From Oscillospiraceae bacterium (GTDB lineage: Bacteria; Bacillota; Clostridia; Oscillospirales; CAG-272): a stretch of 64,000 bases of DNA. The position numbers and the translations under genes are program-made. This document shows, one piece after another, positions 1-64,000 of the stretch. The stretch is from positions 158,560 through 222,559 of the forward strand of contig SVRT01000001.1 of NCBI GenBank assembly GCA_015064685.1, in the 5' to 3' direction. Position 1 is the stretch's first letter, and every line of letters starts with the position of its first letter. The notes beneath the pieces are model-generated. The model worked only from the letters and a program-made list of their open reading frames with translations, did no database searches and was not told the origin of the DNA.

Positions 1-1048
1 GGCTTGTATGGCTGATAAGCCTATGATACATCTTCTTCCTCATTGGAACTGGAAGAAGGGCGAGACTGTGCGCGTTGCCGCACCCTCAAACTGTGACGAG
101 GCTGAGCTTTTCCTCAACGGAAAGAGCCTCGGCAGAAAGGCTTGCGACCCTGTAAATACCGCCGAGTGGCAGGTGGAGTTTACCCCGGGCAGACTTCTTG
201 TCAAAGGCTATAAGAACGGCAAATGTGTTGCAAAGGCGGAGCAGAGAACTGCAGGAAAGCCTTACGCCGTAAAGCTTATGCCACAGATGGAGAGCATCAA
301 GAACGACGGTGCGGATACTGCAGTCGTAAATATTGCCATAGTTGACAAGCGTGGCATCGTTTGTCCTACTGCCGATAACCTCGTAAAATTTGAGATCGTC
401 GGAGACGGATATATTCGCGGAGTCGGTAACGGTGATCCTAATTCTCACGAGTCCGACGTTCTTCCGGAAAGACGCGCTTATTGCGGTCTTTGCCAGGCGC
501 TTGTAACCTCGTTTCTTGATGCAAAGAATATAAAGATCGTTGCTACTGGCGAGGGGCTTGAGAGCGCGGAGTATGACTTTACCGTTGAAGCGGTCGAGCA
601 GCCTATATGTCCCGAGATTGCAAGGATCACAGTGCTTGACAAGTTTACAATGTCAAAGGTGTATGCTCTTGACGACAAGCCCGATCCAAATATGTATATA
701 AGCGACGATGATATGAACTCTTTCACTCCCGTTGCATTCGTACACGGTGCGCTTCAGAAGGATTTCACTGGTGGATACCGTATATACAGAATGAAGACCA
801 AGGTTACATCAAGAACCGCAGATTACTTTATCAGATTTATCTGGGGTCATTGGGACGGTGTTTTCGTCTATGTCAACGGCAAATGCGTGCTTGATCTCCC
901 GTGGAGACACGCAGGACCGTACAAGACAGGCGCATTCAGGCTTTGCGAGGGCGAGGAGATAGATATCCGAATTCTCGTTCACGCACTCCCCGAGCATGCG
1001 AAGAGCGGTGCAGGCTTTGCCGACGCTATCTCGCTTGAGGAAGCATAA
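1..1048 (+). CDS. C-terminal part of a GH2 beta-galactosidase/glycosidase (5' truncated by window edge)
   Basis: 'IHLLPHWNW', 'SNCDEAELFLNGKSLG', 'GVGNGDPNSHE' are typical of GH2 C-terminal Ig-like/DUF4982 domains; frame is open to the window start. Confidence 0.85.
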   Translation, partial: ACMADKPMIHLLPHWNWKKGETVRVAAPSNCDEAELFLNGKSLGRKACDPVNTAEWQVEFTPGRLLVKGYKNGKCVAKAEQRTAGKPYAVKLMPQMESIKNDGADTAVVNIAIVDKRGIVCPTADNLVKFEIVGDGYIRGVGNGDPNSHESDVLPERRAYCGLCQALVTSFLDAKNIKIVATGEGLESAEYDFTVEAVEQPICPEIARITVLDKFTMSKVYALDDKPDPNMYISDDDMNSFTPVAFVHGALQKDFTGGYRIYRMKTKVTSRTADYFIRFIWGHWDGVFVYVNGKCVLDLPWRHAGPYKTGAFRLCEGEEIDIRILVHALPEHAKSGAGFADAISLEEA

Positions 1049-1054
1049 CTTAAT

Positions 1055-1085
1055 AAAATTGCCCCGTCAAGGGGCAATTTTTTTA
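1055..1085 (+). terminator. Rho-independent terminator
   Basis: AAAATTGCCCC-gtcaa-GGGGCAATTTT followed by T run, just after the GH2 stop. Confidence 0.85.
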
Positions 1086-1114
1086 TTGACTTGATTGCAT
1101 AAAAATGTTATAAT
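1086..1114 (+). promoter_or_regulatory. sigma-A promoter of the acylation operon
   Basis: TTGACT-17 bp-TATAAT with extended -10 TG at 1106-1107; RBS AGGAG precedes ATG 1145. Confidence 0.8.
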
Positions 1115-1144
1115 TGTCTCATAATGAATTTGCAGGAGTAATTA

Positions 1145-2461
1145 ATGACATTATATATAAATAAAAAGACGGGTAAAAAAATTAATATTCCCATTTATTA
1201 TGCCGACGCTATAAGATTTTTGCTCGGTGTCATCATTACGCTTTCTCTTATCATTCTCGGAGTAGGTATCGCAATCATTGCACTTGAGTCGCAGTTTACA
1301 AGGTATGAGATCGAGGCGGGGGAGAGAATCAGCGCCGCAGACATCTTGGGCGAGGGTGCGACCTTTGGCGAAGATTTCGATCCCGATTGCGTCAATCACG
1401 CGGGCTTTTACTATTTCACTGTCAATACCGACAAGGGAGCGCGCAAGGTCCGTCTTTCGGTTAAGGACACGAAGGCTCCCGAGATAACCGTCAAGGACGT
1501 GTATTTCGCTGTTGGCGGTGAGATGCCGACACCTATGGATTATATCGACACGGTGTACGAGCCTGATAGATTTACGGGAGAGTACCTTACCGAGCTTCCG
1601 AAGATCACAAGTCCCGGAGAGCATGAGATGCAGATCCGATTTACCGATGCGTCGGGAAATAAGACCGAGATCTTTCACGTGAAAATGATACAGATATTTG
1701 ACAGTGAGCCCCCGGAGATCGACGTAAGTCCTCTTATCGTCACCGAGGTGGGCGGAGCTATTGAGTATGCTCCGTATATTACTCTTACCGACAACTGTAT
1801 CGGTGAGCTTACTTTTACGGTTGATGAAAAGGAGCTTGACATATCCACGGTCGGACAGTACACGGTTTATATTATCGGAGCCGATGCGGTAGGGAACAAG
1901 ACCGTTAAAACGGCGGTTACTGTAAACGTGATCGAATCGTTTAATAAGGGCGCGCTTGATGCTATGCTTGACGAATTGGTTGACGACCTTGATACCGACG
2001 GAAAGAGCCGCGAGAGGATATGCCGAGATATTTATGAGCTTGTAAGGGATACCTTGGTATACACGGGAGACTCTCCTAAGGGAGATGTCGAGCGTGCGGC
2101 ATATCACGCGCTTATGGGCGGCGGTGGAGATTGCTATTCGTATTTCTCGTTGACCAAGCTGTTGCTCGACAGATGCGGTATTGAGAATCTTGAGGTACAA
2201 AGAGCCGCAGGCTACACCTCGGACACGCATTATTGGAATCTTGTCAACATAGGCGAGGATGGAGAGAGCAGATGGTATCACCTTGACTCTACCGAGCTTC
2301 GCGCGGACAGATACGACCATTCCGGTTGTCTGCTTACGGATAAGCAGATAAACGCGTATAGCAAGGCGAGAGAGAATTTTTACCGTTATGATGCCGCCGC
2401 GTACCCCGACGTATCACAAAAAATTATTACTCCTACTCCAAATCTTGAGAGGTTGTACTGA
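1145..2461 (+). CDS. Membrane-anchored transglutaminase-like protein with Ig-like repeats
   Basis: N-terminal TM helix; repeated 'V.DT.AP/PP.I' Ig-like boundaries; Cys-His-Asp triad 'GGDCYSY...HYWNLV...WYHLDST'. Confidence 0.8.
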   Translation: MTLYINKKTGKKINIPIYYADAIRFLLGVIITLSLIILGVGIAIIALESQFTRYEIEAGERISAADILGEGATFGEDFDPDCVNHAGFYYFTVNTDKGARKVRLSVKDTKAPEITVKDVYFAVGGEMPTPMDYIDTVYEPDRFTGEYLTELPKITSPGEHEMQIRFTDASGNKTEIFHVKMIQIFDSEPPEIDVSPLIVTEVGGAIEYAPYITLTDNCIGELTFTVDEKELDISTVGQYTVYIIGADAVGNKTVKTAVTVNVIESFNKGALDAMLDELVDDLDTDGKSRERICRDIYELVRDTLVYTGDSPKGDVERAAYHALMGGGGDCYSYFSLTKLLLDRCGIENLEVQRAAGYTSDTHYWNLVNIGEDGESRWYHLDSTELRADRYDHSGCLLTDKQINAYSKARENFYRYDAAAYPDVSQKIITPTPNLERLY

Positions 2462-2483
2462 TAACCTCTAGTAAAGGAGAGGT

Positions 2484-3995
2484 ATGCAAAAAACAAACAT
2501 TCTTGAATATCTTGAGGAGAGCGCGCGCCGATGCGGCGACAAGGTTGCCCTGACAGACGGCGCGTACTCACTCACGTTTGCAACCGTTAAGAAAATGGCA
2601 AGAGCGATTGGAAGTCACCTTTTAAAAAGGGGCTTTTACCGCCAAGCCGTAGCTGTTCTTATGGACAAGCACCCCGACACCGTGTGCGCATTTCTGGGCG
2701 TACTGTATTCGGGGTGCTTTTACGTTTGCATTGACCCCGATATGCCCGATGCACGAATCCTTTCGATTGTTGACAGCGTCAGGGCGGAGGCGGTCATCTG
2801 CAATGAAAAAAGCAAGGAGCGGGCTCGAGTTTTATCCGGAAGAGCGGAAATAATCTCTTTTGAAGAAGCATCCTCGGGTGACTCTGACCTTGAGGCACTG
2901 AAAGATGTAAGAGAGCGTGCGACAGACAAGGATCTCGCGTACGTGGTTTTCACGTCGGGCTCGACAGGTGAGCCGCGAGGAGTGTGCGCGTCGCATCATT
3001 CGGTGATCGATTATGCCGAGGCTCTTGTCGCAGCGCTTGGATTTGATGAGAACACGGTTTTCGGCAATCAGGCGCCGCTTTATTACGATGCGCCGCTAAA
3101 GGAGCTGTTGCCTTCATTTTCTCTCGGCGCGATGACCTGCTTCATTCCCCAAAAGCTATTTATGTTTCCCGTTAAGCTCTGTGAGTTCATTCGCGACAAC
3201 GGGATCAACACGCTCTGCTGGGCGGCATCGGCTTTTGCGAACGTATCTCTCCTCGGCGCGCTTGACGTTGTCCCATTGAGCAATATCAGAACAATTTGCT
3301 TTGGGAGTGAGCTCTTTCCGCGTAGCGAGTATGAAAAGTGGCGCAAAGCGTGTCCCGACGCAACCTTTATCAATCTTTACGGCCCGACCGAGGCTACGGG
3401 GATGTCGACCTATTGGATAGCTGACCGTGAGCTTGAAAAGGGAGAGCCAATACCGATTGGAAGACCCTTCAAGAACACCGAGATCTTGCTCATTGACGAT
3501 TCAGGTAAGGCGGGTGATGAGGGCGAGATATACATTCGCGGCAGATGCGTGACGTGTGGGTATTTCGGGCATAGGGAGATGAGTGACGAGTGCTTCGTGC
3601 AGGATCCGACAAATCCTTTCTTTAATGATGTCGTATATAAGACGGGAGATATGGGAAAAATAAACGGTAGAGGTGAGCTTGTCTATCTCGGAAGGCGAGA
3701 TTCGCAGATAAAGCATATGGGGCGCAGGATAGAGCTTTGCGAGATCGAACGCGCGGCAGAATCGGTCGGGGCAAGGGCGGCAAGATGCCTTTACGACAGT
3801 GAGCGCAAAAGAATAATGCTTGCATACGTTGGAGACATGGCAGAGGGCGAGCTTATTCGTTCCTTGTCGGATATGCTTCCGAGGTATATGCTGCCGGTCG
3901 AATGTTGCAGGCTTTGTGCATTGCCTCAATTGCCAAACGGAAAGACCGACAGACGCGCGCTTGCAAAAATACTCTCTTCAAAGGAGAAAAAATGA
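2484..3995 (+). CDS. Stand-alone amino-acid adenylation enzyme (DltA-like, carrier protein ligase)
   Basis: A3 'YVVFTSGSTGEPRG', A5 'NLYGPTE', A7 'YKTGD', A8 'GRRDSQIKHMGRRIEL', A10 'NGKTDR'. Confidence 0.9.
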   Translation: MQKTNILEYLEESARRCGDKVALTDGAYSLTFATVKKMARAIGSHLLKRGFYRQAVAVLMDKHPDTVCAFLGVLYSGCFYVCIDPDMPDARILSIVDSVRAEAVICNEKSKERARVLSGRAEIISFEEASSGDSDLEALKDVRERATDKDLAYVVFTSGSTGEPRGVCASHHSVIDYAEALVAALGFDENTVFGNQAPLYYDAPLKELLPSFSLGAMTCFIPQKLFMFPVKLCEFIRDNGINTLCWAASAFANVSLLGALDVVPLSNIRTICFGSELFPRSEYEKWRKACPDATFINLYGPTEATGMSTYWIADRELEKGEPIPIGRPFKNTEILLIDDSGKAGDEGEIYIRGRCVTCGYFGHREMSDECFVQDPTNPFFNDVVYKTGDMGKINGRGELVYLGRRDSQIKHMGRRIELCEIERAAESVGARAARCLYDSERKRIMLAYVGDMAEGELIRSLSDMLPRYMLPVECCRLCALPQLPNGKTDRRALAKILSSKEKK

Positions 3996-4231
3996 AACGC
4001 TTGAGAAAAATTATTTCCTCTCTTCATCCCGAATATGATTTTACGGGTGAAGAGAGGCTTGTCGACGGCGGCATACTTGATTCGCTCGATATAGTGACGC
4101 TTGTTACCGATATAAACGAGGAATATGCAATTTCTGTTCCTGCACAGGAGATATGTAAAGAGAACTTTGATACGGTAAATGATATTGCCGCGTTGATAAA
4201 GCGGTGCGGCGGAGAGATAGAATGCAGCTGA
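3992..4231 (+). CDS. Acyl/aminoacyl carrier protein (DltC-like)
   Basis: 79 aa, 'GILDSLDI' phosphopantetheine Ser motif; ATGA overlap with upstream stop; RBS AGGAG. Confidence 0.9.
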   Translation: MKRLRKIISSLHPEYDFTGEERLVDGGILDSLDIVTLVTDINEEYAISVPAQEICKENFDTVNDIAALIKRCGGEIECS

Positions 4232-5724
4232 TCTCTGTACGTTTTTTTATTTGGATTGCCCTCACGCTCGTTATCTATCGCGTGGTTCCTGAAAAATATC
4301 GCTTTGCCGTACTTCTTTGCTCAAGCATAGCTTTTTATCTGCTTGTCGGCATTTTTTCATTATTTGTTATACTAATATTCACGCTCTCCTCCTATCTGTT
4401 AGCGCTTCTCATTGAAAGACAAGATGGGCAGGGGAGCATTTTTTCATCTCTTGAAGGGCAGAAAAGGAATAGATCGGGTAAAACAAAGAAAAGCTATCCT
4501 ATAACCGTGCTGGGTGTATTTCTGCTTATCTCATGTTGGATAATTATCAGGGAGCTTTCGCCATACAGTGCTGTGGGAATGTCCTTTTATTCGCTTCGCA
4601 TTATTTCATATCTTATTGACGTGTATAGAGGTAAGATACGCGCGCAGAGGAATCTTCAAAAGTATTTACTGTTTACAAGCTTTTTTCCCCTTGCGTTTCT
4701 CGGACCCGTTGTCAGCTACGGTGAGGTGGCGGAGAGCTTATTCAAGGGGGCAAAGCCGAGCTATGATGATACGCTGTCGGGTGCATATCGGATATCGCTT
4801 GGTGTTTTTAAAAAGGTAGTTATAGCAAACGCGCTCTCAACACCGCTTTCCCTGATTGCCGTAGAGCCGCAGCGGTATTTTGGCGCGTATACGCTTTTTC
4901 TGCTGATTTTTTATACTGTGGAGATCTACTGCGACTTTTCGGGTGGAATAGATATCTGCCTCGGTGCGTCAAGAATGCTCGGTATCGATCTGCCCGAGAA
5001 TTTCAAGAGACCCTTTGCCTCGGAAAATGTAAGGGAATTCTGGAACAGATGGCATATCACTCTTGGTGAATGGTTTGAGCATTATGTTTTTTACCCGTTG
5101 TCATTTTCAAAGCCGATGCAGAAAGTCTCAAGACTTTGCCGCAGACGATTTGGTAGCCGCGTGGGGAAAAGGCTGCCGCTTTATGCCGCAACGTTATTTA
5201 CCTGGCTTTTAACGGGGCTTTGGCACGGGTCGGAGGGGCATTTTGTTGCTTGGGGACTTGTAAACGGTCTGATCGTACTCGTCTCGCAGGAGCTTTCAAG
5301 ACCGACAGCTAAATTTTGGGACAAGCACCCGAGAGCGCGTGACAGCGGACTTCGGACCGTTTTTAGCAGGGTGTGTGTCTATGTGCTGATAGGCGCCGTG
5401 CGGCTGCTCGACGTATACAGATCTGCACCGCTTACCGCAAAGATGCTTTTAAGCGTTTTTTACCGATTTGATAGTTATGTCGAGCTTTTTTCGGGCAGCA
5501 TCTTTGATCTTATTTCTCACGAGACGCTTGCGGTCGTGATCGCTTCTCTTGTTATTCTGTATTTTCTGGAGTTGTTCGGCAGATCGGTCGTGAGCCCGTC
5601 ACAAAAGCCGATCGCAGCATCGTTTTTTATTGTTTCGCTTACTCTCTGTGCTATGCTTTTCGGTACGTACGGAATTGGATTTGACGCAAGTGACTTTATT
5701 TATTCGCATTTTAACGGAGGATGA
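4222..5724 (+). CDS. MBOAT family O-acyltransferase (AlgI/DltB-like)
   Basis: 'YCDFSG', 'ENFKRPF', 'EFWNRWHITLGEWF', 'TGLWHG' catalytic His; C-terminal 'FIYSHF'; multiple TM segments. Confidence 0.92.
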   Translation: MQLISVRFFIWIALTLVIYRVVPEKYRFAVLLCSSIAFYLLVGIFSLFVILIFTLSSYLLALLIERQDGQGSIFSSLEGQKRNRSGKTKKSYPITVLGVFLLISCWIIIRELSPYSAVGMSFYSLRIISYLIDVYRGKIRAQRNLQKYLLFTSFFPLAFLGPVVSYGEVAESLFKGAKPSYDDTLSGAYRISLGVFKKVVIANALSTPLSLIAVEPQRYFGAYTLFLLIFYTVEIYCDFSGGIDICLGASRMLGIDLPENFKRPFASENVREFWNRWHITLGEWFEHYVFYPLSFSKPMQKVSRLCRRRFGSRVGKRLPLYAATLFTWLLTGLWHGSEGHFVAWGLVNGLIVLVSQELSRPTAKFWDKHPRARDSGLRTVFSRVCVYVLIGAVRLLDVYRSAPLTAKMLLSVFYRFDSYVELFSGSIFDLISHETLAVVIASLVILYFLELFGRSVVSPSQKPIAASFFIVSLTLCAMLFGTYGIGFDASDFIYSHFNGG

Positions 5725-6750
5725 ATGAAAATAAAAGCTATTTTGATGTTTTTGATCTCAATATCACTTTTTTTGATCGCGCTTTCTTTACTTTCGTCAC
5801 TCGTGGAGCCGAAATACGCGAGTGGATCAAGAGAAGGGAATCTGATTGCCGAGTACTACCGCGAGAGTGATTCGAAAAGCCTTCACGACGTGATTTTCGT
5901 CGGAGATTGCGAGGCGTATTCAACCTTCGTTCCGCCTCTGCTTTGGGAGAGATACGGTATAACCTCCTTCGTACGCGGTAGCCCTTCGCAGACTATCGCG
6001 CAATCATATACACTGATCACAGAAACGCTGCAATATGAAACACCGAAGGCGATAGTGCTGAGCGTTTATGCGCTTTGCCGCGAGGAGGGGGCGAGAGAGG
6101 CGTACAACAGAATAACTCTTGACGGTATGCGCCCCTCGCTCCATAAGCTACGGGCGGTTTTCTCAAGTATTGGCGAGGAGGAGAGCGCGATCTCGTATTT
6201 TGTTCCGCTTTTGCGCTATCATTCGAGATGGAACGAGCTTTCAGCGGAGGATTTCAAATATCTATTTAAGCGACCGCAAGTATCACACAACGGTTATTTA
6301 TTGGAAAAGGAGATCGAGGCGCCAGAGAACGTTGAATGTGAAAAAGGGGAGGCACCGCATGATCTACCGCGCGAGAATCTTGATTATTTAGACCGTATAA
6401 TTAAAGAATGTAAAAAAAGCGGAGTTGAGCTGATACTTGTCAAGGCGCCCGTCGATTCATGGCTATATCCGTGGTATGAGGAATGGGACAGAGAGATAAA
6501 CGGGTGGGCGGAGATGAACGGAGTAAAGTATTATGATCTGATCATCCACAAAGGGCAGATCGGTATTGATATGAGATGTGACAGCTATGACGGTGGACTT
6601 CATTTGAATGTTTTCGGAGCGGAGAAGACGACCGTTTATTTCGGAGAGATGCTCCAAAAGGAGCATAATATTGCGCCGCATCACGGTGAAAAAACGGTGT
6701 CGCGGTGGAAGGAAAAGCTTGATAAGTATTATAAGGAAAGAAACGAATGA
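5725..6750 (+). CDS. Membrane-anchored SGNH-fold acyltransferase (DltD/AlgJ-like), Cys variant
   Basis: N-terminal TM; block I 'VIFVGDCEAY', C-terminal 'YDGGLHLN'; abuts the MBOAT stop. Confidence 0.75.
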   Translation: MKIKAILMFLISISLFLIALSLLSSLVEPKYASGSREGNLIAEYYRESDSKSLHDVIFVGDCEAYSTFVPPLLWERYGITSFVRGSPSQTIAQSYTLITETLQYETPKAIVLSVYALCREEGAREAYNRITLDGMRPSLHKLRAVFSSIGEEESAISYFVPLLRYHSRWNELSAEDFKYLFKRPQVSHNGYLLEKEIEAPENVECEKGEAPHDLPRENLDYLDRIIKECKKSGVELILVKAPVDSWLYPWYEEWDREINGWAEMNGVKYYDLIIHKGQIGIDMRCDSYDGGLHLNVFGAEKTTVYFGEMLQKEHNIAPHHGEKTVSRWKEKLDKYYKERNE

Positions 6751-7232
6751 AAAAATACGGAATAGGCTTGAGCTTTATTGCTTTGATCTGCACTTTGCTT
6801 GTTTCCTGTCAAAGCGCGGAGGGGCGAATGAGCGATAAAGAATATTATTTTTGTCATAACGGACACACGATCACAGTGGGAGACGACGCAGACGGGCTTG
6901 TGGAATCGATTGGAGAAGCGAACCGAGTCTCCAGAACTACGTCCTGTGCAGGGGAAGGCGAGGACGAGCTGTATATTTATAGCGGTTTCAGATTATTCGC
7001 GCACCGTGACATGGAGAAATGCACCGTGGTTGCAATAGAACTGACCAATGACGCAGTGAGTACTCCCGAGGGCATAAGGATAGGGGATAAGGTCGAGCGG
7101 GTGAAGGAGAGATACGGAGAGGCGAAGGAGAAAAACGGATTTCTTGAATATGAGAGTAAGGGCTGCAGACTTCGCTTCTATTTGCGAGAGGGCAGAGTTT
7201 CGGGTATCAAATATCTTAAAAATGACGGTTAA
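6747..7232 (+). CDS. Lipoprotein of unknown function
   Basis: MKK + hydrophobic stretch + lipobox LVS-C; ATGA overlap with the SGNH gene. Confidence 0.7.
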   Translation: MKKYGIGLSFIALICTLLVSCQSAEGRMSDKEYYFCHNGHTITVGDDADGLVESIGEANRVSRTTSCAGEGEDELYIYSGFRLFAHRDMEKCTVVAIELTNDAVSTPEGIRIGDKVERVKERYGEAKEKNGFLEYESKGCRLRFYLREGRVSGIKYLKNDG

Positions 7233-7328
7233 CTGAAGTGTTTGTGAAAATAATTTGTCGAAACGGAAAATGAGGGCGGAAAATTAGCACTGTTTACAAA
7301 AAGTTCATAAAAATATTGTGATAAACAC

Positions 7329-7357
7329 TTGACAAAGGGGTCAAAAAGGGGTATATT
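7329..7357 (+). promoter_or_regulatory. sigma-A promoter of hrcA-dnaK operon
   Basis: TTGACA(7329)-17 bp-TATATT(7352). Confidence 0.8.
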
Positions 7358-7368
7358 ATTAGCGGTGG

Positions 7369-7395
7369 CTGGCACTTGACACAAGAGAGTGCTAA
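7369..7395 (+). promoter_or_regulatory. CIRCE element (HrcA operator)
   Basis: CTGGCACTT-N9-GAGTGCTAA vs consensus TTAGCACTC-N9-GAGTGCTAA, between promoter and hrcA. Confidence 0.92.
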
Positions 7396-7441
7396 AAAAT
7401 AACCCCGAAACAGAGAAAAACGAGAGGAGAGCGCAAGAAAA

Positions 7442-8509
7442 GTGGCAGAAAACAAAAAAGGCGAGCTGAGTGAACGAAAAAAACGAATACTCAAGGCGAT
7501 AGTTGATGCTCATATAGTGGACGGAGAGCCTGTTGGATCAAAGTACATTATGCAGGATGAGCACTTGAACTGCTCGTCTGCTACCATTAGAAACGAGATG
7601 GCAGAGCTTGAAGCGCTCGGATATCTCGAGCAGCCTCACACCTCGTCCGGAAGAGTACCGAGTGAGCTTGGATACAGATTCTACGTTGATAGCCTTATTG
7701 AGAGCTACGCGATGACGACGAGTGAGATCACCGAGATCAACAAGCTGCTCAAATCAAAGATGAACGAGCTTGATCAGATCCTTATGGCGGCATCCAAGGT
7801 TGCCGGTAATCTTACCAACTACACAAGCTTCGTTATGAAGCCAAAGGCGAGCCAGGTCAAGATCAAGAGATTTGACGTCATTTACGTCGACCGTCACTCG
7901 CTCCTGCTTATTATGATAAGTGACGGGGGAGCGGTCGTTACCAAGAGACTCTCGCTTGAGATCAACGTCAGCGAGATGACTGCGGGAGATCTTGCGAGCG
8001 CGCTAAACGAAAAGATATCGGGACTTACCGCAAACGAGATAACTCTTCCGATAATCGTGGAGATCGAGAATCTTATGGGAGATAAATCCCAGATAGTTAC
8101 ACCGATCATCAAGATAATCTACGAGAGTATGAACGAGCTTGACGGCGGCGACCTCAAGGTCAGCGGAATGGACAGACTTCTTCAGTACCCCGAGTACAGC
8201 AACAAGGATCAGCTCCGTGAGCTGCTCGGTGCACTTGAGAAGAAGGAGGATATCCTCGACCTCGTGTCCGATTCGGACAGCGACGGTGTAAACGTCGTTA
8301 TCGGCTCGGAAAGCTCGGTAAGAGTGATGAATAATTCCGCGCTCGTGTTCAAGCCTGTCGTACGCGACGGCAAGACGCTCGGAGCCATCGGAATTATCGG
8401 CCCGAGAAGAATGGATTACGCAAAGGTGGTCGCAACCATAGAGGGACTTGCGGGCAACGTAGAGAGCCTGCTCAACGAGGGAAGCGATCTTATAGAAGAC
8501 AAGGAGTGA
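7442..8509 (+). CDS. hrcA: Heat-inducible transcription repressor HrcA
   Basis: 'EPVGSK', 'SSATIRNEMAELEALGYLEQPHTSSGRVPS', 'IIGPRRMDY'; GTG start. Confidence 0.97.
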   Translation: MAENKKGELSERKKRILKAIVDAHIVDGEPVGSKYIMQDEHLNCSSATIRNEMAELEALGYLEQPHTSSGRVPSELGYRFYVDSLIESYAMTTSEITEINKLLKSKMNELDQILMAASKVAGNLTNYTSFVMKPKASQVKIKRFDVIYVDRHSLLLIMISDGGAVVTKRLSLEINVSEMTAGDLASALNEKISGLTANEITLPIIVEIENLMGDKSQIVTPIIKIIYESMNELDGGDLKVSGMDRLLQYPEYSNKDQLRELLGALEKKEDILDLVSDSDSDGVNVVIGSESSVRVMNNSALVFKPVVRDGKTLGAIGIIGPRRMDYAKVVATIEGLAGNVESLLNEGSDLIEDKE

Positions 8510-8513
8510 AAAA

Positions 8514-9098
8514 ATGATTGATGAGAACGTAAAGCAGGGCGACGCGGTCGAGACCGCGGAGACTGCCGAGACAGTAGACGAGAATGCTCCTGCCGAGGAA
8601 AAGGCGGAGAAGACCGATAAGAAAAAGAACAAAAAGCTCGAGTCTAAAATAAGCGAGCTTGAGGCAAAGCTTGAAGAAGCCGACAAGGCTGCCGCAGAGC
8701 AGAACGACAAATATATGCGCTTGGCGGCGGAGTACGATAATTTCCGTAAGAGAAGCGCGAAGGAAAAAGAGGGCATATATTCGGATGCTTACGCTGATGC
8801 GCTCAAATCCATTCTCCCGATAATCGACAACCTTGAAAGAGCGGTCGGAGTCGAGGGCGCGGATGCGGTCGCAAAGGGACTTGAGATGACTCTCAAGGGT
8901 GCGACTGAGGCGCTTGAGAAGATGGGTGTCGAGGCATTCGGTGCAGAGGGCGACGAGTTCGATCCCAATATGCATAACGCGATGATGATGGTCGACGACG
9001 AGAACCATAAGGAGGGCGAGATCGTAACCGTCTTCCAGAAGGGTTATAAAAAAGGCGATAAGATCATCAGATACGCTATGGTAACAGTAGCGAATTGA
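8514..9098 (+). CDS. grpE: Nucleotide exchange factor GrpE
   Basis: 'RLAAEYDNFRKR', 'FDPNMHNA', 'QKGYK...IIRYAMVTV'. Confidence 0.97.
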   Translation: MIDENVKQGDAVETAETAETVDENAPAEEKAEKTDKKKNKKLESKISELEAKLEEADKAAAEQNDKYMRLAAEYDNFRKRSAKEKEGIYSDAYADALKSILPIIDNLERAVGVEGADAVAKGLEMTLKGATEALEKMGVEAFGAEGDEFDPNMHNAMMMVDDENHKEGEIVTVFQKGYKKGDKIIRYAMVTVAN

Positions 9099-9169
9099 CG
9101 CATATATTCAACAGAAAAATAATTATCAACACATAAATCAAACAATTAGTCCATAGGAGGAAAATTATT

Positions 9170-10993
9170 ATGGCAAAGATTATAGGAATTGACTTAGGTA
9201 CAACAAACTCTTGTGTAGCAGTATTCGAGGGCAACGAGCCCATCGTTATCCCCAATCCCGAAGGCGCGAGAACAACTCCCTCGGTAGTTGCATTCTCCAA
9301 GACCGGAGAGAGAATGGTAGGTCAGGTTGCAAAGAGACAGGCTATCACAAACCCCGACAAGACAGTTATCTCTATCAAGAGAGATATGGGTACAAATAAG
9401 AAGGTAGATATCGACGGTAAGAGCTACAACCCTCAGGAGATCTCCGCGATGATCCTTCAGAAGCTCAAGGCTGACGCTGAGGCATATCTCGGTCAGACCG
9501 TAAGCCAGGCGGTAATCACAGTTCCCGCATACTTCACCGACGCGCAGAGACAGGCAACCAAGGACGCAGGTAAGATCGCAGGACTTGAGGTCCTCCGTAT
9601 CATCAACGAGCCGACTGCTGCTGCTATCGCGTACGGTCTTAACGAGGAGAAGGATCAGAAGATCATGGTATTCGACCTCGGTGGCGGTACATTCGACGTA
9701 TCTCTCCTTGAGATCTCCGACGGTGTATTTGAGGTTCTTGCAACCGCAGGTAACAACAAGCTCGGCGGCGACGACTTCGACCAGAGAATCATTGATTGGA
9801 TGGCAGAGCAGTTCAAGAAGGAGAACGGCATTGACCTTCGCAACGACAAGATGGTAATGCAGAGACTCAAGGACGCGGCAGAGAAGGCAAAGATCGAGCT
9901 TTCGGGTATGTCTGCATCCAACATCAACCTCCCCTTCATCACAGCAACCGCTGCAGGTCCTCTCCACTTTGAGGCTACACTTACAAGAGCAGAGTTTGAC
10001 CGCATCACTTCCGACCTCGTTGAGGCTACAATGGGTCCCACAAAGCAGGTCATCCGTGACTCGGGTCTCAGCGTCGGTCAGATCGATAAGGTACTCCTCG
10101 TCGGCGGTTCCACAAGAATCCCCGCAGTTCAGGAGGCAGTTAAGAAGTTCACAGGAAAAGAGCCCTTCAAGGGAATCAACCCCGATGAGTGCGTTGCTAT
10201 CGGCGCGGCTATCCAGGGCGGTATTCTTGGCGGCGACGTAAAGGATCTTCTCCTTCTTGACGTTACACCCCTTTCTCTCGGTATCGAGACTATGGGCGGC
10301 GTATTCAACAGAATCATCGACAGAAATACAACTATTCCCGTAAAGAAGAGCCAGATCTACTCCACCGCGGCTGACGGTCAGACCTCGGTTGAGATCCACG
10401 TTCTTCAGGGCGAGCGCGAGATGGCGGCTTACAACACCACCCTCGGTCGCTTCAGCCTTGATGGAATCACTCCCGCTCCCCGCGGAATTCCTCAGATCGA
10501 GGTTACCTTCGATATCGACGCCAACGGTATCGTTAACGTAACCGCTTGCGATAAGGGTACCGGTAAGGAGCAGCACATCACCATCACATCCTCCACGAAT
10601 ATGTCTCAGGAGGATATTGATAAGGCTGTTAAGGACGCTGAGAAGTTCGCAGAAGAGGACAAGAAGGCTAAGGATGCCGTTGAGACTAAGAACCGCGCTG
10701 AGACAATGATCTTCCAGAGCGAGAAGACTCTCACCGAGCTTGGTGACAAGGTCGACGCGGCTGACAAGGCAGACGTCGAGGCGGCTATCGAGAAGCTCAA
10801 GGAGACCGTTAAGAACGGTGACACCGACGCTATCAAGGCTGACACCGAGGCTCTTGAGAAGTCCTTCTACAAGATCAGCGAGAAGCTCTACGCTCAGCAG
10901 CAGGCACAGGGCGGTCAGGACTTTAACGGCGGCGCACAGGGCGGCGACGGACAGTTCTACGACGCAAACTACGAGGACAATTCCAACAAGTAA
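9170..10993 (+). CDS. dnaK: Molecular chaperone DnaK
   Basis: '[11 protein letters not shown]', '[10 protein letters not shown]', 'GVNPDE'-like 'GINPDE'. Confidence 0.99.
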
Positions 10994-11006
10994 TTGATTT
11001 TTGTAA

Positions 11007-11043
11007 GCGGGAGAGGTGAATTTTCAGATTTACCTTTCCCGCA
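11007..11043 (+). other. Stem-loop after dnaK (terminator or mRNA stabiliser)
   Basis: GCGGGAGAGGTGAAT...ATTTACCTTTCCCGC inverted repeat, no strong U tract. Confidence 0.6.
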
Positions 11044-11070
11044 ATACGAGTTTTATCGAGTGATAAATTC

Positions 11071-11121
11071 GTAGGGGCGATTCACGAATATTCGAGCGTG
11101 TCATTCGTGGCGCGCCCCAAC
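11071..11121. repeat. GTAG-type REP-like hairpin
   Basis: GTAGGGGCG-ATTCACGAAT...ATTCGTG-GCG-CGCCCCAAC imperfect inverted repeat starting with GTAG. Confidence 0.5.
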
Positions 11122-11144
11122 GGATTTATATATTGGAGGCAACT

Positions 11145-12278
11145 ATGGCAGATAAAAGAGATTATTATGAGGTGTTGGGCGTTCAGAAGGGCGCGAGCGA
11201 CGCCGATATAAAAAAGGCTTACAGAACGCTTGCTAAAAAGTATCACCCCGACATCAACCCCGGGGACAAGGATGCCGAGGCAAAGTTCAAGGAGGTCAAC
11301 GAGGCTTACGAGGTACTCTCGGATGCCGATAAGAAGGCAAAATACGATCAATTCGGCCACGCGGCGTTCGATCCCTCTGCGGGTGCAGGCGGTGGATACG
11401 GCGGATTTGGCGGTTTCGGCGGATTTGGTGACGTTGATCTCGGTGATATATTCGGAAGCTTCTTCGGTGGCGGTGGATCGAGCCGTCAGAGACGGAACGG
11501 TCCTCAGAAGGGCGAGGATATCGAGGTGGATATTACTATAAACTTTGAGGAAGCGGTGTTCGGCTGTAAAAAGGACGTAAGCTTCACAAAGTATGCAAAA
11601 TGCTCGAAGTGTAAGGGAAGCGGAGCCGAGAGCGGCGAGGCTGAGACCTGCCCGACCTGTCGCGGAAGCGGACAGAGACGCGTTATGCAGAATCTCGGCG
11701 GTATGCAGTTCCAGACGACCACGACCTGCGATACCTGTCGCGGTACGGGTAAGTACATCAAAAATCCCTGTCAGAAATGTCGTGGATCGGGCTTTGAGAG
11801 GATCTCGAAGAAGCTCACGGTCGACATTCCCGCAGGCATAGACCACGGAAAGGGACTCGTTGTTCGCGGAGCGGGTAACGACGGTAAAAACGGCGGGCCT
11901 GCGGGTGACGTATACGTAATGGTAAGCGTAAGAAGAAGCCCGACCTTCAAGAGAGACGGATATAATCTCTTCTGTGAGGTTCCGATCACTATGGCGGAGG
12001 CGGCACTCGGAGCGGAGATCGAGATACCCACGCTTGAGGGTAAGGAGAGCTACACGATAGCCGAGGGAACGCAGACGGGAACGACCTTTACACTCCGTCA
12101 GCGCGGTGTTCCGATAGTAAACTCAAGCCGCCGCGGAGATCTGTATGTCACGGTCAACGTTGAGATACCCAAGAGCCTTAATGAAAAGCAGAAGGAGCTT
12201 CTCCGCGAATTTGCAAAGGCTTGCGGCGAGAGCAACTATGCCAAGAAAAAGGGATTTATGAAGAAGGATAAGAAATAA
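11145..12278 (+). CDS. dnaJ: Chaperone DnaJ
   Basis: 'DYYEVLGV', HPD motif, G/F region, four CxxCxGxG repeats; RBS GGAGG. Confidence 0.98.
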
Positions 12279-12279
12279 A

Positions 12280-13248
12280 ATGACAGAAAACATAGACAAG
12301 GATTACGTATGCGGCGATTTTGGTGAGGTCACCGAGTGGCTGCAGATAAAAGTGACTGTAAAGACCGAGCGCCTTGACGACCTTGTATCGCTTATGAGTA
12401 TGATAGACAGTAATCTTCTTATCGAGGATCTCAGCGATATAGACCTAAAGACCTGCTACGGCGATCTTATAGACGAGAAGATACTGAACGCGGACAAATC
12501 TCACGCATCTGTGTCATATTTTGTGCCTAAGGATGCGAATATTGCCGATGATATGGCATTTTTGCGCGACAGACTCGTGTCGGGAGGATTCGAGGATGCC
12601 AAGACCGAGATAATCGGACTTTGCGAGGAGGACTGGGCAAACTCCTGGAAGGAGTTCTATAAGCCGTTCAAGATCGGAAAGATCGTAATCGTTCCCGCGT
12701 GGGAGAGCTACGCGGCAGAGGACGGAGAGATCATCGTAGCGATGGACCCCGGAATGGCTTTCGGTACGGGAACGCACGAGACCACGAGGCTTATTATTGG
12801 TCTGCTCCAGAAGTATGTTAAAGAGGGAATGAGCCTGCTTGACGTCGGAACGGGAAGCGGCATTCTCGCCATATGCGGCGCAAAGCTCGGTGCGGCTCCT
12901 TGTCGCGCGTACGATATCGACCCTATGAGTGTTCGCGTTGCAAATGAGAATATCCGCGAGAGCGGACTTTGCGACAAGATCACCTGCGACCAGAGTGACC
13001 TTTTGAAGCAGGTCAAGAATATCGCGGGCGGTTATGATATCATTTGTGCGAATATCGTGGCAGATATCATAATCCGCATGACTCCCGACGTCTCTCCCTT
13101 TATGAGCGAGAAGACGGTCCTGCTCGCATCGGGTATCATTTCCGAGAGAGCCGATGACGTTGTTGCTTGCTTTGAGGAGAACGGATTTGAGATAGTCGAG
13201 CGTGCTGAGGATAACGGCTGGTGCGCTTTGGCGGTTAAATTAAAATAA
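12280..13248 (+). CDS. prmA: Ribosomal protein L11 methyltransferase
   Basis: 'DPGMAFGTGTHETT', 'LDVGTGSGIL', 'ANIVAD'. Confidence 0.96.
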   Translation: MTENIDKDYVCGDFGEVTEWLQIKVTVKTERLDDLVSLMSMIDSNLLIEDLSDIDLKTCYGDLIDEKILNADKSHASVSYFVPKDANIADDMAFLRDRLVSGGFEDAKTEIIGLCEEDWANSWKEFYKPFKIGKIVIVPAWESYAAEDGEIIVAMDPGMAFGTGTHETTRLIIGLLQKYVKEGMSLLDVGTGSGILAICGAKLGAAPCRAYDIDPMSVRVANENIRESGLCDKITCDQSDLLKQVKNIAGGYDIICANIVADIIIRMTPDVSPFMSEKTVLLASGIISERADDVVACFEENGFEIVERAEDNGWCALAVKLK

Positions 13249-13256
13249 GAATAATA

Positions 13257-13296
13257 GGTGCGTGGCTTGAAAAATCAAGCGCGCACTTGTTTTTTT
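13257..13296 (+). terminator. Rho-independent terminator after prmA
   Basis: GGTGCGTGGCTTGA...TCAAGCGCGCACTT followed by T run. Confidence 0.65.
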
Positions 13297-13366
13297 GGGC
13301 AAAATATGTTATAATTGTCTTGTATCAGTACTGATATACACAAAAACTACCCCAAAGGAGAACAAA

Positions 13367-15532
13367 ATGTCAAATATCGACCTCAAAGCATTAGTTTCGC
13401 AGATGACACTGCAGGAAAAGGTGGATCAGCTTTTTCAGCTGACGGGAAATTTTTTCTTATCGGCTCAGGCGGATATAACCGGGCCGATGGGATTTTTCGG
13501 TCTTGATGAGGAGAGCCTTAAGAGTATAGGCACCGTGCTTGGCTCCGGCGGAGCGGAAAAGATCATAGAAATTCAGAAAAAACACTTGAGCGAGGATAGA
13601 AATAAAATACCGATGGTCTTTATGAGAGATATTATCCACGGTTGCCGTACGGTATACCCGATGCCTCTGGCAATGGGTTCGAGCTTTGATACGGAGCTTA
13701 TGGAGGAATGCTCCTACATGGCGGCAAGGGAGGCGTCGGTCAGCGGGACCCAGGTTACCTTTACACCGATGGTAGACATTTCCCGCGACGCCAGATGGGG
13801 AAGAATAATGGAAAGCTGTGGAGAGGACCCGTATCTTAACTCTGTAATGGGGGCGGCACAGGTCAAGGGCTTCCAGGGCGACGATATATCAAAGCCTGAC
13901 AGAGTGGCAACCTGCGTAAAGCACTTAGCGGCATACGGCGCAGGTGAGGCGGGCAGAGATTACAATAATGTTGAGGTGAGTGAAAGAGCGTTAAGAGAGT
14001 TTTATTTCCCACCATACAAGGCTTGTGTTGATGCGGGAACGAAAATGGTAATGCCCTCATTCAACTCTCTCAACGGAATTCCGCCTATAGCGAATAAATG
14101 GTTACTCAAAAACGTTCTCCGCGACGAGTGGGGCTTCAACGGAGTGATCATAAGTGACTGGAACGCAGTTGGAGAGCTTATAAATCAGGGCTTGGCAGAC
14201 GGATACAAGGAATGCGCTCGTCTTTCATTTGAGGCAGGGTGCGACATAGAGATGATGTCTCCCGCTTATCATAAGCATCTTGCAGAGCTTATTGGCGAGG
14301 GCAAGATCTTGGAAGAGGAGCTTGACGCGGCGGTGCTTAGATTCCTTGAATTCAAGGAGGAGCTTGGGCTCTTTGACGATCCCTATCACGGAGCAGATCC
14401 CATAAAGGAAAAGGAACTGGCACTTTGTCCCGAGCACAGAGAGATCGCGTACAGAGCGGCTTGTGAGTCGGCGGTATTGCTTAAGAACGACGGTGTTCTT
14501 CCTTTCTCAAAGGACGTAAAGAGAATCGCTCTTATAGGTCCGTTTGCCGATACAGGTGCTATAAAGGGTGCGTGGGCAGGCTCGGGACGTGATGATGAAT
14601 GTGTTACGGTCAGAGAGGGAATTGAAAGACTGCTTCCCAATGCTCAGATAGTGACCGCCGTCGGTTGCAGTGCGACGATAGGTGATAACGACACGTCGGG
14701 ATTTGACGAGGCGATAAAGGCAGCTAAGGATGCGGACGCCGTCGTTATATGCATCGGTGAGCCGCAGAATTATTCGGGAGAGGGATGCTCGAGGACCGAT
14801 CTTCACCTGACGGGTGTGCAGGAAGAGCTTGCAAAGGCGGTTTCTGCCGCTAACAAGAATTCCGCTGTGCTTCTGTTTAACGGCAGACCGTTGGTCCTTA
14901 CTGATATAGTTGATAACGTCAATGCTATACTCGAGATGTGGATGCCGGGTACAGAGGGTGGCAGTGCTGCGGCAAGCCTGCTGTTTGGCGACGTGAATCC
15001 GTGCGGAAAGCTTTGCGTTTCATTTCCAAAGAGCGTTGGACAATGCCCGATCTACTACAACTATTTCAATACCGGAAAACCGAAGAAAAAGAAGGATGGG
15101 GAATACGAGAGCTTTACGTCGAATTATCTCGATTGCGGAAATCTGCCTCTTTTCTTCTTCGGTGAGGGACTTTCATACACCGATTTCGTATACGAGTCAA
15201 TGACTATCGATAAAAATGTCCTCGACGAAAACGGTGAAATAAACGTTTCCGTAAGGGTAAGAAATGCAGGCGAGCGAGACGGAAAGGAAGTAGTACAGCT
15301 GTATATCCGCGATCTTATCTCCGAGGCGGTCAGACCTGTTCAAGAGCTTATCGGTTTTAAAAAGGTGTTCCTGAAGGCAGGGGAGAGCGGTACTGTCACA
15401 TTCCGAATAACCGAGCCACAGCTTCGCTATTATAACTTCAATTGCGAATGTGTAAGCGAAAAGGGCGATTTTACCGTTTCGGTTGGATACGCGAATCATA
15501 TGAAGCTTACGGATAAATTTACACTTGAATAA
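13367..15532 (+). CDS. GH3 beta-glucosidase (BglX-like), no signal peptide
   Basis: 'RDARWGRIMESCGEDP', 'CVKHLAAYG', nucleophile 'ISDW', 'SAVLLKND', C-terminal Fn3-like 'EVVQLYIRD'; RBS AGGAG. Confidence 0.93.
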   Translation: MSNIDLKALVSQMTLQEKVDQLFQLTGNFFLSAQADITGPMGFFGLDEESLKSIGTVLGSGGAEKIIEIQKKHLSEDRNKIPMVFMRDIIHGCRTVYPMPLAMGSSFDTELMEECSYMAAREASVSGTQVTFTPMVDISRDARWGRIMESCGEDPYLNSVMGAAQVKGFQGDDISKPDRVATCVKHLAAYGAGEAGRDYNNVEVSERALREFYFPPYKACVDAGTKMVMPSFNSLNGIPPIANKWLLKNVLRDEWGFNGVIISDWNAVGELINQGLADGYKECARLSFEAGCDIEMMSPAYHKHLAELIGEGKILEEELDAAVLRFLEFKEELGLFDDPYHGADPIKEKELALCPEHREIAYRAACESAVLLKNDGVLPFSKDVKRIALIGPFADTGAIKGAWAGSGRDDECVTVREGIERLLPNAQIVTAVGCSATIGDNDTSGFDEAIKAAKDADAVVICIGEPQNYSGEGCSRTDLHLTGVQEELAKAVSAANKNSAVLLFNGRPLVLTDIVDNVNAILEMWMPGTEGGSAAASLLFGDVNPCGKLCVSFPKSVGQCPIYYNYFNTGKPKKKKDGEYESFTSNYLDCGNLPLFFFGEGLSYTDFVYESMTIDKNVLDENGEINVSVRVRNAGERDGKEVVQLYIRDLISEAVRPVQELIGFKKVFLKAGESGTVTFRITEPQLRYYNFNCECVSEKGDFTVSVGYANHMKLTDKFTLE

Positions 15533-15744
15533 CATTTGAAGAGGGGGAGAGACATTCTCTCCCTTTTGCTGCTGTATCCGGTTTTGGCGATGAATAAAGA
15601 AATATTCAGTGTGTTAGAGGGACTTTGTGCATTTTTACATTGTGTAAATTGTATATATTGTTTGTTATGGCTTTTTAACCAAGAGAAAATAATAATAAAT
15701 TGTAAATAATGCGAATACAAATGTGATTTTTTACAAAAAACGTG

Positions 15745-15773
15745 TTGACAATTTGGTTATTTTGTAATATAAT
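15745..15773 (+). promoter_or_regulatory. Consensus sigma-A promoter upstream of rsmE
   Basis: TTGACA-17 bp-TATAAT. Confidence 0.8.
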
Positions 15774-15890
15774 TATTTACGCACTAACGTGAATTTTTAA
15801 GGATTGGAGCGCTCTCGGCTTGCTTTTTTGTGCAAATAGCTTACAAAAGATGTGATTTTGCTCAAAGAAAAAAGCCCTGTAACCCTTGAT

Positions 15891-16646
15891 ATGCCTCGTT
15901 TTTTTGTCACAAAGGATCAGATCGAAGACGGAAAAGTTACACTGCTCGGCGATGACGCGCATCACGTGTCTCGCTCGCTGAGAATGGCTGCGGGAGAGCA
16001 GATAATTGTCTGTGATATGCAAAAAAACGAATATGTCTGTGTTCTCGAGGATTTTCTTCCTGACAGAGTGGTGTCGAGAATACTCTCAACGAGCAAGAGT
16101 GACACCGAGCCGCCATACAGAGCGGAGCTTTATCAGGCACTTCCCAAGGGCGATAAGCTCGATTCGATCATTCAAAAGGCGGTCGAGTGCGGCGTGTGCT
16201 CGATAACGACCTTTAACAGTGAGCGTTGTATCGCAAAGGAAAAGGGAGACGAGGAGAAGAAGCTTTCGCGCCGTCAGAGGATCGCGCTTGAAGCCGCCAA
16301 GCAGTCGGGCAGAGGAATAATTCCCGACGTAAAGCCGACGGTGAGCTTTAAAGAAGCGATAGAACGCGCGTCAAAGGCTGATATCGCGCTTTTCTGCTAT
16401 GAGGGAGACGGCACTGTCTCGCTAAAGAGCTTCCTGTCCGAAAAACGGGAGGAGCTTTCGCTCAAGGGCCTTGATAATCCCACAGTATCCATCCTGATTG
16501 GCAGTGAGGGAGGCTTTTCGCTCTCCGAGGTCGAGCTTGCAAAGGAAAAGGGACTTATCCCCGTAGGACTCGGCAAAAGAATACTTCGCACTGAAACGGC
16601 ATCGGGCTTTGTGCTTGCAAGCCTGTGCTATGAGCTTGAATTATAA
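15891..16646 (+). CDS. rsmE: 16S rRNA m3U1498 methyltransferase
   Basis: 'MPRFFV', 'HHVSRSLRM', 'EAAKQSGR', 'IGSEGGFS', 'LGKRILRTETA'. Confidence 0.95.
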   Translation: MPRFFVTKDQIEDGKVTLLGDDAHHVSRSLRMAAGEQIIVCDMQKNEYVCVLEDFLPDRVVSRILSTSKSDTEPPYRAELYQALPKGDKLDSIIQKAVECGVCSITTFNSERCIAKEKGDEEKKLSRRQRIALEAAKQSGRGIIPDVKPTVSFKEAIERASKADIALFCYEGDGTVSLKSFLSEKREELSLKGLDNPTVSILIGSEGGFSLSEVELAKEKGLIPVGLGKRILRTETASGFVLASLCYELEL

Positions 16647-16708
16647 TTTTCCCATAAGGGATCAATATAAGGACAATAAAAAATTTTAGGACGCAAAAGA
16701 GGTAAAAA

Positions 16709-17794
16709 ATGGCTAACAGATTGTTTCACAACGTGATCAACCAGATGAAATCGGCAGTAGATCGCATCATTGGAGTAATTGACGAGAACGGTGTGGTTAT
16801 CGCATGCTCGGAGCTTGTCAAGGTTGGTGAGGTAAAGCAGGGAATCCGTGATGCACTCACATATTCCAACGATATCGCGGTTGTTGACGGCTACACCTAT
16901 CGCCCCATCTCGGTTGGAGCTAAGAGCGAGTACGTGGTATTTATGGAGGGTGAGGATAAGATGGCAGAGAAGATGTCAAAGCTTCTTGCCGTATCTCTCG
17001 CAAACATTAAGAATCTCCACGACGAGAAGTATGACAAGGGACTTTTCATAAAGAACATCATCCTTGACAACATTCTCCCCAGCGACATATACATTAAGAG
17101 TAAGGAGCTTCATTTCGGAACCGATGAGTCGAGGATCGTATTTCTCATCAAGTTCTTCGGCAAGACCGACGTAATGCCCTTCGAGATGCTCCAGAATATG
17201 TTCCCCGACAAGACGAAGGATTACGTTATCAGCGTAGGCGAGCACGACGTAGTTCTCGTTAAGGAGGTAAAGCACGATGCTGACATCAAGGATATCGAGA
17301 AGATCGCGACAAACATCTCCGACACCCTTACAGCAGAGTTCTACACAAAGGTAAATATCGGTATCTCTACCGTTGTTGATAACCTCAAGGACCTCGCAAG
17401 AGCATATAAGGAGGCTCAGGTCGCGCTTGACGTTGGAAAGGTATTCGAGACAGAGAAGAATATCGTCAGCTACGAGAACCTCGGTATCGGAAGACTTATC
17501 TATCAGCTTCCCACCACCCTTTGCGATATGTTCCTCCAGGAGGTATTCAAGAAGGGAAGCCTTGAGTCTCTCGACCGCGAGACGCTTATGACGATCCAGT
17601 GCTTCTTCGAGAACAACCTCAACGTTTCCGAAACGTCCAGAAAGCTCTTCGTACATAGAAACACTCTTGTTTACAGACTCGAGAAGATCAGAAAGATCAC
17701 GGGACTTGACCTCCGTGAATTTGAGCATGCTATCACCTTCAAGGTAGCGCTTATGGTCAAGAAATACCTCGGAAGCAAGCCTTCAAAATATTGA
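16709..17794 (+). CDS. CdaR/PucR family transcriptional regulator
   Basis: C-terminal HTH 'NLNVSETSRKLFVHRNTLVYRLEKI', GGDEF-like middle domain. Confidence 0.92.
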   Translation: MANRLFHNVINQMKSAVDRIIGVIDENGVVIACSELVKVGEVKQGIRDALTYSNDIAVVDGYTYRPISVGAKSEYVVFMEGEDKMAEKMSKLLAVSLANIKNLHDEKYDKGLFIKNIILDNILPSDIYIKSKELHFGTDESRIVFLIKFFGKTDVMPFEMLQNMFPDKTKDYVISVGEHDVVLVKEVKHDADIKDIEKIATNISDTLTAEFYTKVNIGISTVVDNLKDLARAYKEAQVALDVGKVFETEKNIVSYENLGIGRLIYQLPTTLCDMFLQEVFKKGSLESLDRETLMTIQCFFENNLNVSETSRKLFVHRNTLVYRLEKIRKITGLDLREFEHAITFKVALMVKKYLGSKPSKY

Positions 17795-17963
17795 TCCGGA
17801 GCTTCGCCGGCTTTGGATAGCTAAAATAATAAGCGAGACGTCCCGGACATAGTGATACGGGCGTTTCGCTTATCGAATTGTTTATGCAGTTTATCGGGTA
17901 GTATCTACCCTGATTTTTGACTTTACAGACAATGACGAAGTAAGAACCCAAAAGGAAAAAGCT

Positions 17964-19433
17964 ATGGATAGAAACGATCAACCAATTGAAAATCCTCAGG
18001 ATCAGCAGGATAACGGGGAATACGTATACGTCGGCAAAAAGCCGAAGACCATACCGCTTTACGCGGCTATATGCGCAATAATAATTTGCATTGTGATGAG
18101 CGTTCTTGCAACCTTTGCGCTCTGCACGATTCTTGATTCACCGTATGACGGAAATAAAGACGGTTCCGGTAAGGGAGAGTTAAGCACCGAGCAGAACGGA
18201 ACGGAAGGCGAAGGTCAGCAAAACGGAGGCAACATTAATACCGACGGTCTTGACGTTCCGTCCTATTTCAAGGACGTTATCGTTCTTGACGAGGTCTTCA
18301 AGCAGTACTCCTTCGACGGCATCGACGAGGAGAAGATGCAGGAGGCTATACTCGACGCTTACATCGCAGCTACGGGCGATATATATGCCGAATACCTCAA
18401 CGCGGAGGAGTATGAAGCATATTTCACCGAAAGAAAGGGCGAATTCGTCGGAGTGGGAGTTTCGATCGTAAACTCCGAGATCACTGTTAACGGATACACC
18501 TACAAGGTAATGGAGATCATCTCTGTATTCAAGGATTCTCCCGCCCTTGAAAGCGGCGTCAAGGTAGGCGACTGCATTATGTACGTTGATAACGGCGGTG
18601 AGCTTACTCTTGTTGACGAGATGGGATATACCCAGGCGCTCGACGTTATGCTCGGAGAAGCCGGAACACTTGCAAATTTCGTTGTGTTCAGACCTCAGGG
18701 TAGCGACTGGGAGGAGATCGAATTCTCGATTGCGAGACGCAAGGTAGAAACACAGTCGGTATATTACAGAGTAAGCGAGACTAATTCCAAGGTTGGAATC
18801 ATAAATATCACGGGCTTTGATATGACGACTCCTCCTCAGTTTAAAAACGCAGTTGACTCGCTCAAGGAAAGCGGATGCGAATATTTCGTATTTGACGTGA
18901 GAAACAATCCCGGCGGCGCGCTCGATTCTATCGAGACTGTCCTGACCTATTTCCTCAACGAGGGAGACGAGATCGTCAGCACAGAGTATTCAACGGGCGA
19001 AACCGAGACACAGTACGCGAGAGTGAAGAGATATTCGTCAGAGTACTCCGGCTTTAACGTAGCCAAGGAAGAGATCGGAATGTATAAGGATCTCAATTGT
19101 ATCGTCATAACAAACGAAAATACCGCAAGCGCGGCTGAGCTTTTCACCGCGACACTCCGTGATTATGGTCTTGCAAAGGTAGTCGGCGGCACGACATACG
19201 GCAAGGGCTGTATGCAAACGCTTTTCCCGCTCAGCTATTACGGACTTGAGGGCGGACTCAAGCTCACGGTCGCAATGTACTATTCGCAGAGCAAAACCGT
19301 TTATCACGGCATCGGCATTGAGCCCGATTACAAGGTAGCGCTCAGCGATGAGGCGCTTGAATATAACTTCTTCCTTCTCCCCGAGGAAAAGGACGATCAG
19401 ATGCTCAAGGCTATCGAAGAATTAGTAAAATAA
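17964..19433 (+). CDS. S41 carboxyl-terminal processing protease (CtpA-like)
   Basis: N-terminal TM, PDZ region, 'DVRNNPGG', 'TASAAE', 'TYGKG'. Confidence 0.93.
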   Translation: MDRNDQPIENPQDQQDNGEYVYVGKKPKTIPLYAAICAIIICIVMSVLATFALCTILDSPYDGNKDGSGKGELSTEQNGTEGEGQQNGGNINTDGLDVPSYFKDVIVLDEVFKQYSFDGIDEEKMQEAILDAYIAATGDIYAEYLNAEEYEAYFTERKGEFVGVGVSIVNSEITVNGYTYKVMEIISVFKDSPALESGVKVGDCIMYVDNGGELTLVDEMGYTQALDVMLGEAGTLANFVVFRPQGSDWEEIEFSIARRKVETQSVYYRVSETNSKVGIINITGFDMTTPPQFKNAVDSLKESGCEYFVFDVRNNPGGALDSIETVLTYFLNEGDEIVSTEYSTGETETQYARVKRYSSEYSGFNVAKEEIGMYKDLNCIVITNENTASAAELFTATLRDYGLAKVVGGTTYGKGCMQTLFPLSYYGLEGGLKLTVAMYYSQSKTVYHGIGIEPDYKVALSDEALEYNFFLLPEEKDDQMLKAIEELVK

Positions 19434-19466
19434 TAATTAATTACAACACATAAGGAGAAATACATC

Positions 19467-19955
19467 ATGGCACAGAAGATGCTTTACACAGAAGAGGGCT
19501 ATAAGGTACTTGTTGACGAGCTCAATTACCTCAAGACAACAAGAAGAGAAGAGATCAAGGAAGCTATCGCGGTAGCAAAGGGATTCGGTGACCTTTCCGA
19601 GAACTCCGAGTACGATGAGGCAAGAAACGAGCAGGCAAAGACCGAGGCTCGCATCAAGGAGCTCGAGGAGCTCGTTGCCAACGCGCAGATCGTTGATGAA
19701 TCCAAGATCGATACCGATATAGTATCCCTCGGTTCTTCCGTAACCGTTTATGACGTTGAGGAGGACGAGGAGATAGTTTACAGCATCGTTGGATCAAACG
19801 AGGTCAATCCCATTGAGAGAAAGATCTCCGACCAGTCTCCGATAGGTAAGGCACTTATGGGACAGAGAGCAGGAGCAAGCGTAACTGTTGAGCTTCCCTC
19901 GGGTGATGTTATCCACATCGAGATCAAGGAAGTAACAAGAGCGCAGAAGGCGTAA
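19467..19955 (+). CDS. greA: Transcription elongation factor GreA
   Basis: 'GDLSENSEYDEA', 'ISDQSPIGKAL'. Confidence 0.97.
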   Translation: MAQKMLYTEEGYKVLVDELNYLKTTRREEIKEAIAVAKGFGDLSENSEYDEARNEQAKTEARIKELEELVANAQIVDESKIDTDIVSLGSSVTVYDVEEDEEIVYSIVGSNEVNPIERKISDQSPIGKALMGQRAGASVTVELPSGDVIHIEIKEVTRAQKA

Positions 19956-20000
19956 AATGCAAGGTGCGATAAGCATAATGAGATAAGGGGGAGATGTGTT

Positions 20001-20756
20001 ATGGAAAACGGAAATGAAAAGCTTAAGGGCTCTGACGTTCAAGTAACTCTGTCATCCCCTTTTCTCAAATGGCTCGATAATTTCTGGTATCACCACAAGT
20101 GGAAGGTAATAATAATAACCTTTTTCGCTATTGTTCTCATAGTCGGTATTGTTCAGATGATCAAAAAAGAGGACTATGACATCGAGATAACTGTTGCGAC
20201 CCATACGGTGTATTATACCGAGAATCTTGATTCTCTCGAGGGCGCGCTCGTGGGACTGATGCCGAAGGATATCAACGGCGACGGGAAAAAGAACGTTCAG
20301 CTGAGCACCTACAAGATCTATTCCGAGGAAGAGATAAAGGCTGCGAATGAAGCCGAGACCGATGCGGAGGGAAATCCAATAATTTATGCCGACGAGGCAT
20401 ATAATAAGGAGCAGATCAAGCAGTTCAACAGCTACGTTATGACGGGTGAATGTACTATTATGATCGTAAGCGAGTACGTTTATAACGATATTATCAGCCG
20501 CCGCACCGACGACGCTGTCCTCACGCATATGAGCGACATTTTCGGTGATAAGCTCCCGGAGGGAACAACTCCCGACGGATACGGTGTAATGCTCTATAAA
20601 ACGAACGCATACAAGGATCTTGACGGCTTTAAATGGATACCCGACGACGCGATAATCTGCATAATGCGGCCTTTTGCCTTCAAGCAACAGAAGGGCGAGG
20701 AAAAGTATGCAAATGCCGTTGAGTATTTCAAAAATATAGTGGAATTCGGACAGTAA
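20001..20756 (+). CDS. Conserved membrane-anchored hypothetical protein
   Basis: 'WLDNFWYHHKW' + TM helix, 'DINGDGK' motif; RBS GGAG. Confidence 0.7.
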   Translation: MENGNEKLKGSDVQVTLSSPFLKWLDNFWYHHKWKVIIITFFAIVLIVGIVQMIKKEDYDIEITVATHTVYYTENLDSLEGALVGLMPKDINGDGKKNVQLSTYKIYSEEEIKAANEAETDAEGNPIIYADEAYNKEQIKQFNSYVMTGECTIMIVSEYVYNDIISRRTDDAVLTHMSDIFGDKLPEGTTPDGYGVMLYKTNAYKDLDGFKWIPDDAIICIMRPFAFKQQKGEEKYANAVEYFKNIVEFGQ

Positions 20757-20769
20757 AGGCGGCATCAGT

Positions 20770-21237
20770 ATGAAATTACTTTTTAAGCAGAGATTTACCT
20801 TTGGACTTGACACCTACGACATATATAATGAAATGGACGAGACTGTTTTCACGGTTAAGAGCAGATTTGCCCTTGGCAGAAAGCTCGAGATCTATGACCG
20901 TGGAGGAAATCTTGTCGGAACGCTTATCGGCAAGGTGTTCACCTTCCTTCCGACATTTGAAATGTACGTAGGCGATAGCCTGGTCGGAACGATACAGAAG
21001 CAAATGACCTTTTTTAAGCCGAAATTCATTCTGGATTGCAACGGCTGGGAGGTCAACGGAAGCTTCTGGGAATGGGATTATTCCATAGTTGACAGCACGG
21101 GCAAAGCAGTCGCGACACTTACACAGGAGTTTGACTGGACGGACACATACATACTTGATATCGTTGATGATGCGGATGCACTTGCGGTGCTGATGATAGT
21201 GATCGCAATAGACGCGGAAAAGGATTCAAGAGGATAA
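20770..21237 (+). CDS. LURP-one/Tubby-C-like (scramblase-like) protein
   Basis: 'KLLFKQR', 'FFKPKF', 'WEVNGSFWEWDYSI', 'WTDTYILDI...IAID'. Confidence 0.8.
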   Translation: MKLLFKQRFTFGLDTYDIYNEMDETVFTVKSRFALGRKLEIYDRGGNLVGTLIGKVFTFLPTFEMYVGDSLVGTIQKQMTFFKPKFILDCNGWEVNGSFWEWDYSIVDSTGKAVATLTQEFDWTDTYILDIVDDADALAVLMIVIAIDAEKDSRG

Positions 21238-21240
21238 ATT

Positions 21241-21272
21241 AAGCCACTTCATTTTGTGAAGTGGCTATTTTA
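21241..21272 (+). terminator. Rho-independent terminator
   Basis: AGCCACTTCA-ttttg-TGAAGTGGCT then TATTTT. Confidence 0.75.
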
Positions 21273-21392
21273 TTTGCTTAAATGAAAAAAAACAGGAAAA
21301 CTTCACAGGGAATTCATCATTGTATGATAAACTGTATAAGGAGGGGATTTTTGCAGGATCTCCCCCAAAAGAGAAACCACGGAGAAACAGAT

Positions 21393-21875
21393 ATGGGTAG
21401 ATTTAAAGAAAAAATGTACCGTTTTATGTACGGAAGATACGGAACGGATAACCTTTACAATTTTATCACTTATTTTACGATAGTATTGATCCTAGCGGAC
21501 ATAGTCGTCGCCGCATTCGTTCCCGAGGGAATAGTGCAGGCTTTGATCTCGCTTGCGTTCATGATCACAATTATGCTTCTGTTTATTTGGAACATATACA
21601 GAACGATGTCAAGACAGATTGCAAAGCGCCGTCGCGAGAACGAAAGATATCTCAAGATAAAAAGAGCGATAAAGAGATTTTTTTCGGGCAATACCTCAAA
21701 GAGCACAAGGACCTTCAACAGAGACGACGCGACGTACGTTTTCCGCGATTGCACAAAATGCGGAAGCACGCTCAGATTACCGAGAAGAGTCGGTAAAAAT
21801 AAAGTAAAATGTCCGCGTTGTTCGCATTCTTTTTATGTAAAGGCGAAAAAATACAACTACAAAAAACAAAGATAA
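21393..21875 (+). CDS. Membrane protein with C-terminal zinc ribbon
   Basis: 'FMYGRYGTD', two TM helices, 'CTKC...LRLPR...CPRC'. Confidence 0.75.
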   Translation: MGRFKEKMYRFMYGRYGTDNLYNFITYFTIVLILADIVVAAFVPEGIVQALISLAFMITIMLLFIWNIYRTMSRQIAKRRRENERYLKIKRAIKRFFSGNTSKSTRTFNRDDATYVFRDCTKCGSTLRLPRRVGKNKVKCPRCSHSFYVKAKKYNYKKQR

Positions 21876-21896
21876 CCCCATATAGAGGTGACAGAT

Positions 21897-23324
21897 ATGA
21901 ACAATTTCAGAAAGACGAAAATAGTATGCACAATGGGTCCCGCAAGCCTTCGCGAGGACGTGCTTGAGGATATGCTGAGAAGCGGAATGAATATTGCGCG
22001 CTTCAATTTCTCACACGGCACCCATGAGTACCATAAGGAAGGTATGGAGCTTTTCCGCAAGGTGAGAGATAGACTCAAAATGCCTGCGGCGATATTGCTT
22101 GATACTAAGGGACCCGAGATAAGGATCGGAAGCTTCAAGGACGGCTGCGTTGAGCTCAAGAACGGTCAGAGCTTTACGCTTACAGCCTGTGACGTTGAGG
22201 GAGACTCCGATAAGGTCTCCGTAACCTATAAAAAGCTCCCCGCGGAGCTTCACGCAGGTTCAAAAATACTTGTAGACGACGGCAGGATCGAGCTTAAGGT
22301 CGAAAGGATCTGCGATAACGATATTGTTTGCAAGGTCATAACAGGTGGCGAGCTTTCGGGAAAGAAGGGAATCAACCTTCCGGGCGTGCATATCAAAATG
22401 CCCTATATAAGCGAGCAGGATGAAAAGGATCTTCGCTTCGGCATTGAAATGGACATCGATTTTGTTGCGGCATCCTTTGTAAGAAGCAAGAATGACGTTA
22501 TAGAGCTTCGCAAGCTTCTCAATTACTACGGCGGTCATTCGATCAAGATCATAGCAAAGATCGAGAACTCCGAGGGTGTTGAGAATTTTGAGGAGATCCT
22601 CGCCAATTGTGACGGAATAATGGTCGCTCGAGGAGATATGGGAGTCGAGATCGAGTATGAAAAGCTCCCCGGACTTCAGAAAAAGTTCATCCGCAAGTGC
22701 TTCAGCGCAGGCAAGATGGTTATTACAGCGACACAGATGCTTGAGACTATGATACATTCCAAAACTCCGACGAGAGCCGAGATAACCGACGTTGCAAACG
22801 CGGTGTTCGACGGAACGAGCGCGGTAATGCTTTCGGGCGAGACCGCAATGGGAGACCACCCCGCGCACGTTGTAAGAGTAATGTCGAAAATCGCAGAGAG
22901 AGCGGAGCAGGATGCTATTGATATGAACGTTTACGCAGGTATCAGCCACGAGGATGATTTCAGCGATCTGACAAACGCGATCTGCGATGCCGCATGCACT
23001 ACGGCAAGAGACGTTAGAGCCCAGGCGATCATTGCGGTAACAACGTCAGGAACAACCGCGAGACGCGTATCGAAATTCCGTCCATCCCAGGCAATAGTTG
23101 CGGCAACACCCGACGTAAAGACCTTCCATCAGCTTTCTATGTCCTGGGGTGTATTCCCGGTGCTCGCATTGAACCAGGATGACACCGACAGACTTTTCCT
23201 TCATGCGATAGACTGTGCAAGACAGCTTGATATCGTAAGCAAGGGAGATAAGGTGGTCATAACTGCGGGCGTACCGCTCAAGCAGTCGGGAACGACCAAT
23301 CTTTTGAAGGTACAAGAGGTATAA
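21897..23324 (+). CDS. pyk: Pyruvate kinase
   Basis: 'RKTKIVCTMGP', 'DTKGPEIR', 'IMVARGDMGVE', 'VMLSGETA'. Confidence 0.98.
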   Translation: MNNFRKTKIVCTMGPASLREDVLEDMLRSGMNIARFNFSHGTHEYHKEGMELFRKVRDRLKMPAAILLDTKGPEIRIGSFKDGCVELKNGQSFTLTACDVEGDSDKVSVTYKKLPAELHAGSKILVDDGRIELKVERICDNDIVCKVITGGELSGKKGINLPGVHIKMPYISEQDEKDLRFGIEMDIDFVAASFVRSKNDVIELRKLLNYYGGHSIKIIAKIENSEGVENFEEILANCDGIMVARGDMGVEIEYEKLPGLQKKFIRKCFSAGKMVITATQMLETMIHSKTPTRAEITDVANAVFDGTSAVMLSGETAMGDHPAHVVRVMSKIAERAEQDAIDMNVYAGISHEDDFSDLTNAICDAACTTARDVRAQAIIAVTTSGTTARRVSKFRPSQAIVAATPDVKTFHQLSMSWGVFPVLALNQDDTDRLFLHAIDCARQLDIVSKGDKVVITAGVPLKQSGTTNLLKVQEV

Positions 23325-23348
23325 AAATCTTATTTAGGAGACAATAAT

Positions 23349-24329
23349 ATGGCAAACTATCAGAGTAAGGCAAAAAGTAAGGTTAAAAGAAGGATAAAGA
23401 ACAAGATAAGGAAATCCCCGATAATTATTGCGATCGTTTTGGTGCTCGCAATTATCGGTGTGCTTCTATATATGTTCGGAGACAAGATAGGAATAGACAT
23501 TTTCGGTGGGAAGAAGACCGGTGAGACCGCGCCGAAGCCCAACGACGGGGAGGTGCTATTCCACTTTATCGACGTAGGGCAGGGAGATGCGATACTTGTG
23601 ACGACCAAGTCGGGAAATATGCTCATTGACACGGGAGACCTGAGTGATGAGTCGCGCGATTCACTTGACGCATATCTTTCCGCCGCGGGTGTTGATAGCT
23701 TTGAATACGTCGTATTTACGCATACCGACGCCGACCATATCGGTAGCGCCGATCATGTCATACTTGAATACAACGTCAAAAACGTCATAATGCCCGATTA
23801 CGTGGCAGACACTCAGGTGTATGAAAGACTCCTTGATGCCTTAGACGAAAAGAATACTAACGTTATTCTTATCGGCGAGGACGAAAAGGATTGTGAGCAG
23901 AGCGGATATACATTTTATCTCGGCTCAATGCTCAATACCGTAATTGCACCAACCGAGGATTTCAACGATCCCAACGAAATGAGCGTTGTCATCAAATCGA
24001 CTTACGGTGAGACCAGCGTGATGTTTACGGGAGATGCGGAGAAGGAATCCGAGGAGGCAATACTTAAGACCTGGAAGACAAGCGAGCTTAAGTGCGACGT
24101 CCTCAAGGTCGGACATCACGGCTCTGACACGTCTACAACACAGGAGTTTCTTGATGCGGTTGCGCCAAAGATTGCAGTTATTTCCTGCGGAGAGGGCAAT
24201 AAGTACGGTCATCCCCATAAGGAGACGCTTGATAAGCTTGAGGCGGCAGGAGTCACGGTTTTACGAACAGATCTTGAAGGACACATTGTCATCAAGTCTG
24301 ACGGAAGAACGATAACAGTAGTTGAATAA
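23349..24329 (+). CDS. ComEC/Rec2-like MBL-fold metallohydrolase, membrane-anchored
   Basis: 'FIDVGQGDA', 'THTDADHIG', 'FTGDAE', 'KVGHHGS', 'YGHPH'. Confidence 0.88.
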   Translation: MANYQSKAKSKVKRRIKNKIRKSPIIIAIVLVLAIIGVLLYMFGDKIGIDIFGGKKTGETAPKPNDGEVLFHFIDVGQGDAILVTTKSGNMLIDTGDLSDESRDSLDAYLSAAGVDSFEYVVFTHTDADHIGSADHVILEYNVKNVIMPDYVADTQVYERLLDALDEKNTNVILIGEDEKDCEQSGYTFYLGSMLNTVIAPTEDFNDPNEMSVVIKSTYGETSVMFTGDAEKESEEAILKTWKTSELKCDVLKVGHHGSDTSTTQEFLDAVAPKIAVISCGEGNKYGHPHKETLDKLEAAGVTVLRTDLEGHIVIKSDGRTITVVE

Positions 24330-24358
24330 AAACAAAAAGTGAAGGAATTTTTATTCCT

Positions 24359-25288
24359 TCACTTTTTTGCTCTTATTGCGTCGCAAGCAATGGGTAGTAG
24401 CAATGCAAGCATTACCACCCCACCGCCGATAAGCAGGTCAGGACTTATCTTGTCCATTCCAAGTATAACCGAAGCCACCCCGGTTATGACCGCGCAAAAT
24501 GGCATCGTTAGCGTCACTGTCGCAGGACCTATATGCTTGATCGCTTCTGTTCTGCAAAGCCAACAGAGTGCGATATCGACAAGACCGAATACAGCAACAA
24601 CAATAAGTAGTTCCGGCTCGGGTGTAAATCTTGCCGTTTCCATCGGCATACCGTCAATCTTAATGAAGTTGAGAGATACGGCAAGAATAAGAGATACAAG
24701 AAAATATGCTGCGGTATGTATCATCATATAAAGAGTGATATCGAGCTTTTTTGCGAATACTGCGATAGATGCAGAGCATATGCCAAAGAGCAGACCTGCA
24801 GTTCCACAAAGAATGTCTCCTATGCCGAATGATAATCCCGAAAAGCTCATACCGGTTAGTATAAAGCAACCGACAAGGCAGAGAAAACAGGATGCAACCT
24901 CATCCCATTTTGGTCTTTTTCTTAGATAGATAAACATCATAATAGGCACGGAAACGCAAGCGAGGTGGTCAAGGAATGCATAGTGAGCGGGAGTTGTATA
25001 CTGAAGTCCTATACGTTGAAGAAGACACGCCACCGCGTTCAAGGCGCAGATCGGTACAGCTATTTTGAGGTAATCGGAGTTCAAGTGCTTCAATTTTTTC
25101 AAAGAAAGAATGAGGAAGAATAGGAATGCAAAAAAGGTAAGAATCGCGCTGAATACTGCCGCAGAGTAATATTTATAAAAATGCGCGTTCAAAATTGGAT
25201 CAATGCCCCAAAAAATGACAACAAAAATTAGCATCGCGTAATATATAGGCGATACACGGGGCTTTGTCTCTACAATATGTTTACCCAT
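24359..25288 (-). CDS. DMT/EamA family transporter
   Basis: About 10 TM segments, 'GLQYTT', 'GDIL'; start MGKHIV immediately after the upstream hydrolase stop. Confidence 0.8.
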   Translation of the reverse strand: MGKHIVETKPRVSPIYYAMLIFVVIFWGIDPILNAHFYKYYSAAVFSAILTFFAFLFFLILSLKKLKHLNSDYLKIAVPICALNAVACLLQRIGLQYTTPAHYAFLDHLACVSVPIMMFIYLRKRPKWDEVASCFLCLVGCFILTGMSFSGLSFGIGDILCGTAGLLFGICSASIAVFAKKLDITLYMMIHTAAYFLVSLILAVSLNFIKIDGMPMETARFTPEPELLIVVAVFGLVDIALCWLCRTEAIKHIGPATVTLTMPFCAVITGVASVILGMDKISPDLLIGGGVVMLALLLPIACDAIRAKK

Positions 25289-25289
25289 A

Positions 25290-26306
25290 TCAGATACCAG
25301 CCAATTCATGAACGTGAGGCCAGGTAGGATCGGCATAGAATCGGTGATCACCGTCGCCCGTGACAAGTCTGCAGCGGTCGGGCGCGCCGGCAGCGGCATA
25401 TATTCTGGAGATGTTGGCATATGCCTCCCTAACGCCTTCGTCGGGAAAGATGTCGTCTTTTATTCCGTTAACAACCACGAGCGCGCGTGGGGCAATAAGT
25501 CCGCCAAGCTCACCCATATCAAAATATTTAGCAATATTAGGCACGAAGTTACAAACGCAGTGATTCATAGCTGCGATCGAGGTCTTGTACGTGCAGACAG
25601 AGCAAGAGGGAATTGCAAGGCTGATGCGCTTGTCTATTGCAGCTGTGTATAATGTTGCAGTTCCACCGCCGGAGTTGCCCATAAGCATTATTTTGTTCTT
25701 GTCAATTATGTCAAAATGCTTGAGGAGTGCATCTATAACGCAAGAAACGTCGTGAACACGCTCTCCAATGGTCGTTCTTCCAAGAAGAATGGCAGTCATA
25801 CTCGATACGTGACAGTTGGGATCACCGTTGCTTCTTGCACCGCATTCACCAAAGTTTCTCTGCTCGACGGCAATGGCAATGCATCCCTCCTTGACCGCGC
25901 GGATAGCGTAATCACGATCTCCGTCGCGTATATCCTCCTCGTCGGGGGCGTGTATTACCCGTCCAAGAGAGATGTGCATACCCGTCGAATGCCCCTGAAG
26001 ACAGAGCATAACGGGTGCAGGTGTCTTGATATTGTGAGGAATGAGCATGACGGAGGGGAATGAATAGCCCTCCTCGCTCTCAATTGTGAAGCGGATCTCG
26101 GTGAAATCATCACACTTACGTTTATACTCAATGGTAAATTTGTCATCCAAGGGCTTTTTTATATTTTGAAGCCCCAAAAGAGAGGCAAGCTTTTGGTGTC
26201 CCTCCTTTTGCCAATCAAGGAAATCGCGAGTTCCGTCAAAACGAAATTCGGGTGTGGTTTCTTCTATCAATTTTTTATTATGCATCCAAGGCAGATTATT
26301 AACCAT
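25290..26306 (-). CDS. Alpha/beta hydrolase (dienelactone hydrolase/acetylxylan-esterase-like)
   Basis: Nucleophile elbow 'GNSGGG', 'LIAPRAL', C-terminal 'GDHRFY'. Confidence 0.85.
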   Translation of the reverse strand: MVNNLPWMHNKKLIEETTPEFRFDGTRDFLDWQKEGHQKLASLLGLQNIKKPLDDKFTIEYKRKCDDFTEIRFTIESEEGYSFPSVMLIPHNIKTPAPVMLCLQGHSTGMHISLGRVIHAPDEEDIRDGDRDYAIRAVKEGCIAIAVEQRNFGECGARSNGDPNCHVSSMTAILLGRTTIGERVHDVSCVIDALLKHFDIIDKNKIMLMGNSGGGTATLYTAAIDKRISLAIPSCSVCTYKTSIAAMNHCVCNFVPNIAKYFDMGELGGLIAPRALVVVNGIKDDIFPDEGVREAYANISRIYAAAGAPDRCRLVTGDGDHRFYADPTWPHVHELAGI

Positions 26307-26352
26307 AAGTCAGTACCTCCAATTAATTTACAGTATAATTTTACCATAACTA

Positions 26353-26381
26353 TTGACAATTTTGAATTGAAGGTTTATAAT
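26353..26381 (+). promoter_or_regulatory. Consensus sigma-A promoter of lysR
   Basis: TTGACA-17 bp-TATAAT in divergent intergenic region. Confidence 0.7.
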
Positions 26382-26415
26382 ACAGATGTGAAAAATATTC
26401 ACATCGGAGAAGAAA

Positions 26416-27264
26416 ATGGATACTTTCAAGGTAAAAGCAATTCTTGCAGTTGCAAAATATAAAAATATGTCGCGTGCCGCGGAAGAGTTTTCGTATACTC
26501 CATCTGCGTTTTCACATATGATCTCAGGATTTGAGGAGGAGCTGGGCGTAAAGCTCTTTGAAAGGAACTCACGCGGAGTCGAGCTTACCGATGCAGGAAA
26601 GAGTCTGATGTCCGAATTCGAGATAATGCTCGCGTGTGAGAGCAAAATACAGGAAAAGGCGCGAAGAATGGCGGTAAATAAGGGACAAGAGATACGAATT
26701 GCTACATACTCAAGCCTTTCACGTAATTTTTTGCCCGAAATAATAAAAAGCTTCAGGAAAAAATATCCTGAGGTGATAATTTCGGTCAAGGTCTCGGATC
26801 ATATCTCGGCTTTGCTTGATGATGGAAGTGCGGACGTAATATTCGGTTCAGTTACTGCGTTTAAAGGCAACGATTGGTTTGAGATCGCAGAGGATGAGTT
26901 TTTGGCTGTTGCTCCGGGCGGTTTTTTCGGAGAGCGTGAGAGCATAGAGCGCGAGGAGCTTTACTCAATGCCGCAAATTTATACCGACGATGAGCCGCTG
27001 CGCAATTACTTTGAGGTTGAGAGATTCTCGGAGCTTATGTATTTCCGATCAGAGGATGACCTCTCGGTAATAGATATGGTAAAAAAGGGAATGGGTGTAA
27101 CAGTATTGCCAAGCCTCGTTTTAAAGGGCAATAGCGATGGAGTACAAGCTATTCGCCTGATTCCGGCGCTTAAAAGAACGCTGGGCGTTGCTTTCAAAAG
27201 AGGTAAAAGACAAGATGTACTTGTTCTGTTTCTCGATCACGTAAAAAAATATCGGATGAAATAA
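26416..27264 (+). CDS. LysR family transcriptional regulator
   Basis: N-terminal HTH 'SRAAEEFSYTPSAFSHMI..FEEELGVKLFER...VELTDAG'. Confidence 0.93.
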   Translation: MDTFKVKAILAVAKYKNMSRAAEEFSYTPSAFSHMISGFEEELGVKLFERNSRGVELTDAGKSLMSEFEIMLACESKIQEKARRMAVNKGQEIRIATYSSLSRNFLPEIIKSFRKKYPEVIISVKVSDHISALLDDGSADVIFGSVTAFKGNDWFEIAEDEFLAVAPGGFFGERESIEREELYSMPQIYTDDEPLRNYFEVERFSELMYFRSEDDLSVIDMVKKGMGVTVLPSLVLKGNSDGVQAIRLIPALKRTLGVAFKRGKRQDVLVLFLDHVKKYRMK

Positions 27265-27280
27265 TAGTGTGGAGGTATAT

Positions 27281-28474
27281 ATGAGATTTGGCGTAAACTA
27301 TATTCCATCGAAAAATTGGTTGCACAATTGGATAGATTTTGATGAAAGCTCTGTCAGAGAAGATCTTGAGACGATAAGATCGATAGGACTCGACCATATC
27401 CGTGCGCATCTTATCTGGCCGTATTTTCAAGTCAACCCGACTGCGATGTCAGCGACCGCAATGAAAAATCTCGAGAGATTTACAAAAATATGCGAAGAGG
27501 TCGGGCTTGATTTCTGTCTCAGTCTCTTTACGGGATGGATGAGCGGATTTTATTTTATTCCGTCCTTTGTCAGTATGCATTGGGGCTTTTCAATGTTTTC
27601 GGGAGAGAAGGACAGAGAATATCAGCGCTTTTATATAAGAGAGATAGCCTCGGTCGTCGCAAATAGCCCGAGATTTATCGGATTTGACCTTGGTAATGAG
27701 CTTTCCTGCATTACAGGCTTGGATAAAAATACGACGGTTGAGATAAACGATGATTGGCAAAGAGATATGCTCGCCGTATGTGAGGAATGTGCCCCGGGTA
27801 AGCTCCACAATAACGGCGTTGACCATCAGCCCTGGTTTGCCGAGCGAGACTTTTCAAGAGAGTCACTTGTAAGCGACGGTGCTATCACACCCTTGCATAC
27901 TTGGGTCAAGTTTACGGGTGCTATGGAGCACGGAGGAATCTTGTCGACGTCGAGTATACATATCGCGGAATATATGGCTGAATTGGTGAAAGCATATTGT
28001 CCCGACCAAAGCCGAAAGATATGGATTCAGGAGTTTGGATGCTCAAAGCTCTGGCTTGAAAAAAAGGGCGAAAGCATCGAGCAATTTGTCCGTGATACCT
28101 TCCAAGTAATTTGCGAGACGGATAATATCTGGGGTCTTACGTGGTGGTGCTCGCACGACCTCTCTCCCACTCTTACCGGCTACGATCCTCTCGAATACGA
28201 CCTCGGTCTTATCGATATAAATAATAATCTCAAGCCTGCCGCAAAGGTGCTCTCGGAATTGATCTCGGAGTATAAAAAGGATCCTATCGTTCCGATAAAA
28301 AGAAACGAGGCGATCGTATATCACCCCGCCGATTCGGACGAGAACAGATGGCAGCCTGCGAAGGAATATATGGATATGATCGACAAAGGTCACCGCCCCG
28401 CCATCATCCTTGAAAAGCACGTAAACGACAAAGCCTACCTCGCCGCCCGAGGAATAGATACCATCCTTAAATAA
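27281..28474 (+). CDS. GH5 family glycoside hydrolase (resembles GH5_18 beta-mannosidases)
   Basis: 'RFGVNYIPSKNW', acid/base 'LGNE', 'HTW', nucleophile 'WIQEFG', 'TWWCSHD', 'EYDLGL'. Confidence 0.8.
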   Translation: MRFGVNYIPSKNWLHNWIDFDESSVREDLETIRSIGLDHIRAHLIWPYFQVNPTAMSATAMKNLERFTKICEEVGLDFCLSLFTGWMSGFYFIPSFVSMHWGFSMFSGEKDREYQRFYIREIASVVANSPRFIGFDLGNELSCITGLDKNTTVEINDDWQRDMLAVCEECAPGKLHNNGVDHQPWFAERDFSRESLVSDGAITPLHTWVKFTGAMEHGGILSTSSIHIAEYMAELVKAYCPDQSRKIWIQEFGCSKLWLEKKGESIEQFVRDTFQVICETDNIWGLTWWCSHDLSPTLTGYDPLEYDLGLIDINNNLKPAAKVLSELISEYKKDPIVPIKRNEAIVYHPADSDENRWQPAKEYMDMIDKGHRPAIILEKHVNDKAYLAARGIDTILK

Positions 28475-28724
28475 ATTTTGATTTGTCGGTGAGACGAACA
28501 ATCCCTCAGTCACGCACAAGGCGTGACAGCTCCCTTTACACAAGGGAGCTTTGTTGGTGGATGTTCGTACGCTTTATAGATGTGAAAACCTTTTAAATTT
28601 AAAGAAAACTTCACTATATCCGTGTTCTCCACCTTTCAGGTAAAGCTCCCTTGTGTAAAGGGAGCTGGCGCGCCTCCGTGCGCGTCTGAGGGATTGTTCG
28701 CCTCCCCGACAAACTGCAATTTAT
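28471..28724. repeat. REPIN/MITE-like long inverted-repeat element 1
   Basis: Arms 28471-28552 and 28642-28724 are reverse complements (GAACAATCCCTCAG...CAGCTCCCTTTACACAAGGGAGCTTT) around an AT-rich core. Confidence 0.85.
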
Positions 28725-28742
28725 AACCGATAATCACACAAC

Positions 28743-28775
28743 AAAATCAGCCCCCGATTTCGGGGGCTGAAATTT
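28743..28775. terminator. Terminator hairpin between convergent GH5 and fucI
   Basis: TCAGCCCCCGA-t-TTCGGGGGCTGA flanked by A/T runs. Confidence 0.8.
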
Positions 28776-28786
28776 GTTATATTAGA

Positions 28787-30619
28787 TTACTTCTTGAAGC
28801 AAGGACCGTAAGCTGCGCAAGCACGGTAATCCTGTCCTTCCTTATCCATACCGAATGCATTCCAGCAAGCAGGACGGTAGATATCGTCCTCGGGAACGTT
28901 GTGCATGCAAACGGGGATACGGAGCATAGAGCACATTGTGATAAGGTCAGCACCAATGTGACCGTAGGAGATAGCACCGTGGTTTGCACCCCAGTTCATC
29001 ATAACCTCGTAAGCGGTCTTGAAGGGCGAGCCCTCCTTGCCGTCGCAACGAGGAGCGAACCATGTGCAGGGCCAGGTGGGATTTGTTCTTTCCATAAGTG
29101 TATCGGAAACCTCGTCGGGAAGATTAACAGTCCAACCCTCAGCGATCTGAAGGACCGGACCGAGTCCCTTAACGAGATTAAGACGGATCATCGTGCAGGG
29201 CATCTCAGCCTTGGTTGTGTAGTGGCTGGAGAATCCGCCGCCGCGGAAGTTGTCCTGACCTGCCTCGCACCAAACGGTAGCTTCGGTCATCTTCTTGATA
29301 TCCTCGTCTGTAACCTCCCACCATCTCTTCATGGTAGCGTTGCCGTTCTCGTCTGTGCAAACGCCGGAAGCGTCGAGACAAGCGGCACCGGAGTTGAGCA
29401 GGTGAATAATACCGTTGGACTCAGCAGCCTTGCCCTCGAGCTTGTAGCCTGTAACTCTCTCGGTAGCCTCGCCGGACCAGTATGTACGAACGTCAGCAAA
29501 GATCTGCGCACGGTGAGTGAGCAATCTCATCATAAGCATACCCATACCGTTGAGAATATCGTTCTCGGTAGCGAGTGTGTAAGGCTCACGCGCGCCCTCG
29601 TAGTCGAAGGAGGAGGAGAGAAGAGCCTCAGGATAGTCGCAGTTCGGCCAGTGGTCTGTCCACTGTCTCTGACCCTGGAAACCGCCTGCAATTGCGTTAT
29701 GACCAACCTTTTCTTCCTCAAACTTATCGGAAAGGCGGGGATTACCTGCCATAAGGTCCTTGATAATGCAGTACATCTTGACAGTGAATTCCCACTGCTT
29801 TTCTTTTTCTTCGGGAGTGAACTTGATTCTTACCTTTTCGCCAAGGAAGTCAACCTCCTCGGGGTTATCGTCACGACCCTCCTTGCAGTGTTCCTTAGTC
29901 CAAGCAAGAGCCTTCTGGTAGTCCTCTTCGCAGTAGATACCCTCTTCCATACGGCGGAGGATCTCGACCTCGTCAACAGACTCAACTCTCATTCCGAAAT
30001 ATTCCTCTATCATAGACTGATCCATAATAGAGCCGGCAATTCCCATGCACTGAGAGCCGATCTGGAGGTAAGACTTACCTCTCATAGTTGCAACTGCAAC
30101 AGCCGCACGACCGAAGCGGAGGAGCTTTTCCTTTACGTCCTCGGGGATCTCGCTTACCTGGTCTCTGTCCTGAACCTCGTGTCCGTAGATACCGAACGCG
30201 GGAAGACCCTTCTGAGCGTGTCCTGCAAGAACAGCCGCAAGATAGACTGCACCGGGACGCTCTGTTCCGTTAAATCCCCATACACCCTTGATAGTGTTGG
30301 GATCCATATCCATAGTCTCAGAGCCGTAGCACCAGCAGGGAGTAACCGAAAGGGTAATATCAACACCCTCTCTCTTGAACTTTTCAGCGCAAGCCGCAGT
30401 CTCGGGAACACGACCGATACAGGTGTCAGCCATAACTACCTTTACGGGCTCGCCATTAGAGTAGAAAAGATTTTCTTCAAAGAGCTTCTTGGCAGCCTCT
30501 GCCATTGCCCAAACGAGGGGCTCGAGGGATTCGCGCATCATCTGAGGTCCGCGTCTTCCATCAACGATAGGACGGATTCCGATTACAGGGTAGCCGCCGA
30601 TGTACCTTTGCTTTGCCAT
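28787..30619 (-). CDS. fucI: L-fucose isomerase
   Basis: 'IGIRPIVDGR', 'VTPCWCYGSET', 'GFQGQRQWTD', 'ATEND', 'WGANHG'. Confidence 0.96.
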   Translation of the reverse strand: MAKQRYIGGYPVIGIRPIVDGRRGPQMMRESLEPLVWAMAEAAKKLFEENLFYSNGEPVKVVMADTCIGRVPETAACAEKFKREGVDITLSVTPCWCYGSETMDMDPNTIKGVWGFNGTERPGAVYLAAVLAGHAQKGLPAFGIYGHEVQDRDQVSEIPEDVKEKLLRFGRAAVAVATMRGKSYLQIGSQCMGIAGSIMDQSMIEEYFGMRVESVDEVEILRRMEEGIYCEEDYQKALAWTKEHCKEGRDDNPEEVDFLGEKVRIKFTPEEKEKQWEFTVKMYCIIKDLMAGNPRLSDKFEEEKVGHNAIAGGFQGQRQWTDHWPNCDYPEALLSSSFDYEGAREPYTLATENDILNGMGMLMMRLLTHRAQIFADVRTYWSGEATERVTGYKLEGKAAESNGIIHLLNSGAACLDASGVCTDENGNATMKRWWEVTDEDIKKMTEATVWCEAGQDNFRGGGFSSHYTTKAEMPCTMIRLNLVKGLGPVLQIAEGWTVNLPDEVSDTLMERTNPTWPCTWFAPRCDGKEGSPFKTAYEVMMNWGANHGAISYGHIGADLITMCSMLRIPVCMHNVPEDDIYRPACWNAFGMDKEGQDYRACAAYGPCFKK

Positions 30620-30797
30620 AATAAACCTCCAAAATATTATTATTTTTTTATTTTAAAAATCAAGGCATATTTTCACACATACATACTTGAATTATAGTTG
30701 ATTTTATGATAAAATACTTGTATAAAACAAATAAAAACTTGGACGATATTCACTTTTATGCAAAAAATAATGAATATATACATTTTTCAGGACGGTT

Positions 30798-31664
30798 ATG
30801 AAATACAGAGAATACAGAGAAGTCAAGCTTCACGGCTCAAGTGAGTTCCCATTTGAATACTATCTTGTCGACAAAAATCATCCGCATTACGTTATGCCGC
30901 TCCATTGGCATACTAATTTTGAGGTGATCCACGTTATTTCGGGCAAGCTCTCGCTTCATCTTGACAACGTGGAATACATTCTTTCTGCTGATGACGTTGC
31001 TTTTGTCGGTTGCGGAGTTATGCATCGCGCAGAGCCCTGCGATTGTCTTTATGAATGCGCGGTTTTTGACCTGAGCATCATCTCTGGATACAATACTACA
31101 AAGGTGTTCGAATATATAGGTCCGATAATCTCACAAAACGCTGAGGTGGATGCTATCTGTGCTTCTGCAAGCCCTTATGTTATAAGGCTTTTTGAAATTG
31201 CCGCAGGCGAGGAGGAATATTACGAGCTTGAGATCGCCTCGGCTCTCTCCCGTCTTTTATGCGAGCTTTACAGAGCCGAAGCGATAAGAAATATTACCCC
31301 CGATTCTAAGAAGATTTCTCATCGAAGAAGTGTTATGGCACAGCTTATCGATGAGATAGAAAAGAATTACGCGCAAAAGATCACGCTCTCTGACCTTGCC
31401 GAGAGTGCGCAGATAAATGAGAAATATCTCTGCCGGTTTTTTAAGGAATTTACGGGATTTACTCCGATCGACTATATTAACCGTCTCCGTATAGACAAGG
31501 CGTGCTATCAGCTCGCGGTAAACAAAATGAACGTCACGGAGGCTGCGTATGAGTGCGGTTTTAACGAGTTGAGCTATTTTTCAAAGTGCTTTAGGAAATA
31601 TAAGGGGATTTCGCCGGGAGCATATCGTTCGAAATACTTGAAGATAAATACAAAAGAGGTGTAA
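30798..31664 (+). CDS. AraC family regulator (cupin + HTH), divergent from fucI
   Basis: 'PLHWH..FE', C-terminal 'AYECGFNELSYFSKCFRK'. Confidence 0.93.
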   Translation: MKYREYREVKLHGSSEFPFEYYLVDKNHPHYVMPLHWHTNFEVIHVISGKLSLHLDNVEYILSADDVAFVGCGVMHRAEPCDCLYECAVFDLSIISGYNTTKVFEYIGPIISQNAEVDAICASASPYVIRLFEIAAGEEEYYELEIASALSRLLCELYRAEAIRNITPDSKKISHRRSVMAQLIDEIEKNYAQKITLSDLAESAQINEKYLCRFFKEFTGFTPIDYINRLRIDKACYQLAVNKMNVTEAAYECGFNELSYFSKCFRKYKGISPGAYRSKYLKINTKEV

Positions 31665-31666
31665 AT

Positions 31667-32158
31667 ATGTCTGTTATTTTAATTGGAATGCCCTCGTGCG
31701 GCAAAAGCACGCTTGGAGTTTTGCTTGCGAGAGAGCTTGGATACAGCTTTATAGATTCGGATATTCTTATACAGGAGAGCGAAGGTAAGCTTCTTCACGA
31801 GATAATCAGTGAAAAGGGAATAGAAGGCTTTATGGAGACCGAGGACAGAGTTAATTCTGAAATTCAAGAAAAAAAGTCGGTCATTGCGACGGGAGGAAGC
31901 GTTATTTATTGCGACAACGCGATGAAGCATTTGCGCACGCTTGGACAGGTCGTATATCTCAAAATATCCTTTGATGAGATGCGCCGCAGGCTTGGAGATT
32001 ATTCGCACAGGGGAGTGATAATGCGTCACGGAAACGCGCTTGAGGATATGTATGCAGAGCGTGCGCCGTTGTATGAAAAATATGCTGATATTACCGTGGA
32101 CGTAGGCAACACGAATTTTGCAAAAGCACTTGACATTATCTGTGAGGCTGTAAAATGA
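31667..32158 (+). CDS. aroK: Shikimate kinase
   Basis: P-loop 'GMPSCGKST', 'IATGGS', 'ERAPLYEKYAD'. Confidence 0.88.
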   Translation: MSVILIGMPSCGKSTLGVLLARELGYSFIDSDILIQESEGKLLHEIISEKGIEGFMETEDRVNSEIQEKKSVIATGGSVIYCDNAMKHLRTLGQVVYLKISFDEMRRRLGDYSHRGVIMRHGNALEDMYAERAPLYEKYADITVDVGNTNFAKALDIICEAVK

Positions 32159-32706
32159 GCGATAAGAAAAGATGCTTCTGGTGCAATCTCAAAAATCCCG
32201 TCTACGTACAATATCATGACGATGAATGGGGAGAGCCTCGCTTTGATGACAAATATCTATTTGAAATGCTTGTGCTTGAAGGCTTTCAAGCGGGACTTTC
32301 CTGGGAATGCGTTCTCAACAAAAGAGAAGAATTCCGCAAAGCATTCGATAGCTTTGATTGGGTAAAAATTGCTGAGTATTCCGATGAAAAGCTTGAAGAG
32401 CTGTATCAAAACAAGGGAATAATCCGCAACAGACGAAAAATTATCGCGACACGTAAAAATGCCGCGGTATATAGGGATATATTATCGGAATTCGGGTCAT
32501 TTTACCTGTATCTTCGCTCCTTTTGGGATGGGAATACGGTTATTGAAAATGACAAGACCTCGTCGCCTCTGTCAGATGCTATTTCGTGCGACCTGAAAGA
32601 GAGGGGAATGGGCTTTGTCGGCACAACGATCATATATTCCTTTCTTCAGGCGATAGGTATCATTGATTCGCATGACAGTGAATGTTATAAATCAAAACTG
32701 AATTGA
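32155..32706 (+). CDS. tag: DNA-3-methyladenine glycosylase I
   Basis: 'RCFW', 'YHDDEWG', 'EGFQAGLSW', 'H...C' zinc ligands. Confidence 0.95.
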   Translation: MSDKKRCFWCNLKNPVYVQYHDDEWGEPRFDDKYLFEMLVLEGFQAGLSWECVLNKREEFRKAFDSFDWVKIAEYSDEKLEELYQNKGIIRNRRKIIATRKNAAVYRDILSEFGSFYLYLRSFWDGNTVIENDKTSSPLSDAISCDLKERGMGFVGTTIIYSFLQAIGIIDSHDSECYKSKLN

Positions 32707-32780
32707 AAAAAGGCAGAGACTCGGAGCATTTTATTGCATCCATTGTCTCTGCTTATTTAAGTATTTACCTCTTTTTTTGA

Positions 32781-33539
32781 TCAAAGTAGCTCCATTGTGC
32801 TTCGGATTGCCGAATCCATATCGGATTTATCCGGGAATTCCTTATTGGGATCGCGAAGCTTTTCAAACTCGTCAAAATAACGGAGTCCGAATTTATAAAG
32901 ACCGTCTGCGCTGAAATGGAGGTTGTCGGGATTTCCCAAAAGTCCCTCCGCTGATGCGAAGCCTGTCATTTTATTGTTAGCAGCGATCTCCTTGAGAGCG
33001 GAATTCACGTGAACGTAATTTGTGCGGAGCGTCTCCTGCGTGGGAAAGTCCTTCAAGAAGTCTCCGAGACCGCCCAGAATGAATGGAACGTCGTCAAGGG
33101 AGAGATCACGGCGGAAGGATTCCATTACCTTCTCGAAACGAGCGCGATATGTCGTATATCCCCATTCACTGACGTCCGCTTCGCCTTGATGCCAAAGGAC
33201 GCCTGCAATAGTCGAGGTTCTTGACGCTAGCTTTGCCTGATATACTGCGTGATCGTAAAGCAGACCGCCAACTTTCCACTGATCAAGCGAGGTTCCGCCG
33301 TCCGCGCAGGGAATAATGCCTACCTCAACGCCGTATTTTTTCGCGTAAGCCTCGCAGAAGCTTTCTGCCAGACAAGTACCTGAAAAGCTGCGGTCGGGGT
33401 TTACAGGGCGGAACATTTTCTGCCAGCGGCCGTTTCTGAGGACGTGTATGTGTGCGGTGTCAACGGGGATAGCTTCGTTAAGGAATCCTCGTCCCGCCAT
33501 ATTAGACTGTCCGATAAGTAAAAATGAGTGCATTACCAT
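32781..33539 (-). CDS. SASA-domain esterase (sialate O-acetylesterase/CE6-like)
   Basis: 'GQSNMAG', 'WHQGE', 'DNLHF'. Confidence 0.88.
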   Translation of the reverse strand: MVMHSFLLIGQSNMAGRGFLNEAIPVDTAHIHVLRNGRWQKMFRPVNPDRSFSGTCLAESFCEAYAKKYGVEVGIIPCADGGTSLDQWKVGGLLYDHAVYQAKLASRTSTIAGVLWHQGEADVSEWGYTTYRARFEKVMESFRRDLSLDDVPFILGGLGDFLKDFPTQETLRTNYVHVNSALKEIAANNKMTGFASAEGLLGNPDNLHFSADGLYKFGLRYFDEFEKLRDPNKEFPDKSDMDSAIRSTMELL

Positions 33540-33568
33540 TTTGTTGTTCCTTTCTCTATGTAGAATAT

Positions 33569-33595
33569 CAAAGGCGCGCCGTGGCGCGCCTTTTG
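33569..33595 (-). terminator. Terminator after clpX
   Basis: AAAGGCGCGCC-gt-GGCGCGCCTTT. Confidence 0.75.
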
Positions 33596-33608
33596 GTGAT
33601 CTGACAGA

Positions 33609-34955
33609 TTATTGCGCCTCTTTAAGTGTTTCTTCTACAGAGGATTCGGGGAGTGCCATAGCTTTAAGAACAAGCTTAGGAGCAGCCTTTTCTGTTACAC
33701 ATTCCTTTGTAATGATAACCTCCTCAACGTCGTCGCGAGAGGGGATCTCGTACATGATCTTTGTCATAAAGCCCTCAATTATCGAGCGGAGTCCGCGCGC
33801 ACCGGTCTTTCTCTCGGTCGCAAGAGCTGCAATGCTTGTGAGCGCATCGTCGGTAAAGGAAAGCTTTACGTTGTCGATCGCAAAGAGCTTCATATACTGC
33901 TTGAGTACCGCGTTCTTGGGCTCTTTGAGTATGCGAACGAGCGCGTCGTTATCAAGCTCGGTAAGAGATACGATTACGGGAAGTCGTCCTACAAGCTCGG
34001 GAATAAGGCCGAACTTGACTATATCGTGAGCGGTAACGTCACCGAAGATTCCGTCAGCCGTCTTCTCGTCGTTCTTTTCCTCGACGTTTGAGAAGCCGAT
34101 CAGGCGCTTGCCCTTTCTGTTCTCGATTATCTTATCAAGTCCGTCGAATGCACCTCCGCAAATAAAGAGGATATTCTCGGTGTTGATCTTGATAAACTCC
34201 TGGTTGGGATGTTTTCTGCCGCCCTGCGGAGGAACGTTCGCGACTGTACCCTCAAGGATCTTGAGAAGTGCCTGCTGAACACCCTCACCCGATACGTCAC
34301 GGGTGATAGAGCGGTTTTCGCTTTTGCGCGAGATCTTATCTACCTCGTCGATATAAATGATACCTCTCTCCGCAAGCTCGACGTCGTAGTCAGCTGCCTG
34401 AATGAGACGGAGAAGAATGTTCTCAACGTCCTCTCCAACGTATCCCGCCTCGGTGAGTGTGGTAGCGTCTGCGATAGCAAAGGGAACCTTCAAGGTCTTT
34501 GCAAGGGTCTGCGCGAGATATGTCTTACCGACACCGGTGGGACCTAAGAGAAGCACGTTGCTCTTCTGGATCTCAACACCGTCATCGGCAACTGTCTCCT
34601 GCTTTTTGCCGCGGCTCTTTTTTGCGGGAGCTTTTGAAAGGATTCTCTTGTAGTGGTTATATACCGCTACCGAGAGAGCTATCTTCGCTTCCTCCTGACC
34701 GACCACGTGGTCATCGAGAGACTCCTTTATCTGCATAGGCTTCGGAAGGGTCTCAAAGGAGAGGGAGGATGCCTGCTCCTGTCTTACCTCTGCCTCGGTC
34801 TCCTCGATAAGCTCCGCGCAGGACTCTACACAGAAGTCACAGATGTATACGCCCGAGGGGGAAGGGATGAGAAAGTTTACCTGATTTTCATTTCGTCCGC
34901 AGAAGGAACAATAACGCAGATTTGAATTATGCGTCTTTCCACTGTTTGATGCCAT
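33609..34955 (-). CDS. clpX: ATP-dependent Clp protease ATP-binding subunit ClpX
   Basis: Zn finger 'CSFCG...ICDFC', Walker A 'GPTGVGKT', '[10 protein letters not shown]', 'IGF' loop. Confidence 0.98.
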
Positions 34956-34978
34956 TGTAAATTACCTTTCGTAGACGA

Positions 34979-35584
34979 TTACTCGTGTTTTGTGATGATT
35001 CTATCGATAATGCCGTACTCGAGCGCCTGCTCTGCGGTCATAAAGTTATCTCTGTCGGTGTCCTTTTCGATCTGCTCGATGGGCTTCCCGGTGTTCTCTG
35101 AAAGGATCTTGTTGAGCATATCGCGTGTGCGAAGGATAAGCTCTGCGCGGATCTTGATATCGCTTGCCTGACCCTGCGCGCCGCCCAAAGGCTGATGGAT
35201 CATTATCTCACTGTGGGGGAGAGCGATCCTCTTGCCCTTTGTACCTGCGGAAAGGAGGAACGCGCCCATACTTGCCGCCATACCGATACAGATAGTTGAA
35301 ACGTCACACTTGATGTACTGCATCGTATCATAGATCGCCATACCTGCAGTAACGCTTCCGCCGGGTGAGTTGATGTAGAAGGAGATGTCCTTCGTGGGAT
35401 CCTGCGCTTCAAGGAAGAGCATCTGCGCTACGACGAGAGATGCCGTTGCGTCGTTTACCTCGTCGGAGAGAAATATGATACGGTCGTTAAGAAGTCTTGA
35501 AAAAATGTCGTAGGAGCGCTCGCCTCTGCCTGTCTGCTCGACTACCATAGGAACGAGAGCGTTGCGAATAACGTTGTTATCCAT
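34979..35584 (-). CDS. clpP: Clp protease proteolytic subunit
   Basis: '[11 protein letters not shown]', 'YINSPGG', 'AASMGAFL', 'MIHQP'. Confidence 0.98.
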
Positions 35585-35676
35585 AGTTTTTGTGACCTCG
35601 CTTTCATATAGTGTGAAGTATGCGCCGTGAAACCATTTATTGTCCACGGCGCTACCTTATTTATTACCTAAAGTAA

Positions 35677-37074
35677 TTATTCTTCAGTTTTTGTTTCCTC
35701 AGCTACTGCCTCAGCTGCTGCCTCAGCTGCTGCCTCTGCTGCTTCCTCAGCTGCGGGCTCTGCTACCTTCTTCTTTCTGGGCTTTGTTGCCTTCTTGGGA
35801 GCCTTAACGTTCTCCTTTACGACGTTCATAGCCTTTCTTACGGTAACGTCAGCCTTGACCATAGCCTCGTCAACCATCTCTCTTACCTTATCAGCCTCAA
35901 GCTTGTATGTCTCAGCAATGAGATCGTACTCTGCTGCGAGCTCCTCCTCGGTAACTTCAATAGCCTCTGCAGCTGCAACTGCCTCGAGAGCGAGTCTTGC
36001 CTTTACCTGCTTTTCAGCCTGGGGTCTCATCTGCTCACGGAGAGTCTCAAGGGTAAGACCTGTGTACTGGAAGTATGTCTTGAGATCAAGTCCGCTCTGA
36101 CGGAGTCTGTTGTCGTAGTCGCGAACGAAGTTCTCGGTCTCAGCTTCGAACATAGCCTCGGGGATCTCAGCCTCGAGCTTTTCGATAAGAGCGTCGATGA
36201 TCTTCTCCTCAAACTCAGCGTCTGCCTTTGCCTCGTGTCTCTTTTCGATTTTTGCCTTAAGATCTGCCTTATATTCATCGATAGTATCGAATTCGGATAC
36301 GTCCTTAGCAAAATCGTCGTCAAGAGCGGGAAGCTCTACCTTTGTAATAGCGTTGACCTTGCACTTGAAGGTAGCGTCCTTACCTGCAAGCTCCTCTGCG
36401 TGGTAGTCTGCGGGGAAGGGTACGTTTACGTCAAACTCATCGCCGATCTTGTGACCTGCAACCTGCTCCTCGAATCCGGGAATGAAGGAGCCGGAGCCGA
36501 GCTTAAGGGAGTAGTTCTCACCCTTGCCGCCCTCGAAAGCAACACCGTCAACGAAGCCCTCAAAGTCGATCTTTGCAACGTCGCCCATTTCAGCGACGGT
36601 GTCATCCTCAACCTCGATCTCGCGGGAGTTTCTCTCACGAACTGTCTTTATTTCATTCTCGATCTCCTCGTCGGTTACCTTCTCAACGTTCTTTGCGATC
36701 TCGAGACCCTTATAGCCTTCGATCTTGCACTCGGGCTTAACGGGAACGATAGCGGAGAGAACAAGACCGTTATCATCGATAGAAACGATGTCGATCTCGG
36801 GCTGTCCAACTGCCTCGATGCCTGCTTCCTTGAGAGCTGCGGTGTAGTTCTCGGGGATGAGATCGTTGATTGCATCCTCGTAGAATACTCCCTTACCGTA
36901 CATTTTCTCTACGATAGCCTTGGGAGCCTTACCTGCTCTGAAGCCGGGAACGTTGATCTTCTTGACCATTCTGCGATAAACCTTTTCGCAAGCTGCGTCG
37001 AAGACCGCCTTTTCAACCGAGAATTCAAGCTTAAAGGTGCTCTTCTCGGCCTTTTCACATTTTACAAGTGTCAT
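35677..37074 (-). CDS. tig: Trigger factor
   Basis: 'PGFRAGKAP', FKBP domain 'IDFEG...FIPGFEEQ'. Confidence 0.97.
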   Translation of the reverse strand: MTLVKCEKAEKSTFKLEFSVEKAVFDAACEKVYRRMVKKINVPGFRAGKAPKAIVEKMYGKGVFYEDAINDLIPENYTAALKEAGIEAVGQPEIDIVSIDDNGLVLSAIVPVKPECKIEGYKGLEIAKNVEKVTDEEIENEIKTVRERNSREIEVEDDTVAEMGDVAKIDFEGFVDGVAFEGGKGENYSLKLGSGSFIPGFEEQVAGHKIGDEFDVNVPFPADYHAEELAGKDATFKCKVNAITKVELPALDDDFAKDVSEFDTIDEYKADLKAKIEKRHEAKADAEFEEKIIDALIEKLEAEIPEAMFEAETENFVRDYDNRLRQSGLDLKTYFQYTGLTLETLREQMRPQAEKQVKARLALEAVAAAEAIEVTEEELAAEYDLIAETYKLEADKVREMVDEAMVKADVTVRKAMNVVKENVKAPKKATKPRKKKVAEPAAEEAAEAAAEAAAEAVAEETKTEE

Positions 37075-37174
37075 TTTAAAATTCCTCCGGATATTTGATC
37101 CAAATATTATTTACATTTTTAGCTTTTCAAAGCCACAGAAAAAAGGCTTTGGAAAATAATAGCATCACTAATAT

Positions 37175-37203
37175 ATTGTATCGTTTTTTTGATGATTTGT
37201 CAA
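37175..37203 (-). promoter_or_regulatory. sigma-A promoter of tig-clpP-clpX
   Basis: Minus strand TTGACA-17 bp-TACAAT. Confidence 0.75.
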
Positions 37204-37221
37204 GACTTTTTTGCATTTTTA

Positions 37222-37959
37222 TCATATTTTTAAAGGATAAAAGCTCAAAAAATCCGATGAAGTGAGAATGAAAGTGATATTTTCGTGCTCAAACGAGCGC
37301 GGTACGGAATACGCGCCGTGAATATGACCGAAATAAACGCGCTCAATTCCGTATTGCTTAAGCACCTCAAGCATCTCCGTCATGCAGAAATCGTACCATA
37401 CAGGAGGGAAGTGCAAAAACACCTCGATGGGGAGAATATGACCGTTTGTCTCTCGCTCTTCTTCCCGTAGCTTTTTTGCGGCATCAAGGCTGAGCTTGAG
37501 TCTACCTACCTCTCGGTTGACTATCTTTTCGTAATCGACCTCGCCGACGGTCACCTGCTTTGATTCATCGGGGAACCAGCCTCGTGTTCCGCAGACGATC
37601 CTGTCTTCAACGACATAGGCATTATTGTAGAGTATTCTGAGCGTGTCAAAGCCCTTTTCCTCAAAGAATTTATACATTTTTGAGGCGGTTGACCACCAGA
37701 AATCGTGGTTGCCCTTGCCAAGCAGCTTTGTTCCGTTGAGCGAATTGAGAAACTCAAGGTCGCTCTGCGACTCCTCGAGCCTTGTTGCCCAGGATATGTC
37801 TCCCGGAACGATCACGGTGTCCCCGGGCTCGATTACGGAATTCCAATTCCTCTTGATCTTTTGCATGTAATCCTGCCAACGGTCGCCAAAGACCTCCATC
37901 GACTTGTTCTTTGACAGGTCGGTGGAGAGATGAAGATCCGAAAGCACGAAAATTGCCAT
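37222..37959 (-). CDS. Calcineurin-like metallophosphoesterase
   Basis: 'SDLH', 'GDISW', 'GNHD', 'FGHIH'. Confidence 0.9.
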   Translation of the reverse strand: MAIFVLSDLHLSTDLSKNKSMEVFGDRWQDYMQKIKRNWNSVIEPGDTVIVPGDISWATRLEESQSDLEFLNSLNGTKLLGKGNHDFWWSTASKMYKFFEEKGFDTLRILYNNAYVVEDRIVCGTRGWFPDESKQVTVGEVDYEKIVNREVGRLKLSLDAAKKLREEERETNGHILPIEVFLHFPPVWYDFCMTEMLEVLKQYGIERVYFGHIHGAYSVPRSFEHENITFILTSSDFLSFYPLKI

Positions 37960-38108
37960 AATTAACCTCTTGAATAATTGTAATTATCCGACTTAAGTCG
38001 GGCATAATATATGTGTCGGCACAAAGCCGAAGATTCTGTGGGAAATCCTTTTTCGGCTTTTGTGAGTCGGGAGAAGATTTTCCCGATTTTGAAAGGGTGG
38101 TCATTCAA

Positions 38109-38294
38109 ATGAACGATTGTACTACTAAGAGATGTGGCGACAAGCACATCAAGGGCATCAATTGCTCTGTTAAGAACTGCACTTATCACGATGGAGAATG
38201 CTATTGCACTGCGGAGCACATCAACGTAGGTCCTTCCAGCGCGACATCTTCTTCGGACACGATCTGTGCAACCTTCAAGCCCGAAAACAGATAA
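38109..38294 (+). CDS. Small Cys-rich DUF1540 protein
   Basis: 'INCSVKNCTYH...CTAEHINV...TICATF'; RBS GGGTGG upstream. Confidence 0.8.
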   Translation: MNDCTTKRCGDKHIKGINCSVKNCTYHDGECYCTAEHINVGPSSATSSSDTICATFKPENR

Positions 38295-38354
38295 CATCTG
38301 TCCGGGCTCAAAAAAGAGAATTCTTTCCCCTTGCTGTGCGAGGGGTTTTCTTTT

Positions 38355-39839
38355 TTATCCGTTTACGTATTTCTTGACTGCGTCGAGCATATCGCAAGCC
38401 TTTACCGTCTCTGTAAAACGTATGGTGCGGGATGCTATATCCTTGAGAGGATAGGGGATCTCTGTGCCTGTTGCGTTGACGAGCATATCGAGTGCATCAA
38501 GATCGTCCTCGGGCTTTTCAAGACCGAGAGAAGCGCACACGTCAGCTGCAAACTTGTAGGGGCTTGCGGTGGACGCTACGATCATAGGAGTGTTATCGCC
38601 AGTCTCGGCGATATACTTTTCAGCCGCGCAGAGTGCGACTGAGGTATGAGTGTCGGGGAGATAGCTATATTCGTTAAAGTACTTTTTAATAATCGCGGCG
38701 GTCTCGCTCTCGTCGGCGAAATATCCGCAGAAGCTCTCGTCGATCTTTGCCTTTACGTCGGCAGAGACCTCGTAAACACCCTTGGACGCGAGGTCAGCCA
38801 TATACTCGGCAGTCTTCTCCTTGCCTGCGGTGAGCGTCAGGAGACGCTCAAGGTTTGAGGAGATAAGAATATCCATAGATGGGGACATCGTGCAATGGAA
38901 ATCGCGGTTGCGGTCGTACTTGCCCGTAGAGAGGAAGTCTGTGAGTATGTTATTCTGATTGGACGCGCATACGAGCCTGCCGAGGGGAAGCCCCATAAGC
39001 TTTGCAAGGTAAGCCGCGAAGATATTTCCGAAGTTTCCGGTGGGAACGCAGACGTTGATCTTGTCACCCATTTTGATCTCGCCGCTGTTGAGCATATCGC
39101 AATATGCAGAGACGTAGTAGACGATCTGAGGGGCGAGTCTGCCCCAGTTTATCGAGTTTGCACTCGAGAAGAAGTAACCATTTTCATTGAGATAGGCTAC
39201 GGCTTCACTGTCCGAGAAAATTTTCTTAACGCCCGTCTGTGCGTCGTCAAAATTACCGTAGATCGCGGTTACGTTGACGTTTGAGCCGGTCTGTGTAGCC
39301 ATCTGCATCTTTTGTACGCGGCTGACACCGTCAACAGGGTAGAATACCATTATTTTAATGCCGTCAACGTCCTTGTATCCCTCAAGCGCGGCTTTACCCG
39401 TGTCACCCGAGGTCGCCACGAGAATGAGCGCGGTGCGCTCCTCACCCGTTTTGACGAGCGCGCGGGAGAGAAGTCGGGGCATTATCTGGAGCGCCATATC
39501 CTTGAATGCAGCTGTCGGACCGTGCCAAAGCTCAAGTGAGAAGATGCCGTCCTTTGCCTTGACAACGGGTGCGGCACCGCCCGGGAATGATGCGTCGCAA
39601 TATGCCTCGCGGCAGTCTATCAGTAGCTCCTCGTATGTGTAGTCTGTAAGATATTTTGAAAGAATGGTTGCCGCTCTTTCGGGATATGAGAGCGAGCGAA
39701 GCGATTCTATTTCGTCGTATGTAAGGGTGGGGATCTCATCGGGGATGAAGAGTCCGCCGTCAAGTGCGAGACCTTGCTTGATGATCTGTGCGGATTCGAG
39801 CGATTCGCCGCTCTTGCCACGTGTGCTTTGGTAATTCAT
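38355..39839 (-). CDS. thrC: Threonine synthase
   Basis: 'YQSTRG', 'ELWHGPTAAFKDMAL', 'ATSGDTG', 'SANSINWGR', 'VPTGNFGN'. Confidence 0.97.
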   Translation of the reverse strand: MNYQSTRGKSGESLESAQIIKQGLALDGGLFIPDEIPTLTYDEIESLRSLSYPERAATILSKYLTDYTYEELLIDCREAYCDASFPGGAAPVVKAKDGIFSLELWHGPTAAFKDMALQIMPRLLSRALVKTGEERTALILVATSGDTGKAALEGYKDVDGIKIMVFYPVDGVSRVQKMQMATQTGSNVNVTAIYGNFDDAQTGVKKIFSDSEAVAYLNENGYFFSSANSINWGRLAPQIVYYVSAYCDMLNSGEIKMGDKINVCVPTGNFGNIFAAYLAKLMGLPLGRLVCASNQNNILTDFLSTGKYDRNRDFHCTMSPSMDILISSNLERLLTLTAGKEKTAEYMADLASKGVYEVSADVKAKIDESFCGYFADESETAAIIKKYFNEYSYLPDTHTSVALCAAEKYIAETGDNTPMIVASTASPYKFAADVCASLGLEKPEDDLDALDMLVNATGTEIPYPLKDIASRTIRFTETVKACDMLDAVKKYVNG

Positions 39840-39860
39840 AGCGTGTTCCTCTGTTTTATA

Positions 39861-40808
39861 TCAAAAATTTCTTTTTATGAATTCGTAATAGTTTTTGTAA
39901 AATATCTTTTCCACCGTCTCCTCGGAATATCCGTGAGAAAGGCAGGCGTCAGCGATCTTATAAAGGTCACAAACACCGGAAAAACCGTCGGGAAGATCTG
40001 TGCCGTCAAGGTCGCAGCCAAGTCCGAGCACGTTTTCGGCTCCGAGCGACATATACGAGTCGATATGTGCAAACACGTCCTCTGAGGTACATTTCTGTCC
40101 GTCACTCATATCGCGCAGGTGGATAGGGCAGAGAGATATACCAACGATGCCGCCAAGCTTGATTATTGCGTCAAGGTGCTTTTTGCGGAGATTACGCGTG
40201 TGGGGGAGCAGCTCGTACGAGTTTGAATGCGAAGCGATAACCGGCTTGTTTGCCTCAAATGCCATCTCTGCAACCTCGTCGGTTACCTGCTCATTTGAGT
40301 GAGAGACGTCGGGCAAAATGCCGTATTCGAAGCATTTTTTTGCTACCTCGCGGCCGAAATCGGTAAGACCGCCCTCTGCGTCGTGCGACGAGCCTATGCA
40401 GGTCTCACCGCCCCACATCAGGGTGAGATATTTGACGCCTCTGTCTCGTAAGACGTCGAGCCTTTCTATCTTGCCGCCGAGGATCCTTGCATCCTCTACC
40501 GCGAGGAATGCCGCGCGTTTATTTGCGCTCCAAGCGGCTTTCATTTCGCTAAAGCTCTTTACAAATGCTACTTTATCGCTGTTTTTTTCGATCTCGGAGT
40601 ATAAATTATCACTTATCGCGAGAAAATCCGAGTAGCATTCCTCGTCACTTTTGCGCTTGCTTGCCCAAACGGCGAAGAACTGAGTATATTTCTCAAGGTC
40701 TTTTGCGCCCTCCAGGCTGATATGACAGTTGTTGTTATTAATTGACTGCTTTCTGTGATAAAGCTCAAAGGCGGTATCGCAGTGTGTGTCTATAAGGGAC
40801 AGTTTCAT
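39861..40808 (-). CDS. Membrane dipeptidase family (peptidase M19)
   Basis: 'DTHCDT', 'DVSH', 'ASHSN', 'RNL', 'GCDLDG'. Confidence 0.88.
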   Translation of the reverse strand: MKLSLIDTHCDTAFELYHRKQSINNNNCHISLEGAKDLEKYTQFFAVWASKRKSDEECYSDFLAISDNLYSEIEKNSDKVAFVKSFSEMKAAWSANKRAAFLAVEDARILGGKIERLDVLRDRGVKYLTLMWGGETCIGSSHDAEGGLTDFGREVAKKCFEYGILPDVSHSNEQVTDEVAEMAFEANKPVIASHSNSYELLPHTRNLRKKHLDAIIKLGGIVGISLCPIHLRDMSDGQKCTSEDVFAHIDSYMSLGAENVLGLGCDLDGTDLPDGFSGVCDLYKIADACLSHGYSEETVEKIFYKNYYEFIKRNF

Positions 40809-40812
40809 AATA

Positions 40813-41232
40813 TCAGTGCAGCTTTCTGCCTCTTGCGTCAAAGGCGTTTCTTATGTGGTTGATCTTTATAGGCTTTGGAGTCAGCATCTGATCCTTTTGC
40901 TCGAGCAGGTAGACCTCGATCACGTCGATTCTCGGTTGCTTTTCGGTGTAATGCGAATAAAGATAATCGCGCGAAGCCTTTACGGTGTTCTTTCTCTTAC
41001 TTATATCAACGGCTCGGGAGGGAATACCGAACTCTCCCGATTCGGGATAGAGACAGGTCCTCGTTTTGACCTCGACAAAGACAAAGAAATCCTTATCCTC
41101 GGCAATTATATCGATCTCATTTTTCCCAAGATGCTTATTTCTCTCGACGATGGTGTAGCCCTCTTTTATGAGAAAATCTGCCGCAAGCTCCTCTCCAAGC
41201 CTTCCAATTATCTGTTTATCGGTTGCAGGCAT
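40813..41232 (-). CDS. YraN family (UPF0102) putative endonuclease
   Basis: 'GRLGEELA', 'EIDIIA', 'VFVEVKTR', 'RIDVIEV'. Confidence 0.92.
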   Translation of the reverse strand: MPATDKQIIGRLGEELAADFLIKEGYTIVERNKHLGKNEIDIIAEDKDFFVFVEVKTRTCLYPESGEFGIPSRAVDISKRKNTVKASRDYLYSHYTEKQPRIDVIEVYLLEQKDQMLTPKPIKINHIRNAFDARGRKLH

Positions 41233-41233
41233 G

Positions 41234-41833
41234 TCAGTTGTCTAAAAATCTGATGAATTTTTTTCTATGTATCGGGGAGGGGCCGTATTTGCGGAGCGCT
41301 TCCATGTGATCCTTCGTGCCGTAGCCCTTGTGCTTGGCAATACCGTACTCAGGGTACTCACGGTCAAGGTCGATGCAGATGCGGTCTCGCGCGACCTTTG
41401 CAAGCACGCTCGCCGCGGCGATATTCATGCTTGTTGCGTCGCCCTTGACGACCGCCTTTGCCGGGATCTGAAAGTCGCGGTCGACGTTTCCGTCGATCAG
41501 AGCAAAATCAGCCTTTACACCAAGCCCGTCGATAGCACGACGCATAGCGAGAAGGTCGGCTTCGAGAATGTTGAACTCGTCGATCTCCTCGACGCTTGCG
41601 GAGGCTATACAGTATGCAACAGCTTCCTCTTTTATGATGTCAAAGAGCTTTTCTCTTTTTTTCTCGGTGAGCTTTTTCGAGTCGTTAAGCCCCTCGATTA
41701 CAAGTCCGTCGGGAAGGATGCACGCGGCGGCAAATACGGGACCGCAAAGCGGACCGCGTCCCGCCTCGTCAACTCCGCAGACGAGAGTGTAGCCCTCCTC
41801 GTGCAGAGCACTTTCTATTGAATAATCAGGCAT
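41234..41833 (-). CDS. rnhB: Ribonuclease HII
   Basis: 'GVDEAGRGPL', 'NDSKKL', 'AAASVLAKVARD', 'HKGYGT'. Confidence 0.97.
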   Translation of the reverse strand: MPDYSIESALHEEGYTLVCGVDEAGRGPLCGPVFAAACILPDGLVIEGLNDSKKLTEKKREKLFDIIKEEAVAYCIASASVEEIDEFNILEADLLAMRRAIDGLGVKADFALIDGNVDRDFQIPAKAVVKGDATSMNIAAASVLAKVARDRICIDLDREYPEYGIAKHKGYGTKDHMEALRKYGPSPIHRKKFIRFLDN

Positions 41834-41848
41834 ATTTTTACCTCTTTG

Positions 41849-42718
41849 TTATTTTTGAATTCTGTCAAGCGTGATTCGACCGAGCTTAGCGGCGCGAAGC
41901 TCGTCAAGGAGCATATCCGCGGCTCTCTCTGTGTTTATCTCGCCGCCCGAGATGAGAAATCCGCGCTTTTTGCCGATGAGGCAGAGAAGCTCGTAGTCCT
42001 CGATATCGGCAAGAGAAGCAGGATCGCCGAGCTTGTAGCGTGTGGCAAGCATTTCGGGATAGAGGTGCTTCATTCTATTACAGTAGACCATTGCGAGCGA
42101 TTCGATATCCATAATATCGTCCTTTATCGCGCCGGTAAGTGCGAGATTCTCTCCAACGGTCTTGTCCTCAAATTTGGGCCAGAGGATACCCGGCATATCG
42201 AGAAGGTCAACGCCTATCCCCGTAGATACCCACTGCTTGTCGCGAGTGACACCGGGGCGGTTTTCGACCTTTGCCTTTTTCGATCCCGAAAGCTTATTGA
42301 TAAGCGTAGATTTGCCGACGTTCGGGATACCCAGCACCATAGCAAAGAGTCTTCTTCCCGTCATACCCTTGCTTTCGTATCTTTCGATCTTTTCCTTGAG
42401 GAGCATCTTGATGGCGGGGAGAATTTTATTGAGTCCCTCACCCGTAAGGCAATCAACGAGTATGCAAGCCGAGGAATCCGAGCTGTAATGCTCGACAAAG
42501 AGCTTGTTCTGCTCGGGATCGGCAAGAGATGCCTTATTGAGAATGATGAGGGATGGCTTGTTTTCTATTAATTTCGTTATCTCGGGGTTGCGGGAGGACA
42601 GGGGAATACGCGCATCGAGGATCTCTATTACGATGTCAACGTTCTTGAGATTCTCGGAGATCATTCTCCGCGTCTTCGCCATATGCCCCGGGAACCACTG
42701 TATGTTTTCGGATGGCAT
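41849..42718 (-). CDS. rbgA: Ribosome biogenesis GTPase RbgA/YlqF
   Basis: 'IQWFPGHMAK', 'DARIPLSSRNP', 'GIPNVGKSTLIN', 'DMPGILWPK'. Confidence 0.96.
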   Translation of the reverse strand: MPSENIQWFPGHMAKTRRMISENLKNVDIVIEILDARIPLSSRNPEITKLIENKPSLIILNKASLADPEQNKLFVEHYSSDSSACILVDCLTGEGLNKILPAIKMLLKEKIERYESKGMTGRRLFAMVLGIPNVGKSTLINKLSGSKKAKVENRPGVTRDKQWVSTGIGVDLLDMPGILWPKFEDKTVGENLALTGAIKDDIMDIESLAMVYCNRMKHLYPEMLATRYKLGDPASLADIEDYELLCLIGKKRGFLISGGEINTERAADMLLDELRAAKLGRITLDRIQK

Positions 42719-42742
42719 TTTAAGGGATCCTTTCTGTAATGT

Positions 42743-43501
42743 TTAGTCTAAAACCGTGAACGGGGAGAGTCGTACGACCGCCTTGCCAAGTATCGTATCG
42801 ACGTCGACAAAGCCTATTCTTTTGCTTCTTGAGTCTGACGAACCGTTTCTGTTGTCTCCGAGAACAAATACATGTCCCTCGGGAACTGTTGCGGCAAAAT
42901 AAGTGTTTCCGTGTACCGTGGAAATGAATCTGTCGTCAAAGTCCTCGCGGTTTACGTATTTTCCGTTTGAAATATATGCGTGCTCATCCTCATAAAGCTT
43001 TCCGTCGACCTTTATCGTGCCTTTGGTAAAATTGATCTCGACGGTCTGTCCCTCGGTCGCTATCACACGCTTGACGATAGGCTCTTTATAATAGTCGTTC
43101 GAAAGGTGGAAAACGATAATGTCGCCTTGCTTTGGCGTATAGAAGAAGTTTGTTGCGATGAGCGTTTCGTTGTGGTTGAGAGTCTGGTTCATCGAGTCTC
43201 CGTTGACTCTGCAGAGTCTTACACAAAACGTAAATATAAAGAGTACCGCTATGATAGCAATTGCGAATATTTCAACGTAATCGTAAAATGCGGACAGCAC
43301 CTTGAGCCGTCTCGGGATCTTGACGGTGTCTGCCTGTTCATCTGATTCCGAATCAGTTGCTTCTTCAGTTGTTTCTTCTGCATCCGATGATACGTCAGAT
43401 ACACTCAAGCTCTCATTTTCTGTTTCGGGAGATACTGCTTCAGCCTCATCTGATATCTGAGCGCCTTCAGCCGTATTCTTGAGATCCTGGTCTTTATCCA
43501 T
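42743..43501 (-). CDS. lepB: Signal peptidase I
   Basis: TM helix, 'GDSM', 'IVKRVIA', 'VLGDNRNGSSDSR'. Confidence 0.93.
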   Translation of the reverse strand: MDKDQDLKNTAEGAQISDEAEAVSPETENESLSVSDVSSDAEETTEEATDSESDEQADTVKIPRRLKVLSAFYDYVEIFAIAIIAVLFIFTFCVRLCRVNGDSMNQTLNHNETLIATNFFYTPKQGDIIVFHLSNDYYKEPIVKRVIATEGQTVEINFTKGTIKVDGKLYEDEHAYISNGKYVNREDFDDRFISTVHGNTYFAATVPEGHVFVLGDNRNGSSDSRSKRIGFVDVDTILGKAVVRLSPFTVLD

Positions 43502-43534
43502 ATAACCTCCGTGTCGGAACAGCTCCGACTAGCT

Positions 43535-44743
43535 TTATTTTTCTATAAGGAGCTTCATAAGCTCGTGTCCGTGTGGGATATAAAGTCCCGTAGACGCCGC
43601 GCTCTCCTCCGTAAAGGTATTGACTCCGGCCTTATCCTCTTTAGATGAATAGATCATAAAGGGAACGGGGTCTATCGTGTGCGTACGCAGACGTATAGGA
43701 GTTGGGTGGTCGGGAAGGATCATAATTTTAAAGTCCTCACCGGTGCCTTTAAGGTATTCAAATACGGGTTTCAGGATCTTCTCGTCGATAAGCTCGACGG
43801 AAAGCACCTTGTTTTCAAGCTCCGCTCTGTGACCGCACTCGTCGGGAGCTTCAACGTGTATGTAAACGTAATTAGCGCCATCCTTGAAGGCATCGATCGC
43901 GGCATTTGCCTTGCCTGTATAGTTTGTATGCACGTTTCCGGTAGCACCGTCAACGTCGATTGACCTCATACCCGCGCAAAGACCTATTCCTTTGATAAGG
44001 TCAACCGCGGAAATTACGGCGGCATCAAGTCCCCATTTATCCTTAAAGGAGGGGAGAGCGGGCTTTTTACCGGGACTCCAGAGCCAGATCGAGTTTGCGG
44101 GACGGAGTCCGCGTGCGCGTCTTGCCTCGTTGATAGGATGCTTATCAAGCACGTCCCAGCTTGCCCTCATAAGATCGTAGAAGACCTTGCCGTCCTCACC
44201 GTGGGGGAGATGATCCTTTATGCACTGACCGAGAATGTCGTGAGGACGCATAAAATTGTAGGTATCGCATCCGTTTTTCCAAAGGATGCAGTGGCGGTAG
44301 CTGACACCTGTATAAAAGCGACGGAATTCGTTGCCGAGAGCGGCATCGAGCGCCTTCACAAGCTCGTCCGCTTCGGCGGTCGTTATCTCGTCCGCGCTGT
44401 GGTCGAGCATGATCTTCTCGTCGTATTCACCCTCCTCGGAGAGAGTGACGATATTGCAACGGTACGCGACCTCGTCATCCTGCATCTCAAGTCCCATGCT
44501 GACCGCCTCAAGAGGTGAGCGACCCTTTGAGTATACCTTCGGATCGAATGACAGAATTGCCATATTTGCCGTGTCGCTTTCGGGTACCATCCCAAAAGGT
44601 ACGTTTGAGACCGTACCGACTAAGGAGTGGGGGGCAAGGGAATCGATCGTGTTTTTATTTGCTGCCTCCATAGGTGTTTTATTGCCGAGAGCGGATATTT
44701 TTTCGTCTGCCATTCCGTCCGGAATAAGAACAAGATATTTCAT
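43535..44743 (-). CDS. apgM: ApgM-type cofactor-independent phosphoglycerate mutase family (proposed homoserine kinase subfamily)
   Basis: 'DGMAD', 'PESDTAN', 'GRSPLEA', 'HVEAPDECGH', 'PDHPTP...TH'. Confidence 0.88.
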   Translation of the reverse strand: MKYLVLIPDGMADEKISALGNKTPMEAANKNTIDSLAPHSLVGTVSNVPFGMVPESDTANMAILSFDPKVYSKGRSPLEAVSMGLEMQDDEVAYRCNIVTLSEEGEYDEKIMLDHSADEITTAEADELVKALDAALGNEFRRFYTGVSYRHCILWKNGCDTYNFMRPHDILGQCIKDHLPHGEDGKVFYDLMRASWDVLDKHPINEARRARGLRPANSIWLWSPGKKPALPSFKDKWGLDAAVISAVDLIKGIGLCAGMRSIDVDGATGNVHTNYTGKANAAIDAFKDGANYVYIHVEAPDECGHRAELENKVLSVELIDEKILKPVFEYLKGTGEDFKIMILPDHPTPIRLRTHTIDPVPFMIYSSKEDKAGVNTFTEESAASTGLYIPHGHELMKLLIEK

Positions 44744-45000
44744 AGCACATAGACCTCGCGAAAATAATTCTACATTATAAATTATACCACATAATAAAAA
44801 AATAAACAACACTTTTTCGATTATTTTGTATTTATTTCAAAACATTTTCACAACTTTATAAAAATGAGAGGATAATCAGAAAAATATTAAACAATTTGAC
44901 GATATTTTATTGCGCTCAGGCGTTTGCCGTGGTATAATAGAGTAAGGATGAATGCTTGTGAAAGAATGATTTCATCAAAAAGCGGGAAACGGAGAAAAAC

Positions 45001-45654
45001 ATGGACGAAAATAAGAAAGAAGCAAAAAAGAGGATGGATCCCAAAAAGAAGGTAAAGATAATAATAGCGTCAATGATAGGCGCGCTCATTCTTTGCATCC
45101 TTCTTGCCTGGTTGATCGACGTAATAACTAATAAAAAGGGAGAGTACATAGCCCCCCCACCCGTCGATCCATTGAAATTGCACGAAACCAAGGACGAGGA
45201 TTTTGATATAATGGAGTACGAGGAATATCTGAACCTCAACAGAAATGTATACCGAAACGACAGAGACACGGGTGTCAGCGAGAGTATCGATGAGGATAAT
45301 TGCACCCTCTACGGCCAGCCGTTTGAGGTAATGTACCGTGTCATCAGGGCGATAAACGAGGGCGATCACCTCGTATACAATTATTATGTGGGAGAAAGCT
45401 CTCTCAAAAAGCAGCCCTTTACCCAGCAGCAGATATACGATATAGTTATCGTGCCGTACAGCTACGAAAGAGTTACCGAGGAGAGTTTTTCTTACGATCA
45501 GTACATATTCAAAGTAACGTACAAGATCCACGAGAATAACGGAACCTTCAGAAACAATATCGTCAGTGACGTTTCGCGACCCGAGTACTATTACATAAAC
45601 AACAAAACCGGTGAATTCAAGGTTATGAAGGTAATAGAGCAGGGATATAAATAA
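45001..45654 (+). CDS. Hypothetical membrane-anchored protein
   Basis: Basic N-terminus + single TM; RBS GGAG; host-like codon usage. Confidence 0.65.
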   Translation: MDENKKEAKKRMDPKKKVKIIIASMIGALILCILLAWLIDVITNKKGEYIAPPPVDPLKLHETKDEDFDIMEYEEYLNLNRNVYRNDRDTGVSESIDEDNCTLYGQPFEVMYRVIRAINEGDHLVYNYYVGESSLKKQPFTQQQIYDIVIVPYSYERVTEESFSYDQYIFKVTYKIHENNGTFRNNIVSDVSRPEYYYINNKTGEFKVMKVIEQGYK

Positions 45655-45753
45655 TAAACGACCATCCTTGAAAAGTGTCACAAAATAGCATTTTTGTGCA
45701 ATATATACTAAAAACACTGTGAAAGATTGTATACATTTTTCGTGCGAACACTA

Positions 45754-45782
45754 TTGACAGTCACGTGACCGCGTGATATAAT
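45754..45782 (+). promoter_or_regulatory. Consensus sigma-A promoter of nfeD-SPFH operon with palindromic spacer
   Basis: TTGACA-GTCACGTGACCGCGTGA-TATAAT; TCACG-N6-CGTGA inverted repeat in spacer. Confidence 0.85.
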
Positions 45783-45863
45783 TATATCAAGGTGAAACGC
45801 GGATGGGATTGTCGGATATCAGGCTATTGCGTAGCGTTACACGTGAGAAAGGAGTTTTTCATT

Positions 45864-46310
45864 ATGGAAGCGTATTTACCAACTATTATTTGGGCGGTCG
45901 TGTTCGTTGCATCTATATGGATAGAGGCAGAGACCGCTGAGATGATCTCGATCTGGTTTATGCCGGGAGCGGTCGTCGCACTTGTGCTGTCACTTTTCGA
46001 TATAGCGGTATGGATACAGTGCGTTGTATTTATGGCTATGTCGGTGGTTCTTCTCGTTGTCGCGAGAGTACTGCTGAAAAAGTACATCGTAAAAAAAGTT
46101 GGGCGGGAAAAGACCGACACCGATCTGCTTATCGGACGGCAGGTCAAGGTCGAAGAGGATATTGACAATGCCTCTGAGAAGGGCGCGGTCAGAGTCAACG
46201 GACAGATCTGGAGCGCAAGAATGACGAATGACGGCGACTCTGCATCAGCAGGAGAATTCGTTATCGTAGACAGCATATCGGGAGTTAAGCTGATATGCAG
46301 ACGAATCTGA
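45864..46310 (+). CDS. NfeD family protein (short YbbJ type)
   Basis: Three hydrophobic helices then OB fold 'LIGRQVKV...GAVRVNGQIWSAR...GVKLIC'; precedes SPFH gene. Confidence 0.92.
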   Translation: MEAYLPTIIWAVVFVASIWIEAETAEMISIWFMPGAVVALVLSLFDIAVWIQCVVFMAMSVVLLVVARVLLKKYIVKKVGREKTDTDLLIGRQVKVEEDIDNASEKGAVRVNGQIWSARMTNDGDSASAGEFVIVDSISGVKLICRRI

Positions 46311-46357
46311 TTTGGGTTATCAAACAATTTTAATATAAACAGAAAGGAATTATTTTT

Positions 46358-47296
46358 ATGACACCCGGAGTAATTGCACTTATCGTTGTAGGCGTTATCG
46401 CGCTTATCACAGTTATCGCGAACATTCACATAGTACCTCAGGCAAAGGCATACGTTATCGAGCGCCTTGGCGGTTATCACGCAACTTGGGGAACAGGTCT
46501 TCACTTCAAGATCCCCTTTATCGATAGGATCGCGAAGAAGATCAACAAGATGGAGCAGGTTGCAGACTTTCCCCCTCAGCCCGTTATCACGAAGGATAAC
46601 GTAAGAATGCAGATCGATACTGTCGTGTTCTATCAGATCACAGACCCTAAGCTCTATTCCTACGGTCACGCTACGCCTATGACCGCGATCGAGAATCTCA
46701 CGTCCACAACTCTCCGTAACATCATCGGTGAGATGGAGCTTGACAGCACTCTTACCTCGCGTGATATTATTAACTCGAAAATGCGCTCGATACTCGACGA
46801 AGCTACCGACCCTTGGGGAATCAAGGTAAGCCGTGTTGAGCTTAAGAACATCATTCCTCCCAAGGAGATACAGGATGCGATGGAGAAGCAGATGAAGGCT
46901 GAACGTGAAAGACGTGAGGCTATCCTTCGCGCTGAGGGTGAAAAGAACTCCGCGATCCTCGTTGCAGAGGGACGTAAGCAGTCTCAGATCCTTGACGCAG
47001 AGGCAGAAAAGCAGTCTCAGATCCTCAGAGCCGAGGCAGAGAAGCAGTCTCAGGTCCTCAGAGCAGAGGGTGAAGCAGAGGCTATACTCGCAGTACAGAG
47101 GGCAACCGCAGAGGGTATCAGAATGATCAACGAGGCTAACCCCGGTGAGGGTATGATCGCTATCAAGAGCCTTGAGACCTTTGAAAAGGTTGCTGATGGC
47201 AAGGCTACAAAGATCATTATCCCCTCCGAAATACAGAACGTTGCGGGACTCGTAGCGTCTATCAAGGGCGTTGCAGAGGACGACAAAAAGGCATAA
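46358..47296 (+). CDS. SPFH/stomatin-like protein (QmcA type)
   Basis: 'VIERLG', 'QPVITKDNV', 'TTLRNIIG', 'TDPWGIKVSRVE', 'MEKQMKAERERR', 11-aa coiled-coil repeats. Confidence 0.95.
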   Translation: MTPGVIALIVVGVIALITVIANIHIVPQAKAYVIERLGGYHATWGTGLHFKIPFIDRIAKKINKMEQVADFPPQPVITKDNVRMQIDTVVFYQITDPKLYSYGHATPMTAIENLTSTTLRNIIGEMELDSTLTSRDIINSKMRSILDEATDPWGIKVSRVELKNIIPPKEIQDAMEKQMKAERERREAILRAEGEKNSAILVAEGRKQSQILDAEAEKQSQILRAEAEKQSQVLRAEGEAEAILAVQRATAEGIRMINEANPGEGMIAIKSLETFEKVADGKATKIIIPSEIQNVAGLVASIKGVAEDDKKA

Positions 47297-47299
47297 TCA

Positions 47300-47521
47300 A
47301 TGAAAAGCACGGATATAAAGCTTGACTTCTGCCCGTTTTGTAACGGAAGTGAGTTTATTGAAGGCAAGCAATCGGGACATGCGTGCATCTCAGGATGCGA
47401 AAACGTCTGGAGCTCGATGGATCTCTACCACGTGATCTGCCGCGATTGCGGAAGTGTGGTCAGAAGCTACGTCAAGGATCCCGAGAAGCTGCTTAAGCGA
47501 CAAGACAGAAAAAGGGATTAA
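47300..47521 (+). CDS. Small zinc-ribbon protein
   Basis: 73 aa, 'CPFC...ICRDCGSVVRSYV'; starts 3 nt after SPFH stop. Confidence 0.7.
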   Translation: MKSTDIKLDFCPFCNGSEFIEGKQSGHACISGCENVWSSMDLYHVICRDCGSVVRSYVKDPEKLLKRQDRKRD

Positions 47522-47583
47522 GCCCCCTTTAAATTTGATGAGTGGGGGAGAGAAATCTCCCCCTTTGACTTTGGAAAGGGAAA

Positions 47584-48117
47584 ATGAAGAAATTTTTGTT
47601 GGTTTTTTATTTTGCCGTGTGTTTTTTGACGGCAATTAGTGCGGCTTTTTTCAGTCAGCACATCCATATATCGATGACCTCCCTTGGAATAGTAGCCGCG
47701 ATAGTCCTTTCTATCGTGTGTGCTTGGCTTATGCGCACGGGAAGATTGACGCGCGCGGGTCGTCTAAGGATCTTGTACGATTACGATTTCAAATACTCCA
47801 AAAGCGACGGAGATGGAAGTTTTGATGTTGACAAGAAGGATCCTCCTGTTACAGAAGCTCATATTGCGTTTTCAAGCTTTCTCTTTATAATATCCGCCGT
47901 GCTTATTCCGTTTGCAGTGTTCTTCTCAAATGAGGTGAAGCTTTGGGCGATAGGCGCCTATGGTACGCTTATACTCATTGAGACCTTTGTCGAGATCCTC
48001 GTCATTTCACTAAGAAGAACAAAAGCACTCACCGACATGCAAAAGCACGAAAAAGAAGAAGCCGAGCGGCTTCGCCGCGAGCAGGAGCAGCGCGAGCAAA
48101 TGGGGAAGTGGAAATAA
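47584..48117 (+). CDS. Hypothetical membrane protein (about 4 TM)
   Basis: Hydrophobic segments, charged C-terminal helix 'EQEQREQMGKWK'. Confidence 0.65.
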   Translation: MKKFLLVFYFAVCFLTAISAAFFSQHIHISMTSLGIVAAIVLSIVCAWLMRTGRLTRAGRLRILYDYDFKYSKSDGDGSFDVDKKDPPVTEAHIAFSSFLFIISAVLIPFAVFFSNEVKLWAIGAYGTLILIETFVEILVISLRRTKALTDMQKHEKEEAERLRREQEQREQMGKWK

Positions 48118-48138
48118 TTGATTGAGGAGGCATGCGCA

Positions 48139-48744
48139 ATGACAGAAAGAGCATTGAAAATACCGGGCTATGCTGCCCTATACGGAATAGCGGTTTTTAT
48201 TTCAAATTATTTTTGCTCGATGGCTTGTTTGAGCTTTAAATCAATTGCGTTTATTCCGATTGCCGAAAAGATTCCGTATGCCCTCCTGATAACTCTTGTT
48301 TTATCGGCTGACATTATCTTTAAGCTGGTTCTTCCGCTTGCATGTGTTTATTTTGTCATGCGATATACAGTTCCCAGACTCTATGCGCTTATGGATGGAC
48401 AGGGACAGGTGAAAAGCTTTATTCTTCATGTGCTTCCAATGGAGATCGTGAGATATATTGTTTGTTTGCTTTCTCTTGGACATTTGAAGCAGACAGGTTA
48501 TTTCGCGTTGTTGCCGACGTCTATTTTTGAAAATACCTACATAAGATGGAGCGGCAGACACAATGAAATCAGGAATTATCTTGACTATATCCCCGAGGAT
48601 TTTCTAGCGTATACTATATGTTACATTGTTTATGCTGCGGTATATTTGACTTTTGTCATACTAATATACAGAAAGTTTTGGAAGGTCGGACGGGAGGAGA
48701 GCGAGGAGCTTATTGTCTATGACAAAAAGCAACGCTTATATTGA
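48139..48744 (+). CDS. Hypothetical membrane protein
   Basis: RBS GAGGAGG before ATG 48139; about 4 hydrophobic segments. Confidence 0.6.
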   Translation: MTERALKIPGYAALYGIAVFISNYFCSMACLSFKSIAFIPIAEKIPYALLITLVLSADIIFKLVLPLACVYFVMRYTVPRLYALMDGQGQVKSFILHVLPMEIVRYIVCLLSLGHLKQTGYFALLPTSIFENTYIRWSGRHNEIRNYLDYIPEDFLAYTICYIVYAAVYLTFVILIYRKFWKVGREESEELIVYDKKQRLY

Positions 48745-48763
48745 CTGAATTGGAGGTAATGAC

Positions 48764-49375
48764 GTGGGATTTGTTGCACTTATGTACGTTGTCCAGATTA
48801 TTATTGAACTCATAATTTTGTATGGTTTATTTAAGCTTATCTGGTATGCGATCAAAATACTTAGGTTTAAGAGTATCATCAAAGAAATAGGAAAACGTCA
48901 GGGCATCAAGGTAGAGGCGAAAAGGAAGTTTTCCGAGAAGTTTTGGGGCAAAAAATTTGATGTTGATTACATAATAAGCGTCGGTGAAAAGAAATATGAA
49001 ATCACCGTTTTATCCTTTATTTCAACTCATGGACGATGGAATATCGAAAAAACAAGAACGAAATATTATGCGGAGAGCAGACGCGCGAGCGGTGTCTTCT
49101 TTGGAAAATATACAAACAGCAACGCACCCGATCATGTGTCTGAGTATAAGGGTGAGTGGAAGGTCAGAAGAAAAGAGCTTATTCTTTCACCTATCACAGA
49201 CGAATTTGAAAAGCAGATAATATTGATATATCCCAATACCAAAAGGGTAACGTACACCGATTCGCAGTATAATATAATCGATTATCACAGAATGGATAAA
49301 AGAAATATGATCGAAGGGCATCACGTCGTCGGTGTAAAAGAACTAATTGAGATCCTTGAAAAAGAAGATGAATAA
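48764..49375 (+). CDS. Hypothetical protein with N-terminal TM
   Basis: RBS GGAGGT before GTG; 203-aa ORF followed by terminator. Confidence 0.6.
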   Translation: MGFVALMYVVQIIIELIILYGLFKLIWYAIKILRFKSIIKEIGKRQGIKVEAKRKFSEKFWGKKFDVDYIISVGEKKYEITVLSFISTHGRWNIEKTRTKYYAESRRASGVFFGKYTNSNAPDHVSEYKGEWKVRRKELILSPITDEFEKQIILIYPNTKRVTYTDSQYNIIDYHRMDKRNMIEGHHVVGVKELIEILEKEDE

Positions 49376-49376
49376 T

Positions 49377-49414
49377 AAAAGGCTTTGCGCATTTTCGTTG
49401 CGCAAAGCTTTTTT
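49377..49414 (+). terminator. Rho-independent terminator
   Basis: AAAAGGCTTTGCGCA...TGCGCAAAGCTTTTTT. Confidence 0.8.
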
Positions 49415-49426
49415 GATCATAAATAA

Positions 49427-49853
49427 ACAAATTGCGGTTTAGCGGGGACGCGGGGGGGATGCGGGGGCGCGGGGAACGCGGGTCGCTTTTTGAAAAAAGC
49501 TCCGCAAAAACTTCCCCTATATTAGGTCCTTTTAGGGTGAAGTAGGATTTTTCGCCGCAAGCGGCTAAAAAAATCCCTCACTGACGTTTTTGTATTGATA
49601 GGGTGTTAAACCCAGCCGATAAAAAAACTTTAACCATAAAGAAAAACTAAGTTAAAGAAAGCCTTTCAAACGATTTTAAATACACTTGCAACACGATAGC
49701 AGTGGGGCTATGCAGATGCGACACGGTGTAGATTGATAAACCGTCTTGACTTGTATAAAATATACTTTGGGGTTTTGGGGGTGTGGGGGGCTTTTTTCCC
49801 TGGAAAAGCCCCCCACGCGCATCCCCCGTCCTCACCGATAAATCAAAATTGAA
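49427..49853. repeat. Non-coding inverted-repeat element 2 (MITE/REP-cluster-like)
   Basis: Termini AAATTGCGGTTTAGCGGGGACG..GGGGATGCG / CGCATCCCCCGTCCTCACCGATAAATCAAAATT; internal hairpins GCTTTTTgAAAAAAGC, GGATTTTT..AAAAATCC, GTGGGGGCTTTT..AAAAGCCCCCCAC. Confidence 0.75.
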
Positions 49854-49869
49854 ACACGAATAACAAAAA

Positions 49870-49903
49870 ACAAACACCTCAGCCGAGCGGCTGAGGTGTT
49901 TTG
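49870..49903 (-). terminator. Terminator after dac-like gene
   Basis: AAACACCTCAGCCG-ag-CGGCTGAGGTGTTT. Confidence 0.85.
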
Positions 49904-49911
49904 AGTCTACG

Positions 49912-51243
49912 TTAATATTTGTGTGTATATCCGCTCACGTTATGCGAGTGGCGTTTTTTTATTATGATCGCTATCGGGAGAGATATTGCCAGAAAAACGA
50001 GAGTTGCTATGAATGCTCGGCTCTTGGTATAGTCTCCAATCGCTGAGATAACTTTCATCACCGCATTTGCTTCGCAATCCTCGACAATGACGACGTCACA
50101 TTCACCGACAAGCTCGCCGTTGCAATAAACCGAGGCAACACCTATCTTGTCGCCTTTCTTTATTGGTGCGCGGAGCTTCTCGGAAATATATTCAACCTTG
50201 TAGGTAACGCTCGGACCCGAGTGATCGGGGATATAGACCGAAAGCTCCTCCGCGGTGGCATAATCCACCTTTTGAGTTCCCAGCGCAGTCATTGATATCT
50301 CAGCTTGACCGAGCACCTGTCCTTTGGAAAAGACTTTGTGGTCATTATATGTCTCACATACCCAGTTGACGAGCGTGTTTGCTGTGTCGTAGGCGAAAAT
50401 TTGCGTGCCGTCCTCGTTTTCGCTGCCACCAAGCACGATGCAGATATATTCCGCACCGTCATCCTGCGCAAGTGTAATTACGCTCCAGCCGCCCGCTTCC
50501 CCCGAAATACCCGCGTTCATACCGCGGCAGGCAGAGTTATAATAAGCCTGCGTGCTTCGTGAGGATATGAGATAATTTCTGTTATACACCGTTCTTGCAC
50601 CGCTTTTATTTGTCGCGCCGATATCGTGATGCTTTGCGGAGGATATCTCCATATAAAGATCATTGTCAGATGCCTCGAGTGCGATCTTGAGGGTATCGGC
50701 AACGGTCGTAACCATAGCCGCATTATCGGGATAGCCTATGGGATTTGTATAGCTCGTTGAAGTTGCGCCAAGTTTGTGTGCCTTTTCGTTCATGAGAGTC
50801 ACGAATTTGTCCGCATTGCCGCCGCAAATGCTTGCGATCACGTAAGCCGCATCGTTATATGAGCCACATATCGCGCCGTAGAGCAGATCCTTTATCCTTA
50901 TCTCCTCGCCGTCCTTAAGCCCCATCGAATACCCGCCCGCACCGGAGAGCATGTCTGAGGAAACGGTAACGGTCTCGTTGAGTCTGTCCGAGAGCATCTC
51001 GCAGGCGAGAAGTCCCATCGTAACCTTTGCGCTCGTTGAAGTGTTCAGAAGCTCGTCTTCGTTGCGGGACGTTATCAGCTTGTTGTGTGTCTTATCGTAC
51101 AGGCAATATGCGCCCGTATCGGTTATCACAGGCGGCGTGGGAGAATCTGCGGCATTTATCGGGAAAATAAAAAAAGAGGAGACGGTAATAAGTGTTAAAA
51201 CCGTAAGGCATAAAAGCCCTATCAATTTTCTCTTTGGTCTCAT
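49912..51243 (-). CDS. Peptidase S11 D-Ala-D-Ala carboxypeptidase homolog with degenerate active site
   Basis: Signal peptide, 'DLLYG...SYNDAA', 'FVTLMNEKA..LG...T.YTNP.G', C-terminal PBP5 domain 'APIKKGDKIG' and TM anchor. Confidence 0.85.
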   Translation of the reverse strand: MRPKRKLIGLLCLTVLTLITVSSFFIFPINAADSPTPPVITDTGAYCLYDKTHNKLITSRNEDELLNTSTSAKVTMGLLACEMLSDRLNETVTVSSDMLSGAGGYSMGLKDGEEIRIKDLLYGAICGSYNDAAYVIASICGGNADKFVTLMNEKAHKLGATSTSYTNPIGYPDNAAMVTTVADTLKIALEASDNDLYMEISSAKHHDIGATNKSGARTVYNRNYLISSRSTQAYYNSACRGMNAGISGEAGGWSVITLAQDDGAEYICIVLGGSENEDGTQIFAYDTANTLVNWVCETYNDHKVFSKGQVLGQAEISMTALGTQKVDYATAEELSVYIPDHSGPSVTYKVEYISEKLRAPIKKGDKIGVASVYCNGELVGECDVVIVEDCEANAVMKVISAIGDYTKSRAFIATLVFLAISLPIAIIIKKRHSHNVSGYTHKY

Positions 51244-51262
51244 TGCCGTTCTCCTTTTTGAT

Positions 51263-52231
51263 TTATACGTTATTGTTTTTAAAGAATTCTACCGTGCGGT
51301 CACGGTCGCGCTCGATCGCGCTTGTAAGCTCCTCAAGTGAGGAAAATTTTTTCTCCTCGCGCAGATACGCGCAGAACTCGACCTTCATTTTTCTGCCGTA
51401 AAGCTCGCCTGAAAAGTCGATGATATAGGTCTCGCAGTTCTTTTTGTGATCGTCGCCCGACTCAATGCTTGGGCGAATTCCCACGTTTGAAACACCCATA
51501 TAGCTGCTACCGTCATCAAAGCTGCATCGGGTCGCGTAAACGCCGTTTTTCATCGGCGCGAAATTCTCGGGAAAGAGCTGATTAGCGGTCGGGAAGCCGA
51601 GCCGTCTGCCAAGCTTTTTTCCTTCGGAAACCGGTACGCTTACAGATATCGGTCTTCCGAGCATTGCGTTTGCGATTTCGACCTCACCTTGCGCCAGATG
51701 CTTCCGTACCGCGCTCGACCCGACCGTCTCACCTGAAAGCTTGATCTCGGGAACCGTCACGGTGTTTTCTTTGCCAAGCTCCGCTTCAAGCAGAGCAGCA
51801 TCTCCAAGCCCCAAATATCCAAAGTGATGATCGTATCCGCAGACTGTGCCTACGCATCCAAGCCGAGTGACAAGGATACCGTTTATGAATTCCTTTGCCC
51901 CGATATGTCTCAGCTCTTCAAATCTTCCCATTACGACAAAGTCTGCGCCACAAGTGAAAAGAAGATCGATGCGCTCATCCTTGGTGGTAAGGACAGTTGG
52001 CAATATTCCGTTGATAATTGCCCCCGGGCTTTCCTCAAAGCACCAGACACCGACAAGCTCAGCGCCTATTTTTTCTTTAAGCCGGTTTGCCTCTTCGATC
52101 AGCCTTTTGTGGGCAATATGCACTCCGTCAAAGGTGCCGAGCGCGATCACAGTACGTGTCTTTGTGAGATCGTGATCGATCTTGCCGCGGAAGGTGACCT
52201 CGAGCTTGGGCTCTGTAATGTCAGTTTTCAT
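51263..52231 (-). CDS. ribF: Bifunctional riboflavin kinase/FAD synthetase
   Basis: 'LGTFDGVHIAH', 'GYDHHFG', 'GRRLGFPTAN', 'NVGIRPS', 'LREEKKF'. Confidence 0.95.
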   Translation of the reverse strand: MKTDITEPKLEVTFRGKIDHDLTKTRTVIALGTFDGVHIAHKRLIEEANRLKEKIGAELVGVWCFEESPGAIINGILPTVLTTKDERIDLLFTCGADFVVMGRFEELRHIGAKEFINGILVTRLGCVGTVCGYDHHFGYLGLGDAALLEAELGKENTVTVPEIKLSGETVGSSAVRKHLAQGEVEIANAMLGRPISVSVPVSEGKKLGRRLGFPTANQLFPENFAPMKNGVYATRCSFDDGSSYMGVSNVGIRPSIESGDDHKKNCETYIIDFSGELYGRKMKVEFCAYLREEKKFSSLEELTSAIERDRDRTVEFFKNNNV

Positions 52232-52550
52232 TGTCACTGTTATTTTCACCGTAAACAGACGAGAGATGCTCGATGTATGTCTTGACCATATCTTCGATAA
52301 GCTCGTCGCGGTCAACTCTGTTTATCATAGTGCGAGCGTTCTTGTAGTTCGAGATATGCGTAGGGTCGTCGGATTCGATATATCCCACAAGCTGAGAGAC
52401 GGGATTATATCCGCCCTCGGTGATGGTGCGGCAGATCTCATAGATCAGCGCTCTCGGATCTTCCTGTGTCTCCTCCGGAAGGATGGGGGCATCTGTCTCG
52501 GGGACGTTCTTTCCGATAATAATTTTCAGTCCGTTATTTTCAAGAATCAT
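52221..52550 (-). CDS. IreB/ReoM (DUF965) family regulatory protein, divergent
   Basis: 'GYNPVSQLVGYI..DDPTHISNYKNARTMINRVDRDELIEDMV'. Confidence 0.85.
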   Translation of the reverse strand: MILENNGLKIIIGKNVPETDAPILPEETQEDPRALIYEICRTITEGGYNPVSQLVGYIESDDPTHISNYKNARTMINRVDRDELIEDMVKTYIEHLSSVYGENNSDNEN

Positions 52551-52581
52551 GTAAAAAGTAGCCTTTCAATGTGTTGGGTTT

Positions 52582-53115
52582 TCATTGCTCCTCGGAGTCT
52601 GTGCCGAGAAGCTCCTCTCTGTCTGCGAGTCTTTTATACTGACCGAGCTTGCCGAATCCGATAATTATTCCGATATAAACGAGAGAATTGAGAAGGAAGA
52701 AAGGAATAAAGTCGAGCCTTGTGAGCGAGCTTGTCAATGCATTGCTGTTGAGATCAGAGCCGAAGCGAATAAGCGCAGTTATCGATCTTACTCCACCTGC
52801 GGAAAATGCCTCAAAGTTGAAGAGAAGCGCAAAAACGAGATGAAGCAGAGTAGCGATAGCGCCCGATATTAAAGTTTCGGGAATAGAAAAGTATGCGGTT
52901 TTATATCCCTCACGGTAGGAAATCACCGCAAGGAGTGCGTTAACACCCACAGTGTAGAGCAGTGCGCGTATCACCGTGAGCGAAAAATACTCGGTAACTA
53001 CGAAAAGATTGACTATCTTCACAGCGAGTATCTCCGCGCACATAACGATAACGCAGGATATCAGCATATACACAGCGTACACGAGTGAGCTTACGAGAAT
53101 ATCAATTTTTTTCAT
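52582..53115 (-). CDS. Hypothetical membrane protein (4 TM)
   Basis: Four hydrophobic segments; in same-strand run with about 30-bp gaps. Confidence 0.7.
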   Translation of the reverse strand: MKKIDILVSSLVYAVYMLISCVIVMCAEILAVKIVNLFVVTEYFSLTVIRALLYTVGVNALLAVISYREGYKTAYFSIPETLISGAIATLLHLVFALLFNFEAFSAGGVRSITALIRFGSDLNSNALTSSLTRLDFIPFFLLNSLVYIGIIIGFGKLGQYKRLADREELLGTDSEEQ

Positions 53116-53147
53116 TTTTTCAACAAATTTTCAGTTATGGTTGGTTT

Positions 53148-53954
53148 TCAGATTTTTTTACAGATGAGCTTAACACCGTTGATGCTCTGAATGATGACTG
53201 TTTCGCCCGATTGAGCTATTCCGTTCGCGTCCTTCATTCGCGCGCTCCATTCCTGACCGTTGATCTTTACGGTGCCTGTTTCCTCGCGGTTATTTATCGG
53301 TTCAACGACCTTGACACGTCTGCCGATGATAAGATCTGTGTCGGTTTTTCTGTTACCCTTCATTTTAGGAGCCTTCTGGTTGTAAAGAGCCTCGAGCTTA
53401 TCGTCAGCGTGCTTTTTTACAAGTGTTGCGTAATAGGCTACGATGATTATTTCAAGCGCGTTGGTAAGTCGCTCTCTCGCACCCTCTACGGTCTCCTCGT
53501 ACGTGTCCGTGACGTTCTCAATTGTATCTCTGATAGACCCGATGGTACATTCATCGTACGTAACGAGCATGTCAAGGATCTTGCAGATGTAATCGTAGAG
53601 AACCGAATCGGCAATAATGTCGTCGCGGCGGTCATCCACGCGACCGTTGATGTACTGAATCAGAAATGCAATGCGGTCGAGCTGCATGCAGGAGCGGAGC
53701 ATATTGATGATGAGAATATGCGCGACCTGATTTATGTTATATTTTTTGAGCTTGGAATTCTCGACCCATCCGCGCTTTGTCCAGTTCTGCAGAGTTGTGC
53801 CGTCGATACCCGAAATATCGCGTATCTGTGTGAGCATAACCCCGTCGGAAATAAAGAAGATTTTAGAGAGAAACTCAAGACCGGTAACACCGCCAAGCTC
53901 ACGGCGGAGCAGCTTTGTGCCGGGAATATATTCGTCCTGTATTCGCAGATTCAT
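53148..53954 (-). CDS. DUF1836 (MerR-like HTH) protein fused to C-terminal NfeD OB-fold domain
   Basis: N-terminal 'GIDGTTLQNWTKRGWV....KKYNINQVAHILIINMLR'; last 66 aa align without gaps to the NfeD at 46110-46310; RBS GAGGT. Confidence 0.85.
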   Translation of the reverse strand: MNLRIQDEYIPGTKLLRRELGGVTGLEFLSKIFFISDGVMLTQIRDISGIDGTTLQNWTKRGWVENSKLKKYNINQVAHILIINMLRSCMQLDRIAFLIQYINGRVDDRRDDIIADSVLYDYICKILDMLVTYDECTIGSIRDTIENVTDTYEETVEGARERLTNALEIIIVAYYATLVKKHADDKLEALYNQKAPKMKGNRKTDTDLIIGRRVKVVEPINNREETGTVKINGQEWSARMKDANGIAQSGETVIIQSINGVKLICKKI

Positions 53955-54002
53955 GTTATACCTCAAGTGATTTGTTATATATAGATAAACTTACGTAGTA
54001 TA

Positions 54003-54031
54003 ATTATATATCACGGTCGCGTGATTGTCAA
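54003..54031 (-). promoter_or_regulatory. Consensus sigma-A promoter of the DUF1836-NfeD operon with palindromic spacer
   Basis: Minus strand TTGACA-ATCACGCGACCGTGATA-TATAAT; ATCACG-N4-CGTGAT inverted repeat. Confidence 0.85.
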
Positions 54032-54114
54032 GCGCATTTGGAAAACTTAATAATAATTTCAAAAATATAAACATAAAATTAATTTATCAATAAAAAATTG
54101 AGGTAAATTAGCTT

Positions 54115-54786
54115 TTGAAGAGAATAAAAATTGGTGCCGGCGCACTTTTGATGCTCGGGTCGATGATAATATCAGACAGAGCAGAGATACTGATCTTGTA
54201 TTTTCTCTCCGCTTTTTTGCACGAATGCGGTCATCTTTTGGCGGCGGTATTGCTCGGGATCGGAGTGAAAGAGATACGTTTTGAGTTTTCGGGAATACGA
54301 ATATGTACCGATGAGGGATTAACGTCATATAAAAGTGAGATACTGCTTGCCGCCGCAGGACCATTTGTTAACTTTATTTGTCTTGGAATGTGTATGGTCG
54401 CCTTTCTTTTGAGCGGCAGGACGTACGGAGAGGTAACGGCACTTGCCGAAGCCTTTATCTCGGGCAGAGAATACTCAAGTGTGGGCGCTGTGAGCTTTTT
54501 TGCCGTATCTGCGTTTCTGCAGGGCGGACTTAATCTTTTGCCTGTAAGGAGCTTTGACGGCGGACGGATACTGTATTGTTGTGTGGCATTATTGCTAGGA
54601 GAAAGAGTGGCTGAAAGGGTAATAGACGTCTTATCCGCATTCTCTGCGCTTGTTTTGTGGACCGTTGCGCTTTATCTTCTTTTGAAGGTCGGTTCAGGAC
54701 TTGGAATATACGTTTTTGCCGCGTGTATTGCCTTTTCGGTAACGAGGGAGACGGTAAATGAAAAAGAAAGCGCGGTCATTTCATAA
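54115..54786 (+). CDS. Site-2 protease, M50 family (SpoIVFB-like)
   Basis: 'HECGH', 'AAAGPFVN', 'NLLPVRSFDGGRIL'; TTG start after GAGGT. Confidence 0.85.
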   Translation: MKRIKIGAGALLMLGSMIISDRAEILILYFLSAFLHECGHLLAAVLLGIGVKEIRFEFSGIRICTDEGLTSYKSEILLAAAGPFVNFICLGMCMVAFLLSGRTYGEVTALAEAFISGREYSSVGAVSFFAVSAFLQGGLNLLPVRSFDGGRILYCCVALLLGERVAERVIDVLSAFSALVLWTVALYLLLKVGSGLGIYVFAACIAFSVTRETVNEKESAVIS

Positions 54787-54801
54787 AAATGACCGCGCTT
54801 T
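54767..54801. terminator. Bidirectional terminator hairpin
   Basis: AAAGCGCGGTCATT...AATGACCGCGCTTT between convergent genes. Confidence 0.75.
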
Positions 54802-54828
54802 GCGATATTTGAATGTGTTTTAGATAAT

Positions 54829-55494
54829 TCATCCGTATTTTTTTACGTCGTCGAACTTGTTTTCGGTCTCGACGTAGGAGTTTCTCTGCTCGAGGAGCCA
54901 TTTCCACATTTCGGGGTTGGCGAATGTCGGATCCCAGGCGTTGTGTCCGGTATTTTCGAAGATCGTGAGCCTTGCCTTTTTACCGCCCCAAGCCACTATG
55001 TTATTGATGAATTTTTTGCTTTCCTCAGGGAATACTGTCGGGTCGCTGTCACCGTGAAATGCCCAGACAGCGGTGTTCACGAGTCTGCCCGAGTTCCAAT
55101 ACATTCCGCCGCCGCAAATAGGTACTATTGCTGCGAAAAGCTCGGGGCGAGTCATTCCCATCTGCCATGTGGCGTAGCCTCCCATGCTTGCGCCCGTAAG
55201 ATAGACACGCTCGCGGTCAACCGCCTGATCGGAAATTACAAATTCGATAAAATCCTGAAGCTGTTCAAAAATATCAAACCAGGAGTCGGCGTAGCATTGC
55301 GGACCCGTCGAAAATGCCTCCTTGAGAAAGGGTGCAGAATGGGCGAAAAAAGAATGATTTTTAATAAGAGAAATATCTCTGCCTCTGCCGCCAGCACCGT
55401 GAAGGTAGATGACGAGAGGGTATTTTTTTCCCTCGGTCTCGTTTTCGGGACGACGGATAACGTAATCTATTTCCTTGTATCTTAATGCTTCCAT
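54829..55494 (-). CDS. Alpha/beta hydrolase (COG4099-like esterase/peptidase)
   Basis: 'YPLVIYLHGAG', 'TGASMGGYATW', 'FAAIVPICGG', 'WAFHGDSD', 'GHNAW'. Confidence 0.88.
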   Translation of the reverse strand: MEALRYKEIDYVIRRPENETEGKKYPLVIYLHGAGGRGRDISLIKNHSFFAHSAPFLKEAFSTGPQCYADSWFDIFEQLQDFIEFVISDQAVDRERVYLTGASMGGYATWQMGMTRPELFAAIVPICGGGMYWNSGRLVNTAVWAFHGDSDPTVFPEESKKFINNIVAWGGKKARLTIFENTGHNAWDPTFANPEMWKWLLEQRNSYVETENKFDDVKKYG

Positions 55495-55560
55495 AATTGC
55501 CTCCAATAGGGATTTTAGTTTATTTTATCACCGTTTGTGTAGAGTGTCAACAGAGTTTTA

Positions 55561-55591
55561 AAAAAACGACCTCGATCGAGGTCGTTTTTTT
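55561..55591 (-). terminator. Terminator hairpin
   Basis: AAAAAACGACCTCGATCGAGGTCGTTTTTT. Confidence 0.8.
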
Positions 55592-55598
55592 AGCGTTT

Positions 55599-56636
55599 TT
55601 ATTTCGAAAATTGCTTTTCAAGATAATCGATATAGTAATTCCAATCTTCGCGGCTGAGGAAGTGAAGTCCCGGGCGCATATGATGTCCGATCATACCCTC
55701 GTGGAGAGGGTTGCGCAGCTTAGGTGTATCTCCGTCAGGGATAAAGCCGGTTTTACCGTTTTCCTCGTAGTATTTGCTTGCGGCAACGCAGGAGAGATAT
55801 TCGTTCTGGGGGCAAGCCCAGGTGTCGCCCTCGGCACTTGCGACGTAAGCTCTGTGAGGGAGATTTGCCGATATGAGCCAATGCTGGTCAAAGGGCATAT
55901 TTTCCTCGTTATCGATATATTTTTGATAGTTTTCACAGAACCAGAACGGGAAATTTTTAGTTATAGCGCGTACCGTTTCGCCTGTGTTTTCACGAGCCAA
56001 TGCTGCGCCGCCGCATCCCGAATCGTTCGAGAATGCGCAATAAAATCTCTCGTCGATAGCACCCGCCAGGAGTGCGGTCTTACCGAGTCGTGAGTGACCG
56101 ACTACGCTTATTTTGTCCGCATCTATTTCGGGAAGCGTCACGGCGTAATCAAGCAAAGCCGAGGCAGCGTAAGCCCAGAGACCGAGCTTTCCGCACGAAT
56201 CGGGGGAGCGTTTGCCGCCCGGATAGACGAGTCCCGCAAGTCCGTTTGTAAAATCAGAGTTGTCGGACGTGACGTTCTCGTAGCAGAAGGTGAAGAGGGC
56301 ATATCCGCGGTCGAGTATCTCCTCGGCGGGCTGATAGCGGTCCGAAATACCGTCGCGGAAATTGATATGAATAAATGCGGGGACCTTTTTGCCTGTATTG
56401 AGAGGATAAACGTAGTAGAAGGGGAATGTGAATTCACCGAATTCCGCGTGGATCGTCAAAGAGAGTCGTGCAAGGTATCCCTTGCCTGCGAAATGATGTA
56501 TTCCGGGGTTTTCCACCTTGACGGTCACCGAGTCGGGCTTTTTTGGGAGATAACCGTATTCCTCGCGGAATAAGAGATCGAGGATCTCCTCCTTTGATAG
56601 CCCCGTGGGATAGGGAAGTCTGTTCAAAAGTTCCAT
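55599..56636 (-). CDS. CE15 glucuronoyl-esterase-like hydrolase
   Basis: 'VVGHSRLGKTAL', 'SNDSGCGGAAL', 'FPFWF', 'PFDQH', 'RPGLH'. Confidence 0.82.
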   Translation of the reverse strand: MELLNRLPYPTGLSKEEILDLLFREEYGYLPKKPDSVTVKVENPGIHHFAGKGYLARLSLTIHAEFGEFTFPFYYVYPLNTGKKVPAFIHINFRDGISDRYQPAEEILDRGYALFTFCYENVTSDNSDFTNGLAGLVYPGGKRSPDSCGKLGLWAYAASALLDYAVTLPEIDADKISVVGHSRLGKTALLAGAIDERFYCAFSNDSGCGGAALARENTGETVRAITKNFPFWFCENYQKYIDNEENMPFDQHWLISANLPHRAYVASAEGDTWACPQNEYLSCVAASKYYEENGKTGFIPDGDTPKLRNPLHEGMIGHHMRPGLHFLSREDWNYYIDYLEKQFSK

Positions 56637-56647
56637 GATATTACTCC

Positions 56648-57730
56648 TTATTTTTCGTTTGTCAGATTCCAGGTCGGGAAAAGCTCGCGCCAAACGTCGG
56701 TGTGAGCCTCGCAGTCAAGGTAGTGGGCAAAATTGTGATTTTGACGGTCGGTAGACTCGCGAGTGCACGCGTTTGCTATTGCGGCAACGTAGTACTTTCC
56801 GTTAGCCTCACAGAATTCGTGCCAGCCCTGTCTCCATTCGCCATTATGGAGCTGCTCATTTCTCTTGGCGAACTCGGACATAATAGTTTCCTTGTCCTCA
56901 CCCTTTGCAAGTGAAATGCCGTATTCTCCCGATCTTATTGGGGTGAAGGCGATCTCGCCGCTCTTGGTGTCGTATTCGACCGCTAAAAGCGTATCCCAGC
57001 TTTCCATATCCATAAGCTTGGCAAACTGGAAGTTACCCTGACCGTAAAGGATGTGACAGCCCTCATACTCCTCGTATGCACCGATGCAATGTGTATGCTG
57101 GCAGAGGACTACGTCAGCGCCGTTCTTTGCCATAGCGCGGCAGAGCTTACGCAGACGGGGAGAGGGATAGCGGCAATGCTCCTTGCCTCCGTGGTACATT
57201 ACAAGCACACGGTCGTACTTTGCCTTTGCGGCTCTTATATCCTCCATCGTGTCGTACTCGTCGTAGGGGCGAGAGCCCATTCTGTCCTCAAGCGCGTAGG
57301 AATATTCGTGCTCGCAGACTGCGATGATGCAAACCTTCTCGCCGTCCTTTTCAAAGACGTAATCGCGTCGTGAATCCTCGTAATTCTCGCCAAAGCCCGT
57401 GTAGTCGAGTCCTGCCGCCTTGATAGCGTTGATGCTGTCAATAGCGCCTTCCTTACCAAAGTCAAAGATGTGGTTATTGGAGAGACCGCAAACTGTAACG
57501 CCAAGCTCTTTGAGCATCTCTGCGGTCTCTAGGGGAGCTTTGAGGTTAGGGCCGAATTTCATTATTTTGTTTTCGCTCTCTGTGATGGCGCACTCAATGT
57601 TCGCAAAGACGAGGTCCTTGTTCTCAAAAAGCGTTACGGTATCTCCAAAAAGCGCGGGAATATTTTTCTCTTTGTAATATGGTGTTGAATAAACCGTGGG
57701 ACAGATATCGCCTACAAGAAGTGTTTTCAT
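56648..57730 (-). CDS. CapA family metallophosphatase-fold protein
   Basis: 'GDI', 'ANIEC', 'LSNNHIFDFG', 'YHGGKE', 'QHTH', 'YGQGNF'. Confidence 0.85.
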   Translation of the reverse strand: MKTLLVGDICPTVYSTPYYKEKNIPALFGDTVTLFENKDLVFANIECAITESENKIMKFGPNLKAPLETAEMLKELGVTVCGLSNNHIFDFGKEGAIDSINAIKAAGLDYTGFGENYEDSRRDYVFEKDGEKVCIIAVCEHEYSYALEDRMGSRPYDEYDTMEDIRAAKAKYDRVLVMYHGGKEHCRYPSPRLRKLCRAMAKNGADVVLCQHTHCIGAYEEYEGCHILYGQGNFQFAKLMDMESWDTLLAVEYDTKSGEIAFTPIRSGEYGISLAKGEDKETIMSEFAKRNEQLHNGEWRQGWHEFCEANGKYYVAAIANACTRESTDRQNHNFAHYLDCEAHTDVWRELFPTWNLTNEK

Positions 57731-57762
57731 AATCAAATCCTCCGTATTTGCACAAAATTAAG

Positions 57763-57791
57763 TTGACAAGCACACGTCGGTGTGCTATAAT
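57763..57791 (+). promoter_or_regulatory. Consensus sigma-A promoter with palindromic spacer
   Basis: TTGACA-AGCACACGTCGGTGTGC-TATAAT; AGCACAC-N4-GTGTGCT. Confidence 0.75.
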
Positions 57792-57880
57792 CATTATATC
57801 ACCCAAAGAAAAAAGGTGCAATAGATAATTTTAACGTATTAGGCGAAAAAATGCACTATATTAAGATGACCGGAGGAAAA

Positions 57881-58627
57881 ATGGAGGCGTATCTTGTAAA
57901 AAATCTATCGCATTTCTGCAATATCAGTGTCAAAAAAAGCCGCGAAATGCCCGATACAGTTATAAAGTTTTATGATCTGACCTTCGTTATGAAGGGAAGA
58001 CTTTTATACAATATAAACGGAGAAGAATGCGAGATAGGAAAGAACGACGCGATCCTTTTGCCCCCGGGGACAATGCGCTCGCGAGTTGAGCTTGACGAGG
58101 AGGTAAGCTACGCGAGCTTTAATTTTCAGCTCAACGATGGAGTCACCCTACCCGACAGGCTTTTTCTATCAAACGTGGTGACCGAGGAAATAAGGACGCT
58201 TCTCTCTGCCTTCTCTCAGACCCATATATCACCGCTTTACCATTCCGAAGAAAAGGCGCAGAATTTGCTCAACTATATTCTTTTTGAGATCCTTGACGTT
58301 CTGTCTTATGAGAGCAATGACAAGAACGTCGGCGCAATAATCAGATTCATTGACGACAGCGTGAGTGAGAGAATAACTCTCACAATGATCAGTGACCACG
58401 TGCATCTTTCGCGCGAGTACGTCGCGTATATTTTCAAGCGCGAGACGGGAAAGACCGTTATTGAATATATAAACGAGCGCAAAATGCTGCTTGCCAAGGA
58501 TATGATACAGAACGGAAATATGACTCTCGGTGAGGTCGCACAAAGGCTCGGCTTTGAGAATTACGGATATTTTTCGAGGTGTTTTAAAAAGCATTTCAAT
58601 ACCTCGCCGAAATCATTTCAGAAATAA
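57881..58627 (+). CDS. AraC family transcriptional regulator
   Basis: 'HLSREYVAYIFK', 'VAQRLGFENYGYFSRCFKK'; RBS GGAGG. Confidence 0.92.
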   Translation: MEAYLVKNLSHFCNISVKKSREMPDTVIKFYDLTFVMKGRLLYNINGEECEIGKNDAILLPPGTMRSRVELDEEVSYASFNFQLNDGVTLPDRLFLSNVVTEEIRTLLSAFSQTHISPLYHSEEKAQNLLNYILFEILDVLSYESNDKNVGAIIRFIDDSVSERITLTMISDHVHLSREYVAYIFKRETGKTVIEYINERKMLLAKDMIQNGNMTLGEVAQRLGFENYGYFSRCFKKHFNTSPKSFQK

Positions 58628-58628
58628 T

Positions 58629-58657
58629 AAAAAATGCCGCACAAGCGGCATTTTTTT
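58629..58657. terminator. Bidirectional terminator
   Basis: AAAAAATGCCGC-acaa-GCGGCATTTTTT. Confidence 0.85.
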
Positions 58658-58665
58658 GATATTTA

Positions 58666-59883
58666 TTATTCTGTCTGCTTGCTACCAAGCTTTGCTTTTA
58701 TTGAGTCGAATGGAAGAGAAATGATCACTCCGACCACCATAAGTCCCATCCAGACAAGGATCAGATTGCCCCATCCGATAGTCGTTGCGGCATTTGCGAA
58801 AACGAGGTTTGCGGCAGCTGCTGCCATATAGCTTAAAAAGTCGAGGAAGCCTGTTGCGCTCGAGACTATTCCCGTGCTTTTAAGGCTCGGGCAGTACACG
58901 CTCCAGAGCATACTTGACGCACTGTTTGAGGACATTATTGCAAGAATGATGAAAACGATATTAAGGATAGGAAGGCTTACAAAGTATGTAAGAACAAAGA
59001 AGATCACTGCAGAGCTGAACATCAGAAGAAGCGCGAGATTAACGTTGTGTCCGAGTCTTTCGTAAACAAATACGGCAATGATCGCGGTCAGTGAAATTAT
59101 GAGGGTCGCGGCAGTGAATATGCTTGCAGCCTCGGTATCCGAAAACTTAAGATGCTGGGCAAGATAGGTAGGAAGCCAGAAAACGACCGACGTTCTGACA
59201 ACACCTGTAAGTATTGCTACGAATGAGAATTTTACGATGTGGTGCTTGAAGAGCACCTTAACGTTTTGCGCGCCTTTTTTCTCGGTCTTGATCTGACCGT
59301 ATTTAACGATCCCACGCTTTTCAAAGACGAGAAAAATTATAAATGTAATCGCGGACATACCAAAAAGTGCCGCGCTGCTTACAGCGAACACGCTCTGCCA
59401 TGCAAGGAATGATGCGAGAAGTCCTGCGGCAGGTGAGCCAAAGAGGGAAGCAAAGGTGTAGCCTACACTGCAACGTACAGCGTGAATATGCTCGGTGTTC
59501 TCGGATACGACCTTGGTCATAGGTCCGTAGATCATCGAAAGGAAGAATCCCGTCACCGCATAAGCGATCATTGCCGCTGCAGGGGTGATATGGACGATGA
59601 GCGAGAAGGTAAGATTTGTGATACCTGCGCCGAGAAGGCCCATGGATATCATCCATCTAGCCTTGATTTTGTCTCCGATCGCGCCGTTTATAAGCTGTCC
59701 TACTGCGTAAAACACGAAGTAGAGCGAGGAGATGCTACCGATATATTCTTCGGTGTATCCTTGAGTTATCATTTGCGGAGTTACCGCGCCGAGAATATTT
59801 CTGGCTATATAGACCGCAAAATATGCCACCGAGCAAAGTGCTCCGAGCATAAACGCGTTTTTTGCATTTCTTGAGAGCTTCAT
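58666..59883 (-). CDS. MFS transporter (OPA/UhpC-like)
   Basis: 12 TM pattern, 'YAVGQLINGAIGDK', 'VFWLPTYL', 'ATGFLD'. Confidence 0.88.
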   Translation of the reverse strand: MKLSRNAKNAFMLGALCSVAYFAVYIARNILGAVTPQMITQGYTEEYIGSISSLYFVFYAVGQLINGAIGDKIKARWMISMGLLGAGITNLTFSLIVHITPAAAMIAYAVTGFFLSMIYGPMTKVVSENTEHIHAVRCSVGYTFASLFGSPAAGLLASFLAWQSVFAVSSAALFGMSAITFIIFLVFEKRGIVKYGQIKTEKKGAQNVKVLFKHHIVKFSFVAILTGVVRTSVVFWLPTYLAQHLKFSDTEAASIFTAATLIISLTAIIAVFVYERLGHNVNLALLLMFSSAVIFFVLTYFVSLPILNIVFIILAIMSSNSASSMLWSVYCPSLKSTGIVSSATGFLDFLSYMAAAAANLVFANAATTIGWGNLILVWMGLMVVGVIISLPFDSIKAKLGSKQTE

Positions 59884-60779
59884 TTTCTTTTCCTTTTCTT
59901 TAATAACGGTTCATCACTTGCGGAGAGATATGCGCCTATCGCCATGAGAACGAGCGCGATAATAAAGGTATATTTGGGAATCTCCGCAAAAATGATCAGT
60001 GATAGGAGTGCGCCGATGAAGGGGGCAATCGCGTAGTACGCGCTTGTTCTCGCCGCACCGAGTGATCTTTGTGCGTAAACGTAGAAGAATATGCTGAGTC
60101 CGTAAGCGACAAAGCCAACTCCGAGGACTGCGAAAACGCTCCATACGGCAGAGATCTTTTCGCCCAGCACAAGACCTATGATAAGAGATCCGAGTCCCGA
60201 GCCAAGTCCCTTGATCACGACTATTTGCATGGGGTCCTTGCTCGAGAGCTTACGCGTGCAGTTGTTTTCAAATCCCCAGCAAACACAAGCGAGCAGAACG
60301 AAGAGAGAACCGTAGGAAAACTGCAGGCTCGAGATATCCTCGAATGAGAGAAGCGCGCAGGATAGAACGACAAACAGTATTCCGCCCCAAAGCCTCGGGC
60401 TGATCCTTTCCTTGAATATCATAAGCGCGATAAGTGCGGTTGCTACGATCTCGAAATTATTGAGCAGAGAGGCGTTTGCGGCGCTCGTCGCGTTAAGTCC
60501 CATAAGAAGAAATATCGGAGCGGCTATGTCAAGCACTACCATAGCAACAGTATACGGCAGTTCATTGCGAGTAAGCTTAAGCTCGTTTTGCTCTTTTTTT
60601 GCGGCACGTCGAATGAGTGCTATGATACCCATTCCCATCCCCGCGCCGAGATATAAAAATCCCGCCATAAGCGTTGGGGGAAGATAATCGAGCAGGAGCT
60701 TTGATAGCGGGGAATTGAGTGCGTATAGTGCAGCTGCTAAAACGGCGAGCAATATACCGATATTTTTACTCTTTTTCAC
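59880..60779 (-). CDS. DMT/EamA family transporter
   Basis: 'AGFLYLGAG', 'ASLLNNFEIVAT', 'LGAARTSAYY'; GTG start. Confidence 0.9.
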   Translation of the reverse strand: MKKSKNIGILLAVLAAALYALNSPLSKLLLDYLPPTLMAGFLYLGAGMGMGIIALIRRAAKKEQNELKLTRNELPYTVAMVVLDIAAPIFLLMGLNATSAANASLLNNFEIVATALIALMIFKERISPRLWGGILFVVLSCALLSFEDISSLQFSYGSLFVLLACVCWGFENNCTRKLSSKDPMQIVVIKGLGSGLGSLIIGLVLGEKISAVWSVFAVLGVGFVAYGLSIFFYVYAQRSLGAARTSAYYAIAPFIGALLSLIIFAEIPKYTFIIALVLMAIGAYLSASDEPLLKKRKRK

Positions 60780-60861
60780 GGCAAGTCTCCCTTGTTTTTT
60801 TCAACGATAAAGATTATATCACTTAAATGGGGAATAATCAATACCTTTTCGATTTTTTGTC

Positions 60862-60888
60862 AAAAAAAAGCCCCGAATGATCGGGGCA
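60862..60888 (-). terminator. Terminator after alanine symporter gene
   Basis: A8-GCCCCGA-atga-TCGGGGC. Confidence 0.8.
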
Positions 60889-60896
60889 AATGTATT

Positions 60897-62315
60897 TTAT
60901 TCGGATTGATTGTCAGCGGTGGATCTTTGTCTTAGGAAAAAGTCCTTTGTCGTTGTGACTACAACTCCCGAAAGACCAATAAGCGCGATAAGATTCGGGA
61001 GTGCCATGAGCGTGTTGAAGCAATCTGCGATCAGCCACACCGTATTGATCTCTGCGACCGAGCCGATAAAGACAAATGCGACGTATATAACTCTGTATGT
61101 CCACACTGCTACCTTGCGATGACTTTTGAAAAGATAGCCTGCGCATATTTCTCCGTAATATGCCCAGCCGAGAATAGTGGATAGTGCGAAGAACACCGTT
61201 GCGATAGAGACTCCTATGCCGCCAACGTACGGCAGCGCCTCGTTGAACGCGGCACTTGAAAGAGCGGCGCCGTTGACCGATGGGGCTATTCCGACGGAAT
61301 ACGCGTTCAAATAAGTATCTGAGGTAAGCACGATTATCGCAGACATAGTGCATATGACTATTGTGGTGATAAATACCTCGAATACGCCCCAGAGTCCCTG
61401 CTTTACGGGCTCGTTGGCGCTTGAAGCTGAGTGAGCGATCGGTGCGCTTCCAAGTCCTGCCTCGTTTGTAAAAACACCGCGGCCGACTCCGTATCTCATG
61501 GCGGAGAGTATACCGTAGCCCGCAACGCCGCCTGTTGCCGCCTTGAAATTAAATGCTTCCTTAAATATCAGGGAGAAGGCTGTCGGAACACGCTCGGCAT
61601 TCAGAACAAGCGCGACGACAGATGCAAGAATAAAGAATATTGCCATTACCGGAACGAGCTTTTCGTTAACTGACGCTATTCTTTTGACACCTCCGATTAT
61701 TACGGTACCGACAATGACCGTCAGGACTATTCCGGTGATCAATGGGGATATACCGAGGTTTGAATCAAGCACCCCCGATATTGAGTTGGACTGCGTTGCG
61801 TTGCCGGTGCCGATACAAGCGACCATTGCGAAAAGAGCGAAAATAACGGCGAGCCATTTAAGCCCAAGTCCGTTTTTTATGTAGTACATAGGGCCGCCCG
61901 TAAACGCGCCACCTTTATCTTTTTCGCGGTACTTTAGTGCGAGAACTATCTCAGAATACTTTGTTACCATTCCAAGAAGAGCGCTTACCCACATCCAGAA
62001 CACCGCACCGGGACCTCCGAGGACAAGAGCAGTCGCAACTCCCGCAATGCTTCCTGTGCCGATCGTTCCCGCGAGAGCGGTCGTAACTGCTTGGAAGGGG
62101 GATACGCTGCCTTCCTTCTTCTCGTGCGTGTTTTTATTGAAAAGCGAGCCGAGAGTGTTTTTCACCGCGTAGCCAAAGCGTCTGAATTGGAAAAATCCCG
62201 TTCGCACCGAGAGAAATATTCCCGTGGCGATCAGAAGTATCATCATGGCGATGCTGAGAATATTGTCGTATGCGAAGCTAAGTGTGCGGTTTAGCCATTC
62301 TATGATCTGAGCCAT
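60897..62315 (-). CDS. Sodium:alanine/glycine symporter (AlsT/AgcS family)
   Basis: 'SPFQA..TALAGTIGTGSIAGVA', 'GGPGAVFWMW', 'GGPMYYI', 'RGVFTNEAGLGS'. Confidence 0.95.
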   Translation of the reverse strand: MAQIIEWLNRTLSFAYDNILSIAMMILLIATGIFLSVRTGFFQFRRFGYAVKNTLGSLFNKNTHEKKEGSVSPFQAVTTALAGTIGTGSIAGVATALVLGGPGAVFWMWVSALLGMVTKYSEIVLALKYREKDKGGAFTGGPMYYIKNGLGLKWLAVIFALFAMVACIGTGNATQSNSISGVLDSNLGISPLITGIVLTVIVGTVIIGGVKRIASVNEKLVPVMAIFFILASVVALVLNAERVPTAFSLIFKEAFNFKAATGGVAGYGILSAMRYGVGRGVFTNEAGLGSAPIAHSASSANEPVKQGLWGVFEVFITTIVICTMSAIIVLTSDTYLNAYSVGIAPSVNGAALSSAAFNEALPYVGGIGVSIATVFFALSTILGWAYYGEICAGYLFKSHRKVAVWTYRVIYVAFVFIGSVAEINTVWLIADCFNTLMALPNLIALIGLSGVVVTTTKDFFLRQRSTADNQSE

Positions 62316-62376
62316 TGTTTCCTCCGAATAAAAAGGTTATGCCGAGGCACTCCTTTTGCTTGAAAAATCAATAAAA

Positions 62377-62405
62377 ATTATATAACTAAACCGCCCTTCT
62401 GTCAA
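62377..62405 (-). promoter_or_regulatory. Consensus sigma-A promoter of symporter gene
   Basis: Minus strand TTGACA-17 bp-TATAAT. Confidence 0.75.
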
Positions 62406-62501
62406 TCGGAGAAAGACAAAAAGGCGGCGCTTTGAAAAAGTCTTATTGATTTGTCAAAAAAATGGGGGATACGCGCAGATATTTTGCACCAAGAAATTTT
62501 A

Positions 62502-63311
62502 CTATGCGTCCGTCATACGCTTCTCGTCTGACGGGGAGTGACCGAAGAATGCGGTGTAATTTCGGTAAAAGGTCGTGTAATCACCAAAACCGCAGGCATC
62601 GCAGACAGTTACGGGCTTCTCTCCGTCCGCTATCATCTTCTGTGCGCAGAGCAAGCGCTTGTCCATAATGTACTTTTTGGGTGTCTGTCTCAGCTCGCTC
62701 TTGAAAAGACGGAAAAGATAACTCTCGCTGACAAAAAGATGCTTTGCAATGTCCTCAATGCTGTCAACGGTGAAAAGATTTTCATTTATATATTTAAGCG
62801 CCTCAGTAATCAGCGGTGAGGATGTAAAGCTTTCGTCACTTTGAGTCTGCGGGAATATACTGAGATTCAAAAATAGCTCGGAGAGCATCGGGGGAAGGAA
62901 ATTGAGAAAGGTCTCATAAGAGCAGTTACTGTGATAGAAGTCAAAACGGTGGAAGATATCCTCGGCAGACTTGTTTCCCGATAGATTGATGATCTCAACG
63001 TTGTCGGGAATAAGCTCAACCCCGCTTACTCCGTGCCTTGCAGGATCAAAAAGAACGTTATATCTCTCGTAATTGACGGATGAATCTATCTGGATAAAAT
63101 GATAGTGAAGGGGGCGAATGAGAATGAGGTCACCTTTTTTGAGCTTGTATTTTCTATCCTCAATAACGTGGGTAGCATCTCCGCTTACAATGTATAAAAG
63201 CTCGTAAACGTTATGCGTATGAAGGCAGTGATCCTCGCGTCTCGGAGACTCTGTTATCACATGCTTGTAAAAGAGCTTGTCTGTCTCCCATATGCAATCG
63301 TTCATCTTCAT
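62502..63311 (-). CDS. AraC family transcriptional regulator
   Basis: 'HTHNVYELLY', 'FVSESYLFRLFK', 'CGFGDYTTFYRNY'. Confidence 0.92.
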   Translation of the reverse strand: MKMNDCIWETDKLFYKHVITESPRREDHCLHTHNVYELLYIVSGDATHVIEDRKYKLKKGDLILIRPLHYHFIQIDSSVNYERYNVLFDPARHGVSGVELIPDNVEIINLSGNKSAEDIFHRFDFYHSNCSYETFLNFLPPMLSELFLNLSIFPQTQSDESFTSSPLITEALKYINENLFTVDSIEDIAKHLFVSESYLFRLFKSELRQTPKKYIMDKRLLCAQKMIADGEKPVTVCDACGFGDYTTFYRNYTAFFGHSPSDEKRMTDA

Positions 63312-63503
63312 ATAAGGCTCCTTTCCTATACTGCACAAGCATTATAGCACGATTTTTCCGTTTGTAAAGCCATTATAACACACAAGTTCATAAAATGCAA
63401 TAGAAAAGGGTAAAAAATGCCATTTACTTGGTAAAAAATAAATTATATAATGAGGATGTGATAAAGTGTCACTTATTAACTTATATGAAAGGAAGTAAAA
63501 GTT

Positions 63504-64000
63504 ATGAAAAAGCTTAACCTCGCTATTATCGGTCAGGGAAGAAGCGGTAAGAACATCCACGGAAGATTTTACCGCACCGACGATAATCAGTTTTTTAACG
63601 TAAAATACGTTGTCGAAGCAGACGATTTCCGCAGAGAAAGGGCAAAGAACGATTACCCCGGATGCACAACGCTTGCGGACTACCGTGATCTTTACGATCT
63701 TAACGATATCGATCTCGTTGTTAACGATACTTATTCCGATCTTCACTATCCTATTACGAAGGACCTTCTCGAGCACGGCTTTAACGTTCTCGTAGAAAAG
63801 CCCTTTGCAAGAACAAGATACGAGTGCGATACTCTTATCAATATTGCAAAGGAGAAGGGCGTTCTTCTTGCAGTGTTCCAGCAGACCTTCTTCGCACCCT
63901 TTTATGAGTTCGCATACGACCTTGCTAAATCCGGCAAGCTCGGTGAGATCCAGCAGATCACTATAAGATACAATGGATTCTCCCGCCGTTGGGACTGGCA
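63504..64000 (+). CDS. Gfo/Idh/MocA family oxidoreductase (3' truncated)
   Basis: Translated by hand: MKKLNLAIIGQGRSG...VLVEKPFA; open to window end; not in ORF track because no stop. Confidence 0.88.
   Translation, partial: MKKLNLAIIGQGRSGKNIHGRFYRTDDNQFFNVKYVVEADDFRRERAKNDYPGCTTLADYRDLYDLNDIDLVVNDTYSDLHYPITKDLLEHGFNVLVEKPFARTRYECDTLINIAKEKGVLLAVFQQTFFAPFYEFAYDLAKSGKLGEIQQITIRYNGFSRRWDW

Follow-up and report, generated by a model that had tools for sequence, protein, structure and literature searches.

YkrK, which we take to be the DUF1836 protein of B. subtilis, is the closest described relative of the regulator treated here, and PF08876 matches are present in the B. subtilis control genome. 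In excerpts of PMC8767453, PMC11790237, and PMC11841835, YkrK is named as the repressor of htpX (ykrL) in B. subtilis. Going by the title cited in PMC8767453 and PMC11790237, its operator was published by Lin et al. (2012, J Bacteriol), and YkrK and htpX are also treated by Marciniak et al. (2012, J Bacteriol). According to an excerpt of PMC3514339, htpX of B. subtilis is induced when membrane proteins are overproduced, and so is yuaF-floT-yuaI, the NfeD-flotillin operon, which belongs to the broad SigW stress response and not to that of YkrK. As regards DUF1836 itself, an excerpt of PMC3146951 only predicts a transcription factor beside hemolysin III genes. Literature searches for YkrK together with MerR, DUF1836, or PF08876 returned nothing relevant, and no dedicated repressor of NfeD-SPFH operons was found in the literature searched, which was focused on DUF1836/YkrK rather than on SPFH regulation. 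We know of no description of such a repressor either, and to our knowledge the regulation of SPFH/flotillin-type scaffolds and their NfeD partners in bacteria is poorly understood.

The window analysed here is a 64,000-nt stretch of the 2.38-Mb genome of an Oscillospiraceae bacterium (labelled G000). Its nfeD-SPFH operon and the gene of a DUF1836-NfeD fusion protein are each preceded by a TTGACA-N17-TATAAT promoter (Table 1), and, as noticed in the initial annotation, both promoters carry TCACG(T/C)GACCG one base past the -35 hexamer. Their perfect consensus, also pointed out there, is correct but not a distinguishing trait, since the genome contains 196 perfect TTGACA-N17-TATAAT promoters. 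Among the promoters named there for comparison, those at 15745, 26353, and 62405 indeed lack the motif, and the one at 37203 is not a perfect TTGACA-N17-TATAAT promoter. On both strands of the genome TCACGYGACCG occurs eight times, with one palindromic locus counted twice, and only the two occurrences of the window are situated within a promoter.

Table 1. Features of the nfeD-SPFH and DUF1836 loci in window coordinates.
Feature	Position	Strand	Description
P_nfeD	45754..45782	+	-35 TTGACA 45754-45759; gTCACGTGACCGcgtga spacer 17 bp; TGn 45774-45776; -10 TATAAT 45777-45782
O_nfeD (candidate operator)	45757..45772	.	ACAGTC-ACGT-GACCGC; matrix score 28.3, third best of the genome
nfeD	45864..46310	+	148 aa; N-terminal membrane helices, C-terminal NfeD OB-fold; Pfam PF01957, E 7.6e-13
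SPFH/Band_7 (HflK-like)	46358..47296	+	312 aa; Pfam PF01145, E 1e-41
73-aa ORF	47300..47521	+	putative; possibly final gene of the nfeD-SPFH operon
Terminator-like hairpin	47544..47563	+	would close the nfeD-SPFH transcript; consensus scan only
Polytopic membrane protein	52582..53115	-	177 aa; 33 bp 3' of the regulator gene
Regulator gene	53148..53954	-	268-aa DUF1836 + NfeD-C fusion (Pfam)
Regulator residues 1-194	53954-53373	-	DUF1836 / MerR-like winged helix + long C-terminal dimerisation helix (predicted)
Regulator residues ~195-268		-	OB-fold domain of the NfeD C-terminal type; lacks membrane helices
P_duf	54003..54031	-	-35 TTGACA 54031-54026; aTCACGCGACCGtgata spacer 17 bp; -10 TATAAT 54008-54003
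O_duf (candidate operator)	54013..54028	.	ACAATC-ACGC-GACCGT read on the minus strand; matrix score 32.1, best of the genome

The arrangement of a PF01957 gene directly followed by a PF01145 gene is that of an NfeD-SPFH operon, and an SPFH gene is located directly 3' of nfeD in all 30 loci examined. Against TIGR01933 (hflK) the SPFH protein scores 122.6 bits, which is under the cut-off of 159.4. The gene of the 177-aa membrane protein is probably co-transcribed with the regulator gene; a consensus scan revealed no terminator-like site between the two, and of 28 DUF1836 loci in the genus, 21 have a homologue of this membrane protein encoded 3' of the regulator gene. Neither the regulator nor NfeD nor the adjacent membrane proteins matched an NCBIfam model. 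An RNA element in the nfeD leader was considered as well and rejected, as no Rfam family reached the gathering score there or elsewhere in the scanned region (44000-55500).

Orthologues were searched in 61 genomes. Usable upstream sequence was available for the DUF1836 loci L001-L027 (L028, cut at a contig end, was left out), and the nfeD loci L031-L057 were counted. Within the genus, all 27 DUF1836 promoters carry the pattern TTGACAATC-N4-GAYYG, as do 22 of the 27 nfeD promoters, and the phylogenetic footprinting that had been proposed as a check thus revealed a site kept in orthologous promoters. The conserved element reads ACRRTC-N4-GAYYGY, a 16-bp degenerate palindrome which in G000 is palindromic at just four of six positions. 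ATC and GA..G reach approximately 2.0 bits each, and the variable central N4 reaches 0.3-1.0 bits, with 16 different tetramers in the DUF1836 sites and 11 in the nfeD sites. With base 4 of the -35 hexamer as its first position, the candidate operator covers the last three bases of the hexamer and 13 bases of the 17-bp spacer, which places its centre near -24.5. A TGn extended -10 occurs in all 22 site-bearing nfeD promoters and is common among G000 promoters. The inverted repeat TCACG...CGTGA of the initial annotation did not hold as a conserved feature: both arms are present in 1 of 27 DUF1836 and 3 of 22 nfeD sites, TCACG is found in 5 of 27 and 5 of 22, respectively, and the right arm (CGTGA) largely overlaps the TGn extended -10. 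Due to this lack of conservation, the TCACG-N4/6-CGTGA dyad was rejected as functional unit.

A search of the 61 genomes with the pattern TTGACAATCNNNNGAYYG gave 76 matches, distributed over 35 genomes, vs. none for a backwards-read control. Five same-genus genomes are devoid of a DUF1836 match, namely G001, G008, G014, G015, and G028, with 0, 0, 0, 1, and 1 pattern matches, respectively; the match in G015 has no -10 behind it and that in G028 lies at a contig end. At all four nfeD loci of the DUF1836-less genomes (L041, L043, L039, and L036) the site is missing. The fifth nfeD promoter that lacks it, L038 of G036, is an exception in that the genome has the regulator. Because the DUF1836-less genomes are mutually related, the joint absence of site and gene represents one or two independent events.

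In homologues of 30-38% identity the palindrome is kept in the same register. Perfect palindromes comprise three sequence types; ACGGTC-N4-GACCGT is found in G006, G010, G011, and G030, AAGTTC-GTTT-GAACTT in G053, and the variants ACATTC/GAATGT and ACGTTC/GAACGT occur among 80 further species. The arrangement expected of an autoregulated repressor, i.e., a conserved and co-varying dyad site on its own promoter, is thereby found throughout the genus (27/27) and, by a loose rule, at 114 of 119 DUF1836 genes of the Clostridia. In four of the 114 promoters the left half is unusual and the site perhaps spurious, so that about 110 of 119 remain. Among 111 promoters, 108 have a spacer of 17 bp and three have one of 15 bp. 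G048 and G053 each contain one operon that includes the regulator gene, DUF1836-NfeD-SPFH and DUF1836-SPFH2, respectively, and these operons, like the domain fusion of G000 and G009, tie the regulator to SPFH independently. In relatives of G000, the site also precedes a second SPFH paralogue and the gene of a polytopic membrane protein of about 430 aa. Targets outside the genus were inspected in five genomes from three other genera, whose operators are of the ACATTC or ACGTTC type. In all five, one site is situated at the DUF1836 gene itself, and a second site exists in four. The second site lies before an ABC-transporter ATPase gene with a leader of about 300 nt in two cases (L189 and L193); no ORF was detected behind it by a crude finder in case of L191, that of L192 looks intragenic, and no second operator-type site was found in G065. 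None of the second-site targets in these five genomes is nfeD or SPFH. Since second sites precede other genes in other genera, the SPFH link is lineage-specific.

We infer DUF1836 as the binder from its co-occurrence with the site and from the site at the promoter of its own gene. A protein-DNA link drawn in this way, and targets that form a coherent set of membrane proteins, would equally fit another envelope-stress regulator that binds the palindrome and merely counts the DUF1836 gene among its targets. This we regard as quite improbable, because nothing but the DUF1836 gene itself recurs at all of the about 110 promoters, which span 30-100% protein identity, the half-sites co-vary by lineage, the same-genus genomes without DUF1836 show no promoter-type site, and none at their nfeD promoters, and the targets beyond the regulator's own gene differ between genera.

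Within G000, a matrix built from the orthologous sites gives three top scores of 32.1, 30.5, and 28.3 over the whole genome, followed by 19.3 for the next best match. In the register of the operator, nTC-N4-GA occurs in 3 of the 196 perfect TTGACA-N17-TATAAT promoters, and these are the three top matrix matches. The third site belongs to the promoter of a 185-aa zinc-ribbon membrane protein with two TM segments on contig C25. The predicted regulon of G000 therefore comprises three promoters, i.e., those of the regulator and 177-aa membrane protein, of nfeD-SPFH, and of the C25 protein. A shared operator-like element, a site on the regulator's own promoter, and the inclusion of nfeD-SPFH in the regulon, as originally put forward, are thus supported by sequence comparison; the limitation to two promoters is not, the predicted regulon being larger. 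Nor is the fusion protein the general form of the regulator, since among the 61 genomes it occurs just in G000 and G009, the remaining DUF1836 orthologues having about 195 aa.

It had also been considered that the likeness of the two promoters is a relic of promoter duplication alongside duplication of the NfeD domain, with no regulatory role. P_nfeD and P_duf agree in 24 of their 29 bases, and both downstream genes of G000 encode NfeD domains, the C-terminal domain of the regulator being 57% identical to the NfeD of this genome, which would fit such an origin. We nevertheless hold it to be extremely improbable and reject it, as the likeness stops at the promoter edges, the site is shared by genomes in which the regulator has no NfeD domain, the half-sites are fixed while the central N4 drifts freely, and unrelated genes bear the same site.

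The regulator gene is the sole one in G000 with a PF08876 (DUF1836) match, which covers residues 43-121 with 43.7 bits vs. a cut-off of 27. For the window regulator no match to Pfam MerR_1 was obtained at E <= 0.01; the MerR_1 cut-off of 21.6 is passed by all 10 longer homologues (23.3-32.3 bits), and MerR_1 is found in 21-63% of the members of atlas clusters. The AF2 model of the regulator has a pLDDT of 95.7. In a VIA-wide search, structural ranks 1-17, 19, and 20 are occupied by MerR-family chains with Z of 5.1-7.4 (e.g., 2vz4 with Z 7.4, rmsd 3.2, and 91 aligned residues), Z of 5-7 being a modest range that VIA itself calls common for helical models. Foldseek against the PDB yielded nothing at E <= 0.001, and a PDB sequence search yielded a chance-level match only (E 0.22). 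The homodimer model reaches an ipSAE of 0.70 vs. 0.00 for the best control, and that ipSAE mark is reached by 20 of 30 proteins whose solved structures are pairs of one chain and by 1 of 23 whose solved structures are single chains. At least 56% of the contacts agree between dimer runs, with a partner pLDDT of 82 or more. In the model, the two chains meet through helix 165-194, which pairs antiparallel. Since MerR dimers have already been solved, the passing of the dimer model may reflect likeness to them. The models thus point to a MerR-like winged-helix protein with a modest fold match and a predicted dimerisation through the antiparallel C-terminal helix. Between wing and dimer helix a helical insert is situated (residues ~104-158), and no effector domain is recognisable, the proteins of G000 and G009 having a fused NfeD OB-fold instead.

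Taken together, it is likely that a dimeric, MerR-like DUF1836 protein uses the shared element as its operator and acts as repressor, presumably in response to a membrane-related signal. The dimer would bind the 16-bp site in the -35/spacer region of its target promoters and thereby block RNA polymerase. Due to the otherwise consensus strength of TTGACA, TGn, and TATAAT, such a block is the most likely effect of the bound protein, and the 17-bp spacer makes repression the likelier mode, in line with the earlier argument against MerR-type twisting. MerR proteins that bind in the spacer can also activate. An activator, or a dual repressor/activator, that binds the site and remodels the spacer would agree with the MerR-like fold, with the MerR_1 matches of the homologues, and with the position of the site centre, which is that of MerR-family operators. 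However, we consider activation unlikely, since the spacer is already optimal in nearly all promoters, vs. the 19-20 bp corrected by MerR activation, -35, TGn, and -10 are consensus already, and the site reaches three bases into the -35 hexamer. The sole characterised presumed relative, YkrK, speaks against it as well. It is presented as a repressor in an excerpt of PMC8767453.

For repression, the fusion found in G000 and G009 offers a lead with regard to the signal. That the repressor gained a copy of the partner-binding domain of NfeD suggests feedback from SPFH assembly on the repressor. Going further, DUF1836 could be a cytoplasmic reporter of the state of the membrane scaffold, with SPFH titrating the repressor off the DNA, a tentative reading which we put forward as possible rather than probable. 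In G000 and G009, free SPFH or an SPFH-NfeD assembly would draw the fused repressor from the DNA to the membrane, and the resulting titration loop would set the SPFH/NfeD stoichiometry. In relatives with an unfused regulator, the tether might be the 177-aa membrane protein whose gene is probably co-transcribed. If titration holds true, DUF1836 regulators would be the first transcriptional sensors dedicated to a flotillin-type scaffold in bacteria, and the natural DUF1836-NfeD fusion points to a sensing mechanism that is concrete and testable. In any case, ACRRTC-N4-GAYYGY represents a defined candidate operator, conserved in over 100 species, for a regulator family that is widespread in gut Clostridia and has hardly been studied, its predicted regulon is small and coherent in that it consists of membrane proteins, and candidate partners are assigned to several membrane-protein families without a Pfam model.

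In comparison with known systems, the YkrK system shares the membrane-protein theme and differs in its target, htpX there vs. nfeD-SPFH and small membrane proteins here. Control of htpX was not observed in G000, whose Peptidase_M48 gene is located on contig C10, where none of the 13 matrix matches scoring at least 12 is found. Lin et al. reportedly described no autoregulation of ykrK, whereas the site is always present on the regulator's own promoter here. Due to the published operator of YkrK, and presuming that YkrK is a DUF1836 protein, the proposal of a first operator for DUF1836 is probably wrong. With MerR, CueR, SoxR, TipAL, BmrR, and the repressor CvkR the regulator shares, according to its models, a winged helix-turn-helix and a long antiparallel dimer helix, and as in the MerR family the palindrome is placed inside the -35/-10 spacer. 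Unlike in this family, the spacer has 17 bp instead of 19-20 bp, and thus not the excess length of MerR-type activation, the DUF1836 site overlaps the -35 box, and the regulator carries the helical insert and has no recognisable effector domain. The target operon has its counterparts in yuaF-floT and yqeZ-floA of B. subtilis and ybbJ-qmcA of E. coli, in which the same short membrane-anchored NfeD with C-terminal OB-fold is followed by SPFH.

The promoters of the nfeD-SPFH operon (P_nfeD) and of the DUF1836-NfeD regulator gene (P_duf) share the spacer start g/a-TCACG-T/C-GACCG, which confirms the initial annotation in its observation of two perfect promoters with a common element. The genome concerned, G000, is a 2.38-Mb draft of 36 contigs with 47.5% G+C, and the window covers positions 158560-222559 of its contig C34. 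The phylogenetic footprinting proposed there as a check was carried out on orthologous loci drawn from 60 relatives, 36 of them from the same genus. The shared site was found as cTTGACAATC-N4-GAYYGT before a -10 in each of the 27 same-genus DUF1836 genes whose upstream sequence was usable, and as aTTGACAATC-N4-GACYGYGTGATATAAT in 22 out of 27 same-genus nfeD genes. The ATC and GA..G positions carry approximately 2 bits each, the central four bases 0.3-1.0 bits, with 16 and 11 different central tetramers in the two promoter sets. Judged from these alignments, the site, taken together with the final three positions of the -35 box, is a degenerate 16-bp palindrome, ACRRTC-N4-GAYYGY.

The regulatory circuit envisaged initially, i.e., putative control of both promoters by the fusion protein, stands, but with half-sites other than the proposed TCACG/CGTGA. 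The TCACG arm is kept in only 5 of 27 DUF1836 and 5 of 22 nfeD sites, and both arms in only 1 and 3 of these, respectively. The right arm is overlapped by an extended -10 TGn that is present in 22 out of 22 nfeD promoters. Taken together, the earlier interpretation is partly supported.

Features of the nfeD-SPFH and DUF1836-NfeD loci
Feature	Position	Strand	Remark
TTGTRCAA-like box	45694-45701		TTGTGCAA; upstream of the nfeD -35
TTGTRCAA-like box	45727-45734		TTGTATAC; upstream of the nfeD -35
GAA triplet	45746-45748		5 bp 5' of the -35
P_nfeD	45754-45782	+	perfect TTGACA-N17-TATAAT
nfeD	45864-46310		PF01957; downstream of P_nfeD
SPFH/Band_7 gene	46358-47296		PF01145; downstream of P_nfeD
73-aa ORF			downstream of P_nfeD, after the SPFH gene
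Terminator-like hairpin	47544-47563		downstream of P_nfeD
Three successive ORFs	47584-49375	+	177, 208, and 203 aa; beyond the SPFH operon terminator
177-aa polytopic membrane protein gene	53115-52582	-	starts 33 bp past the 268-aa regulator gene
DUF1836-NfeD fusion gene (268 aa)	53954-53148	-	DUF1836 at residues 43-121, NfeD C-terminal domain at 207-267
P_duf	54031-54003	-	perfect TTGACA-N17-TATAAT

Further elements were noticed around these promoters. The GAA triplet is conserved in both promoter sets (1.4-2.0 bits), with AAA at this position in P_duf of G000, and may provide either the regulator or RNA polymerase with an additional contact. Most same-genus nfeD promoters have kept both TTGTRCAA-like boxes, which lie 33 bp apart; the strict two-box pattern occurs once in G000, TTTGTGCAA(A/T) 33 times, several of these upstream of other promoters. 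The boxes may represent the site of a second regulator or an upstream promoter element. In one clade (L040, L045-L048, and L050), another inverted repeat, ACAATC-N6-GATTGC, is located in the nfeD leader about 15 nt past the -10 and may act either as a further, differently spaced operator or as an RNA hairpin. In case of L033 (G021), about 250 nt separate the nfeD operator promoter from the start codon downstream of it; this long leader is rich in G+C, and GAAGG/CAAAGG-like segments recur in it. An Rfam search of the promoter and operon region matched no family. The three ORFs beyond the terminator gave no family above cut-off, only a weak DUF2207_C match; the first of them has homologues behind SPFH in several relatives.

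Within G000, both strands together hold 8 copies of TCACGYGACCG, one palindromic locus being counted twice, and P_nfeD and P_duf are its only promoter-located copies. Near-consensus extended -10 promoters are used very widely by this organism, and due to this fact a perfect promoter is no special mark: 196 perfect TTGACA-N17-TATAAT sites were found, of which only 3 show nTC-N4-GA in the shared register. Many of the 196 carry TGTGA or ATGA immediately 5' of the -10. A scan with a matrix derived from the orthologous sites gave top scores of 32.1, 30.5, and 28.3, the next being 19.3. Besides P_nfeD and P_duf, these three top places include a site on contig C25 (87512-87530, minus strand). It lies upstream of a gene whose 185-aa product has two membrane helices and, at the C-terminus, a Cys-rich tail resembling a zinc ribbon; no Pfam family was found for this protein above cut-off.

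Among the relatives, target sites were counted where a proper -10 is present. Situated behind the site are a two-TM zinc-ribbon family (12 clear loci, possibly also L070 and L081), a polytopic membrane protein of 416-447 aa (L064, L068, L076, L080, and L082), a second SPFH paralogue (L069, L077, and L083), and a 187-aa membrane protein (L075). Single operons were observed in G048 (DUF1836-NfeD-SPFH) and G053 (DUF1836-SPFH2). The fusion protein, regarded initially as the regulator, is not the general form, since among the genomes searched only G000 and G009 have it; the NfeD domain of the fusion shares 57% identity with the NfeD of G000 itself. In other lineages the second target is not the same: of 5 genomes tried, 2 have an ABC ATPase in this place, and the SPFH link is therefore lineage-specific. 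The two loci are L189 (G062) and L193 (G064), both of other genera, where a second operator, ACATTC-N4-GAATG, fronts an ABC-transporter ATPase gene with a leader of about 300 nt.

Co-occurrence, phylogenetic depth, and protein evidence point to the DUF1836 protein as the putative binder of the shared site. Five same-genus genomes (G001, G008, G014, G015, and G028) are without a DUF1836 match; four of them possess the nfeD locus, and in all four the site is absent, although, as the genomes are related, no more than one or two loss events are represented. They account for four of the five site-less nfeD promoters, the exception being L038 of G036, which has a DUF1836 regulator. The exact pattern TTGACAATCNNNNGAYYG gave 76 matches in 35 out of 61 genomes and none in the backwards control. 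In homologues from other families of the order, with 30-38% identity, a palindrome is kept in the same register, e.g., as ACGGTC-N4-GACCGT (perfect) or AAGTTC-GTTT-GAACTT, and in 80 further species (36-67% identity) the types ACAATC/GAATGT, ACATTC/GAATGT, and ACGTTC/GAACGT occur. When a loose rule was applied, a palindrome promoter was found for 114 of 119 DUF1836 genes, of which 4 with odd left halves may be spurious; by this rule none was found for L159, L171, L172, and L173, and in L099 the palindrome is located further upstream. The outer positions of the half-sites are complementary in 80 and 92 of the 114, the two innermost pairs being uninformative as they are imposed by the rule.

As to the protein, DUF1836 members were predicted earlier as HTH regulators (PMC3146951). 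All 10 of the longer homologues tested pass both the DUF1836 and the MerR_1 cut-off. A Foldseek search with the AF2 model of the regulator (pLDDT 95.7) gave nothing significant; in a wide structural search, MerR-family regulators occupied ranks 1-17, 19, and 20 with modest Z scores (5.1-7.4). The two-copy model scored 0.70 versus 0.00 for the best control, a mark attained by 20 out of 30 proteins with a solved one-chain pair structure and by 1 of the 23 with a solved single-chain structure, but this pass may reflect likeness to MerR dimers, because these are solved. The runs share at least 56% of contacts with a partner pLDDT of at least 82, and the modelled interface is formed by the antiparallel helix 165-194. 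Ten homologues are long, with 308-526 aa (P0158, P0161, P0163, P0167, P0177, P0187, P0190, P0197, P0210, and P0213); their C-terminal extensions matched no Pfam family and may be other sensor fusions, similar to the NfeD fusion.

The site extends from about -32 to -17 on already optimal promoters, with a 17-bp spacer in 108 out of 111. At this position, a bound DUF1836 dimer would be expected to exclude sigma region 4 and to act as a repressor. Activation in the manner of MerR, which normally requires a spacer of 19-20 bp, is improbable given the spacer length observed, and repression is the preferred reading. Every target is of membrane nature, a probably co-transcribed membrane protein is conserved, and a partner-binding domain of NfeD was acquired, which together suggests that the signal is sensed at the membrane. 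The fusion protein itself is devoid of the membrane helices of NfeD. The 177-aa membrane protein belongs to no Pfam or NCBIfam family. Of 28 same-genus loci, 21 have a homologue of it behind the DUF1836 gene, as does L106, and the protein may serve the regulator as a partner or as its sensor. The hypothesis of sensing at the membrane is the more novel part of the interpretation.

We presume that YkrK is the DUF1836 protein of B. subtilis; PF08876 matches in the B. subtilis control genome are the sole support here. The Peptidase_M48 gene of G000, located on contig C10, is without the site in the matrix scan. The literature describes YkrK as a regulator of a novel type, acting on htpX as a repressor via a defined operator (PMC8767453, PMC11790237, PMC11841835). 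If its assignment to the family is right, the G000 site is not the first DUF1836 operator, and the priority suggested for it initially is doubtful; even so, the operator consensus and the regulon described here would still be new. Overproduction of membrane proteins in B. subtilis induces both htpX and yuaF-floT (PMC3514339), and a physiological theme is thus shared with this response.
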